The notes beneath the pieces are model-generated. The model had not been told where the DNA came from and searched no databases. It saw only the letters and a program-made list of their open reading frames with translations. A program made the position numbers and the translations under genes. From Oikopleura dioica (lineage: Eukaryota; Animalia; Chordata), in the NCBI GenBank assembly GCA_907165135.1, contig OU015566.1:13764001-13828000 (forward strand): a stretch of 64,000 nucleotides of DNA, read 5' to 3'. Numbering within the stretch: the stretch's first letter is position 1; the number at the start of each line of letters is the position of its first letter. This document shows positions 1-64,000 of this stretch, piece after piece.

Positions 1-793
1 TGAATTGAATTCATCGAATCTTACCGGAATCACTACTATCGCTGCTACTGCTGCTGCTATCTTGAACTGCTTTTGCGGCGACAAAAAGACGTTTCTTCAC
101 TTTGTTGTGCCATTCTCTGCTCGTTTTTTCCTTCCTTTCTGCAGCATCACACTTTTTTTTCGCAAAGCCTGCTTGCTGTTCAGCAACGCACAGTTCATGT
201 TTGATATTTCGGACTTTTCGCCTCGCGTCGTCGAAAGAATCTCGGGCATCCCAGGAGTTTCTGACAGAAGACTCTTCGTCGCGTTTCGACTGCTGATAAA
301 TCTTTTGAATAAGCAAGCATTCTTCCTCTTCCTCTTAAAATAGTTGCAATACAGTATTGCCAATACTGTAACTTTCGCCAACAACAAGGGCTTACCGTCT
401 GATATCTCTCTATTCAAAGCGACGTCGCAGCAAGATCCCACATAAAATTGATGATAAGAAAGTTTATCCGCTTCGCAGTTCTTTGCAGGACATTTGAATG
501 CTGCGTCAGTGTCTTGAAATTTCGCCGTTGACTTCGGAAATTTCTTTTCCTTGCAGACACTGCAATAACGCTTACCCCGGATTTCCGCGGTTGAATCAAC
601 AGCACTAAAGAAGAAATTTTTCACTAGAATAAGAATAAAGGTATAATTTATAGAGTTAAATATTTAAAACGATATATAAAAACAGCCATATATTGGCTGA
701 ACCGAACTGTTCACACTCATCGCATTTTCCATAAGTCCCATAAGAAGTTACAAAGGATGCATAAGGAACAGGGAGTTCGTCGGCTTTCTGCAT
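1..793 (-). CDS. Cys-rich Zn-finger / coiled-coil protein, paralog 1; probably continues beyond the window start
   Basis: Hand-spliced: MQKADELPVPYASFVTSYGTYGKCDECE/HAVDSTAEIRGKRYCSVCKEKKFPKSTAKFQDTDAAFKCPAKNC...GSCC, then a coiled-coil exon (ORF 11-316). It is collinear with the paralog at 3332-4224. A GTAAG donor after SDSSDS sits where the paralog has the intron before its RING exon. Confidence 0.65.
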
Positions 794-2551
794 ATTTTCT
801 CGGGCGTTTAAAAATGAGAATTATTTCTTGACTATCTTAGATTGCCGAAAACTGAAGCTCTCTTCAATGAGATAATGTCATGTTCTCGAGATAAAAATTT
901 TCCTGGAAGAGAACAGCCGAAGTCTCGCAGCCAAACAATCGAAATGATCCTTGATTTTATTTTTCCGGTGAAAGTATTTTGTTTTGGAAAGAAAGAAAAT
1001 AGCGGTTGATGAGCGTTGTTCTAGTTCCTTTCTGTTGCGCACTGTGTCTCGGAATGTTCACCTCGTGTAATCAAATCAAAATATGCAAATTTTTGAAATG
1101 GCCGTTTTCTAGAGCGGAAGCGACGAATTTCGCCGTGAAGAGGAATTTTGCTTGTTGTCGGAAATTGTTTGTTGCTCATTCTTCTTTTTCTCATCGACTA
1201 CTCGAGTAGTTCTTCGCTATTTTAACATCAGAGGATTAAAATGTATCGAACACTTCCGGACTTGGCCACTTATGAGCCCGTTCCAGTCAAGCGCAAAAAA
1301 GTTGATTTAAAAATTGACAAAATGAGAAATAGAAGCGGATGTTTATTGCACTTGTCGGTAAAAGGGATTTGCGCTCAGAAGGGAAACGGGCGGAGAAAAA
1401 CGCGCTTCCCAGAAAGGGATTACGCGCTAGAAGAGCGGATAATTATGTATTCGGATATGGATTCAGACTGATTGAGACTGAGATTTCTATGAGCGCGAAG
1501 ATGTTTATATCGAGAGTATTTTCAATTTATTGATGACATTTTCGCTCATTCTTCATTTTGAGCTGAGCTGGCTCAAATTGAGCTGAGCTCTGAGCGATCA
1601 AAACTAACTCTGATTAAGGACTCGATCTTTGAGACAAGAGAAAAGAGGCTGAGAGCCTTGAATAATCAAGAACAAAGGATAAAAATGAAAGTCTCGACCT
1701 ATATTTGATAGAAATTTATCTTTGGGTAGCTTGAAAAGGAGTCCAGTTTTATCGGATCCAGATAAAGTACAACTTCATATTCGGGCAAGAAGACCTATCA
1801 ATACAGGTCTTCTAGTAGGAGACTTTCTACTAGGGACTTTTTCAAGTCTTTTATCCTCATACTTTCTTACTGCAGAAGGGATGAGACGTTTATTTTTTTA
1901 TCTATTGATGGACAATTCTAGCGAGGACTAGTACTGTAACTGGAGCGTGCAAAAAATCATTCATTTTTCTCCGATAATCAATTACATCTCAACCTGCTTG
2001 CTTGAAAATTGACGCGCTAATTTGTTCCAAAATTATTTGCGATTCTGCCAAATTTCAATTACAGTTTCAGGCGCATCAATGATGATCATCGATCTGGTCG
2101 CATCATACTAATTAAAAATGAGTTCTTACTTATTTTTATCTGAGCCGAATTAATGGTCAATGAGCTGTGGATAATTTCAGAGGCGCAAAATAAAACCATG
2201 ACGCGCTTGGCATCAATGGCAGAAACGAACGTCACCAGGCGTAATTACGCTTCGATTCTCGAGGAATAGAACATGGTGATGGCGATAACAATTATTCCTT
2301 TGTCTCTTTTTTCTTTTTATGGCGCAGTAATTGCCATGATTGTTATATTTATATGCTATTAGAGCTATTTTGAGCATCCTTTATCGAGAGATACCAGAAC
2401 GTCACAACATTATATCACCATTTAATTTTAATTTTACATCTTATCAAGATATCCCGAAGCTGATAGCATCGTAATCCATCATTATTTTAAGCGACTATCG
2501 GTTCTGACGTCTAATGACTAGAATAATGACAAGAATCAATCCTCAATCAAA

Positions 2552-2881
2552 CAGAGTTGCAAATTTGCTGAGCTGAGCTGGCTGAATGAGCTGGGCAGTC
2601 GCTCAGCTCAGCTCAGCTCAGTGATTTTTGAAAATGATCTGATCTGCTCAGCTCAGCTCCGACAATTCCCACTCAGCTCAGCTCAGCTCAATTATTTAAA
2701 CATAATTTTACTACTAAAAACAGCTCAGCACAGCTCAACCAGCTCAGCTCAGCTCTGCTCAGCTCAGCTCAGTAACCTCTGAAAAAGGCCAGCTCCGCTC
2801 GGCTAAGCTCAGCTCAGAGAAATTCTGACTCAGGATAGCTCAGCTCAGCTCAGCAAATATAAAGCAAAATTTGCGATTCTG
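2552..2881. mobile_element. hAT-type MITE with internal GCTCA pentamer arrays
   Basis: Termini CAGAGTTGCAAATTT...AAATTTGCGATTCTG; 8-bp TSD CAATCAAA (2544-2551 / 2882-2889); same family as 58733-58966. Confidence 0.85.
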
Positions 2882-3331
2882 CAATCAAATGATGTCATCA
2901 GAGCAAATGATGAAACTTGAGAGGAACCTTTATCCTAGCGCGTGAATAAGTAATCATCGAGGGAGATTGCTGCGCTAGAGGATCGATACGGCATCGCGGC
3001 AAAAGAGAAAATATCAAAGTTTGAATGACCTTTTCGATATCAGAGACTAACAGGGTTCTTTTTGCAACATCCTTAATTCTTGCAGGTAGAGAATTTCACT
3101 GGCCAATTTATTAATAGAAGGTTTGAAGGTGGAATTGCTAATAAAGTTTATTCGCCGCTGGTGGATTTGAGAAGTAGAAGCTTTGAAAATTGGATTGGAA
3201 TTATTTTAATGGTTGTTGGTTTTCTGATATTGAAGGGAAATAGGCGCATGACTGTAAATTGATGAATCTTTTTTATTCTGTAAATAAAATAATCTGTAAA
3301 AATTGACAAAAAGGGTGGGAGAAAGAGGATA

Positions 3332-4224
3332 TCACTCGTAAAGCTTGAGGATTTTGTCAGCAGTAAAAGCAGCTCGGCAGGTTGGGCAAGTTTTCTGAGG
3401 AAGAGATGATAAGCAAATGAAGCAAGCTTTGTGTCCGCAAGGAAAGATAGCAGCCTCTGGACGATCTTCGCTGTAGTTTTCGAAGCAGACCTTGCATTTC
3501 GGCTTTTCTTTGGACTCATTGTTGTCGTCTTCTGAGTTGACTAAATATTTCGAAAACAAATTATCGGAACAATGTTCCGGGAACATTACCTAAATCGCTG
3601 TTATCTTCTTTCATCGCATGCTTAGTAAGCACCACAGACCTCTTTTGAACTTTCTTGCGCCATGCTTTCTTCTTGCCAAGCTCGTCTTCCGCATTTTTCG
3701 CTTTTTCTTCCGCCTTTGCAAGGGCTTTCTTGGCTAGTTCCACCTCTTCATTGGAGGTCGCAGCATTTTTCTCCGCTGCTTCCTCTTCTTCTCGAGCTTC
3801 TTCATAAATCCCATTGACGATTGCAACAGATTCATAACGAACTAATTAAAACCATCGGTTTGGAATTAAATAATTTTAATTCTTACATGTTGAATACGTT
3901 TTATTAGCCGCCTTCGTGCAGCATGATCCAATTTGTAGTTCTTCATAGCTCAGATTGTTTGCACCGCAGCCAGCAGGACATTTGAATTTTGCATCCGTTT
4001 TAACGAATACAGCTGTTTTATTTTCTGGATACTGTTTGTATGCACATATTGTGCAGTACCGTTCTCCAAATAAATCAGTGGTTGATCCATGTGCCCTTAA
4101 AAGGTGCCATAAAATTTTAATAACTTAGTCCAGCAAACTTTTCGCATAAGTCACACTTTCCAATAGACCCATAATCAACGACTAAATCATCACGCACAAA
4201 AACTCCAGCAGAAATTTTTTTCAT
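3332..4224 (-). CDS. Zn-finger / coiled-coil / C-terminal C3HC4 RING protein (putative E3 ligase), paralog 2
   Basis: Spliced: MKKISAGVFVRDDLVVDYGSIGKCDLCEK/AHGSTTDLFGERYCTICAYKQYP...FKCPAGC...GSCC, a coiled coil (ORF 3561-3743), then CKVCFENYSEDRPEAAIFPCGHKACFICLSSLPQKTCPTCR (RING). Confidence 0.8.
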
Positions 4225-4409
4225 ACTCTCTCAAATAAATTTATAGCGAAAAAATGTATCGAGATTGAAGCGCACTTTTTGCGGGAAAGATTTTTATCGA
4301 GAATAAACTGATTTAACTTGAGGAACGCATTTCTTGGAGTAAAACATAAGTTTATTTATGAAAAATAACAGAGGATGAACTGAAATCAGATAAGACTCAG
4401 AGTTTCATT

Positions 4410-7400
4410 CTAGCAAAGAATAGTTCCACCGTTTGGCTTCCAAACGGTCTTTTTCAAACATCGGAAGGCGGACTTGAAAACAACCGTGCCATCAGGCCAC
4501 TGGTATCTCACATCAGCCCCGTTTTTGCAGGAAACTTTGCAGACATTCTTGACGCACCCATCGATCTCGATATCATCGGAAGAGGCAGAATATTCTTGGA
4601 AGAGCGTATTTGAGCACTTTTAAGGATCATAAATGAACTGAAGATTTTTTGTTACTAGAAAAGTAAGATCCATTCCTGAGTTCTAGCGTCAGCTGTTTCA
4701 GAATCTCGATTCGCCTCATCAGCAATACAGTTAGCTTGAATAATGAGTGGCTTAGGATTGCCTCGTCGGCAGAAGATCTTTTGAGTCTCCCAAGATTGAC
4801 TGAGAGTGTCGAAAGTAAAGCCTGGATTGCATTTGACCCTGCAGAATTTCCGATTGCAATCAAAATCAGCATTCGAAACTGAAGTCGTTGCCCGAGTTGC
4901 CAAGTCGCCACACCCGCGGAGGAAGGAGCTTGGAGGTTTAGCCGCGCAACTGACAGTCTTCTTCTGTTTGATTGAGGACTTTTTGCCCTTGCACTGACCC
5001 TTGTTGACGCCGTTTAGAGCGTGAGAGCTTTCAACGCATTGGAAATTGCAAATGAATCTGCCACCGTTTTTGTTGCAGATTGCATCGACGGTTTCCGGAT
5101 CGACATCGAGTTTTGTGAAAAGAGGGCAATTCATTCCCTCGGCGATGGCTTTAGCTTCCGCGAGTTTTGATGGAGGGGTAGTGGTGGAAGTCGTTGTTGT
5201 AGTACTTGTAGTAGTAGTGGTAGTTGTGGTAGTTGTTGTTGTAGTGGTCGTTGTAGTTGTAGTCGTTGTAGTCGTAGTAGTAGTTGTTGTTGTTGTTGTT
5301 GTCGAGGTCGTTGTTGTCCTGGTAGTTGTAGTCGTAGTCGTAGTAGTTGTTGTAGTCGTAGTTGTGGAAGTTGTTGTAGTCGTAGTTGTGGTAGTGGTGG
5401 TAGTTGTTGTCGTTGTCGACGTTGTAGTAGTAGTAGTAGTAGTAGTAGTCGTCGTTGTCGTTGAAGTTGTAGTTGTAGTAGTGGTTGTAGTAGTAGTGGT
5501 TGTCGTAGTGGTGGTTGTCGTAGTCGTAGTCGTAGTCGTGGTCGTTGTCGTGGTTGTTGTTGTCGTGGTTGACGTTGTAGTAGTAGTAGTCGTCGTTGTA
5601 GTAGTTGTCGTTGTCGTGGTTGTCGAAGTTGTAGTTGTAGTAGTGGTTGAAGTCGTTGTGGTCGTAGTTGTGGTGGTTGTAAACTCAGCTGGCGCATCCT
5701 TATGCCAAAGTACAAAGTCGAAGTCAGCAAAAGTCTCCGAGCAGGAAACCCGATCATTATTCTGTCCCTTGAAGGCAGTTCCCGCTCCCATGAAAGGCCA
5801 TCTGTTTGTCGAAGGGAAGTCCTCAGAATCCATCGACAAACAGAAGAGTTTAGCCAGCGTCATGCTTTGAATTTCCGCTCTTTGAGTTTCCGTAAATTGG
5901 CCTTCTACGTCAAAGAACTTTCTATCGCCAGACTTGAGGGCGGTAAATTGCTCGGACATAGCGCACATTGTTGTTGGAGTAAGTTGAGATCCTGAAAAGA
6001 TTGTTGAAAAAGAAAAATAATTGATAATTTCCAACCTGGGAAGTGCTCCTCCATCTGCATTCCAATGTACAAATCGACAGCATTGATGTCATTTCCAAAT
6101 TCCTGTAAAACCTGGTTCCATCCTCCGATCATGGTTGGGCGCTCTCCGTTCGGATAAAATTGTCCCCATTTAGCATGAGTGCGACAGAAGTCGACCATCC
6201 GACCATATCCTAAGACAGAATTAGTGACAAGGCAATTCCAAAACGTCAGAGAATATATTTACTTTATCACGAGTTAATGAGAGCAATTTTCTTCTTTGAA
6301 CATTGATAAAATAATAATAACGCTACGCTATCTGTTGTGATGACGACGCTCATACCTGCTAGACCGTGATCCCTTCCTCGCATGATATTGATAGATCTCA
6401 GATCTACGCCATGAGGAAAACCAGCTGGCATGAAGAACATATGAACAGTGTCAGTGACCCAATTCGGCCCCATCTTGTTAGAATTGATCATCATTCCTCC
6501 GCGGATGACGGATCCAACGCTGTTGTGCATCAACATGTCCGGGTCGAACCAGCCGGATCTCATCATTCGGGTGTCTTGGAGCTCGAAGAGGGAGTTTCTA
6601 GCGATGATATGAGTGGCCTGCATGGAGTGACCCCATCGGAAAAGGGCGGCGCCAAATTCATTGCGAATTCGCGGGTCATTTTCAGCTGGTGCTTCATGCT
6701 CTCCTAACAAGCGAAATTTAAAAAAATGGCTTCGAAAGAGACTAAACCTGGAGTTTCCCGTCGACCAAATGCCTCATCAGCTCGTCTTCGCTTCCTCCCA
6801 GACGAGGAAATCTGCAATTCTGGGATAGCCGCAGCATTTTCTTCCCCAAAAACACTAGGAATCCATTCGTTGTAAACGATATTCTGGTAGATTCCGATAT
6901 TGATCTGCCGGGCTTCGAGGAAGATTTCCTCGTCAGTCTTATCCTCCATTTGGGATTTCAACTCGTCAGCAATCTTGTTGTGGAATCGAGCAAAAGCTGT
7001 GTGCCAGGAGGAGAGAACGATGTTTTCCGCACATCGAGTGTCGCCAGCGACGGGAGCAGGATGACTTTTTTCGTTGAGGAAGAATGGAAGCTTGAAGTCT
7101 TCTGTGATGGAGCTTGGCAGAATCTTTCAAAATAGAGAAGCTGAACTTTCAGTCAATATTTTCAGCCAATAAGAAGCAAGTATTTCGTGCTGAAGCCAAT
7201 AAGAGACCTCGTAGTCTAGATTAAAATGACTGAAATATCGAAGTCTTCCTTGATTTCAGTATTTGAAAGACTCTTTCCTGAAGGGAGTGATCTCACTATC
7301 AGTAAGAGTGGGCATTGTATCCCCTCGAGTGCCGTGATCCTTGAGCAATATCTTCGTCCTGTCAACAGGATCCCGCAGCATGTTCAGCATTTGCTCGCTG

Positions 7401-8568
7401 TTGCCGTACACTTGTGTCAAATCCAAGAAGCTCGAGAGTTGATTAATTTGTTCCTTTGTCAATTGCGGCGGGTTACCTCTGAAGAAAACAGAAACAAAAT
7501 AGACAGGGCAACACGCGATTAATCAACTTTACCTTGCCTCGAGTGTTCCAACGGACTTGACGATGAAGGAACAGGCAAACATCTGAATGACAGGGTCGGT
7601 TCGGCCAAGATCGTTGCGACTGTGGGAGATGTTGTCACAAACGTCAGTTCGTCGACAGTCGCAAGGATCAGGTCCCGATCCGGCGACATCGGGAGTTTGA
7701 ATGCTTCCGTGAGTGACGAACTGACCAAAATCGACCATCAATCGGCTTCGCTCGGGATTCGGGATGACTCGTCTCTCTCCGCCTTGTTCTTGCATCAAAA
7801 GGGAGATCTTTCGCGGCTGGGGAAGCGGCTGACCATTGTCAAAACAACGAGTCGAATCTCGATTGTTACAGTAGTTTGCCGGAGTCAAGCGGACGTAACT
7901 GTCGAGGACTTTTCCGAAGTTCTCGGGGTGGTTGCAGCTTCCATCGAGGGAGTAGATTCTCTCGTCGCAAAGTCCTTCTGTTCGGGTAGATGGGGCATTG
8001 ATGAAGCTCTGTTGGTGGTTGAAAATTAACGCTCATCGTTGATATCAAAGTAAAGTGCAGATTCAACCAGTCCTTGGCAGTAGCAGCAGCCTGAAAAATC
8101 TCAAAATCAGACCTTGCGCTTCCAAATGGATTATCAATTTCATCTTGGGTCATCTGTCTCAAGAATCCTTCAACAAACTGCTCGGTCTGCAACAGACTGT
8201 TTCTAGCGTTGCTATCGAGGCTAGCCCGACGAACGATTCTATGAGCGGCGGAAATCGTGTCCATTGGATTTTGGTCGCTCGGAAAGTCAGGTACATCGAG
8301 CCAATCGCTAGTGAGTTGGTTAGGCTTTAGACAAGACGTGGCTAGATTCTATGAATTATCTATTTACGTCAAATTGGCGAAAGAAGGGATGAAGTCTCCA
8401 TCTTCCAGACCTTCCGTGATTGCGCCCTGTTGTGAGATCCCGTCTGTTGGCCTCAGAGACGAATCTCTTTGGGCATTCGCACCTAAAGATTATTCTCTTT
8501 ACTATCTCTTTTATAATTTGTGAAAATCAAAAACCTAAAAAGACGGAAAACGCCGCGAAGAGCTTCAT
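4410..8568 (-). CDS. Secreted animal heme peroxidase with poly-Thr mucin stalk and three C-terminal Cys-rich repeats
   Basis: Signal peptide MKLFAAFSVFLG; peroxidase motifs YSLDGSCNHP, FGQFVTHG (distal Gln/His), EQINQLSSFLDLTQVYG, GDTRCAE (distal Arg/Glu), EFGAALFRWGHS (proximal His), NIMRGRDHG, GDRKFF. Then a Thr tract and Cys repeats; last exon 4616-4410 ends ...PNGGTILC*. Confidence 0.9.
5178..5682 (-). repeat. Coding ACN trinucleotide tract (about 165 codons, mostly Thr with scattered Ser)
   Basis: (GTA/GTT/GTC/GTG)n on +; poly-Thr in ORF 4655-6034; third codon position varies. Confidence 0.95.
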
Positions 8569-11500
8569 GGCGCGAGGGAAGGACTGGAATCCAGGACCTG
8601 GCGGCCGCTTTATATTGCATAAAATGTCAAATCACGTACAACCTTTTCAGAAATATTAAGCGATTTGCATGGCATCACAATGTTCTGATTAAAGAGGACA
8701 TTGAATTTTCTTTGGAAGCAGAACAAGATCCTCCACAACATTTGGTCAATAAGAGTAGATGAAAGTAATTTTTTTGAGGTGAAATCAAGGAAGAGTACCA
8801 TGTTTTTCCTTTTAGTTTTTCATCGAGAGTGAACTGAGCAATGAAAAACTTCACCCTCTGTTCTAAGTCGACAAAGCTTGTTTCTCAAATAAAGCAGTTC
8901 GGAAGATACATAAAGCCGTACGTTTTTTCATGAGCGATTATTTGATGAGCGCCTTCTTCGCAATTTTTGTTCTTTTCAGTAAAAAGAGAAGGAAAGAAGA
9001 CTGACAGTCAGAGAAGTAATTAATTCGCTATAAAATTAAGTGGTGTCAAGTGATGAGCTTTGGAATCATTCTCAGACTCTGATGTAGTGGACTTGAGCTC
9101 ATCGATCTCAATTCTTAATGGCCGGATTGGACAGAGGCGGCCAATTTCATTGAACTCTTAAAATACACCTTTTGCATGCCTTGTTTTACCGCTGAGAATA
9201 AGCATAGTGACACCCTTAGTAAATTTCACAGAATAAAAAGTTAAATATTTATCTTCCTAGAGAGGCCAGAATTTTCAATTTCGTAAAATTCTAGAGCCTC
9301 AAAAATAGTAGATCAAAGTTCAAGCGGCCCAAATTGTCTGTGTCAAAAGTGAAAAACAACTGTTATTGTAACTGTAGTCATCATTCATGAACTTTGAAAC
9401 ATCTTGCGTCTGAACTTTGAGTGCGAGGTCGGACCGGTCAAAGTGTTAAGTATCCATTCAGTCAGCTAGCATAACAAGAAGTGAGCTCTCCCTGTCTACA
9501 GATTGGGATGGTTAGTCTCCCACCTCGAGGAAAAGAGTCAATAATTCAAAAAAAATAGAGAGCGGAGCCGCCAAAAAGCGCCGCAAAAGAAGCAATAGAG
9601 CAAATTGTGGATGGATGAAGGTCAGGAGAAGAGGTCGACGCATTTCGACTAATTAGTGTCAGAATAAAGTGAGATTGAACTCTCGAGGGAATCGCCAGTG
9701 CTCGTTCAACGAGCATTTGAACCTCGAAAGAGGTGCAAATCCAACGAAAATCGCGCGTTTTCAAGAAAAAAAGAGAAAGAAAATAAGGGCCTACCCACGG
9801 AAAATGGCGCGTTTTTTCGACAAAAATTTTCATCATTTTTTTCGAGGTCGCGTATTATTGACTTTCATAGAGCCTTCCAAGTCGCTTTTTATTTGCGATT
9901 CAAGTTGAAAATATTTACACAGGAAGTTGAGCGAGCTGTTTTCGAAGCTGACCCCAGATCAAATAACTCGGATTATCTCCGCCCAGGACCGAAAGTACCT
10001 CCTTGGGGCAGAATGCTTTGCACCTTTCTGACCACAGACTTAGACTTTTGTTCAAAAGAAGATGATTTTCCACTGATCTTTTTCATCAAAAAAAAAAGTC
10101 GGAAAAAACGAAATAGAGAGAAAAATTCTAACTAAACCTCATTGAAATTTGTCACGTGACTGATTTCTTGCCGTCTCAGATTCAGACAAATCAGAATACT
10201 GTACTTTCTAATAGATGAAAATTTGTACCAAAATTTCAGCCAAAAATTCTCTTGAAATTCGTCTTTCGCGCTAGAATTTTGGCCAAAAATGGCAAATAAG
10301 GGTGTCAACAAGCTAAGCCCCTTCTTTTCACGAGCCAAAAATCACGGAAAAATTACCCTGATTTTCCACTGAGCTTTAGACAACCAACTCGTGAGTGTTT
10401 TTACGAACTGTCTAAAAGCCCTCGCTCAGCTTAGCGCTCCTTTCTTTATCAGCTTTTTCAGATCTAAGCTCGTCCCCCCGCCGAGTCTCCAAGAAAGAGA
10501 GAGAGAGAACGGTCAGAAAGTTCAAAAACGGCGGCTTAAAAGTTTATATTCACCACGATTTTTTTTGTTTTTGGACCGGGGCCAGAAGGGATGGGGCGAT
10601 TTTCTTTTGTTTGAAAAGGAGTTAGAAAGTTTCTTAAACAAAAAGTTCAAGGCTTATTGCTCGCTTTTTATTTAAAAATTTAGAGAATTCAACAAAAATT
10701 GTCAAAATTAAAGGTCCTAAATTGTCAATTGCAATTCGAAAGTAGAGTCCAAGATTGTTGATCGTCCCTTTTCAATCACCAAAAAATGAACTACTGTAAC
10801 TTGGTCAAAAGAAGCTTCGAAACTGAATAAGCAATCACGGGAAAGGCTGATATTTACAGTCACAAAACCTCCCACGAATAAATTATGATTTCAATGAATT
10901 TTGAAAAAAATCTTTTGTTTTTCTTTCTTCCAATTTCGCCCCTTTCACAAATTCGTCCTTTGATTAAGGCTGATATTTACGGTCACAAAACTTCTGATGA
11001 ATAAGTCATGGTTTGAATGGATTTTGTCGTTTTTTCTTCAAATTTCGCCCATTTCAAAAAATCATCTTTTGGTGGCGCTCCGATTTTTTGCCGGACCGCC
11101 GAACCCGAGTTCGTCGAAAAATAGACACGTTCTTCGGTGAACTTTTCCACTTTCTTTGAACGAAATAATCGGCCCATATTTAGGCCATATTTGGAGAAGT
11201 GTTTGTTTCACGCCCGTTTCTCTTCTTTTTGTAGCGTCCCAAATTGGGACTCTCTCTCTCTTCGAGAGTTTAACACGCCCGGGCTGAGAGTTCATAGCGA
11301 AAGAGAGAAAAGAGAGAAGAGAGAAAGAGGAGCCATGACGGCTAATTTTTATCTGAATCTCCGGTCCGGGCACCGGGTTTGATCTGGAACGCCCAAAACC
11401 AGAAAGCATCAATCCATCATTTTTTGCGATAAAAGAGAAGGTACCTCATTTCTTATTTATAAGGGAAAAACGACTGATGCATGAGGAGTCTACATAAAAA

Positions 11501-14500
11501 GTAGAGAATGTAAAAATCGCTCAACTGTAAAAATATCCTAACTGAAGCGCCAAGAGTACCAACTTCGTAGGCGTTTCCTCTTTTTAAAAAAATATCATAA
11601 GGCCAAGCACCTTTTCAAAGCTTCAGAACCTGTTTCCTGAAGAGAAAGGTAACAACTTTTTGCACATCAGAAAAAGCTAGAAATAATAGATATCTCTAGA
11701 AACATACTATTGTTATTGAAAAAATGACCGTACTAGTTGAACAGTTCAAGTTAGAAGATTTTTTTAGAGAATCATCATGTCATATTTTCATCTTTACGGA
11801 TGCCTCCCGATTCCAAGAGATTTGAGGTAACCGCTACTAACAAGCTTTTTTTACTATTGCCTTTCAATTATTGAATTGTTGGGTCGGTCCGAGAATTCGA
11901 ATTATTTTGCCCGAATTATTTTGCCCGGAGAGCTGGGATTGCTGCTATCTAAGGTCATTTTGAAAAAAGGAGGATTTGAAATGAAAAAAAAGCTTGAACG
12001 AATTTTCACAAAATTACTGTAAAAAGGAAAAAATTGTAGTGAACATAATGATGAACTGAATGATTTGTGAATTGAACTAGAAAAACCTTGTGGAGAAGAA
12101 AAAAATGATGTAAGCTTATTTTTACAAAAACAATGTTTGCGTTATTTTTGATGCACTCATTTACTACTTGAAGCCTGAACTCTGCGTAAAATCTAGACAC
12201 CACAAATGTTTATAAGAAAACATGTTTTTGCTTGGGGTAAATGGGCTATTTACTTGCTGTCTGGCTTTTTTTTGGCCTTTTTCGTTGAATTTTGCCGGAG
12301 TGAGAATATTTCCTATGCGTTTTTTATTTGTATATTATCACCCACGTATAGAATAACTGATAAAAGCCCGGAGGGCAGGACGAATTAGCCCTCAAGCGCG
12401 TGTTTTTCTCATTTTTTCTTAACCCTTTTTTATTACCCTTAACTTTCGAACGCGTTTGTCAACGAGTAGGCCATTTTTGCGCGAAGGGGTTAAAAAGCAA
12501 GGGCAAAATTGACATGCCCTCGGGCGAGTTCGCCTGTTCTCATTAATTTTAGCCGTGTAAGTGGCTCATTAGCCAATTATCTCGTTAGCAAAGTTCATGT
12601 TTTGGAAGGAAAGATCTGGAGTGACGTATTTTTGGGATGGAATCATTGTCAAGGCGCCCCATGTTTTCGAGCTTTAGTTCTTGGGACCACCCGTCGAGCT
12701 TTCAAGCGCCACCCTTCATCATTCAGAGATCAACAAGCTTGAACTCACTTTTTTCAAAAAGATCTGAAAGAAAGGAACTTTTCAATAAGAGAAAAATCAG
12801 CATAGAAAGAAAGGTATTTCCTCCCAACCCACTTCCTGTAATAACAAAAAGAACTCCCCAGTAGTGTGGTACTGAGTTGAAGCTAGCATTTTTTCTTCAA
12901 TTTTTACTTCCGGTCGAGTTAATTTTTTCATCGTGAATTTCGAATGATTTCTGATGAATAAGATTTTTAAATAACGATCGGACGATTTTCATATCGCGCC
13001 ATCAGGTAGCCAGAGCTTTAAGAGTTCGACGCTGCTAAATTAAGGGTGTCGCTTCGTTAATTTAAAAATTCGCCTCTACTGTCAATATTTAACCAACAAA
13101 GTTGAAAATTTCAACTTGAAATTATTGATTGCTTTCTTAGACATTGAGTAATATTGACGTAAGAATACATAAAAAAAGAGTCTGAGAGTCAAAACAGGGC
13201 TGTTTTAAGAGTGTCGCGATAATTAAATTAAATTCGTTTTGAATATTTCTGTCTACCATCAAAATGGTGGTCTAGTAGGTTATAGACAGTTCTTTATTTT
13301 GAGTTCCAGTAATTTTGACCTTTGAAAGCTGGAAACTCAGAATTGCCAATTGAGTAGTTCAGCGTGGAGCTATTCGCGCGTGTCATTTGTCACCTGACGT
13401 CGCCAGAGAGCCAGGCTCATCCGTGTGACTGGCTTTCTATTAGAGGGAATAAAGAACGTCGAAGAGCACAACAAGAGCTGAACTGGCCCCGAGGGCGGTT
13501 GAGCTACCCGCAGTCGGTAAACTGTCACAAAAATAGGAGCCTTGTTAGAGATAACGACACCCGACAAAACCTCCGGCCCATGCTACTTGTCCCCATGAAC
13601 TTTTTGCCGGATGCTTTGGCGATCCTTTTCTAGGAGCCTCACTTTTTCGAAGAGAGAGTAACAGCTCTGCTCTCCGTCGAGAATAATTAACGAGCGCCCT
13701 ACTAGCCACCACCTAAGAGAGGTCACCTCAGAAAAAGAATAAGAGAAGATAGATCCAGATTCAGACCAAAGAAAGAAAGAAAAAGAGAGCGTTAAACAAC
13801 GAAAGGAAAAAAAGAATCGCCAAAGAAAAAGACTGAAAACATAGAGGTGAAAGCAAGCTTCCTAGAAACTCCCAAAAAAGCCCGAAAAAAGGCCCAAAAC
13901 CGACCCACAAACCGACCCGAAAATCGACCGAAAAACCGACCCAAAAACCGACCAAAACGACCCAAAGTCCCAAAAGATCACGAGGGGGGAAAATAAGGGG
14001 CGCACCCGGTTAACCTTTTTTCCCTTCTTTCTTCATAGCTAACGGGACTAGGAAAGAAGAAAAAGAAAAAAAGTGAGGGTTGAACTTTTTGAAACCACTT
14101 TTTCGAACTCCTTCATTTTCTAGCGCTTCGCCCTTCGCGATGGTGTTTTTGAGTTGAGGATTTTCTGTGCCTTCGGGCCGAACAAACCAATTCTGCGAAG
14201 AAATATCGCCTCATCCCTTCTCAATCCCAGCCGGCCTGAGCTTTATTTACACATTTTTATTTTACTTCAAATAATTTTTCAGCAAAAAAAAAAGAGAAGA
14301 AAAACTAAAGTTCAAGCTGTTTTTTCAAGTTCACTCTTTTTGAGAGTAGTTTTTCTTGATTCAGTGAGCCACTGACTCAGCTAACTGCATAAATGTTAAT
14401 CTGCAGTAGGGAAAATAGAGAGAAACTTGCGAGAGCCACTTGCTGGAGCTCAAGAGAAAGAGAGAGAGAAGGAGAGCGGGTGAGTCTCCGCGCCTGGATG

Positions 14501-15346
14501 AACTTTTCCCTCTCTCTTGAACTTTTTTGTTTAGTCTCTCGCTTTCTCGCTTTTCAAATTGGCCCTCGCCTTTTATTTTTTCTGTTTTCTGAGCTGGCTC
14601 ACTGAATGAAGAAAGAGAGGACCCTTTTTAGAAAGAAAAAGAGCAGCAGTCCTTTTTTTGCGAAAATAATTGAGATTTTGAACTAAAAGAGGATTTTCAT
14701 TGAGAGATAGAAAAAAATAAATTTTATTCTTTTTATCAGTCGACAATCGTGTCTGGGGGGCCTTGAGTGCGTGGCTATTCTTTCTCGAACCCGGCAAAAA
14801 TGAGCCAGTCAGACGTAACCCCCCTCGAGAAAGTTTACCTCTTGCCTACGGGTAGGGCCCGGAAATTCAGAAATTCAGAGAACGCCCACGCTTTTTTGGC
14901 TTTTTCTCCAGAGAGAATTTAAAAACTAGCCAATCGAGGAGAAAAAGAAGACAACAGCAAAAATTCTAGCTTTTTTTTCAATAAAAAAGGGTCGATTTTA
15001 ACCATTTTTTTTTTGACAAAAAATCTAGAATTTTCACTTTTGTTCTCTTTTTTTTTCATAAAAGAAAGATTTTATTAAAAAAAAGTGATTGAAATCAACC
15101 TGAAACTGGTTTGACTTCAACCACTTTTTATTAAAAATAAAAAATCTTGAAAGTTCATCAACTCTTGATGTGTGAAAGCGCCGCCCTAAAGACGCCGGTT
15201 TAATTGATTTCGATAAAACTTGCCGTAACAGGCTTGCTGAAGGGCCATTATAAAAACGTTTATTTAACTATTTTTTATGTTCACTTTCTCTCCTTTCAAA
15301 AACGCGCCTTGAAGAAAACGAAAAACTAAAGAGATGATTTTATAGA

Positions 15347-18300
15347 ATGGAATCGTCGGCTCTTATCCCAAATCTTGGGGACCCAAGGAACTTTCCGCCA
15401 ACTTCTTCTGCTTTGGTGAACTTCTCCTCCAATTCAGCACCGTCTCGGGAGAATCAGAGCAATTTTCGTCAGGTAAATCTTTCATTTTTTCAAAAAGCCA
15501 GCGTTTGACCAATCAGAAAGCGGGAAATCGACAATCTTGGACTATCTTTCCGAAGTTTTACCGACAATCTCGGAATATGTAGATCTGGGCTCGGAAACCT
15601 GTGTAGAAAACCTGACTCAGGCTCTGGAAAAGCTGAATTTTAGCTTTTTCAGGATCTGACTCAGGCTTTCTTCACAGGTTGTCAAGCCCAGATTCTAGTG
15701 TTGGCAATCTGCTCTGCGGTTTTCAATTCTAGGGTTACTCGCATAGAAATGATATTTGAAAAAGAATGTCATTAGGTTCCTTTTTTGGTTCTAATTTGCC
15801 TCCCCGGCGGGTCGTCAAAAACTCATCAAACTTCAAACTCAAGTCTCCTTGAGTCAGAAGCGCGTCCTTGCATATATAATATGCAAAAGCTATTAATATA
15901 TAAATAGGGGATCTTGGCGCCTAGTCCTGCCATTCCAGGTCAATACCAGGAGATACAATACGCGTCTCGCCCCGTTTTTTGACCGATTTAGAGGCAGAAT
16001 TGTACTGTTATCATATTCATCCGCTTATGGGAGATGCGACATATAATTTTATCTCTATCCCGGTAGAGTTTTGACATTTATATTATTAAGGGTGCCAACA
16101 CGGATTCAAAGATAAGATCTTCGAAAGAAAGATCGCGCTTTCTTATTTATAAAAGCCATATTGTGTCGACACCCTTAATTATTTCATAACGTAAAACAAG
16201 GCCGAAATAAAGTTGATGATCTTCAGTACTGATAGATGTATAAAGAAGGGTACACCCTTAATCAAGTTCGCTATTGAAAAACAAATGGAAGAGATCTTCC
16301 TTATTTTATTCATAGAATGTCGAGAAACCTACGAAGAAGTCCCTTAAATTGTTGATTTGCTAGACAAAAACCTCTTGCAAAGAAATTAAAACTAATTCTA
16401 GTGCCAAATCTGCTCGGATCAAGCGACTGGTCGCCATTTCGGAGTGCTCGCATGCGAAGGATGCAAGGGCTTCTTCCGGCGCAATATTCAAAAGAACGCC
16501 CGCTTCATTTGCTTTTACAACAATAAGTAAGTAGTTCACGGTGGCGGGTAGCCAGCAGGAGCTAAGCCCGATGGTTTTAGTTGCGACGTGTACGGAATAA
16601 AGAAACGCAAATGTTGCCAGAAATGCCGCATGGATCGATGCTTACAAGCAGGGATGAATCCAGCGCAAATTAAAAAGGAAAGGCGGTCGAAAGGTCAAAG
16701 CGACAGTGTCAATCAGCATCGCGGCTTTTCATTCAAGATCTTTCGGACCCTGACTCAGGATTCTACGTAAAGAATGACGCGTTTTAGTAGACTTTTCTCT
16801 CAAAATTTCGCTAGAAAGAAAGCGCCCTTGATTAGCGTCAATTATTAGCGTTATCGATCCTTTATTTTTTAAAAATTAATAGTGATCCGGGTCCTCTTGA
16901 ATTGCTCAAAGGAATGAACCCCTTTTGACCCTCTCGAACAGAATAACCCCACTCGAAAGAAGCCGCGAAACGAAAAGACGCCAGCTTCGAATCCGACGCC
17001 GAATCCAGCCACTGTGACGCTGAATCCAGTGCCGCGCCTTTCCTTCGACCCTGCCGCTGGTTTCGGCAGCTCGTAAGTTCATTTATTCGATTCCATTCGA
17101 TAATTGAGTTCTGTAGCGCGCGTCACACAGATCTGCTGCTCGCAAGAAACAACCGAACCCAATCGCCCAGTCCGTCCAACGAAGTTGAAACTAGCTACGA
17201 ATCGACCATTTCTTCCCCTTCAAAACGCTCCTACAGTGCTGTCAGTCAAAAGGTAAAACGAAAAACCTTACTTTCAAGCGATAAAATAATAAGCCTCTGT
17301 CTGCCCGACAAAAGCTTCTGACAGGCCATAAGCCCGTCATAAAAAGTGAAGTTTAATTAGTCTACCTCAAGAAAAACAAGCTCGAAAATAACCATCATCG
17401 CCGCGCTAACTTTACGGTATAATAACCATCGCACAACTACTACTATTAATAACTGCGTAACGAGTCTTCTGATCGACTTTAACAACTGGCTATAACCTTA
17501 AGAGCGACGCCAAGGTTATTGTTCCGGTCAATCAGGCGCCGTTACGTTTTTCTTCATTGTATATTATATATACAGTATATATTACGATGGCTAATTATCA
17601 CTATGAGGGAAAGCTTTTCTGGACGCCGAGGTCCCTGACTCAGGTTTCTACAGGGGCTGCTGAGCCCGAAAATTGGTTAACGACCTGAAAACCCACCTTG
17701 ATTTTGAACTTTTCCCAATAAACTTTCCCATCTATTCGAGTTTGCGCTCGTAAACTGGGACTAACCTACCTTTCAGACTGGAGCCTCCTCGACAGGTACA
17801 GCTTCGACGCGCCCTTCCGTCATCAGGAAAGAGCACAACGGGCGCATCTGGATCATCGACACCGAAACGAGCTCAGAAATCCTCGAGCGCGTGCACCACG
17901 CTTCCGATCTTGGCCTCAATCGCGGGGCGCACCGACCGCCAGCTTCGCTACCGCCCAGAAAGTGCTGGCTCTCCTCTTGGAACCAGCCACAGCGCATGGC
18001 AGGTATAGCTTTTATCTAATCATGTAACTCGTAAATCATCAGTGCTGTAATTTATGATTCAATGACGCGTTTTTTGATTAGATTTTTATGCACTGTGAGT
18101 TTAAAATTAATACGAGGCCGAGTTGGAACGACAGCCATTATTTTACTGTAGCGTCATTGTTCTCTGCATCAATAATTACTCGTCTGACAGGGCGTTCCAA
18201 ACCGACATCGTCATTAGTTTTACCCTTCAAGGTTTCAGCAAGTCATTATCTTTGAATGCAACTACATAATTCATACGTATGCCCGTTCAACTTTGTCCAG

Positions 18301-20503
18301 GGAAGAATTAGCCTGGCAAAAGCTGCGGATCGATAAGATCCAGCGACTTGATTATCCGATGCGTTGAGCGAGAGGGAGGCAAAGTTCAGTATTTGAACTC
18401 CACATCTCTCTAAAGAGCCCTAAAGAATGAAGGATCGATCACGAGTGTTTTCTTTGTGAATAAAAACAGGAAATAACTCATTTTTAACGAGCTTTTCAAT
18501 TAGCGATCCAGCAATCGAACAAAATTCTTTTTATCAATTTTAAATAATAAATATTTTTTAGATGTCAAAACAGAAATTCGGGAGCGCGAAACCGCCGACG
18601 AAGTTACCAAAATTGTCTTCAAGAACAGCTACGAAACGAGCATGGCCTGCAAGGAACTCTGTCAAAGTTGTCCCTGCTTCAGCAGATTGGATGAAAACGA
18701 TCAAAATCAGCTGTTTGAGAAGGCGCGCTACGAATTGCTCATTGTAAGTTCAGGAAGTCGGGTTTTATGATGGGCTTTGGAGGCTTTTGATTTGCTAGAA
18801 GTTCTAGCAAGCCGTATCCAATCACAGGCCGTTATTTCCTCTCTCAGCCAATCAAATGAGTCAAATTTTCTGCGTAATGCCCGAATGGTCACCCCATTTT
18901 ATTTTCGGAGAAATATTCTTGCTCATATTTTCGACCAATTGAATCAAACGCTCATTTGCTTTGGACACTCTTTCGCTCGTGTGCGTGCAAAAGAGTGTTT
19001 GAGCATTTGAGCGCCCGAGCAAATGAGCGCGCCGAGCATTTGAGTGTGCTCCGGCTAGAACAGTATATGGTAGCTTTTAATTGGATAAATGAGGCAATTC
19101 TGACTTCTGGTTGGCTAAATGTCTAAGTCAAAAAATATTGCTTTCTGATTGGCTCAGACATAAAATTATGGCTTCTGATTGGCTAAGAGAACCCATTGAA
19201 CTCTAGATTTGCTAGGAACCGTATCAGCTCCTAATAGGAGACTCCTGTTCTGAGTGGTCAAATTTGACCGGCTGATTCTAATATTTGTTGTTGTGGTTAA
19301 AAATACGGCTCTATGAGCAGATGCGATAGGTCTCGCGAACGTTCATTTATTTAATTCCTAATTCAAAATATTTACGCTTGTTTAGGTCTATTCCTATTAC
19401 CAGAACAAGATGACCATCAAGAAGACCGCAGAGAATTCGAATAACATGATGAAGCAACTCATCAACTCGCTGGACAAGTGCGACATCAAGACGTGGGAGG
19501 ACGTTAAGCTCATCATGCTGCTATCGGTGCTCAGCAGGGATCGTCTGGGCAAGATAAACGCCATCAGAGACGTCAAACTAATCGAAGAGTAAGTTCGACA
19601 GTCTTGGGAAAATTAAATGAACTGATAGAACTTCTATCTGACTGACTATTCCAAGTTGGAATTTCCAACCTGAAAATCAATCTCATACTAAAGAAGAATC
19701 TCTTTTGACCAGCCATAAGCCGCTTGCGGCTTCGAGCAACATAAAACATAAGCCGCTCGTAGCGCGGCTTTTTGACATTTTATTGGCCGAAGATGCTAGC
19801 GGCTTATGGCTTGTCAAAAGAGATTCTTCTTTAGTTGAATTGAAAGGCAATTCAAATTTGAGCACATCAGATTCTGGTGTTTTAATTGAAATCGATGTTT
19901 TATAAAAAAAAAAGAATTTTCTGCTTGGCAAAGCAAAAAGAAACAAAATTGCCTGTGCTGAATCTGTTTAATTTGCGTATTTGATTAGCCAAAAGAGCAA
20001 ATACCGGCTTTGAATTTGCGAACCCCGTTGAACTCGGAACGAACTCGGTGAAAGAGAGTAGCTGGGAATTGTTCAAAGTCGCTTTTTGTTCAAGAAACTA
20101 AACAAAAATCGTGCCATTTCGAAGCTTCAGAGTGCGGCTTGTTTGAGCATAGTTTTGCGGTCGGTGCAGTTTTTTAAACTTGTTTAGTCGGCATGAAAGT
20201 ACGCTTCGAAATGGCCTGGGGAAAAGTGGGGTTGAAAAGAAGTCTAGTTCACGAACTTCTGCCAAAATTAAATGATGCCAATTTTAGCCAATCGAATGAA
20301 ACTCATTCTAATCTTTGATTTTCAGATCTTCAAACGAAGTGGTCGCACAAATCGAAGAACAGTTCGCAGAAGTCGGCGAAGGCGGCCTCAAAAAGTCGAT
20401 TCTAGTGATGATCGTAATGAGCCAGTTGCGCGAAGTAAACGAGTTCTGGAACCGCTGCGATCTGGACATCAACGGAGTGCCAAATGAAGAAGAGCAGCAC
20501 TGA
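15347..20503 (+). CDS. Nuclear receptor, NR1-type DNA-binding domain, divergent short ligand-binding domain
   Basis: [30 protein letters not shown]...[27 protein letters not shown] (P-box CEGCKG; exons 16402-16526 and from 16581). LBD signature [13 protein letters not shown] (18562-18745). Further exons 19386-19589 and 20326-20503. Confidence 0.9.
15583..15693. mobile_element. Palindromic MITE-like repeat carrying TGACTCA motifs
   Basis: Inverted ends ATCTGGGCT...AGCCCAGAT with two TGACTCA. Related copies at 21834-21940 and 48185-48420; fragments near 16748, 17633 and 23060. Confidence 0.7.
16090..16174. mobile_element. 85-bp TTAA-flanked MITE (Kolobok-like termini)
   Basis: TTAA-GGGTGCCAACAC...GTGTCGACACCC-TTAA. 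Confidence 0.6.
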
Positions 20504-21833
20504 AACGAAAAAAACGAAAAACTGAAAGTTCTATTTTTAATTTATAATTAACGTGATCGCGAGTTCTTCATGCAAACTGCCTCCGTTCACCGACACAAGT
20601 ATTCTTGAGGTGTAGACTTTTATGCATTTATTACCTAATTTTAATTTTATTGGCGAGTTTATTCATGTTTGCGTTTTTTTTTCTTAATTTATCTTTTCCA
20701 AAATCATAGACTAAAAATGAGTCTTCAAGTTTTGATGACCCGCTTTCTTAACCCCTTCCACCATATCTACCAATTTATTGGCAAAGCTCAAACCAATCAA
20801 AAACCCATCATCAAAACCGCTACAGACAAGTCTTATTATAAGATCAGCCCCAAAACCAATCCCTAAAAAGCTTGGTTTTGGGGGTGACCTTATAATGAAA
20901 TATGTCTGTATGGGTTGCTGACGATAGATTTTTTGATAGATTTGAGCTTTACCAATAAATTGTTCAACATATCCCAGTGGGTTAATTTCTGTCTGACTCT
21001 CTTTTGAAATTCAGTAAGATCAGAAGTCCTCCATGATTTTTCAATTCAATATTCAATATTCGAGAAAAAAAAAACAAAACCACCGTTCCCAGCTCAATCC
21101 TCGCACAGTTAAAAACAAAACTAAAAAAAAAGTTGTTAACACAAAGTAGGTGTACTCTTCTAGCCTGAAATATTTATAAAAAAAATTTGTTTTTTTTTGC
21201 TCTTGAAAAGTTTTCAAATTGTGTCTTCTCATCCCTTTCAAATTCTAATTTTAATTCTATCCGACCCTTTTTGCCCAAATTTCCTGACTCTTTCTAACTT
21301 TGGCATTTTTCAACTCCCTAGTTTTTAAAACAAAGTCTACCCAACTCCAAAGGTCGTCGTTTCCTGCCCAAATAACAGCGCAAATTGAATTTTGAGATTT
21401 TTCAAAAAAAAAATACTCTTCCTTTTTCTTGAAACCAAACAACTACTTTTAAAACAACAACCACAACAGCAAACCAAAACAAAAAAATAAGTGACTTACG
21501 AAACTTTTGTGAATAGGCCCGTTCAAAAGTTCAAAGAAAAGAAAATCTTCTGCTTTACAACTTGTTAAAGTTTATTATTTACGAAAGAAGTGAAACAAAA
21601 CTGTACATATTATTATTCCAAGATAAACAATGATTGAACTCCCAGTCAATTCTCAATTCTTCCGTGTGTTTGTTTGCCTTTTAGAAAATAGAGATTCCAA
21701 GGGCCAGGAATTTCTACTGCAGGATTTTAATTAGTTTCTTACATTCTATGGGGTTTTATGGGTTTCTTATGGGGTAAGCTCCTTGGTGAGAATACCACTG
21801 CCTGATTGGCTGAAAACCGCAATGGAACGCATC

Positions 21834-21940
21834 ATCTGGGCTCCGAAACCTGTTTGGAAAACCTGAGTCAGGGCCTGTGAAGCATCTGGTTGATTTTCAT
21901 GCCCTGACTCACGCTTTCTACACAGGTTATCGAGCCCAGC
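21834..21940. mobile_element. Copy of the TGACTCA-bearing MITE-like repeat
   Basis: ATCTGGGCTCCGAAACCTGTTTGGAAAACCTGAGTCAGG...CAGGTTATCGAGCCCAG. Confidence 0.65.
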
Positions 21941-22569
21941 TTATGAGGTTAGGTCTAGACTCTAGAGTAAGAATACCGCCCTCTGATTGGCTGAAAATCC
22001 CCATAGAACCCATCATTTTATTCTTTTGTTTGTGCATTTTTCATATGACAGTATGGACCATACTGTATGGTTGTTTCTTATGGAATCGTTTTCTTTATCT
22101 GTTTTTACGTTTTAGTTTTAGATAATATTGAAGCTAAACCAAGGTGATGCTCATTTTCCAAGTTGATTTTACAATTTCCCTTTCTTTTATTTCATTTTTT
22201 TCCGCGTAGTTGACAGTAATTAAGGTTCTTCTCGCAATTTTCATCGAATTTTCGCGAAATTGAAGAATTCGTTTTTTTGAATTTGGCGCGTATTGATTTA
22301 ATTTGCTCTCGTCGCTCTTATTTTAATATCGTCTTTTTCTTCATTTTCGCCTTTTCATAGAGAATTACTGTCAGTTGCGTTTTACTGTGTCAAATTTTGA
22401 TGAACAAGGTTTAGTTCGAAAAGATTCAATTCTAGCGTTTTCTTGAACTTTCTATTTTTCTCCCTTTCTGCGTTTTTGTTTTCTTGCGTCAATATTTCGT
22501 CATTTTTTGCATTCTTGAGTTTTGATTTTTCTATTTTCAGAAAGAAAAAAGAGAAAGAAAAGAAGGAAA

Positions 22570-24004
22570 ATGGCTGCGATTCTTCAGGGCGTTGGAAAAT
22601 TGGCCGCCACAGCTGGTTTTGTCGGTGTTGCAGTTAATAGCTGCATTTACAATGTTGATGCTGGATGTAGAGGTGTTATCTTCGATCGATTTAGAGGAGT
22701 GCTTCAGGATGTCAAGCAAGAAGGTGAGAAAGATAGAATTGAAGGGCATTTCGGAGATGATGATATGTACAGTAACTGGTGTTAATTCAGGCATAAATGA
22801 GATAGAGTTACTTCCATTGAAAGCTAGTACTGAAACAAACTCCTAAAATACCTTAAATTTGATCATTTTTCTGATCGAAATCGCTGATATTTGATGTTAT
22901 ATATGATGTAATATTTTATGAAACATCCATCTTATCGAAGAACAATTTCGATGAGAAAAGTGGCTAAATTTGAGGCATTTTAGGACTTCATTTTTGTACC
23001 AATTATCATGAGACAGTCTCTCATTGAGACTAACTCTATCAAATTAATGCCTGTACTTTCGGGCTCGACAACCTGACTCAGTTTCTCCCTCAGGGTCCAT
23101 CTATTGAAACAATCCTTTTCTAGGCACTCATTTGCTGATTCCCTTCATCCAAACTCCACACATCTACGACGTGAAAACGAACCCAAAAATGATCCGAACC
23201 GCCACCGGTTCCAACGATTTGCAGACAGTCAACGTTTCTCTTCGAATTCTTTACCGACCGGAGCCGGCCAAATTGCCTCAAATCTATTCCGAGCTTGGTT
23301 TGGACTACGATGAGCGAGTTTTGCCTTCTATTACTAATGAAGTTTTAAAGGTACGAGAAAAACACGCGCCCCGGGGCACGATTGATGTTGTTTTAGGCTG
23401 TTATTGCTCGATATAATGCGGAAGAGCTGATTACTAAACGTTATACTGTCACTGAAGCTATTACCAAACTCCTGACTGAACGAGCTGATCAATTCGGGTA
23501 AGATAGTAATAAACGCTGCTCGTTTATTTGACGCTCGAAGCCGGAAGTGGCTTCTTGATTTGTCGAATCATTTTTATCACAAAATAACGCTTTTTTCAAC
23601 CTCTTTTAAAATTTAGTATTATCCTTGACGATGTTGCTCTTACCCACCTGACTTTCTCGAACGAGTTCACCTCCGCCGTCGAACAGAAACAGATCGCTCA
23701 ACAGAAAGCTGAAATGGCTCGATACAGAGTCGAAGAAGCTGAACAGCGAAAATTGGCCGCCATTATTCGAGCGGAAGGTGATGCTGAAGCTGCCAAGTTG
23801 GTTTCTGATGTAAGCTGAAATAGGCGCTTCCGTCCGTTGAATTAATCATTTTAGGCGATGCAAAAATCGGGCGAAGGCTTGATCGAAATGCGAAAGCTCG
23901 AAGCCGCAGAAGAGATCTCGACGAACTTGTCCCGAAACCAGCGCGTCACCTACCTTCCATCGGGCCAGAATTCCCCTGGTCTCTTGCTGAACTTGCAGAG
24001 CTAA
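22570..24004 (+). CDS. PHB1: Prohibitin 1
   Basis: [19 protein letters not shown]...[14 protein letters not shown]...[34 protein letters not shown]...[26 protein letters not shown]...[23 protein letters not shown]; multi-exon. Confidence 0.95.
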
Positions 24005-24359
24005 AGAACGAGCGAATAGATTCAATTTTACACCAACTGTGAAATAATTAACTGAAATACATCCTGCCTCTAGAATTAAGAAGAAAAAACAGCTGTTCAT
24101 GAGTAACTGACTGAACTATCACGTGTCTCTGAAAAAGATATACCAGCTTTAATTTATTATTTCTTCCCTTGTTGTCGTTGGCTTTCGAACTTGCATCTTT
24201 CAGCCCTTCTTTCTCTCTGACTCGCAGGAAAAAAAAACATCATAGGAATCAATTTGAATCGACTCTTATTAAAATTAATTAAAAAAGTTTGTTTACCTTC
24301 CCATTCTTCTTCAGAATGGGAATCAGATAATTTAACAAGCCCAAAAAGCCATATCAAAA

Positions 24360-27300
24360 ATGGTCAAGCTTAAAAAAGAGCTTGGAAAGCTCGAGTACCT
24401 ATCCTTGGTCTCCAAGGTCTGTACCGAGCTGGACAACCATCTGCAGATGGATGATAAGGACTTAGCAAAGGAAGGTTTCAAGATTTTTAATGAAAAAGAG
24501 AGGGATAATTTGCTCCTTGTTGATCATTTGAACGATGATTTCGTCGACCTATCTTGAAATCATCAAAGTTCGTGATCGAGCTCGCCCATGAGCACCCGAA
24601 ATTCGAGTTGTATCGCCAAAAACTCATCGAAAACGGCGCCGACTTTTCCGGCGTCCTGATGCGTTCGATATTCGACCTGGTTTATCGTATGAAACAGATC
24701 GCCAAATCCGGCGATGCTAAAATGATCGAGGATGTCGTGAAGACAGTCGATCCAAAAATGGCGGAGAAGCGCTCCAAGTTCAGCGGCTTGGCGATTCCGG
24801 ACGATCCGAGCTTTTCGAAGAAGCTTTTGCAAACGGAAACTGAAGCTGCGGCGGAACCAGAAGCTGATGTCGATGATATGATGGCCGCTCTAGAAGGGTT
24901 GGCAGCGCCGCCGCAGCAAGAAGAGGAAGAGATTGCGCAACTTCCGGACGAGCCATCTTCAAAGTCATCGTCTCGGAGACGAAGCCGCTCTCGCTCACGA
25001 GAAAGAAGGCGGCGTTCCAGATCGCGGTCAAGATCACGAGAAGATCGAACTAAAAGGAGGCGTAGATCTCGCTCCAGGGACTCACGAAGAAGAAGATCTA
25101 GTAGATCACGTTCGAGGGAGCGAAATCGCAGCGGAAGAAACCGAGAGCGAGAGCAACTCGATAAAGAACCGCAAGTTGGAAAAATCTATAGCGGAAAAGT
25201 CACTTCTCTAAAGCATTTCGGCTGCTTCATCACGCTCGAGGGGTTGATAAAACCGGTCGAGGGCTTGTGCCATATTTCAGAGCTCCGAAATAACGAGCGA
25301 GTGAATGAAGTATCAGATGTTGTTGCCCGCTTCCAGCAGGTCAAGGTCAAAGTCCTGAGCTTTTCTGGAACGCGTACTTCGCTGTCGATGAAGGACGTGG
25401 ATCAAGCAACCGGCGAAGATCTGAATCCAGATCGATCGGGTCGACTTCTTGCTCGTCCGGAAATCCCGCAAACCGCGAACTCATCATCCGGCGATTTGCT
25501 GATTCGAAATCCGGATAATCCTCTCCTCGATCGTAACACCAAAAGCACAGACGATGGAACCGCTCCTGGGAGGAATAAAACGGTCGCGAAATTGTCGGAC
25601 ATGGATCGCTGGGAAATAAAACAGCTGATTCAAGCGGGAGCGATCGACGCTTCCGAACTTCCAGAGTGGGACGAGGATACGGGCTTGATCTACGATCCAG
25701 ATGCGGAGGAAGACGAGGATGTGCAAATCGATCTGGTCGAGGATGAACCGCCGTTCTTAGCCGGCCATACGAAGCAATCAGTAGAGCTGTCGCCAGTTAG
25801 AATCGTCAAGAACCCCGACGGCTCGCTCTCTCAAGCGGCCATGATGCAGACTGCGCTAAGCAAGGAACGAAGAGAGATGAAAATGGACCGGAAGAAGAAC
25901 GAAAATAACGAAGAAGCGAGCGATTCGCGCCAGTGGAATGACCCGATGAAGAAGGGACAGTCCTTCGACAGGGGCTCCGGGGGACCAAGAAATCAAGACA
26001 TGCCCGAGTGGAAGAAAAAGACCATGGGCGGCGGCGGAAAGGGCTTCGGAAAGAGAACGAATTTGACGATCAAAGAGCAGCGGGAAGGACTGCCTATATT
26101 CAAGCTTCGAAAACAGCTCCTCCAGGCCGTCGAGGACAATCAGATTTTGATCGTTATTGGCGAAACTGGCTCCGGAAAGACAACGCAGATTACGCAATAC
26201 CTCGCGGAAGAAGGATTCTCAACTACTGGAGTTATTGGTTGTACTCAGCCGAGAAGAGTAGCTGCGATGTCTGTGGCAAAACGAGTGGCGGAAGAGTGTG
26301 GGGTCCAGTTGGGCCAAGAAGTCGGGTACAGCATTCGATTCGAAGATTGCACGAGTCCAGAGACGAAGGTCAAGTACATGACAGACGGTATGATGCTCCG
26401 AGAGTGTCTTGTAGACACAGACTTGTCGCGCTACTCCGTGATTATGTTGGACGAGGCGCACGAACGGACCATCCACACAGACGTCATGTTCGGATTGCTC
26501 AAGAAAGTCATCAAAAGACGCAAAAATCTGAAACTGATCGTGACCTCGGCGACACTCGACGCCGTCAAGTTTTCGTCATACTTCTTCGAAGCTCCAATTT
26601 TCACTATTCCTGGTCGCACCTTCCCCGTCGAGATCATGTATACAAAGGTAAATTGAGAACTTCAAAATAGCCGAAATAGCCAAGTTTCAGGGTGTTCGTT
26701 GATTTCTTAATTTGAACCTCAAAATCAAGTGTTTTTATTTCAAAACAGTGTTGAAATTGGAATATTCAGGAACCAGAAACTGACTACCTCGATGCCTCGC
26801 TAATCACCGTCATGCAAATCCACTTATCGGAGCCTCCCGGAGACATTCTTCTCTTCCTCACTGGTCAGGAAGAAATCGACACGAGCTGCGAAATCCTCTT
26901 CGAACGAATGAAACAGCTCGGCCCTGACGTTCCAGAACTCATCATCCTTCCTGTCTATTCCGCCCTGCCGTCAGAGATGCAGACTAGGATCTTTGAACCG
27001 GCCCCGCCGGGGTCAAGAAAGATCGTCATCGCTACCAATATTGCTGAAACGTCACTGACAATTGATGGAATCTATTATGTCGTTGATCCTGGATTTGTTA
27101 AACAAAAAGTCTACAATTCTAAGACTGGCATTGATCAGCTTTTGGTGACGCCCATTTCACAGGTGAGCTGGTTAAATACAGTATTGTCTTTACTGTCATT
27201 CATAGGCACAAGCGAAACAAAGAGCAGGTCGAGCCGGAAGAACTGGTCCTGGCAAGGCTTACAGGCTTTATACTGAGCGAGCTTACAGGTAATCCAAATA

Positions 27301-28576
27301 AAAGATCACCTCACAGCTGATAAGAGTTCCCGAAACAACCCTAATTTCAGAGATGAAATGTTGCAAACAAACGTTCCAGAAATTCAACGAACCAACATGG
27401 CTACGACCGTCCTTTCCCTCAAAGCCATGGGCATCAATGATTTACTAGCGTTCGACTTCATGGATCCCCCTCCGATGGAAACATTAATCACAGCCATGGA
27501 ATCGCTGTATCAACTCGGGGCGCTGGACGATGAAGGCTTGCTCACGCGTCTTGGGAGGAGAATGGCCGAGTTTCCCCTCGACCCAATGCTTTGTAAAATG
27601 CTGATTATGTCCGTTCAATTGGTGAGGGATCAGCGGGTCTGAGGGTGATTGAAAGATGATTTAGGGCTGCTCCGATGAGATTTTAACGATTGTTTCGATG
27701 TTGAACGTTCAAAACGTCTTCTACCGTCCGAAAGAAAAGCAACAGGTCGCCGATCAGCGCAAGTCTAAATTCCATCAAGCGGAGGGCGATCACCTTACCC
27801 TGGTAATTGACTATTTATCTACTCGATAACTGACTCAAAGTGTGATCTTTCAGCTGACCGTTTATAACGCTTGGAAGAATAACAAATTCTCGAACGCGTG
27901 GTGTTTTGAAAACTTCATTCAAGGTATGTTTTTGACTTTCTCAATTTTTACGTCAATTATGAATCTGGAAAATATCTTCATCTTTTTTGAGACTGCTTAC
28001 ATGAGCTTTCCGTAAAAAAAGATCCGGAATAATTGTGTTATATAAATCCGGTATAAGGATTTTTTCAGCCCGAACACTGCGTCGATCTCAAGATGTGCGG
28101 AAGCAAATGCTGGGGATTATGGACAGACATAAGCTGGAATGCGTCTCAGCCGGAAGAAACACTGCCAAAGTTCAGAAAGCTATTTGCTCGGGATACTTCC
28201 GTCACGCTGCTAAACGAGATCCACAAGGTACTAACGTAGAAAAACGTAAATGAAACCCATCCTTTCAGACGGCTACCGTACTTTGGTAGACCAGCAACAG
28301 GTCTTCATCCATCCCTCTTCCGCCATGTTCAACCGCCAACCGGACTGGTGCGTTTATCACGAGCTCGTCCTGACCTCGAAAGAGTACATGCGAGAAGTGA
28401 CAGCAATCGACCCCAAGTGGCTGGTCGAACTCGCCCCGCGATTCTTCAAGGCGGGCGATTCAACCAAACTCTCGATGCAAAAGAAGCAGCAAAAGCTCGA
28501 GCCGCTGCACAACAAATTCGAAGAGCCAAATGCATGGCGTATTTCCAGAGCTTTTGGTCGCCCCGGTCGTCGATAA
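24360..28576 (+). CDS. DHX8: Pre-mRNA splicing DEAH-box helicase Prp22
   Basis: N-terminus [20 protein letters not shown]-rich region, S1 domain ([14 protein letters not shown]), [29 protein letters not shown]2/OB-fold C-terminus ending [10 protein letters not shown]. Confidence 0.97.
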
Positions 28577-28850
28577 AATACCAATACCGGAATTAGAAAA
28601 AATTATTTTTAGCCACAACTTGTTCCATTTTCACTGCGAAATAAAAGGAAATTCACATGTTCAAAATTCAGCATTTTCAATCATCAAAATTTGATCGAAA
28701 AAGACGCTCTTGAAGGACTTTCTCAGGGCAAGCAGGTCAATACCAGGTACAAGACTAACTGAAAAGCAAACAAACAAGTGGCTATCACGGAGGCCGGGGA
28801 AGGTTCCAACTTTCGTCCCCTTTTAGAAGTGAAAGAGAGAAATACTGAGG

Positions 28851-29694
28851 ATGAGGTTATTTGCTGCTCTATTGGGCGCTTCTCACGTGAAAGCTTTCGA
28901 TGTAGATGAGCACGTGGAAGGGTACAGGCACGCGACTAAATACGTAAACCAACACCCAGGCGCGGATGGAAATATTCCATGGAAATGATCAGAGCAAGAA
29001 ATATACTCGCACGTGAGAAGTTCATTTTTCTACTTTATTAACATCCGCAAAAGACCAGTTTTCCTCCTTGATTTCACGACTTGATGACGCTGCTTTCCTG
29101 ACTCGCTGGAACACGTGTAATACGAATGGGGATGAGATCCTCGACTTCCAAGAGAACCAATCTTGTGTCCGAAGAGTAGCAGAAGCATATGGCTTCCAAG
29201 ATTCACTCGGAGAGATAATGCAGCAGATGATGTCGGACGCGGAAATTCGCAAGTTTTATGTAAGAAAAACACAAGATCCTTTGGATTTGAGCTTGTTCAG
29301 GGAGGATACTATAATGCTGACAGAAGTCAAACGTACGAACAGTACAAGCATACAGAAGGCATGTCAGTCCTAGCCGGAGTTTACACGATTTACTTGGTCC
29401 ACGACTTGAATCAAGACAATTTCTTGAGCCCGAAAGAGCTCGGAGCCGCCTGGGAAGCTGGAAAAACTCGACTTCATATCAATCCCGAAATGGAAGCCTG
29501 GGTCAACGCTAATCGCGGACAATACAAGTATGATCATTCTACTTAATCTTGTTGAAAAAATTCTTTTCAGGAGACTTTGGGGAATGTCAGATACAGATGG
29601 AAACTACAGAACTGCGAATATCCTTGAACTGGCGAACTTTCAACTGGCGACTAGTCAACTTGCTTTTGAGCATTTTATACTTCACGAAAATTAG
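28851..29694 (+). CDS. Secreted small EF-hand protein
   Basis: Signal-like start MRLFAALLGASHVKA; EF-hand-like loops NTNGDEILDFQE, DLNQDNFLSPKE and DTDGNYRTANILE; last exon ends ...HFILHEN* at 29694. The 5' splicing is uncertain. Confidence 0.6.
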
Positions 29695-29791
29695 AAATAA
29701 GAAAACTGCAATAAAGAATGATTTGAAGAAGAATTTGATGAAAAGTTATTTTTATTTGAACATTTTTTTACAAAAAGGGGGAATGGAAAAT

Positions 29792-30310
29792 TTACAGAAA
29801 GCCGAAAAACTTAACCTTTGAAACATCCTCTTCCCAAGCAACGAAATCTTCATCGGCAAAATCGTTCAATTCTGAGCTTGACCGAATTCGTGTCCATTCA
29901 AACTTGTCGTTAGGGCAAACCGCTGGGCAGAAGATTTCTTCGACTTCGACTTTGGCGAACTTGTTCTGGATCTTTGACTTGATCTTCTTGAGTTGAAATT
30001 TCTTCTTGAGAAAGTTGGCTGAGGCGGATTTTCGAAGCTGCTTGGTTTTGGAGACCTTTGGAGTCGCGGATGGTTTTGGCGGATGGACGGAGAGGTCTTC
30101 GGGAATGGCGAGCATGGAGAGTCGGGAAATGCGTCGATCAACTTCTTTTCGGACGAATTTTGCGGGATTGGAGACGCCGATGGATCGTCGAGTTCCTTTG
30201 TTTCGCTGGAATTTCATGTTTTTTGAGTGTTGTTGTTTTTTGATAGTTTGATGATGGTTGCTTCTTCCGGTCTTGTATTTATGTGATGGAATAACGAGAT
30301 CTTGCGCCAT
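29792..30310 (-). CDS. Hypothetical Lys/Ser-rich basic protein (172 aa)
   Basis: Uninterrupted ORF with ATG start and biased composition; no recognisable domain. Confidence 0.45.
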   Translation of the reverse strand: MAQDLVIPSHKYKTGRSNHHQTIKKQQHSKNMKFQRNKGTRRSIGVSNPAKFVRKEVDRRISRLSMLAIPEDLSVHPPKPSATPKVSKTKQLRKSASANFLKKKFQLKKIKSKIQNKFAKVEVEEIFCPAVCPNDKFEWTRIRSSSELNDFADEDFVAWEEDVSKVKFFGFL

Positions 30311-32818
30311 CTAGGATCCAGATGATTTACAAGAAAAAAGCAGCAGGCGGTCGATCAGCTGGTCGCAATTCCGATTGTTCTTCCGGGAATTCATTTGTGT
30401 CCAGCTGAAGCAGTGTCAATATCAAACGCAGATCGGAATCAGTCCTGGTTGATAAGGATCAGTATTGATAGACCGAAGAAACAGATTTCCGGGTGTCAGG
30501 ATGATTCATTATTGAATGCAGAATTTTAAGTCTTCAGCAAATTAATTTAAGCAATATCTCGAGTTTAAATATTGGCAGGCAGCCAGGCGCATGGTCCGAG
30601 CAACTAAGTTTTTAGCGGGATCGCCCGAAGCTCCGGTTTTTCTAGTTTGAAAACTGTAAAATTTAATAAAGGTGATTTACAAAATGAGCTTTTTTCGCGT
30701 TGGAAATGAGGTCAAAATTTGAATTTCCCATACTCCTAACTCCTAGCTTTTCGAACCTCCTAATGTCTGTGCTGATTTCACGGCAAAACCCACAGTTCAA
30801 CTGGCCACCAATTTTGCCGAAAAAAACCGAAAAAAAAGAAGATTGATGCGTTCGAAACTTTGACTTGTTATTGTTTGTTTAGAGCGTTTCCAATCATCAT
30901 GTTTGAAGTGTCTTTCCTGGGACAATTTTGTTTGTGCAATTTTTCATTGCTTCAAAAACATTCTCGTCATTGCTTTTTTTGGTTTATCGCATCGCTGTGG
31001 GATACCAGAGCTCTTATCGCAATTTACGGCGGAAAAGAAAGTGGGCGTCGTCAGCAAAAGTTTCGGAGCACAGAAACCGCCCTGAGCTCTTAAAATCTTT
31101 ATCAATTCAGCGACTTCCAATTTCCAGTCTGGAAAAGAAGACGAGAGTCACGAAACGATGTTACCCACTTACTGCTCTTGAATTCCAAATCGCAAAAAGA
31201 AAATTGGCGTGCGGATTTTTATGACAGAAAGTTTGACTTCATTTCTCGTCATTTTTGTTTTTTGACAAGGATTGTAGATTCTACAATGTAGAATAAATGC
31301 CGATCTTTTGGGTTCAAGATTGTCAATAAAACTCAAAAATCTAGGCCCTAGATTGTCCTTTTCTTAGATCAAAAGACAACAAAACAATATTTTATTCAGC
31401 AAATTAATTTTCCCCAATTTTTTCTTCTTGCAAGAATTTTGGTTCGAAAGTCTTGCTTTTTTGCTGAGAAAAGTACGAATTAGTGCGTGCTTGTACTTCC
31501 CGCCTAGGTTCTAGGTCGTGACGTTGCATATTTCTGCCAGCTTGTAATTTGTAGCGAAGTTTCATGTTTCTACCGTGCGCAGTGCACACATTGATTTTGA
31601 TTGAGAAAACTGGGTGCTTATCAAGCAGAGCAGCCCGGGACCGCAACTGGGAGGCGCTAATTTCTTTTCTTGAAAACGCCCTAGACCGCCGAGGCTCTTT
31701 AGGCTGAGCTCCGCTCCGCTTTCGTGTCAGAGGATTGACACCACCCGCGGCACCAAGGGCCTTGGTGGAGATACAGCAGATCATTCCATCGCCCAGTCAC
31801 AGAGACTCTTAAACAAAACAACCATCCTCATCCCCATCATCATCATCATCATGTCATAACCCCGATTGAGATTGTAGAAAAAGAGAGAGAGAGAGAGAAA
31901 GAAAGAAGGGACAAGAAGAATGAGCGAATTTAGCGAAATATCACAAGAAATAGGAAAAGGGAGCTTGTTGTTTTTAAGATTAGGGAGCTTTAGGGGATGA
32001 AAACGTGGCAAAAAGGAAGCTATTTTTCCAAAAACGGAATTTTTTCAATCAAACGCAGATTTTGAATGAAGAAATCATCTGGTTTTCCTACTTTCTAGAT
32101 GAATAAAAATTTGGTAAAAGATGGTGAAGGGTATCCTCTTCATTATCGCTCCTAAGAAAGGGGTTTTTGAGGAAACTTAAGGGTGTCAAAATCAATCTGG
32201 AACATTTCAATGACTCATTATCTGAATCCAACTTTAACTCTTTGTCTATAGAATATGCTAAAATTCACCGTGAAATTTCATCTTTCAAAATTCAGTCACC
32301 TTTGAATCCCTGCATCCTTGTCAATTCCCATTTCCCGCTTTTGATTCAACTTGGATCCCTTTGAATAAGTCGAGGACGAAGAAGTAGCTGGAATCACGGA
32401 AAAGAAAGACAACGAAAAACAAGGTAAAGAAAGCTGAAATTCAGCCGGCTCTGTCTAACCGACTGCGGCGTGATTGAGTTAACCTGACGAGTGTAATTGT
32501 AGATGACCTCGAAAAGCTGGTCCTCAGTGCAAACTGTGGCGGTATGCTCGGGCTGCTGCAGGCTAGAACGTGCGCAAACCCAAACACCGCCGCCGAGGAG
32601 GTGAACTATTTCAAGGCCTGGGATTGGAAGGCCTGTAACGTCGCGCATGCACCACCCGCGGACGGGTTCATTAACTTTCGCAGACAGTAACAAATCGAAC
32701 TTTTACAGTAATTTAAATAAAGAGCCATTTGATCAAATTCAAAGCAAAAAAAGGGGCAGAAAAAAAATAAATCAGGAAATAAAACTGAAAATTTTTTTTA
32801 TGGAATTAGTCGAGTGAC

Positions 32819-33982
32819 GACATATGCGGTCAATCTTCGGGGTAGGGATCCCGAAGAATAGACGATTTTAAATACGCTCAATCTTCGGGGTAAAATCCCG
32901 AAGAGCTACCAATATAAAGTGCGGTCAATCTTCGGGGTCTTGAAAATCCAGAGACGAAGAATAACCGATGCACAATGCGGTGATTCTTCGGGGTAAAATG
33001 AGTGTTTTCGAGATCGTCGAGTGCTTAATTTCGCTGCCGCGTTATCGAAATTCCTATCATCCGCCCGCCTTATGAATGTTGCTATCAGCACGATTTCTAA
33101 TCAAAAAACCGAAAAAAAAGAAGAAAAAAATTTTTATTGAAATCAAGGAAATGGTCCGTAATAATATGGATTATCCTTCAATTATCATAACTGAAGGCGA
33201 CAGAGAGATTCTCTTTCACCAGTAGAACGCTCTTTCCAAGTCGATAATCTACGAATGTTCTCAGCTTAAAAGTATCTTAAAGTATCCTTCAAATTTCTTT
33301 TTCAAAGACTTTTTTCCCATAAAAAAATTAAAATCATAGTATTTGCTAAAATAAGGTTAGGGTTAGGGGGCACCTTCAAAAATGACGGAACAAATTACCC
33401 GAGGGGGATAGGCTAGGGTTAGTTAGGGTTACCGAAGGTAACCCTAAGTAACCCTAGACTAGACCCCGGCATCTTAGGACCGAGGGGCGGAGCCCCGAGG
33501 TAAAGGACATTCAGATTTGATAATTTTCTACTGTTGAAATAGTTTACTATACTTTACTGTTAAAAACTTTCAATAAGAGAGTTGTTAATTGGCTTTCAAT
33601 CTTTAGGACGAATTTTTTATTCGAAAATCCCTCAATTTAGGTCGGAAATATCGGCCAAATTATTATTCATTATTATTCATTCATCAATTTACTGAAATTA
33701 ATAACATCGGATTTCTATTTGTTTGATAGTTTTTCATAGCAGGAATAACTATATAATAATTAAATATGCTGATCGTTTATAAGTATTCATCTTCAAACTT
33801 TTTTTGACCCCGAAGATTCACCACAATGTTGATCGGTTATTCTTCGTCTCCGGATTTTCGAGACCCCGAAGATTGACCGCATTTTTATCGGTAGCTCTTC
33901 GGGATTTTACCCCGAAGATTGAGCGTATTTAAAATCGTCTATTCTTCGGGATCCCTACCCCGAAGATTGACCACGTATGACC
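32819..33982. mobile_element. Non-autonomous MULE-like element with about 170-bp sub-repeated TIRs
   Basis: TIRs built of GCGGTCAATCTTCGGGGT units at about 32821-33000 and 33805-33980; 9-bp direct repeat TCGAGTGAC at 32810-32818 and 33983-33991. Confidence 0.75.
33337..33503 (+). repeat. About 167-bp dispersed repeat with TTAGGG-like motifs and a 3' GGGGC-NNA-GCCCC hairpin (copy 1)
   Basis: Close reverse-complement copy at 42651-42819. Confidence 0.8.
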
Positions 33983-34988
33983 TCGAGTGACACCCTTAAT
34001 TTCTTTTTCCCAAAAATCCCAAGACAGACATCTCGTGGAAAAAATTTCCGCCTTCGGCCGCGCACTCCTGTTCGAAAACTCGCCAAGCGTGATGTTGGAG
34101 ATGTTGCTGCTCCGTCGACTTCTGAAGGAAAGGTTCCAACATTCATCGAATCCCTAGTTTAAAACCCTTAATAATTCCTTATCAAGCCTAAAAGATAATT
34201 GGACGCAAGATTTTTTGTTATTTTTGTCAAAATAAGCGTCGATTTAAGAAGCATCAACGTGGAACCCTTATCTTTCAGAAATTAATGAAGCTGTCAGTCG
34301 ATTTACAACGCTTCTAAGGAAAGGGGCTAGAATTGATGATTCATCAAATTTTCCGCCGTTTTTATCAAAAGAAGAATATGTCAACAAGACCGATAAAATT
34401 ATGAAAAAAAGCTATCTTTTCGGACCGAAAACGATTTTTCCGATTCATTTTTCCGCTAAATGGCGCTGTTTTTCATCAGCCAATCAGATCAACGAAAATC
34501 GTACATGTTCGCTTATCTGATTGGTCCATCGCCAACCCTTTTTTCTCATGAAAACTTGGCTAAAACACGCCTTGGAAGCATGCAAGCCCAGTTTAATTTT
34601 CTTATCAGCAAATTAGCTGTGCGCTATCGAACAAGATATGCATTGTTATAAAAACTCCAACATAAAAAGAGCCCCAACAAGCTCTCGCCCAGCTTGAGTA
34701 GTTTTATCAGCGCCAGGATCGGCAAAGTTCATTAAAAACAAAAGTAGAACCACGAACTCTTAAAACGATTTGTCATGGTGGTTGCTTAATTTTACGGGGA
34801 TCCAGGGCAGGAGTCAAATATAGTTCGCATTTTGTGTTGCGATTTCGAGTGGCTACGAGCTTGGAATGATGAAGGTTTTAGATGTCAAAGAATGAAAAAT
34901 GGATTCTTTGACATCTAATAATTTTCAACATTTCAAAGCTGAAATTCTTAGCTTGAGGAATATCCATTTTTCTGAATAAACCAATCAT

Positions 34989-35417
34989 GGTCGCAAATTA
35001 TTGACTAGGCTAGGCTAGCTTAGCTGACTTGAAAAATAAATTAGACAAATTGTCTTTTGAGTTTATTTAGACTAAGCTAAACTTAGCTGAGCTACCTGAT
35101 TTGTCCTTTTATAAAGCCAATAAAGGCTCAGCTTAGTTGAGCAAAATTTGGCTAAGCTACTAGCTAAGCTTAGCAAAGCTAAAATTTTGTATGAAAAAGG
35201 AATTCAGCTAGGCTAACTTAGCCGTAGAAGATTTAAGAGTGCAGCTTAGCTAAGCATAGCTTAGCTTAGTTTAGCCTAGCTTAGCCTTGATTAGCCTACC
35301 CTAGCCAAGTTTAGCCTAGCCAAGCTTAGCCTAGCCAGACTTAGCCTAGCCAAGCTAAGCCTAGCCAAGCTAAGCCTAGCCAAGCTAAGCCTAGCTTAGT
35401 ATATTTCAACTGCGACC
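34989..35417. repeat. GCTAA/GCCTA-rich repeat with short inverted ends GGTCGCA...TGCGACC (probable MITE)
   Basis: Dense AGCTTAG/AGCCTAG arrays; short TIR; no clear TSD. Confidence 0.55.
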
Positions 35418-35640
35418 TCCTTATTTTTAGTCCGAAGTAGTTTTTCGATGGGTTAATGCTGTGCACTTTAGTGCCCACGAAATATTAAAAGGAAGCGATA
35501 TTATTTTCGACGTAATAAAAGCCAAAATACCGGCCATTACGGAAAAAATATCGCCCCAATTCACCAGACAATTAGAATCGGATAAGTCGGCGGCTATAGA
35601 ATATCGAGATAATCCGGTTCGCGCCCCCTGAACAAGTCCG

Positions 35641-37437
35641 GTGGTGAAAGATGAGACGCTTGCGCGTTTTCTCGTGGTCGGCTACAAATTCTCCTCGCCA
35701 ATGGCGCGGGCGATCGAGGTGCCCGTGCTCGAGTGTAACGATGACATCAACGATGACGACCTCGAGTCGGACATTTGCAATGAGTGTGTCTTCTGCGAGC
35801 GGGACCAAGTTCGACACCACCGGACAAAGAAAAACGAGCACACACTCATGCGAGCCTTGAGATCTCCCTGCCGCTGTAGTCACGAAGAAGAGCACAAGAA
35901 AAAGAACTACGATGGACTGGTCAAGGACCCGACCCCAGTGCTCGAAGAAGACAAAGAAATAAAAGTCGAAAATGGAACCGACCATAAAAATCAAGAGAAT
36001 CAGAACACTAATACTCCTGCTAACAGTAACTCCAGAGCTGCAACCTCCACTTCTTCAAGAAAACGCTGCAACCACGACAACTCCGAAACATGTGCAAAAC
36101 GAGTATCCGTCATTATGTCCAAGCCGAGATCGACCAACGAGGGCGACACTGGATTCAACACTGGTTCAAGGTAGTTTTACTAACCGACATCCTTCTTTTT
36201 CCTAGTCATTAACCAATCGTGGCAAATCTAAAATCTTGTTCTCTTCGTTGATTTCAAATTTAAGATCTGCTCTCTCTGTTTCTTCCTTCACAACTCCTGT
36301 CCCCTCTTCACAAAGTTATATTAGCAAGAATCCTCCTTCATCATCTCATCAAAACCATCACCACCAGCACCAGCACCACCATCACAACCATCAAAATCAT
36401 CAAAATCACCAGAATCGCCAGAGAGATCAGCAAAACCACGCTGGAAAAGAAATTTTACCTCGGCCAAGTGCTCATTTGGACCAAAATCAACAAGCTGCTA
36501 TGCAACGAAATCATCAAAACCAGCAAGTTCAGCCTCTTCCAAGGCCACAGTTCAAAGTAGAACCACCTCAGGAGTTCCAACGAACGCCTATGCTTCCTCA
36601 TTTTCCCCACGGGCACAGGTACTCGTCCCTACAAAATACCCCCAAAACCTCGCTTCAGAATGGGGCACCCAAACTTCAATCAAGCTATGCAACTGATGCA
36701 GCAGCAAAACTCGCTCTACAGCCAGCACCAGCAGCAAATGCCCGCCCAGCGTGCCGATAGCGTCCAAAGTATGCCGGCGTACTTGTCCAGCTATCGAATG
36801 CGCGATTCTATGTCGCAGATGATCCGCCCAGATCATCCGATGAATATCAAAGTTGCCTTCAATAATTTAGGTATTTCAGAGTAAATGGAGCTTTTTGTTT
36901 ACAACTTTCTTGAAATTACTGATAAAACTGGTGAATTCTAGCGCTAAAACTCGGAATATCGCGGTCAATTCCAAAACATACAGAACAACAAGTGACCGAC
37001 CTTCTTCAAATTGCTTGTGAAGTCAGAAGGGATCAAGAATGCGACTATTTCTTCTGCCCATGGCAAGGTAAATATCACATCATTTTCACCCCTTTTTCTC
37101 CTTTCTAGAGTGCCCCAAGTTCTTCAATCGGCGCGACTCGCTCGTCCGCCACCTTCGAGTCCACGTGGATGTTCGATCATTTCAATGCGAAAAATGCGAC
37201 CAGAGATTTCTTCGCTCCGATCATTTGCGGTAAGAAACATCGAAAAAAGCATCAACTAACAATTCTAGGGTTCACATGCTGAGGCACACAGGAGAGCAGC
37301 CATTCGCATGCATCGTCTGTGGAAACACTTTTGCTAGAAAAGATTTGAGAAACAGGCATATGAAAGCGACGCATTACAAAAATGAACGGCCGCCGCAGCG
37401 TGTACTAGGAAATGGTTTAAATATCTGTGAATTCTAG
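35641..37437 (+). CDS. EGR-like three-finger C2H2 transcription factor with His/Gln-rich region; 5' end uncertain
   Basis: Spliced fingers [82 protein letters not shown], matching EGR spacing. Confidence 0.8.
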
Positions 37438-37956
37438 CGCTCGTTTTTGAGTCAATAAAAAACCAAAATAAGACCTGTTGGAAGGCGCGAGTTGGGACGA
37501 TATTCCGATTTAGAATGGAAATTTGACAAGTTCTTCAGTGAAAAAATACAACTTTTAACTGACAGACATTTCTAAGGTGTGCTAAATTATCTGTAAGTTA
37601 TCTACCTGTATCTATTTATTGAATTCACATTGCATATGTTAAACTGTATTTGTTAACTTATCTGCGCTGATTCGTACGTTTGATCTTGCCTTCAGTTTTG
37701 CAATTTCAGATCAAAATAAAATAAAAAAAAATCATCGAGGTCCCTTTCTTTGCAAATATGTTCTTGGTTTTCTGTGCTAACCGAGCCTTACATCGGGTTT
37801 GGAAAGATGAATGAGAAGTACTGACATTAAGAAAGGAAGAAGAGCGAAGACTCAGATGTCAAAGTGTCAGACAAGCAGTCGTGAAGACTATTCCAACATT
37901 CCATTTTTTACCGTTTTTATCTTCATTGATTTTTTTTCTACCAGAGACCTCTCAAC

Positions 37957-40900
37957 ATGGTTATTGAAGAAGAAAATGAAAAAATAAAGAAGGCGATTTT
38001 CCAGACTAGAGTCCGGGTAATTTTTATTTAATTCGCTTCATAAACTCTCTCGAAAAGTGTATTGATTGCGACTGCAAGGGCGTTCTGAGATTGAAGGGAA
38101 AGAAAGTTTATCTGCTACCCATCGAAGTCTTGACAACTCGTAGCATTCATACTCAAGAATATGATATCAAAAAGTCAAAGAAAAAAAAGACTTGGAAGAA
38201 AATAAACTCGAAAATGGCCTTGGCAGAGCACGGAAACGCCACCGATCCCCAGCAGTACAGTTATCTGACACTTGGCACTATTTTTTGGGTCACTGTCATG
38301 CTCATAGGTACCTTCTCTATAAATAATAGACTATAATTTTCTTCCAAAAATACTTTGAACCTAGCGAATTTGGCGTCTTTGGAGAAATCTCGCGGCGTAA
38401 CGACTTTTCTGACGTCAACTTGTCACCGAAACTACAAAAAATGCGTCCAAAACGTGACAATGGATCTCTGCGGGCATTTGATGAAGCAATGTCACGAGAC
38501 AGAAGAGTTTATTCTTCCTGAACCAGTTTCTAAAATTGAACACGCCAAAGCAGCGCCTCTTATCTTCACTGAAGAAGAGAACGAAGTAAATTTCCGCCGC
38601 TGTCAGAAGAAACAATTTTACGACCAGAATATCTGCCGCCATCTCTGCTCGACCACACTTGTTTTGAAATCAACGAGGACGAACCCAATCTCCCCCTGCG
38701 AGTCGATTTGCTTCGAACTAACCAAATCTTCTGATGCCGCTGGAGAAGTCTGTCCAACTCAGAAGTACTGCAAAAGCGGATGCCCTTGTCCATTCTACGA
38801 TTGTGAAAAATTTGACTCACGACAAAAAATGATTCCTGCGTTTGATTTAAAGTCGAATTCAATTAACTCAGTTTCGGGTGCAGTAAAAGATGCCATAAGA
38901 AAGTCAAACGGCAACGTCGAACAGATAACTGCTCGTTTGGACTACCGAGAATATGGAAAACGAAAGATCTTAAAATTTCGAAAAATTGTGCTCTCCGATT
39001 TTGACGGAAATGTGAAAGACATTGATGTTTATGATAGTTTTTTTCTTTATGAACGTTTTTCTTGATTTCTTATGAGTCTCCTTTTCTTTTAAAAACGGAG
39101 TCAACAAAAACGCACAAGTCAACTGGTGCAACGTATCTCAATGGAGAACACTACCTGGTTGATGCGGTTGGAAATCTAATGAAAGTGAGGGAAACTGGCA
39201 TAGCTCCGATATTCATTCCAAATCGTCTTAAACGAGTGTAAAAATTTGCATATTTTTTATTGCATATTTCCTTGTTTTTAGAGGATTTTTTGTTTTTCAT
39301 TTCGGCTCGTCGATCGCAAAACATCATATCGAGATTCGTTTTAGAGAGAAGGGTAAGAGGATCTTTCCTGTTGTGGTCATCTGAAAAAGGTCCAAATATG
39401 CTTAACCCGTTGCCGACCGGTTGGCGTAGAAACGCCTTCTACGCCAATAAGTTTCCCGTATTTCGAGCCTCGGGGCGTGTTGTATCAGCAAAACTGCTAC
39501 GCGCTCGGCAACGGGTGAACCCGATCTGAGATCGGCGATCTCTTTTCATCATGAATGTTTGAACCACATAAAAGTTCTCCAACTGGAAGAGAGGACAAAT
39601 GCTACTTCTACGCTCCAGATTATAATTTAAACCGTTTCGAAGAGGCCCAAGGTTACATCGCCAGTAACCACTTCAATGCAAAAGTCTCTTCAACAAGCTT
39701 CAAGGGAGTTTTCTATCTGATGAGCGTCCGAATGAGCGAAAATTTTATCAAATTATCAACCACTGTGGCTTTGAACAGAATAAGAAAAGATGAAGAACTT
39801 GAAAAAGGGTGGAGAAAGAATGAGATCCATCTACCTTCAGAATTCAGAGACTTGGATCCTGTTCATGTTTTTCCTATGACAAGAGTTCAAATTGATTTAT
39901 TTTCATGTTCAAAAGTGATTCTATTGTCGAACTTATGAAAGAATGATTTGGGAAGACTTCTTCTTATTTTAGTTACCAGAAGTATCAATCTTTCAAATAC
40001 TTTGTATTCGCTATTGTTGGAAGCGGACGGGAAGTTTCTGACTCTGGGAAGCGAGTGGATTGGCTCTCTTGTTGAGTATGAAGAAGAATCTATCTGCTAT
40101 TCGAAATTATTTGCTTCAATGGATCTCAATTATACTGATCGGGGTGCATTTAACAATGACGAATGCGAGTACTTTGTAAATGGAATACTCAACGACGAGA
40201 GGATTTTTCTTCAAAACAATGTTTTTGACTTGATTTTTGAAATAAGTTATAATTTCGGAAAGGGTTTTTTCTAAAGCAACTATTGTAATCATAGTTATTT
40301 GACTGTGAAATTCATAACGAGCTGAAAATTCTCACCAAAATGATTTAAATCCACAAAAGACACGATCGACGTCGAATTCGTTCAGCAAAAAGCTATCAAG
40401 AAAATGCACGTGACAAGCAATCCCTTTTTTGGCTTCCACGATGACATCTTCCCTGCTTTTGCGAAAAATGCTGAAAATCAGTCACCTTTTCCGGGGTCAT
40501 TTCACCACAAAACAATTATACCCGATTACTCATTTACTTCCCTCGAAGAGTTCAAACACATTTCAACTGTCGAAATGAAACTTGATGGAACTGATAAATT
40601 TGAGTTCGATATGAAGATAAATTCAAGTTTTGGTGAAAAGTTTGAAGTTCTTGAAAGCAATTTCTTTGATGGAACAACTTTCTTTCTTTTTGGAAGTTTT
40701 CAAAATGGGTCGTTTTGGATTGAGTCTGATTATTTTGATAAAAGCGTGATTTTCCAGTATAATGAATCAGAATCGATGCATTTGGCATTCAATATAAATT
40801 TTAATTTTTCTGATGATGGATCTGTTAATTCATCGTCTTTTGAAGTTTCTAAGGAAGCGTCTAGTTTATTTTCAATCTAAAAAAATTTGTTCCTGTCTAA

Positions 40901-43126
40901 ACGTTAAAAGAATCTCAATGAACATCTTTCTGAAACAAATATAACAGGACTTGAAAATATTGTAAACAAAAAGATTCGTATTTTCAAGTTGGACCGTCCC
41001 ACGGAAATTAAAAATTTTGTTTTGACGTCTAATTTTAGCTCTCGGATAAATGTGATACTATTCTCTTCAATTCATATTGGAGAGGATCCAGAACCTTATG
41101 CATTGCTGCCTGATGGGTCGAGAGTCAACAACATGAATATCAAAAGTCCATTCGTCGACGAAGTCAGCATTGCTAAATATTCTTCCTTATCACGACACGC
41201 GCTTGTCCATGGTCGTCTTCATATCTTTGGAGGAGAATTTGGAAAATGGGGTTTCTTTAAAGTACTCAAAGAAGGCAAACACGAATTAATATCTTATAAT
41301 AGATTGCGCGACTAGATGGGTGCAAATTCAGAAAACTTTTTAACGAATTAAATTATGTATACGAAACTGGTCATTCTGCTTTATCTATCGAAGAAGGAAG
41401 CAAAGGTTCTGTGTTGATGTTTTAGAGTAGATTCGTAAATTTTATTTCTCTCATCAGCATCTTGATGAATTTCCATCTCTGTTTAAAAAAATTTGAAATG
41501 ACAAAATTTGAGGGAAATTTTAAGCATCATTTGAAAACTGTTGAAATCCTGATACGCTTTGTTAGATAAGGGTCTGAACTAAAAGAAAACACAATAAAAA
41601 AGAATTCTATTTTGAAATTTTTTTAGATACGTCCGGTCAAAAAGTCCCCATAGTGAAGTTTATTACGCACTCAATCATTTTTAGCGCTTATTTGTTTTGA
41701 TGGTCATACAGATAGCAGATGTGAGATATTCGATGGGATAGAAGTAAAACCAATTCGTTCTACAGAAGAAAGACACCTTTATGGAGAATTGGGCCTATAC
41801 AATGGTCGCCCAATTGCAATTGGGGGTTTTGCTGCAAAAGGAGCAGTAGAGGAACTGATAAAAAATAGATGGATAGTTTCAAAAACTATGGTCCATCCGA
41901 GGTAGAAATAATCAAAGATCTTTTGAATAAAAAATTAAGATTCATTCAAAAATTTTCTGCAATCGGACTACCTTCTGGAGGGCTTTTGACTATTGGAGGA
42001 GAAAATTACAAGGCATTTGAGGAGTTTGCTGAAATCTGGGAATTAAAAAATGGCAAATGGTCTTTAGTTGGCTCACTCTCAAAAGTAAATTATTTTTTGA
42101 TTCACAACATGCTCGTTTCATGAACTTTCTTTACTTAAGGTTGTGAGCTCGTCATCAGCCGTCTTATTGGACAGCAACATTTTTATTATCCCTGGCTGGC
42201 CTTACATAGAATATGAATCTCCGATTCACATTATAAAACTAGGTGAATGTTCATCACTCTTGTTTCTACTTATCAATTATAAGCGAAGTAAAACACGTAA
42301 TAAGTTTCAAACATTGAAAAAAGAGGACGGTTGGACATTTCCCTTGCACTCGTTTCGAGGCGAGATACTACACCGCGCTACTAGCCATCATATGGGGGCG
42401 CAACGGAGCGCGCGCTGATTTCAAAAGCATCTGCAAAAAGCATGGAAATCTTTTCGTTGTTCTAAAAAAATTAATCATTGATTAATAATCAAGTACATAT
42501 TTTAACTAATAATTTTACTTTCTATTGAGAAAAAATGATAAGGAAGAGTGTAAGGAGAACTCGTTGATCAAGTATGTTACACTTCTATTTTCGCGCGTAC
42601 TACTACTGTATTGTACAGATTATCGTTCTCATATCAAATCTAAGTGACCCTTACCACGGGGCTTCGCCCCTTAGGTCCTAAAATGCCGGGGTCTAGTCTA
42701 GGGTTACTTAGGGTTACCTTCGGTAACCCTAACTAACCATAGCCTATCCCCCTCGGGTAAGTTTGTTCTGTCATTTTGCCCAGTGCCCCTAACCCTATCC
42801 TTAATTTTAGCAAATACTAGAATGCTTATCAATTCTATTTAGGAAGAAAAATACTTGATTGAAGTCAGAATCATTTGTAGAAAAGTCTTTGAATTTTTCA
42901 CTCTTGAGAATTTTGAGTTCAGCGCGCGCTCCGTTGCGCCCCCATCAGTGGGCTAGTAGCGCGTCATACTAGCTCGCCCCCAAAAGAGTGCAAGGGAAAT
43001 GTCCAATCCCCCAAAAAAGACACAGAAGAGAATATTATTGAAACTAAAATTATCGCAGAGCAGGGACAACAATGCTGGTATCCGATTATTTTCGTCTCAC
43101 CTGCTCATAAATTCACTAGCTGTTGA
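37957..43126 (+). CDS. Type II membrane protein with Cys-rich domain and C-terminal Kelch-like beta-propeller (paralog A)
   Basis: N-terminal TM (YLTLGTIFWVTVMLIG), Cys-rich CHRNYKKC...CKSGCPCPFYDC, propeller motifs HALVHGRLHIFGG, GELGLYNGRPIAIGG, LPSGGLLTIGG; last exon ...WYPIIFVSPAHKFTSC*. Exon-by-exon similarity to 57863-62259. Confidence 0.75.
39406..39515. mobile_element. piggyBac-like MITE (intronic)
   Basis: TTAA-CCCGTTGCCGA...TCGGCAACGGG-TGAA; reverse-orientation relative of 58654-59005 without the nested insert. Confidence 0.75.
42325..43012. mobile_element. Non-autonomous TIR element (MULE-like) in the last intron of paralog A
   Basis: About 95-bp TIRs (TTGGACATTTCCCTTGCACTC...GGGGGCGCAACGGAGCGCGCGCTG and its reverse complement); flanking direct repeat AAAAAAGA (42317-42324 / 43013-43020). 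Confidence 0.7.
42651..42819 (-). repeat. TTAGGG-containing dispersed repeat, copy 2
   Basis: Reverse complement of 33337-33503 with a few differences. Confidence 0.8.
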
Positions 43127-43539
43127 TTGCTTCTAGAAAATAAAATCAAAAGTATGAAAATAATTAGTCGATCGAAAAAGTTCTGGTTTGAGCTTTAATG
43201 GCTTTAGTGAGTCGTCTTCCATGAAGACTATTAATAATAGTCTATAACCATAAAATGTATTTTTTGCAAAGTTTTTTTAAATAAGGTCTGCGAGATTTCT
43301 AGGGCAAATAAATAAGATTCTTACGATCAGACATTATGAAGTCGAACTGACAACTCGTCAATTATTGAAAACGAGTACATGTTGTTTTGAGACAAATTAA
43401 ATAAAGAACGTTGCAAAAACGTAATCATAATTTTCGAACAACGAGTTTCTATTTTTATCATAATCATGTACGCTCATGTTGCTTGCTAGCGCCAAAATCA
43501 GAAATGACGAAAACATAGTTTAATCTTCGTCATAAAAAA

Positions 43540-45303
43540 ATGAAGCTTTTTTCGAGCTTCGCCCTTTTTTCTCTCCAGATAGAAGCCAGAAAACCAAATG
43601 TAATTTTGCTTAACACTGATGACTTCGGAATCGGCGACTTTACAATTTACAATAGAGAAGCGAAAGTTCCAACGCCGAATATCGACAGAATCGGCAATGA
43701 AGGAGTGAAATTTCTCGGCGCTAGTTCGGCTTCTAGTCGTTGTTCTCCGAGTAGATACATGCTCATGACGGGAAGGTACTCGATGGAGGATATTGAGGCC
43801 AGAATTATCAATCAAGGCAGACTTCGAAATTTTTTTTTCAAAATGGAGTTGTAAAAAAAAGAATATAAATTTTGAAGTCTTTGATCAGGCGAGCCGCATC
43901 TAGGGGAAATGTTCAAAAAAGCCGGCTACAAAACGGGAATCTTCGGCAAACAACAACCCATTCCGAATGGAATTCTCCCCGAAAATGCAACAAACGAGGA
44001 TAAAGAAGCAATCTGGGGGCGTAACAAAGAAGCTTTGAAGTACAAAATGGAAGTTGGTAAGTTCCCAAACACATTGACCGTCAACCAGAAGTTCGGCTAT
44101 TACGTCCAGACGGAACCACCACAGCTGCTGGACTACGATTATTCCTTCACTCAGCGCGGTCTCTGTTGCGCTCCAGGCTTGCACTTCGAAAACGGAAGAA
44201 GCACAGAGCCTGCCGAAACTTGGGTCAAGCTCCAACCCTATCCCGAAACAGCTCAAGAGGAAAACTACAACCCCAATGGCCACAACTTCCCATACACCGG
44301 CTATTTCGGCCCAGAAGGTCACATGGAAAACATGACAGATCCATACGAAATCACGAATTATTGCGGCTGGGCGCGACAAACCATCGCAGGAAAAACCTTT
44401 GACAGTCGCGAAGTCGAGCAAGAAAACACCTCAAAGCTCGAAAAATTCATCGAAGACAACCATGAATCGCCCTTTTTCGCCTATTATGGGATGAATAATG
44501 GCCATGCGCCGTTCAACACGCCACTTCGTTTTCGAAATGAGACGGAAGTCGGGCTCTTTGGCGAAGTGATTTTGGAGGCAGACGAGCTTGTTGGAAGAAT
44601 TCTCGATAAACTTGAAGAACACGACATTGCTGATGACACCCTCGTGATTTTCATGTGCGATAATGGACCGACGACGATTGGCCATAAAATAAAGTCGGAG
44701 TGGGGACATAACCAATGGCTTCTTGATCTGCCAGAATCACGTGTTGGACCAGCAAGAACTGTTGAGCTGAAGGGATATAAAAATGGCATGGGCGAAGCAA
44801 GTCACCGAGCTCCGTTTTTATGGCGCTATCCTCGAAAATTCGCGCCCCGAATCATCTACGAGCCCAAAGTCCAAGTTTCCACGGTCGACATCTACGCCAC
44901 CCTGGCCGAGTTGATCGACTACGACTTGGGCTGCAACGAAGCGCCAGACAGCCGAAGCTTTTTGTCGTATCTCGAAACTGGCGAAGCAAGCGAGGAGATA
45001 AAGAAGAAACCGATCATGACCCACGCTTTCAGTCAAGGAAACGAGTCTGAAAAGAAAAATGCTGCTATTCGAAAAGGAAACATGAAATACAATCCCGGAT
45101 CGAAAGAACTTTTCAACACAGAATGGGATCCCGAAGAAACGCACAATTATTACGGAGAAGAGAGTTTTGCCAAATTCCAATCGTACTTGGACCAGTACTT
45201 GATCGACTGGTTAAATCACATTGATGCGCGAGAAGAAGCGACGAAAAGAGGCGCGGACAAGGAAAACTGTTATCCGCAATTTGAACGATTCAATTGGCTG
45301 TAA
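43540..45303 (+). CDS. Secreted type I (formylglycine) sulfatase; two exons, GC-AG intron 43817-43888
   Basis: Signal peptide, PNVILLNTDDFG, CSPSRYMLMTGRY (CxPxR), GHAPF, CDNG, GYKNG. Confidence 0.92.
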
Positions 45304-45372
45304 AAATTTGAAATTTATAATAAAATTGGTGATTATTCAAATTTATTCTTTCTCATTTTTTGTTGCATGAAT

Positions 45373-45996
45373 TTAACTGGTCGGAGCAAGCATGAACCCA
45401 GAAAATGCCGAGTAATGACTTTCATTTGTTTGAAAAAGAATTTGGAGACATAAAAGACTAAACAAAAAAGTCTCAACTTTTTTTCTCAAAGCTTTTTTTC
45501 CAAACATTTTCCTTGGAGAGCCGCCGAAAACAATGCCATGTTTCAGCCTGACCCAGATGATTTCGCCTTTCTTGAGAATCAAAACGGCGTTGCAAGATGT
45601 TGTTTCAAACTTATCATCGTGGTTGGTCCCAGAAGCGACGATGTCTTCATTTCTCATCAAGTGGACAAAAAGAGGTCCAGAGTTTTCAACCCGCTTTTTT
45701 TCGATTTTTTCAAAAGATAATTTTTAATATTGATATTTGCTTGAATAACGTTGATAAAACCGTAACAAAACATTGACATGGAAAACATAAGTTCCATTGG
45801 CCGGAGCGATGAATCTGCCTGTGGTTGGATTGTATGCTGGCTCATCGGCTTGCTCGTCGTTCTGGTTGGTCACAATATCGTCGAAGAGAATCGCATCGTC
45901 GCGCTCGACGAAACTCTTGCTCAAGCAAGCCATGAAGGAGACTTGAGCTGCCGCAACGGAAAGAATTAGCAACAACCGGGAAGTAAAATCTTTCAT
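45373..45996 (-). CDS. Secreted C1q-domain protein without collagen stalk
   Basis: Signal peptide; ILFDDIVTN...AYNPTTGRFIAPANGTYVFHVN; TTSCNAVLILKKGEIIWVRL; YSAFSGFML. Confidence 0.85.
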
Positions 45997-48184
45997 TGCG
46001 ATCAATTCTCAATGAGTCTTTCTCTCTCTGAAAGAACAGCAGAGAGAGACGGACTAGAGTCTTTCCGATGAGCTCCCGCAAATAAATTTTTTGTCCCGGT
46101 TTGTTTTGACTTTGATTATGAACTTTGATCATTTCTATGAATGAAATTATCAATCAAGGTCATAGAATTAGTTTTTTTTCTTAGAATGTTCTTTTTTTTC
46201 AGTTTTGCCATGATTATTCTCACTTGAACCATAAAAGACTTCAGTAAAAGATGCAGTAATTTTCTAACCTTGACACCTGAGGGATGATTTAGTAAAACTC
46301 GTTAAATTTGTTTCCTTCTCGCGACCCGGTACTTCAAATTAAGTTTTATACTGATCCTTTGTGACTCAAAAGATCAAGCTGAAAACCTCAAAAATCGACA
46401 ATTCTATATTCTCAAAACGCTCAAAAATGAATCTTCTGTCAATAAATCCATTCTTCTTCTGACAAAAATCAACGAAAAAGCACTCGAAAAAAGCACCTGT
46501 TTCAATTCTACATCTTCTGAAAAAGATGACAGTGACGTTGATTTGGTATTGACACGGGGCGTTGAAAAATTAATAATTTTTTATCATCCGCTGAGAAAAG
46601 CTGAGAAGATAATCTCCAAGGCGGTAGCGGCCGAGAAAGAAAAGGAGAGTGTGGTAAAAGAGAGCGAGCAAAGAAGACTACCTAACCGAGGTGGCCAATT
46701 ACAACTAGCGCCAGAGCCAATCTCAGAGGATCCTCTCTCTCTTTCTCTATTTCCCGCACAAAGGAGAAAAACTCTGAAAACGAGAAACAAAGAAGAAAAA
46801 AAGAGCAAAAAAAAAGAAAGAAGCTAGAATAAAGATACCGGAAAAAAGAAGAAACAGAGAGGTTTGAAGACATAGAAGATAAAGGAAGTAAAATTCGAGG
46901 GAAAAGAAGATCATGAAAAAGAGGATAAGAAGAAAATGCCAGAAATATCTATAATAGGAACCGATTCAACTTTTTTCTTTTGAAAATTTTTAATAATTTT
47001 TAACCCATTGGCGCGAGAAGGGCCATTTTTGGACAAAAGACTTTTTGATGAGCCCTTTTTTTGTTACTTTTGATTAGGTAAAAGATCACGTGATTTGATA
47101 CAGTAAATCAATTTGAAAACGTATTTTTAACTCTGAACTAAAAAAGAAAGATTCAAAGCCAAGCTATCAAAAAATTCATCTCGGAGCTGGGTCCACTCGC
47201 ACGTTGTAAATTTTGATTTGTAGTCTGGAAACAGGCCAATTTAACGCAGCCGAGGCTTGGTTCTTCTGAGAGTCGTTATTAGTTTATTCTATTTTCTTAC
47301 CTAACTCGGTTTTAAAATTAAAAAGAATCTTCCAGTTTATTCTTTGTCTATATTTTTCCTCCATAGGGTTAGGGTTAGATTAAGGGTTAGGGTTTTGGAA
47401 AAATGAGGATTCTTTTTGAGAAATTTTATCATGCTGACCCCCTTATTTTTTCGAGCAAGAAAAAAGGGGTGGTTTCAGGAGCCGAGAAAAAATTCGACAA
47501 ATTTTGCGTGGGTGGGTACTCAGCTACTGATTTGCCGGTAAGCCAAATCCAGGCTCCTGATTGGTTGAAAATTTTCACGCAAAATTTGTCGAAATTTGTC
47601 GGCTCCTGACAACTCCCCGAAAATAAGGGTTTCTTATAGATATTTTTGCATAAAAAATAAGTAGACCTGAACAAATTACGTAACAGTGTTAAATTACTGT
47701 GTTCCATTTCTCCCCCTGTATATTAGTCTAGTTGGTAGAAAGATGTATAATTAAAATAGCGCGGGGGGTTGATCCTTCTCTTCGAAGGTTAATAACTTCT
47801 TTTTTGGATCATCGCGGTCAAAACTGATCTAGCGCGTTTTATGACATTCTCCCCCATTTGCGCGAATAAATATTAATGGAGCGCTCCTGTCTTGATTTTT
47901 GTTGAATTGGCTTGATAAGCGAGCAATTGCATTATTCATGGATGGGGACTGCTGAGTGCCCTTGTCATCGCGGCTCTGATCGTCCTTTCTATTCAGGTAC
48001 ATGTCACACAGGGAATCAATCAACGTTAGGCGGATAAACGACTTTTGGACGCAGCGGATTAGCTTCTGATCAAGTTTATTAGAAATTAATGGAGGCGGAG
48101 GGTTAACCAGGTCATAACCTGAACCCGAGGGCACGGAGAATCGCACTTTGATACGAGCTTTTGTCTTTTCCTCCAGTATTCTTT

Positions 48185-48420
48185 TCTGAGCTCGGCAACC
48201 TTTGTACAAAACCTGACTCAGGTTCTGAAGAGCTAAAAATTAAAAGTAGCGGCTGTTTTAAGAACGAAGCCGCAGAGCGGCTTCGGAAAACAACCATATT
48301 TATCTATTTGGAAATATTGGCGAAGCCGCTTAGCGGCTTCGTTTATTAAAAAGCCGCTACGCGGCTTTTAATTTTAGCTCTTCAGAACCTGAGTCAGGTT
48401 TGTACGCATCGCAGGTTGCC
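48185..48420. mobile_element. Longer palindromic copy of the TGACTCA MITE family
   Basis: CTGAGCTCGGCAACCTTTGTACAAAACCTGACTCAGGTTCTGAAGAGCT...AGCTCTTCAGAACCTGAGTCAGGTTTGTAC...CAGGTTGCC. Confidence 0.65.
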
Positions 48421-48947
48421 AAAAATTACAGTAATTTCTTTTCTCAATAAAAATTCCCTCAAAATCAACCATTTCTTTTTGGAAGAAATTCAAGTAAGTT
48501 ATTCAGGAGCCAAATGCCCGCCCGGTCACGTGGTGGCTCTTCCTCGTCTGGTGTTTTCTTTGCCTATCAACCTGGATCACTGGCTCACTTGTTCCGGCAA
48601 AGACCTTTGCTTTTCGAATCGTTCCCATCACTCCGGCAGGGTTTTTTTTTTCAACAAACTTACAACGAGAGAGATCGATAATTTAATCATGTAGTGGCAT
48701 TTGGAAACATGGGCAAATCGGGATGATGTCCTTAGTGCCATACGTGGCGATCTCAATTGACGTGCGTGGCATTTTAAAAATGGGTCTATTTTAGATTGAT
48801 ATTATAATTTAACCCATTTATGAGTTCTGTCCCTTTTTGGGACATTTGCTCTTTAAATGCTCTTAGGACCCTTAATAAACCTTCTAATTTCGATGATGAT
48901 ACCCTTAATCGATGCGGAATTCTCCGAGCTTTCTAGTGAAACTTTAA

Positions 48948-49610
48948 GGGGGTGGTGGTCAAGAAAATTTTTTTCGATTTTTTAAAATTTTGATATTATT
49001 TTTAGATTCCCTGATAAAAAACGACCATTTTTGGTCCCTAGCTTTTTTTGATTGGACCAACTTTCTTTAAGAAAATTTTCGATTTTATGCTATAAAATCG
49101 CCATTTTTGGGAATTATATAACGCGTTTTTCGCACTTAAACAAACTCAAAATTGATATTTTATTGCTAAATAATGTTAATTAAACATATTTTAATTATTA
49201 AAATTTAAAAAATTACGATTATTGTGATGTTTTCCGAAATTTCATTGAAAAAATGAGTGAAAATGACGATTTTTCAGAAAACAACATGTTTTCATTCAAT
49301 TACTAGTTTCTTTTCTAACAAGGTGAACTTTGTTAAACTAAGACGCCCACACGCTAAAGGGTTCAAACTTTCCCCACGGTAAGTTTTATTTTGAAAAAAA
49401 TGATAAGGGGATAGAGTTTTTTAGGTCAAGAGATGGGTCTACTTTGAAGGAATTTTTTACCATTTTTTCGAAAAAGTATTTTTTTCAAACATAGCCGCCC
49501 ACATAAATTGAACCCTTTTCAACTTATTTTCAATAATAGAAAAAAAAATTTTTTTGAAAAAATTAAAGTTTTTTAGGTTGAAAAAAGTCTTAGTCTCGAC
49601 CACCACCCCC
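48948..49610. mobile_element. Non-autonomous TTAA-inserting DNA transposon (Kolobok-like)
   Basis: TTAA-GGGGGTGGTGGTCAAG...CTCGACCACCACCCCC-TTAA; AT-rich non-coding interior. Confidence 0.75.
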
Positions 49611-49715
49611 TTAATAAAGAGATACCCTTAAGAAATTTAACGCTCTAGACCCTTAAAAACCCTCAAAAGCCAAAATGCTTGTGCGGCCTCCTCTCAAAAC
49701 CGGGAAAATTCATCA

Positions 49716-50540
49716 TGATGCGATTCCACAACTGCCTCGCCGTTGCCTCCATCATCATCGCCGTCACTGCCGGAATCAAATCGTCTTACGAGCAAAGGTT
49801 AAACCTACAAACTCCCGTAAATAACAACCTTTTCAATGTGGCACCAGAAAAATTGAAGCACAAAACAGCTTCTCTTTTTACTTTATTTTCAAAATTGAGC
49901 ACTGAAAAATTCCTCGTTTTAGAAAAAAAGCTTCGATGTTGGAATTTTCCATTGACACTAACAAAGTTACTCAAAAAATTAACGAAAAAAAAATCAAAAG
50001 AAAAAACTTTTTTTTCAAAAGAAACATCAGTTTCAGCGATTTCGCCAAATTCTCGTTAGACGAGTCGGTCCCTTTAAACTCGACAGAAACAAACCTGGAT
50101 CGAGGTTCAACCGAAAGTCAGACAGACATTGTGAGGATACTGTATTTGATGGCGTTCGTGGTGTCGTTACTCTTGGTGCTGCTTAGGCTCAGTCTCACCT
50201 GCTGTTTGTACATAATGTCTGATGAAAGGACCGGAGCTCAGAATCACCGAAAGAATTTTCCATTTCTTGTAGTTTTTGAGCTTGAATTAGGGATACTCGT
50301 TTCTCAGGACTTTTGCCAGGGCATGTTTCAAGATCACAGGTGAGAAAATGGCCTTTGACCAATCAGAACGCCTGATGAAAATATTCGTTATCGAAGAAAC
50401 CCTCTGTAGATCTTTGAAAACACCATTTTCTAGGTCGCGAAATTCCATCTCGACCGCCACAAAATGATCTACGCCGAGAAGCGTCGTCAATCAATGCCAG
50501 GTTCAACCCTTCATCCTTTCCTCCCTTTTCAACCTTTTTA
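49716..50540 (+). CDS. Hypothetical small single-pass membrane protein
   Basis: Signal-like MMRFHNCLAVASIIIAVTA and a downstream hydrophobic segment IVRILYLMAFVVSLLLVLLRLSLTCCLYIM; exon structure uncertain. Confidence 0.4.
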
Positions 50541-50814
50541 GCTGTTCCACGACTGAGCGATATTCCAGAAGCATCAGAAAGCCAAGTGTCAAGTCGAAAC
50601 CAGTCCAAATTGTCCAGTTCCGTCACTGACTTTCCTGCCGTTGGCTCATGACAACAATCTCTGCCTGTAGCTCTCCTTGTTTTTTTAAATGTTCAAGTGC
50701 TGTTTCTACCTTCATTCTTTCTCTTTCTCATTTTTACACTATCAATCATACAGTATCTTATTACTATTCAAAAAGGTTTATTCAAATAAATTAATTACAA
50801 AATTCACTTCAAGA

Positions 50815-52140
50815 AATCAAGGAAGAAAATCGTCATTTTGAAAATCCTTGTTGAGAAGGAATCAGTACAGAAGAAGTGACAGCATTGTCGACATTCAGAA
50901 TCAGCTGTTCAATCATCGTTGGTCTTCTGGAGGTGGAAATTCCGTAGACTTCTTCGTCGTATAGAACTCGACGGATGACGAATTGGATTTGATAGGCAAT
51001 GTACGACTAAAATTATTTGATAGAGAAAGCTAGGGTGGGCGAAATTTTTAAAACCCTTAGCCACCTAGCGGGGGAAGACCCCGCTCTTAGCCAATGAAAA
51101 GCAAGTTTTTTCTGCGTAAGCCAATCAGAAGCGAGTATTTTCTGCTTAAGCCAATCAGAAGCAAGTATTTTCTGCGTAAGCCAATCAAAAGCAAGTATTT
51201 AATGCGTAAGCCAATCAGAAGCAAGCATTTTCTGCGGTAGCAAATCAGAAGCGAGCATTTTCTGCGTAAGCCAATCAGAAGCGGACTAAACGCCCCTCCC
51301 CTTTGAACCCCCTGACCCTACATTTTGCCCACCCTAGGGAAAAAGAGCTGATAAAAGACTTACGAATAACAGAAATCCAAAAGCATTGAAAATTTCTAGC
51401 ACCGTCAAAACTATCATTTTTTCGTCAACTTCTTTGAAAATCGCGCAAATATTGTAATAAGCCAGGCCGAGGCAAAATAAAACGCAGATAAATCCAAGTT
51501 GAGTTGTAAGAAGGAGAAATATCGTTCGTTTTCGACCTTTTTTTCATGCTCATTTCTAGCTCGATTTTTAGCTAAAATGAGCATGATTCCTTTCCTAATT
51601 GAAAGTATCCACCAAAAAGCGCAAGAAAACCCAAAAGCGATGCCAAATCCAATCCGCAAATCCACGGCAAGACAAAATCCTTGTACGCCTGGTTTTCATG
51701 GAGAAAGAAAATGATGTTGATGACTGATAAAATTACTGTAATAGTACTAGCAATGGCGATTAAAATATGATTCGCGGCCTTTTTTTCGAGTTCCAAAATC
51801 GTAAATTTTACATTGTAAAAAAGCTCTATAAAAAGATTAACAGCCGCGGGAGGATAATTTTTGATCGGCCAAATTTGACCCTCCCGCGACACTACGACGC
51901 AAGTGGGCGTAAAAACGGATTAGAGAACTCTTCCTTGATATCACCAAAGAGTCGATTGAGAAGCTTGGTCTGCCAGGTTTGCTGTTTCTTGGGCGGGGGA
52001 AAACCGCATCTTCCGATCAAGGAAGTGCTCTTTCGCCAGTTTATTTCATCAATAAGGTCACCTGCCAGAAGTGTATTTCGTCGAGCGTATGACCTTAAAA
52101 ACCACTTACAATGTGTTTTACCGAAATGGACTCCCTAAGC
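50815..52140 (-). CDS. Hypothetical multi-pass membrane protein; 5' end not resolved
   Basis: At least four hydrophobic segments (HILIAIASTITVILSVINIIFF; FVLPWICGLDLASLLGFLALF; LSAFYFASAWLITIF; MIVLTVLEIFNAFGFLLF), joined by a 41-nt GT-AG intron that resolves the ORF frame shift. Confidence 0.5.
51031..51336. mobile_element. MITE with internal 30-bp CCAAT-containing tandem array
   Basis: TIR TAGGGTGGGCGAAA / TTTGCCCACCCTA; about 6.5 units AAGCCAATCAGAAGC(A/G)AGTATTTTCTGCGT at 51088-51284. Confidence 0.7.
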
Positions 52141-53249
52141 CGCATTTACCAGCTGTTTTCTGGGGCCCAAATTAGGATTACCCATGTATTAATCGATCCG
52201 GGTTTTACCTTGAAAAAGCCCTTCCCGATTTCTGCAAAACCTCAATTTCTGCCACGAAACTTTCTCTGTCAGAATCATTCTCTAAAAATTCGTCTTTTCC
52301 TTTTTTATTCAACCCTTTTTATACCGAAAATTTCATCAGAATTCGCCATTTTTCGAATTATTCTTCCTGAGATAAATCAACTTGGGTGTAGTCTGATTTT
52401 TTTTATTTGGCCGGATCAGAACAGATGCACCCCGTCTCTTCTATATCGTAAAGTAATTCTAATCTAGTTTCAGCAAAGACCTCGCGAGTGCTGTTTTCCA
52501 AGAGCGATAAAAATCCGAGCGTAAAAGTCAGAGCGTTTTCTCACGGAATTACGTTATACGTCCTGACATTTTGGGGCTAGAACGTTTTTACAGATTATCA
52601 GAGCTTTTACAGTCAATTTCATGAGTAAAAATTAAGATTTCAGGGGTTCAGATCTTTTTTTTTTTGAAATAAGGGTGTCGCTTCGATAATTTTTTGTTGG
52701 CTTTTAACCATAAGAGGCACCTCTGTCAGATTCATCCCCTGAATCGACCTCAGCTGGCATTAATCGTCGCTCTATGTATATTGTTCACGCATTAGCATCT
52801 AGTTCATTTACCATTTTCATCAAAAAACATTGAGCAAATTGTCTGCGAGCTCCAACCACCTGATCATCCCTCCTCATCCCACTTTATGCTCAAGCAAAAT
52901 CCATATTTAAAAACACCTCTCGATCGAGAAAAGTTTATTTCCCCCATTCCAGTATTGAATAAAGACAAGAGGTAAAGTAAAAAGAAAGAGAAAAAAAGGG
53001 TCAAAACAGGTATTTTTTGATTAATTAGAAGTTTGCATGCAAATAGCTTTTTTCGTTGCACTATTTTGTGACCTCATCAGACTGTATAAAAACGGACGTT
53101 ACTGTCACTCGATAAAAAAAAACAGAGAGGTGAGAGTTCGACAGAAAGAGCAATAGTTATTTTGAACATCATCAAAAATGCATCGAAGCTAGTTCGGACA
53201 CGAATTTCATATTCTTCCGATACCATTTTCAATATTTAGAGACGAAAAA

Positions 53250-53483
53250 ATGCGATTCCAAACAATTTTTGCTGCATTTGCCCTGACGGCCGAGCCAGTT
53301 CTTGCTTTGGGTGCACAGCAAGCTGCAGGTAAATGGTTCATTTTATTAAATTTTCTGAAGAAAATTATAGAGTTTGATGAGTTTTCAAACCTCGGCCCAG
53401 CTTTTCAGCAATACTTGGCAGCTGTGATGAATCGACCGAAGCGAGGAATGGCTGGAGCGATGTACCGCGGCGGATATTTTTGA
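53250..53483 (+). CDS. Small secreted peptide precursor (63 aa after removing intron 53329-53370)
   Basis: MRFQTIFAAFALTAEPVLALGAQQAA/EFDEFSNLGPAFQQYLAAVMNRPKR-GMAGAMYRGGYF*: signal peptide, 42-nt GT-AG intron, RxKR site. Confidence 0.65.
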   Translation: MRFQTIFAAFALTAEPVLALGAQQAAGKWFILLNFLKKIIEFDEFSNLGPAFQQYLAAVMNRPKRGMAGAMYRGGYF

Positions 53484-53771
53484 AAATATCGAAAAATTTT
53501 AATAAATCTCTTTTGTTCTGTTGTGAAAATATAACGATTCGATTTCGTTGATCATACAAATTATGGGTAAGCATCGTTTCCCCAGGTTGGGGAGATGGAG
53601 CTCTTGGGAAAATGAAGCTCTGGGGAAATGAAGCTCTTGGAGAAATGAAGCCTACCCGAAAATTATGGTTATCTAAATTTTCTATTCTTAAATATCGAAA
53701 GAAACTTTTTCGATTTTGACAGTTCGATTCAAATCAAAGAGAAAAAATTGACGACAATTAAAATAGAAGTC

Positions 53772-56700
53772 TTATTTTTGCACACAATAATCGGCAGATA
53801 CTTGTAAAAGAACTGGATTCACATCGAAGCATTCTTCACAAAGAACAGGAAAATTATTGCCTATAACCTTTTGATTTATCAATTGATCTTCTTCGAAATC
53901 GAGGCGCACGATCTCGTTTGGACTTTCGATGCCTGAGACGATGAAAATTGAATTGTTGATCATTATTGTCGATCCACCAGAGTCAGCCTATATTGAAATC
54001 AATCTCATTTTTAAATTATTTTGTACTTACGTTTAGAAGATTTCCAATTTCATTCCAGATGTTATTTTGAAGAAGCCAAATTTTCTTCTTGCTTACAAAC
54101 TGGTAATCGATTCCTCCAGCAAGCAAGAGACTTCCACTCGGTAGTCCCATCAAATAATGATAAGCAGTTGCTCTTAAAAATTTTAGAAATAAGATTATTT
54201 GGTAAAATACTGTGGGAATTCGGTCAAAAATGTCCATCCAGAAGAGCTCAGAGTTTCTACGTTAACCGGATAATTCTCGTGCCTATAATCTCCTACAGTT
54301 GTTGGTTGTCCGTTGTACATTCCAAGTCCGCCACCTAAATGCCCTTCTGCGGTTGAATATGTCAAGCCAGATGTAACACTGTCATAAATTTCGCAATTTT
54401 TGGCTTCGCCGAAGCAAATTAATGCTTTATTCCCATTTTCAATTGATAAAGCCGAAGAAGGATCAAAAGCTCTGAAAATCAATCGTGACGTTTGTTCTTC
54501 CCATCGGCAGCCGTTTAGTTTAGCAATCTATATAGATATTATAGAAGTATAAATTTTCATTACTTTTTGAAAGTTATCTTCGTAATAAGCTCCTCCACCG
54601 AAAGCGTAAAGCTCCCCCTTAATAAGTGCGTGAGGAGCGGCATAGACGAAGAAATCAGAAGGTGCAGTTATCCTAGCCGCGCTTTTTGTCGATCCATCGA
54701 AGGAAATTGAGAAGGCTCCGCTCAAGCTATGGCCCATAACCAAAATATGCTAAATAGATTATTATGTATATATATATATATTATATTATTATAATATATA
54801 TTTATGAGATGCAATAAGCCCAAAATATGAAAATTAACCTCGCAAACATTTACCTTACAAATTTCATTCTTGCACCCATCACAACCGTTTGGGCAATTTG
54901 TTCCGCATGGACAAAATGAAGAACAATCTAGTGATATATCTTTTCAGGTTGACTTCGTTAATAGATCATATGATTTTGTATCGAACGTTTTCGTTTATTG
55001 GATAAACTTCATCAGGATACTAAACTTAAGATGAACGAAAAAGAAACAGAGGAAAAAGAATACTTTTATGTTGAGAGAGCAGTGTGAAATTGCTAACTGA
55101 GGAAAACAGAAAAACAAAATCAAAATATGGCTGTTTTTAGTCGAGCGCCAAGGTGGCCCAAACGACTTATCAAAATTGATAAAAGTAAAAACCTTGCTTT
55201 TGTTAATGCGTCTGATTATTATGATAAAATGAACAAAGAATTTCCACGATCAAAGTTCGTCAAAATTGAAAGTGACCCTACCTCAAAAGATATCGCAGAT
55301 TTTAATGAAAGCATTAAAATCCAAAAACCCCTATCTCTCTTGTTCTACTTTCAAATCTATTCAATGTAATCATAAAGTAAAATCGAGCTTCGGCTTATTA
55401 AAAGTCCATAAACCAGCTCCACATCCAGTACGTCCAATTATTGGTGCACCTGGTAGCATTACTGCGAATATTGAAAAATACATCTACTCCATTCTATCCA
55501 AAATTGTTCCTGAGCTTAAATTCTCTTGTTCTTCTACTAAAGAATTTAAAAGTGCATTTACTAAAATCTCACCTCAAATAACATCAGAACATTCTATTTG
55601 GAGTGCAGATGTCGTGTCAATGTATCCATCAATTGACAATTCTAAAGCTATTGACGTGATTATTGATATTCTTTATAAAAATCCTCTTCGATATTTTAGC
55701 CCTGAAGATCTTCCAGATGGCACTATTAGTTATTTTCCCCCTAAAGATGTTTTTCGATCTATTCTTGTTTCAGTCTTACAAAAGTTTACTTCTTTTTCCA
55801 CACAAGAAGGCTACTATAAACAGAAATTCGGGTGCTCAATGGGCTCCCGACTTGCCCCTCTTGTAGCTAATATTTACATCTCTAGCCTGGAAACTGAATT
55901 TCTTACAACTGAAATTAAAAAGGGTAATATACTTTTTTGTAGGCGTTACGTAGACGACTACTGTCTTGTTACCAAAACTAGTGCCAAAAAACGAATTTTC
56001 AACTGTCTAAATAAGTTTGATCCGTCCATTAAAATGACCTGTGAAGATATGAAAGACAACTGTCTTCCTTATCTTGATACATGCATTAAACTTCATGACA
56101 ATCAATATCACTTATTCTTTTACGAGAAAGCTAACAAAAGTGATATCCTTCAAAATTTTCGTACTGGAATCGCTCCCCTTAATCAGAAAATATCAACGCT
56201 TACTGGCGAAATCTATCGCAGAAATAATACAACATCATGTCCGTATGCATTGAATATTGCTCTTGAACAATTGACTGATCGCTTTCTTAAGAATTCATAC
56301 CCGTTTCACCTCATTAAACGTAAAATCAAAGAAATTAAAAACAATAATTTCGAGCCACTGAAACGAGATGATTCTAAAATTGTGAAAAAATTCAACTTGT
56401 GCCTAGATTTTACTAGTGAAAGATGCTACTCAATTGGACTTAGTCTTCAAAAACTCTTCCGAAAAGTAACACCTTCCTTTTGCCTAGTCGTTAGTTGGAA
56501 AACCATACGACTCGAAAGAGCCTTAGGCAAATTTCTCAAAAGAGTCCCTGAAAAATACGATTTGTGTGATCTCGTTTATTCCTGGAAATGTGACTGTAAA
56601 GCGCAATACATTGGTCAGTCCAAACGAAGAGCTGGTATTCGTTGGACTGAACATGTTAATTCTAACAACCAGAATAAAAATGCTTCTTCTTCCATCTTCA

Positions 56701-57672
56701 AACATATTTCCACTTGTCAAACTTTTCAAAAAAGCTATGAAACTTACATAAGTGAGCCAAGCACAAAAAATCTCACCAGTCAATACAAGACTAAAATCGC
56801 CCAATCGAAACTTGCTCTTGAGTCCTTTCACTCAAAAAATCCTCCGAAAATTCGATACAAATTTTCAAAAAATGACTATGCTTTAAAATACTTTGATGTT
56901 CTGCAAACTAATCTAACAAACGAGAGTCAAAGGAGAAGCGTTGAACAATTTCTTATTTTACTGCATCGACCCTCCCTAAATGAACAATCTGATTTCAAAC
57001 AGTTCAAAACTTTTTAATTTTAGTCGAGCACTGTTTTGGGCCACCTTGGCGCTCGACTAAAAACAGCCATATTTTGATTTTGTTTTTTTGTTTTCCTCAG
57101 TTAGCAATTTCACACTGCTCTCTCAACATAAAAGTATTCTTTTTCCTCTGTTTCTTTTTCGTTCATCTTAAGTTTAGTATCCTGATGAAGTTTATCCAAT
57201 AAACGAAAACGTTCGATACAAAATCATATGATCTAATCTAGTGATAGTTAAAGAAAATAACATCCTTTTAAAATACCGTAGAATTCGCCAAGACATGAGT
57301 TTTCGCACAAAGCGTTGTCGCATTGGCTTCTGCATTGGAGATAATCCAGTCTGCAAAGAGCCGTACATTCTTCATAAAGATCAATATCGCTTAAACGATA
57401 ACTTAGAAGAGATACCAATTTACATAGAAAACAAAAAGAGAAAATTAAGATTGATTAAACCTACGAAGTTATTTCTTTACTTACGGGCATTCTTCTTCCT
57501 TGATTTCAGGAGCATGATTCTCTGGATGAAATTCCTCATCCGATGCATTGAAAACTGGTCTCTCGAGAAAAGTCTCGTTTTCGTCGGGATCTTCCCATGA
57601 AGGCCGAGCTCTGAAGTTTGAGTCCGCGCAGAGAAATCCTTCCAAAAATATGCAACTGCTCAAGAATCTCAT
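53772..57672 (-). CDS. Secreted Cys-rich / Kelch-like beta-propeller protein (paralog C), interrupted by the Penelope element
   Basis: Exons: MRFLSSCIFLEGFLCA...EEECP; ...EECTALCRLDYLQCRSQCDNALCENSCLGEFY (ends 57277); DCSSFCPCGTNCPNGCDGCKNEICK (54927-54854); HALIKGELYAFGG; GGGLGMYNGQPTTVG; ...NPVLLQVSADYCVQK*. Confidence 0.75.
54978..55020 (-). ncRNA. Second hammerhead copy, in the inverted pLTR and sense to the host gene
   Basis: Exact reverse complement of 57177-57219; predicted cleavage between 54983 and 54982. Confidence 0.88.
55266..57017 (+). CDS. PLE reverse transcriptase / GIY-YIG endonuclease; 5'-truncated, probable frameshift near 55300-55335
   Basis: KVHK...PVRPII, SADVVSMYPSI, GCSMGSRLAP, RRYVDD, LPYLD; LVYSWKCDCKAQYIGQSKR..IRWTEH; RSVEQFLI..HRPSLN. 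The upstream IKIDKSKNLAFVNASDY (typical PLE DK motif) is in another frame. Confidence 0.92.
   Translation: MKVTLPQKISQILMKALKSKNPYLSCSTFKSIQCNHKVKSSFGLLKVHKPAPHPVRPIIGAPGSITANIEKYIYSILSKIVPELKFSCSSTKEFKSAFTKISPQITSEHSIWSADVVSMYPSIDNSKAIDVIIDILYKNPLRYFSPEDLPDGTISYFPPKDVFRSILVSVLQKFTSFSTQEGYYKQKFGCSMGSRLAPLVANIYISSLETEFLTTEIKKGNILFCRRYVDDYCLVTKTSAKKRIFNCLNKFDPSIKMTCEDMKDNCLPYLDTCIKLHDNQYHLFFYEKANKSDILQNFRTGIAPLNQKISTLTGEIYRRNNTTSCPYALNIALEQLTDRFLKNSYPFHLIKRKIKEIKNNNFEPLKRDDSKIVKKFNLCLDFTSERCYSIGLSLQKLFRKVTPSFCLVVSWKTIRLERALGKFLKRVPEKYDLCDLVYSWKCDCKAQYIGQSKRRAGIRWTEHVNSNNQNKNASSSIFKHISTCQTFQKSYETYISEPSTKNLTSQYKTKIAQSKLALESFHSKNPPKIRYKFSKNDYALKYFDVLQTNLTNESQRRSVEQFLILLHRPSLNEQSDFKQFKTF
57177..57219 (+). 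ncRNA. Minimal type I hammerhead ribozyme in the PLE 3' repeat
   Basis: GUAUC-CUGAUGA-A-GUUUA uccaa UAAAC-GAAA-ACGU-UC-GAUAC: stem I GUAUC/GAUAC, conserved core, stem II 5 bp, palindromic AACGUU stem III; predicted cleavage after C57214. Confidence 0.88.
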
Positions 57673-57862
57673 TTCAAATTGAAAATATAGTGCTGTAATG
57701 ATGCTTCAGGGTAAGAAAAGAAATTGCTTGATAAATGTTAAACGCGCATTAGATGTAGCTCTGATATTTAATTGATCGTAAAAAGAACTCATTAAACTCG
57801 ATCAGTCGTTTACTGAATTTGAAGTAATGCGTGTTTATTCGACTTTACAGAAAATGAACAAT

Positions 57863-60800
57863 CTATGCGCTACAATAATTGATTGTTGTGAAAAATACAA
57901 TCGGTCGAGGGTAAGCCCGTTCGTGGGATCCAATAATATCAACAGATCTGATTTTATCGTCCTCTTTAATATCAGTTAACAAACTAATATGATATAAGTT
58001 ATATCAACCAATGTTCTTAGAAGTAAGTTTTTCAATATTATTAACATAAGTGATATAATATCACTGATATTACATAACTGTTCCTATCTGCAAGCGTTGA
58101 ATGATCCGGACACCGTAGGTGTTCCCTGGAAAAAGATATATAGTGTTGTCCGCGACGATCCCTGATCCACAATTTATTGCCTAGAAATGAAGAATTTTAT
58201 CGTTTTTAGTAAGACTCTGACCTGTAGTAAATCTCTCATTTTAGCCCATTCAGACTCGTTTAGAAACCAAACTTCCTTTAGCTGTTCTCGCTTACATTGA
58301 TCAAAGCCTCCTAACGTAGCTATTGAGCCAGATGGTAATTCCACAGCGGAATGTCGTTCAATACATCTCAAAGATCATTTCCGCGAAGGGAGCCCTCACT
58401 CAATAAAATTACCTTGGATGAGCGGTTAGTTTTTCCCAGACATTTTCAGCCAGTGTTTCAGTATATCCTTTGTTCGTGCGAGGATAGTTTTGACCACCGA
58501 TTGTTGTGGGTTGGCCATGATTAAGACCAAGTGCGCCATTCCAATGACCTTGTTTTGCTTCAAACGGTAGCTTTTCAACAGCAGTACCGTTGAATGTGTC
58601 GCAGTTCTTGTTGCTTTCTGAGTCGAAACAGACAAGAGCTAAAAGCTCTTTAACCCGTTGCCGAGCGCGTCGCAGTTTCGCTGGTACGACACGCCCCGAG
58701 GCTCGAAATACGGCGTTCTTATTGGCGTAGAACAGAGTTGCAAATTTGCTGAGCTGAGTGAGCTGAGCTGGCTGAGTGAGCTGAGCAGTCGCTCAGCTCA
58801 GCTCACTGATTTTCGAAAATGAATTTATCTGCTCAGCTCAGCTCAGCTCAGACAATAATCACTCAGCTCCGAAATAGGCTAGCTCAGCTCAGCTCAGCTC
58901 AGAGAATTTCTCACTCAGGGCAGCTCAGCTCAGCTCAGCAAAAATAAAGCCAAATTTGCAACTCTGGCGTAGAAGGCAAATTTATGCCTACTGCTCGGAA
59001 ACGGGTTAAAATAATTAATATTTTTACGGTACCTTTTGCTCCTTTTTCAATCGAGAGAGCTGCACTTCCGATAGAAAATTTTCTTTGAAGTCGCACTCGA
59101 AGTTCAATGAATGTGCATTTTTCAACCTTGAGAATCTACAAAATGGTAAAATAACAAAATATCCGGCAAACTACCATTTGTCCATCCTTCTTGCCACCAA
59201 ATAAATACAATTGCCCATTCACAAGCGCATGTTTAGACTCCTCGATGTTATAAAGTAGATTTTCCGGAATAATAATTTTCGCATTTTTATTTGTTGAACC
59301 ATCCCCAAAGAGTGCATATTGCTCAGATGGCTCATTCAGTTCAGTTAGAATAGCGTGAATTTGGCTTGGTTGATTTTGATAAAAGAAGATATTTTTTATT
59401 TGAGTTTGGTCGTCGAATTTGAAGACTCTTATTCTCTTGTCTTTCATCGTTTGAAGGTCGTTCTTCATCTTTCTTTCTGCGATTTTCTCTTCGTTTTTCT
59501 TGAGAACAAAGAAGAGGGAGGTGGTTTCATTCTTTTCGAAAACTATTTCAATCGACCTCCAGTCTTTGCTCAAGAAATCGTCAAGGACAATGGTTTCTTC
59601 GAAAAAATCAGATGTTATCCCCGTCGACCTGTTTTTAAAAACTTCAATATGAAAGATGGATTTTTCGTTGTATGATCGGAACTCGAGGAGCTTCGTTGGT
59701 CCTTTTATACTCGATTGTTTCTTTTAAGTTTCATAAGAAGATAATTTTTATGTTGTCTATTTGTATATTTTAACTTATGAATCTTTCCTTAATTTCTAAT
59801 TTCAATTTTCGCGTTTGGTTGAAGCCAATCTCAAATGAAGAAATATGGAATAATTCTTCCTGGAAAGATGTGAAGGGATGGTTAGGGAGAATCGCCAAAG
59901 GATACGGCGGAGAGAGACTACTTGCTGATTGTGGAAACGGAGCAATTTTGCCGACAGCATTTTTAGCGAAATTGGGAAAAACATCGTCATGAAAAGCGAA
60001 AAACGGGTTGCTCGCAACATGCATTTTTTGCTCAGCTTTCTGTTGAAGAAAATCGAGCTCGATTTGATCTTTTTAGGATACTCAGATGGTAAACATTCTA
60101 ATATTCGAAGAACTGTATATGATATACAGTATATCCATTCCGAAATTGAAAAAGATCTCAAATGTTGAATCGAAAACCAAATTTTGGAGGTAAATCCGAT
60201 CATTGTTCAAAAAGGCGTTGATGAAATATTCACACTCATCGTTGTTGGTTCCGAATTGATTCGAATACGCGAGATCGTAAGGAGCGTAGAGGCCAGAGTG
60301 ACATTTTGAGTCCTGATCGTATTTTACCAAGGAGCCAATCCATTCGCTTCCTAGCGGCAAGAATTTTCCTTCTTTTTCGAGCATCAAGGAGTACTGCATG
60401 TTTGAAAGAACAATGCTTCTAGTAACGATTATAAGCATCAATTGACCAACATCAATCTTTTTATGGAATCGCGGAAAGATTAAAAAATATTTTTGAAAAC
60501 AAATTTGGCGATCCCGTTCCAGAGGTATTACATGAACGGGGTCAAAGTCTCTCAGCATTGCTGGAACCGCGATTTCGTCCTTGCGCCAGCCTTTTTCAAG
60601 CTCTTCATTTTGTCGAATCGCGTTGAGTGCGACTGTCTTTGAAACAGTGATCCAAGCTTTGCCGAGTTCTATGCTCATCAGGAAAAAGGTGCCACCAAAG
60701 CTGATGGAGGACATTCTAGCGTTGAAATGGTTGCTAGCGATGTAACCTTGAGCCGTTTCAAATCTGTTTAAATTATAATCCGGCGCATAATAGTAGCATT

Positions 60801-62259
60801 TATCACGCCGTAGGTTGGGAGAGCTGTTATCGGTCAAAATAATCATCGTATTAATAAAATTTAATAGAAAGGTGTTTGTTTGTTTCAGACCATTTTCAAA
60901 TGACAACGACCGGAAAAACAGTCGTCTCTTTTTCCTCGTTTCGGATGGTTATTTCGTGGGTTCCAATAGACGATCCGAAATGAAACGCAAAATCAGGAGA
61001 CCTAGATAAGAGTTACTGCATGAGCTTTTTCCATTCAATGTACCTGTCGAAAATACGATTTTCAATAAACAAAGAAGTGGTTCCATTTTCTCGAACGCGC
61101 ATCAAACTTCCTCGCTGATCGACCAAGTAGTGTTCGCCATTGAGAAATGTAGCGCCGATTGACTTTTATCGTTTTGAATAATTGATGATTTTGAAGCATA
61201 AAATTCATGCGTAAAGATATCAAAAACGTTCATAATGGTCGAAGAGAACCTCGATGCTACTATTGCTCTTTGTGGTTTGAATTCCTGAAAAATCAAACAA
61301 TACTACAGCTTGTTTCTTCGCCTTGGCTTGTTTCATTCCATTCCGAGATTTTACAACCCGACGATAATCACCATTTTTCAAGTCAAAAGCGGGGACTAAT
61401 TTTTGATCGTTTTCAGTCTTTTCGCATTTATAAAAGGGACAAGGACATCCGTTCTTGCAATATTTCTCTGTGGGACAAACTGCTCCCGACGATTTGAAGG
61501 ACCTTGTCAACTCGAAGCAAATGGACTCGCAGGGCGTGATCGAGTGAGTCCTTGTTGATTTCAAAATGAGTGTGTTGGCGCAAAGATGGCGGCATACTTT
61601 TTGGTCGAGAAACCTTTTCTTTTTGCAGCGGCGCAGATTTACTTGATTATCTTCTTCTGAGAACTTGAGCGGAGTAGCTTTTGCCTGTTCGATTATGGAA
61701 ACGGGCTTTGGAAGGATGAATTCTTCAGTTGCGTGGCACTGCTTCATCAGATGGCCGCAAAGGTCCATCGATTCGATTTGGATGCATCGTTTGTAGCTTC
61801 GATGACAAGTTGAAGTCAGGAAAGTCGTTTGAAGCTTTGATTGTTCCAAAGAGGCGAAATTCGCTAAATCATTGTATTAAATTCATGACCGGGAACTGAT
61901 TGTATTTACCAATGAGCACGATCGTCATCCAAAAAATTCCGCCAAGTAAGGTATAAGTATATTTTTGCTTATTTGTGGCGAATCCATGCTGCGAAAGACT
62001 GATATTTTTGTTGATCTTTTTCTTCCATGTTCTCTTTTTCTTCAAACCAGCTTCTTGCGTATTAATGCTCCGGGTAGAGAGCACTTCTTCGGTGAAAAGA
62101 ATGACTTGGTCGCCGACTTTTCGCAAAGTTCCGAAACATTTGCAGTCCAGGCACTTTGATTTTTTTTTTGAATAGACGTTAACTACGCGATTTTACCTGT
62201 ATTTCGAGATTGCTAAACGTATTAAAATTGTTGTCTGTTTCTTCCTCAAAAATATCCAT
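57863..62259 (-). CDS. Type II membrane Cys-rich / beta-propeller protein (paralog B)
   Basis: Collinear with paralog A (TSTCHRSYKRC, DKCYYYAPDYNLNRFETAQGYIASNHFN, HVASNPFFAFHDDVFP, HALVNGQLYLFGG); last exon ...RPIVFFTTINYCSA*. Confidence 0.78.
58654..59005. mobile_element. piggyBac-like MITE hosting a nested hAT MITE
   Basis: TTAA-CCCGTTGCCGAGC...GCTCGGAAACGGG-TTAA. Confidence 0.8.
58733..58966. mobile_element. hAT MITE (GCTCA family), nested
   Basis: Perfect TIR CAGAGTTGCAAATTT / AAATTTGCAACTCTG; 8-bp TSD GCGTAGAA. Confidence 0.9.
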
Positions 62260-62648
62260 TTTCGGTGTTGTCTCTCTACTTCAAAACTGTCTTTTGAGTT
62301 GACAAGGAAAGTTCATTCTTAGACGCGAGTGGAGTTAGAAAAAGGTCAAATCTCGTAGTTACGACGTTTTGGCAGTTCGTCGTGTTCTTCGAGTCTCAAA
62401 AGTAAGCTTTATTCTCATCCATGACTTTTTGATTCTCAAAAAATAGTGGAACAGTCCTTCTTTTCGTCAGTTTTTGTCGAATTTTCAAAATAATCTTTTT
62501 CGCATCCATGACTTTTATCTTAAAAAAAATGGAGCACTCTTGCTTTTATTGAGAAATTTTGATAAATGTTTTTGAAATTATCGTGAATTGAAGTTGAACT
62601 AAGGAGCTTTTTTATTTGATTTTGCAGAAGAAGGGAGAAATGAATATT

Positions 62649-64000
62649 TTACGCGTCGCAATAGTTGATAGGTGTGAGGAACAGAATCGGTCGATAATAA
62701 GAGTTTTCGTGAAAGCCGACTATGTCCACGGAAACAATCGTTTCATCTTCGTCTTTTTGATCAGTTGACGACATTTTTCATTAACTGTCCATAGCAGAGT
62801 TCCGAATCACTTCACTTTAACTTTGAAGAAAAGTTGCTATGGAAAAATCGCTTCATGACAATTTTGAAGTAGAGTGAAGTGATTTTTTTTCTTTAAAATT
62901 GAAGTGAAGTGAAGTGAAGTTATTTTGCACAACTTCAGCAATTATCAAAGTGAAGTGAAGTGATTTTTTGATCCCGGAAAATTAGAGTGAAGTGAAGTGA
63001 AGTTAAATTTAAGACTTCAATATCTGAAGTGAAGTGAAGTGAAGTTAAAAAATCACTATATTCTATTTTGAAGTAAAGTGAAGTGAAGTTACTTTTTTAA
63101 AAAAATCTTCACTTTAACTTCAAAGGTAACTTTCGTGAAGTTGAAGTGAAGTTATTCGGAACTCTGGTCCATAGTAGTACTTCTCAACTGTTCCTATCTG
63201 AATACGTTGAATGCCACGAACACTATGGCTGTTTCCGGGAAAGATATAAACAGTGTTGTCCGCGACAATTCCTGATCCGTTATTCACTGACTTGAAAAAG
63301 AAAGTTAACAGTTTAAAAATTTAAATAAGAATTCTCACCTTTAGTAAATTTTTCATTTTTATCCATTTAGACTCGATTCCTTCGGATGGTTTTGAAAGAA
63401 ACCAAGTTTCCTTCAGATGTTCTCGCGTACATGCATCATTACCTCCTAACGTAGCTATTGATTCAGATGGCAATCCGACAACGACATGTCGTTCGATACA
63501 TCTTAACATACATGATGATTGATATGAATGAAATCTAATGAAATAACCTTGGATGAAATGCAAGTTCTTCCCAGCCATTTTCAGTCAATATTTCAGTAAA
63601 TCCTCTGTTTGGATAAGGATAATCTTGACCACCGACTGCTGTGGGCCCTCCATGATAAAGGCCCATCTCGCCCATCCAATGCCCGCTTTTGCTTCGAAAA
63701 CTTGCTTTTCAACAACTGTTCCATTGAACGTGTCGCAGCTCTTGTAGCCAACAGAGTCGAAACAAATAAGAGCTAAAACTCCTTCAAACAATCAACAATC
63801 GTACGGTACCTTTCGTTCCCTTTGAAATGGAGACAGCTGCGCTTTCACCAGTAAACTTTCTGTGCAGGCGGTTTTGAAGACGCGTAAAGCTGCATTCGTC
63901 AACCTTGAGAATCTAAAAAACATGGTTAAGAACATAATATTCGTCAAACTTTACAATTTGTTCATCTTTTTTGCCGCCAAACAAGTGAAGTTGCCCATTC
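62649..64000 (-). CDS. 3' part of a fourth propeller-family paralog (D), truncated by the window end
   Basis: GLPSESIATLGG, SGIVADNTVYIFPGN, last exon ...YRPILFLTPINYCDA*; strongly similar to the paralog B tail. Confidence 0.7.
62795..63166. mobile_element. hAT MITE with GAAGT pentamer arrays (last intron of paralog D)
   Basis: TIR CAGAGTTCCGAAT / ATTCGGAACTCTG; 8-bp TSD GTCCATAG. Confidence 0.9.

Follow-up and report, generated by a model that had tools for sequence, protein, structure and literature searches.

A compact Penelope-like element (PLE) carries a minimal type-I hammerhead motif in each of its two inverted arms, and one of these motifs lies in an intron of a host gene in the window (the whole 64-kb stretch of DNA analysed here). 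We consider it highly probable that the element inserted recently and that the intronic hammerhead is a passenger, with no host-relevant cleavage as the most likely outcome. It represents a known type of motif, carried along as an ordinary passenger; known biology is confirmed, and a role in host-gene regulation is unsupported.

Minimal hammerheads in both arms

The motif is 43 nt long (GUAUC-CUGAUGA-A-GUUUAU-CCA-AUAAAC-GAA-AACGUU-C-GAUAC) and is repeated as an exact reverse complement on the minus strand (Table 1). It combines a 5-bp stem I, a 6-bp stem II with a 3-nt loop and the core CUGAUGA plus GAA-A, with UUC as the cleavage triplet; stems I and II close the three-way junction. Stem III consists of a 6-nt palindrome, AACGUU, for which self-closure is impossible (2-nt loop). 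Cleavage is predicted between 57214 and 57215 in the plus-strand copy and between 54983 and 54982 in the minus-strand copy, and the 3′ products would begin at 57215 and 54982, the two ends proposed by an earlier reading of the sequence alone (the sequence-only reading).

A descriptor scan of both strands of the 64 kb returned these two sites only, and none of 100 block shuffles gave a match. A covariance model built from a trimmed alignment of six other PLE families of the same genome, with this family left out, scored both sites at 31 bits (E ~8.5e-5, a rough calibration), and its next-best match in the window reached 17 bits (E 0.14). For the stems, pairs were counted outward from the junction by script rather than taken from a MAFFT alignment of whole hammerheads, which was rejected because it put the 3′ strand of stem I in the wrong place. 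Sequence, descriptor and covariance model agree on the two cores with palindromic stem III that the sequence-only reading had placed here, and confirm them as real, standard PLE minimal hammerheads. Both scans also bear out its deduction from the inverted repeats that each strand of the 64-kb window holds one copy. Rfam gave no hammerhead match in the whole window at the gathering threshold or in 54700–57500 at E ≤ 10, and RF00163 (Hammerhead_1, gathering threshold 34 bits) had no match in the whole genome. We take these misses as a limit of the models and not as evidence against the motif; the models expect helix III and no bulge.

Four signatures have been described for PLE minimal hammerheads (PMC4209133): covarying stems, an unpaired base between A9 and G10.1, a G10.1–C11.1 pair and a palindromic stem III. 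The window hammerhead has all four and lies in the terminal repeats of a PLE, in line with its earlier classification as PLE-type. Seven PLE families in the genome share the architecture with different, compensating stems I and II (2–4 standard pair types per position across families) and an invariant G10.1–C11.1 (7/7). Stem III is self-complementary in all seven (AACGUU, ACGCGU, AGCU, AGAUCU and ACCGGU), a regularity that is partly ascertainment, as the second scan demanded a palindrome. An unpaired A or U follows CUGANGA in every family, A in the window family; the ‘extra A’ between the core and stem II that had been singled out is therefore present, but as one of the published signatures and not as an oddity. 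The genome as a whole has at least 80 more hammerheads, usually arranged in −,+,+ triplets or −,+ pairs around PLE open reading frames (ORFs), and at least 45 arm copies belong to the window family. For some PLE families, no hammerhead was found within the ±1.5 kb flanks examined. The genome also holds many arm pairs spaced just 100–900 nt.

Table 1 Features of the element and its insertion site, in window coordinates
Feature	Position	Strand	Evidence
Host exon N+1, cysteine-rich; followed by donor GT 54853-54852	54854..54927	-	Paralogue comparison
Target-site duplication, left copy, 12 nt (AATCTAGTGATA); minus-strand acceptor AG 54929-54928 beside exon	54925..54936		Repeat search, sequence
Tail	54937..54961		Alignments to other copies start 54932-54935; PLE tail in PMC8557442, PMC11167929
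Left inverted arm, inverted copy of the element's 3′-terminal 201 nt; contains the ORF ATG (55127)	54962..55162	-	Repeat search
Minimal type-I hammerhead, host pre-mRNA sense copy	54978..55020	-	Descriptor match; leave-one-out covariance model, 31 bits
Element ORF: putative reverse transcriptase and candidate C-terminal GIY-YIG-like/CCHH motif	55127..57017	+	Profile searches, alignment
12-bp hairpin directly past the stop codon; inner boundary of the arm (57035) in its loop	57018..57062	+	Repeat search
Right arm (3′ pseudo-LTR)	57035..57235	+	Repeat search; other copies
Minimal type-I hammerhead, ORF-sense copy, 160 nt past the element's stop codon	57177..57219	+	Sequence, descriptor, covariance model
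Target-site duplication, right copy; original acceptor AG 57239-57238, with element sequence now downstream of it	57235..57246		Repeat search, sequence
Host exon N, cysteine-rich; donor GT 57276-57275; putative 5′ limit	57277..57418	-	>100 paralogous matches

The element and its host intron

The element is a 2.3-kb PLE with a 12-nt target-site duplication. Its parts are a tail, an inverted arm of 201 nt, an ORF for a putative reverse transcriptase (RT) with a candidate GIY-YIG motif, and a second arm of 201 nt. Its arms are identical at 200 of 201 positions, the sole difference lying outside the hammerhead. PLEs are known to have pseudo-LTRs with an inverted 5′-side copy made at integration, a tail, tens of bases long, on one side only, and 5′-truncated copies (PMC8557442), and the window element shows the pseudo-LTRs with the inverted 5′ copy, the one-sided tail and truncated relatives. 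The 5′-truncated copies elsewhere all bear the same 201-nt inverted arm abutting the truncated body, which argues that the arm was made at integration.

Relative to three other copies, the ORF has gained an extra base near 55326–55335 that disrupts its frame, and it reads in two frames (55127–55369 and 55266–57017). It scores 28.1 bits against RVT_1 (cut-off 29.6; E 2e-6) and E 6.7e-6 against a group II RT model, and a PDB sequence search gave marginal RT matches only; a relative from the same genome, with 37% identity, clears the RVT_1 cut-off at 42.4 bits. Pfam gave no GIY-YIG match. A four-family alignment, assessed by eye, contains the invariant pattern Y..C.C...Y.G...R....R...H ... H...C ... 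R...E ... P.LN.Q. About 250 N-terminal residues present in the other PLE families of the genome are absent from this ORF.

Host exon N gave more than 100 paralogous matches, nearly all with their end at query residue 46 of 47, and exons N and N+1 are 33–122 nt apart in 15 paralogues as opposed to 2349 nt here. This spacing supports the host gene model, which places the minus-strand hammerhead in sense orientation within a host intron. On that strand the hammerhead ends at 54978, upstream of the acceptor AG and the first exon base (54927), and the predicted cut is 55 nt upstream of that base; the sequence-only reading, which had also called the motif sense and intronic, gave about 54 nt to the acceptor, in agreement with this distance. 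The original acceptor, if used, would give GAT TAG, an immediate stop. Pfam searches with the host exons, one by one, returned nothing significant.

The single DNA run that covers the flanks carries the insertion; the other DNA run is too divergent, with hardly any coverage of the unique flanks in X6. A joint in contig X1 (54955→57210) has just 20 nt on its shorter side, and it was rejected as an empty site because there 54936 would be joined to 57247. Coverage by two bulk oligo-dT RNA runs was 1–2 reads over 4.8 kb, host exons included; these runs probably come from a divergent population that shares the species label.

Probable inactivity of the intronic hammerhead

We propose that the compact PLE landed recently on the 3′ end of an approximately 39-nt intron of a minus-strand host gene. 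Each arm bears the minimal type-I hammerhead of the family, unable to form helix III alone, and the minus-strand copy would owe its existence solely to PLE integration, in which the 3′ end is copied in inverted orientation onto the 5′ side. The hammerhead would belong to the RNA biology of the element itself and, by analogy with studied PLE hammerheads, would cleave no more than slowly, either as a domain-swapped dimer or assisted by the protein of the element. In the host pre-mRNA it would be monomeric, have no partner on the same strand and could be sequestered by pairing with the other arm over 201 bp; for these reasons, a host-relevant rate of cleavage is most likely absent and the motif is presumably inactive in the host transcript. 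Given the protein-assisted cleavage reported for another PLE, some activity is conceivable when the protein of the element is expressed.

Published behaviour and predicted energies bear on this reading. Single PLE minimal hammerheads showed no detectable cleavage and dimers cleaved at low levels even in cis, dimer-dependent activity being the accepted model for the class (PMC4209133). The PLE hammerhead of Anolis is protein-assisted; insertion in vitro is possible without it, and no RNA-seq ends occur at the cut site. The window monomer folds at −5.7 kcal/mol (z = −1.4) and its hammerhead-compatible fold at −4.2 kcal/mol, and it lacks the stable monomeric fold with helix III that marks functional intronic hammerheads. 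Nearest-neighbour energies, which leave out tertiary contacts, Mg2+, proteins and co-transcriptional folding, put the double hammerhead at −11.7 kcal/mol and a pair of monomer ensembles at −12.5 (approximately +0.8 kcal/mol relative to the monomers, an implied Kd in the molar range); the best alternative dimer has a Kd of ~0.2 mM. The intron contains a 201-nt complement of the arm, and the arm–arm duplex within the same pre-mRNA is predicted at about −345 kcal/mol. The minus-strand hammerhead is transcribed ~1.9 kb after its complement, and a transient local fold could form.

The sequence-only reading had proposed that the intronic hammerhead, possibly weak as a monomer, could be activated in trans by PLE RNA or by another pre-mRNA, coupling host output to element expression. 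In the version weighed here, the monomer is silent, activation by sense RNA of this PLE family or by a second pre-mRNA runs through the palindromic stem III, and the cut falls 55 nt before the acceptor. The motif is indeed intact and on the sense strand of the intron, a partner whose stems I and III match could come from the other arm copies of this family, and both the dimer model and the one PLE reported as protein-assisted are compatible with such activation. We nevertheless regard it as very unlikely: dimerization brings no net gain in energy, and published cleavage is absent or low. Furthermore, over 2.3 kb the intron is a full complement of sense PLE RNA, so that sense–antisense pairing would dominate, and the intramolecular duplex of the arms competes with a hammerhead formed in trans. 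The near-identity of the arms marks the insertion as recent and the host gene is one among more than 100 paralogues, giving no sign that selection has favoured a function. We give equally little credence to cleavage in vivo whenever the PLE is expressed, aided by the RT/EN protein or by sense PLE RNA, which would switch off one member of the host family or release a 3′ fragment bearing the acceptor. If true, a single insertion would have built a ribozyme-based sensor of transposon expression.

An effect of the arms as a long inverted repeat, with the hammerhead uninvolved, is somewhat less improbable but still doubtful. Looping out of the element would bring the donor and both acceptors within ~75 nt, or the double-stranded RNA might feed silencing or editing. 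Both arms lie inside the 2349-nt intron and are complementary at 200 of 201 positions, and the distance from their outer ends is 3 nt to the upstream AG and 32 nt to the downstream one; however, the argument is purely structural, and helicases and co-transcriptional splicing may block pairing across 1.9 kb. Least credible is that the hammerhead consensus is matched by chance, with no relation to ribozymes. The silence of the Rfam hammerhead models even at E up to 10 and the weak monomer fold would suit it, but such a fold is expected for the minimal class, the shuffles and the independent covariance model speak against it, and the same architecture recurs in seven PLE families, always in terminal repeats. 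This cross-family covariation effectively refutes a chance origin.

Relation to known hammerheads

The closest relatives of the window motif are the PLE minimal hammerheads of Cervera and de la Pena 2014 (PMC4209133), also treated by Lunse, Weinberg and Breaker 2017, as far as the citation in PMC6765202 indicates. Shared features include the type-I topology, a short stem I, G10.1–C11.1 closing stem II, the unpaired nucleotide between A9 and G10.1, a palindromic mini stem III implying dimeric action, the pseudo-LTR location and frequent opposite-strand pairs a few hundred bases apart. Nothing essential differs; the window element is compact (~2.3 kb) and, because its arms are strictly inverted, a transcript of either strand carries a single hammerhead.

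The intronic hammerheads described previously fold as stable monomers, with a complete helix III and loop–loop contacts, and are ultraconserved across species and efficient in vitro. In contrast, the window motif has no helix III and sits in a young transposon copy. What it shares with them, to the extent that they are covered by citation in PMC6765202, is a sense-strand intron position and, with it, a potential site of pre-mRNA self-cleavage. The double hammerheads of newt satellite 2 and avocado sunblotch viroid (Forster et al. 1988, as represented in PMC4209133 and PMC6765202) likewise have an unstable helix III rescued by a domain-swapped dimer, but according to these accounts their dimers form in cis on tandem-repeat multimers, whereas the window has no second same-strand copy in 64 kb. 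Animal retrozymes (non-LTR, derived from PLE pseudo-LTRs; PMC7229834, bioRxiv 10.64898/2026.07.22.740005) resemble the short non-autonomous derivatives with PLE-type hammerheads in this genome; the retrozymes are direct tandem repeats that give circular RNAs, whereas the short derivatives here are inverted pairs.

The locus provides a clean, well-delimited example of PLE hammerheads from a marine animal whose genome is very compact and houses seven such families with covarying stems, and it illustrates how an element with strictly inverted arms leaves a host pre-mRNA with a single hammerhead. If the lone motif were cleaved in vivo, nature would have set up a test of whether minimal hammerheads can be activated in trans or with the help of a protein.

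Minimal hammerheads in the inverted arms

Each inverted arm of the Penelope-like element (PLE) holds one hammerhead, and the two arms differ at 1 of 201 positions, outside the hammerhead. The sequence-only reading had described a complete core with a palindromic stem III, AACGUU, on both strands, and we recovered exactly this: the core consists of CUGAUGA and GAA-A, a 5-bp stem I is accompanied by a 6-bp stem II with G10.1–C11.1 as closing pair, a single unpaired A directly follows A9, and stem III is only the palindrome, which is unable to close as a hairpin. Cleavage is predicted at the triplet UUC, with 3′ products that start at 57215 (+) and 54982 (−), the same ends as predicted earlier.

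Features of the element and its host exons, with hammerheads of other PLE families in the same genome
Feature	Position or locus	Strand	Detail
Hammerhead	57177–57219	+	GUAUC CUGAUGA A GUUUAU-CCA-AUAAAC GAA AACGUU C GAUAC, read from sequence 54800–57400
Hammerhead, second copy	54978–55020	−	Exact reverse complement of the 57177–57219 string
Inverted arms	54962–55162 / 57035–57235		One hammerhead each
ORF between arms	55266–57017		Plus upstream piece from ATG 55127 in another frame
12-nt target-site duplication	54925–54936 and 57235–57246		AATCTAGTGATA; brackets the insertion
25-nt stretch	54937–54961		Between left duplication and left arm; common to other copies
First host exon	ends at 57277	−	...GAATTCTACG/GT
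Second host exon	54927–54854	−	Starts AG/ATTGTTC..., ends AAG/GT
Family B hammerhead	L036		GUUUUUC CUGAUGA U GUUU..AAAC GAA AACGUU C GAAAAAC
Family C hammerhead	L046		UAGGG CUGAUGA A GGCAC..GUGCC GAA ACGCGU C CCCUG
Family D hammerhead	L051		UAGUA CUGAAGA U GGAU..AUCC GAA AGCU U UACUG
Family E hammerhead	L053		GUUU CUGAAGA U GGAAU..AUUCC GAA AGCU C AAAC
Family F hammerhead	L044		UGA CUGAUGA U GGAG..CUCC GAA AGAUCU A UCA
Family G hammerhead	L045		AGC CUGAUGA A GGAU..AUCC GAA ACCGGU A GCU

Besides the core, our own descriptor demands stem I, stem II, a short stem III and H as the cleavage-site base; over both strands of the 64-kb window these two sites were its sole matches, and it matched nothing in 100 block shuffles. 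The Rfam hammerhead models gave no match at gathering thresholds, nor one in the region when E values up to 10 were allowed, and RF00163 had no match genome-wide. As a helix III is expected by these models and a bulge is not, we trained a covariance model of our own on hammerheads from six other retroelement families of this genome, leaving out the window family, and ran it with filters off. Both sites scored 31 bits (E about 8.5e-5 on a rough calibration). The second-best match in the window, at 40075–40115 (+), reached 17 bits (E 0.14) and is probably due to chance. The hammerhead observation holds and goes far beyond what chance would produce.

Hammerheads of like architecture adjoin the ORFs of the other PLE families. 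Counted from the junction, most positions of stems I and II carry two to four standard pair types across families, G10.1–C11.1 is invariant, and every family has a self-complementary stem III and an extra base, A or U. Cervera and de la Pena (PMC4209133) put forward the same four features as arguments against a random origin of PLE minimal hammerheads; thus the ‘extra A’, rightly noticed in the sequence-only reading, is characteristic of the class, neither a defect nor an oddity. The window motif belongs to this known class, of which the inverted duplication and the ‘extra’ base are standard traits.

Genome-wide, the covariance model located at least 80 further hammerhead sites, a lower bound, as scoring covered 150 of about 12,800 candidates. 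They are typically arranged as −,+,+ triplets or close −,+ pairs; opposite-strand pairs 100–700 bp apart are already known in Schistosoma. In the triplets of other PLE families (for example, C4:4737835–4740934, C5:4880854–4883998 and C4:8246362–8249510), an inverted arm lies ~300 nt from a direct pseudo-LTR, with a second direct copy ~2.75 kb further on. Many pairs are just 200–900 nt apart and resemble short non-autonomous hairpin derivatives.

The element and its copies

In the ORF, RVT_1 scores just below the cut-off (E 2e-6), a weak but specific reverse-transcriptase match, and a group II RT model also matches (E 6.7e-6). Alignment with three ORFs of the same genome, 33–37% identical, brings out a C-terminal pattern, invariant in all four, which can be read as a putative GIY-YIG endonuclease with a CCHH motif; Pfam made no GIY-YIG call on this C terminus. 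Relative to three other copies, the window copy has one extra base near 55326–55335, which splits its ORF over two reading frames. The 25-nt stretch matches the one-sided ‘tail’ of PLEs (PMC8557442, PMC11167929).

Across the genome (64.28 Mb, 19 contigs) there are at least 45 arm copies, mostly as inverted pairs, and about 80 ORF matches with identities from 100% down to 24%. Bodies truncated at the 5′ end (starting at ORF residue 399, 492 or 521) retain the full 201-nt inverted arm, which thus arises at integration rather than being carried over from the template 5′ end. It corresponds to the ‘inverted 5′-truncated copy adjacent to the 5′ end’ of the PLE literature (PMC8557442). The ATG lies within the arm, so that the start codon is supplied by the arm added at integration.

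The family is unusually compact (about 2.3 kb), and its ORF starts at approximately aligned residue 250 of the other PLE families (822–833 aa; 55127–55369 compared with L044:637–3114, L051:640–3105 and L045:1342–3840). Directly 3′ of the stop codon is a 12-bp hairpin (57018–57062), the 21-nt loop of which contains the inner boundary of the arm (57035), a placement suggestive of a defined point of template switching or stopping that sets the arm length.

The host intron and the prospect of cleavage

The flanks encode two cysteine-rich exon pieces on the minus strand. Searched singly, each finds over 100 paralogous matches genome-wide, and a neighbouring exon has at least 150; nearly all first-exon matches end at residue 46/47, the position at which the donor was placed. 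The gap between the exons is 33–122 nt in 15 paralogues (mostly 36–48) versus 2349 nt in the window, which equals a 39-nt intron, the 2298-nt element and the 12-nt duplication. Paralogue spacing and this sum give good support, by inference, to the host gene model, in which the minus-strand hammerhead lies in the sense strand of the intron, as the sequence-only reading had proposed. The predicted cut is 55 nt upstream of the exon and the end of the motif is 48 nt upstream of the AG. Because the acceptor AG lies within the duplication, the acceptor is present twice; the upstream one (57239–57238), if used, reads GAT TAG, a stop. The tail now forms the 25 nt directly upstream of the duplicated 9 nt of the downstream acceptor (TATCACTAG), and is purine-rich, whereas the original intron end is pyrimidine-rich.

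Two RNA runs with the same species label contributed just 1–2 reads over 4.8 kb. Contigs from one DNA run span both junctions (53900–54964 and 57230–57920) at flank depth, and none of them contains an empty-site joint. DNA run X1 has a contig in which 54955 is followed directly by 57210 (depth 31.5; shorter side only 20 nt); we rejected it as an empty site, and its source may be a different copy whose tail abuts the final 26 nt of the arm.

The earlier proposal that trans-activation of the intronic hammerhead couples host output to element expression found no support. A single Schistosoma minimal hammerhead shows no detectable self-cleavage, and its dimers and trimers have low activity, mostly at non-physiological Mg2+ (PMC4209133). 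The Anolis PLE hammerhead requires the protein of the element, is dispensable for insertion in vitro and has no RNA-seq ends at its site (PMC11167929); the role of hammerheads in endonuclease-positive PLEs is still called unclear (PMC8557442). By nearest-neighbour estimates, which ignore tertiary contacts, proteins and folding kinetics, the hammerhead-compatible monomer is at −4.2 kcal/mol; a domain-swapped double hammerhead, at −11.7 kcal/mol against −12.5 kcal/mol for two monomer ensembles, offers no net gain. The best alternative dimer has a Kd near 0.2 mM, and pairing of the two arms within one pre-mRNA is estimated at about −345 kcal/mol. The proposed activator, sense PLE RNA, is complementary to the intronic antisense element over the full 2.3 kb. 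Weak published cleavage, the missing dimer gain and both kinds of complementarity argue against such coupling; on these estimates trans-activation would be improbable but not impossible, with a small residual chance of protein-assisted or trans cleavage in vivo.

The host gene family

The family of the host gene (53900–54750 and 57250–58650, minus strand) is very large and lineage-specific, with more than 100 paralogous cysteine-rich exons; the GQPTT-containing exon has at least 150 paralogues. Pfam had no match on the host exons. The module is repeated internally within the host gene, and the next intron (54753–54805) contains an AT-only palindromic low-complexity stretch at which reads appear cut in the sequencing runs.
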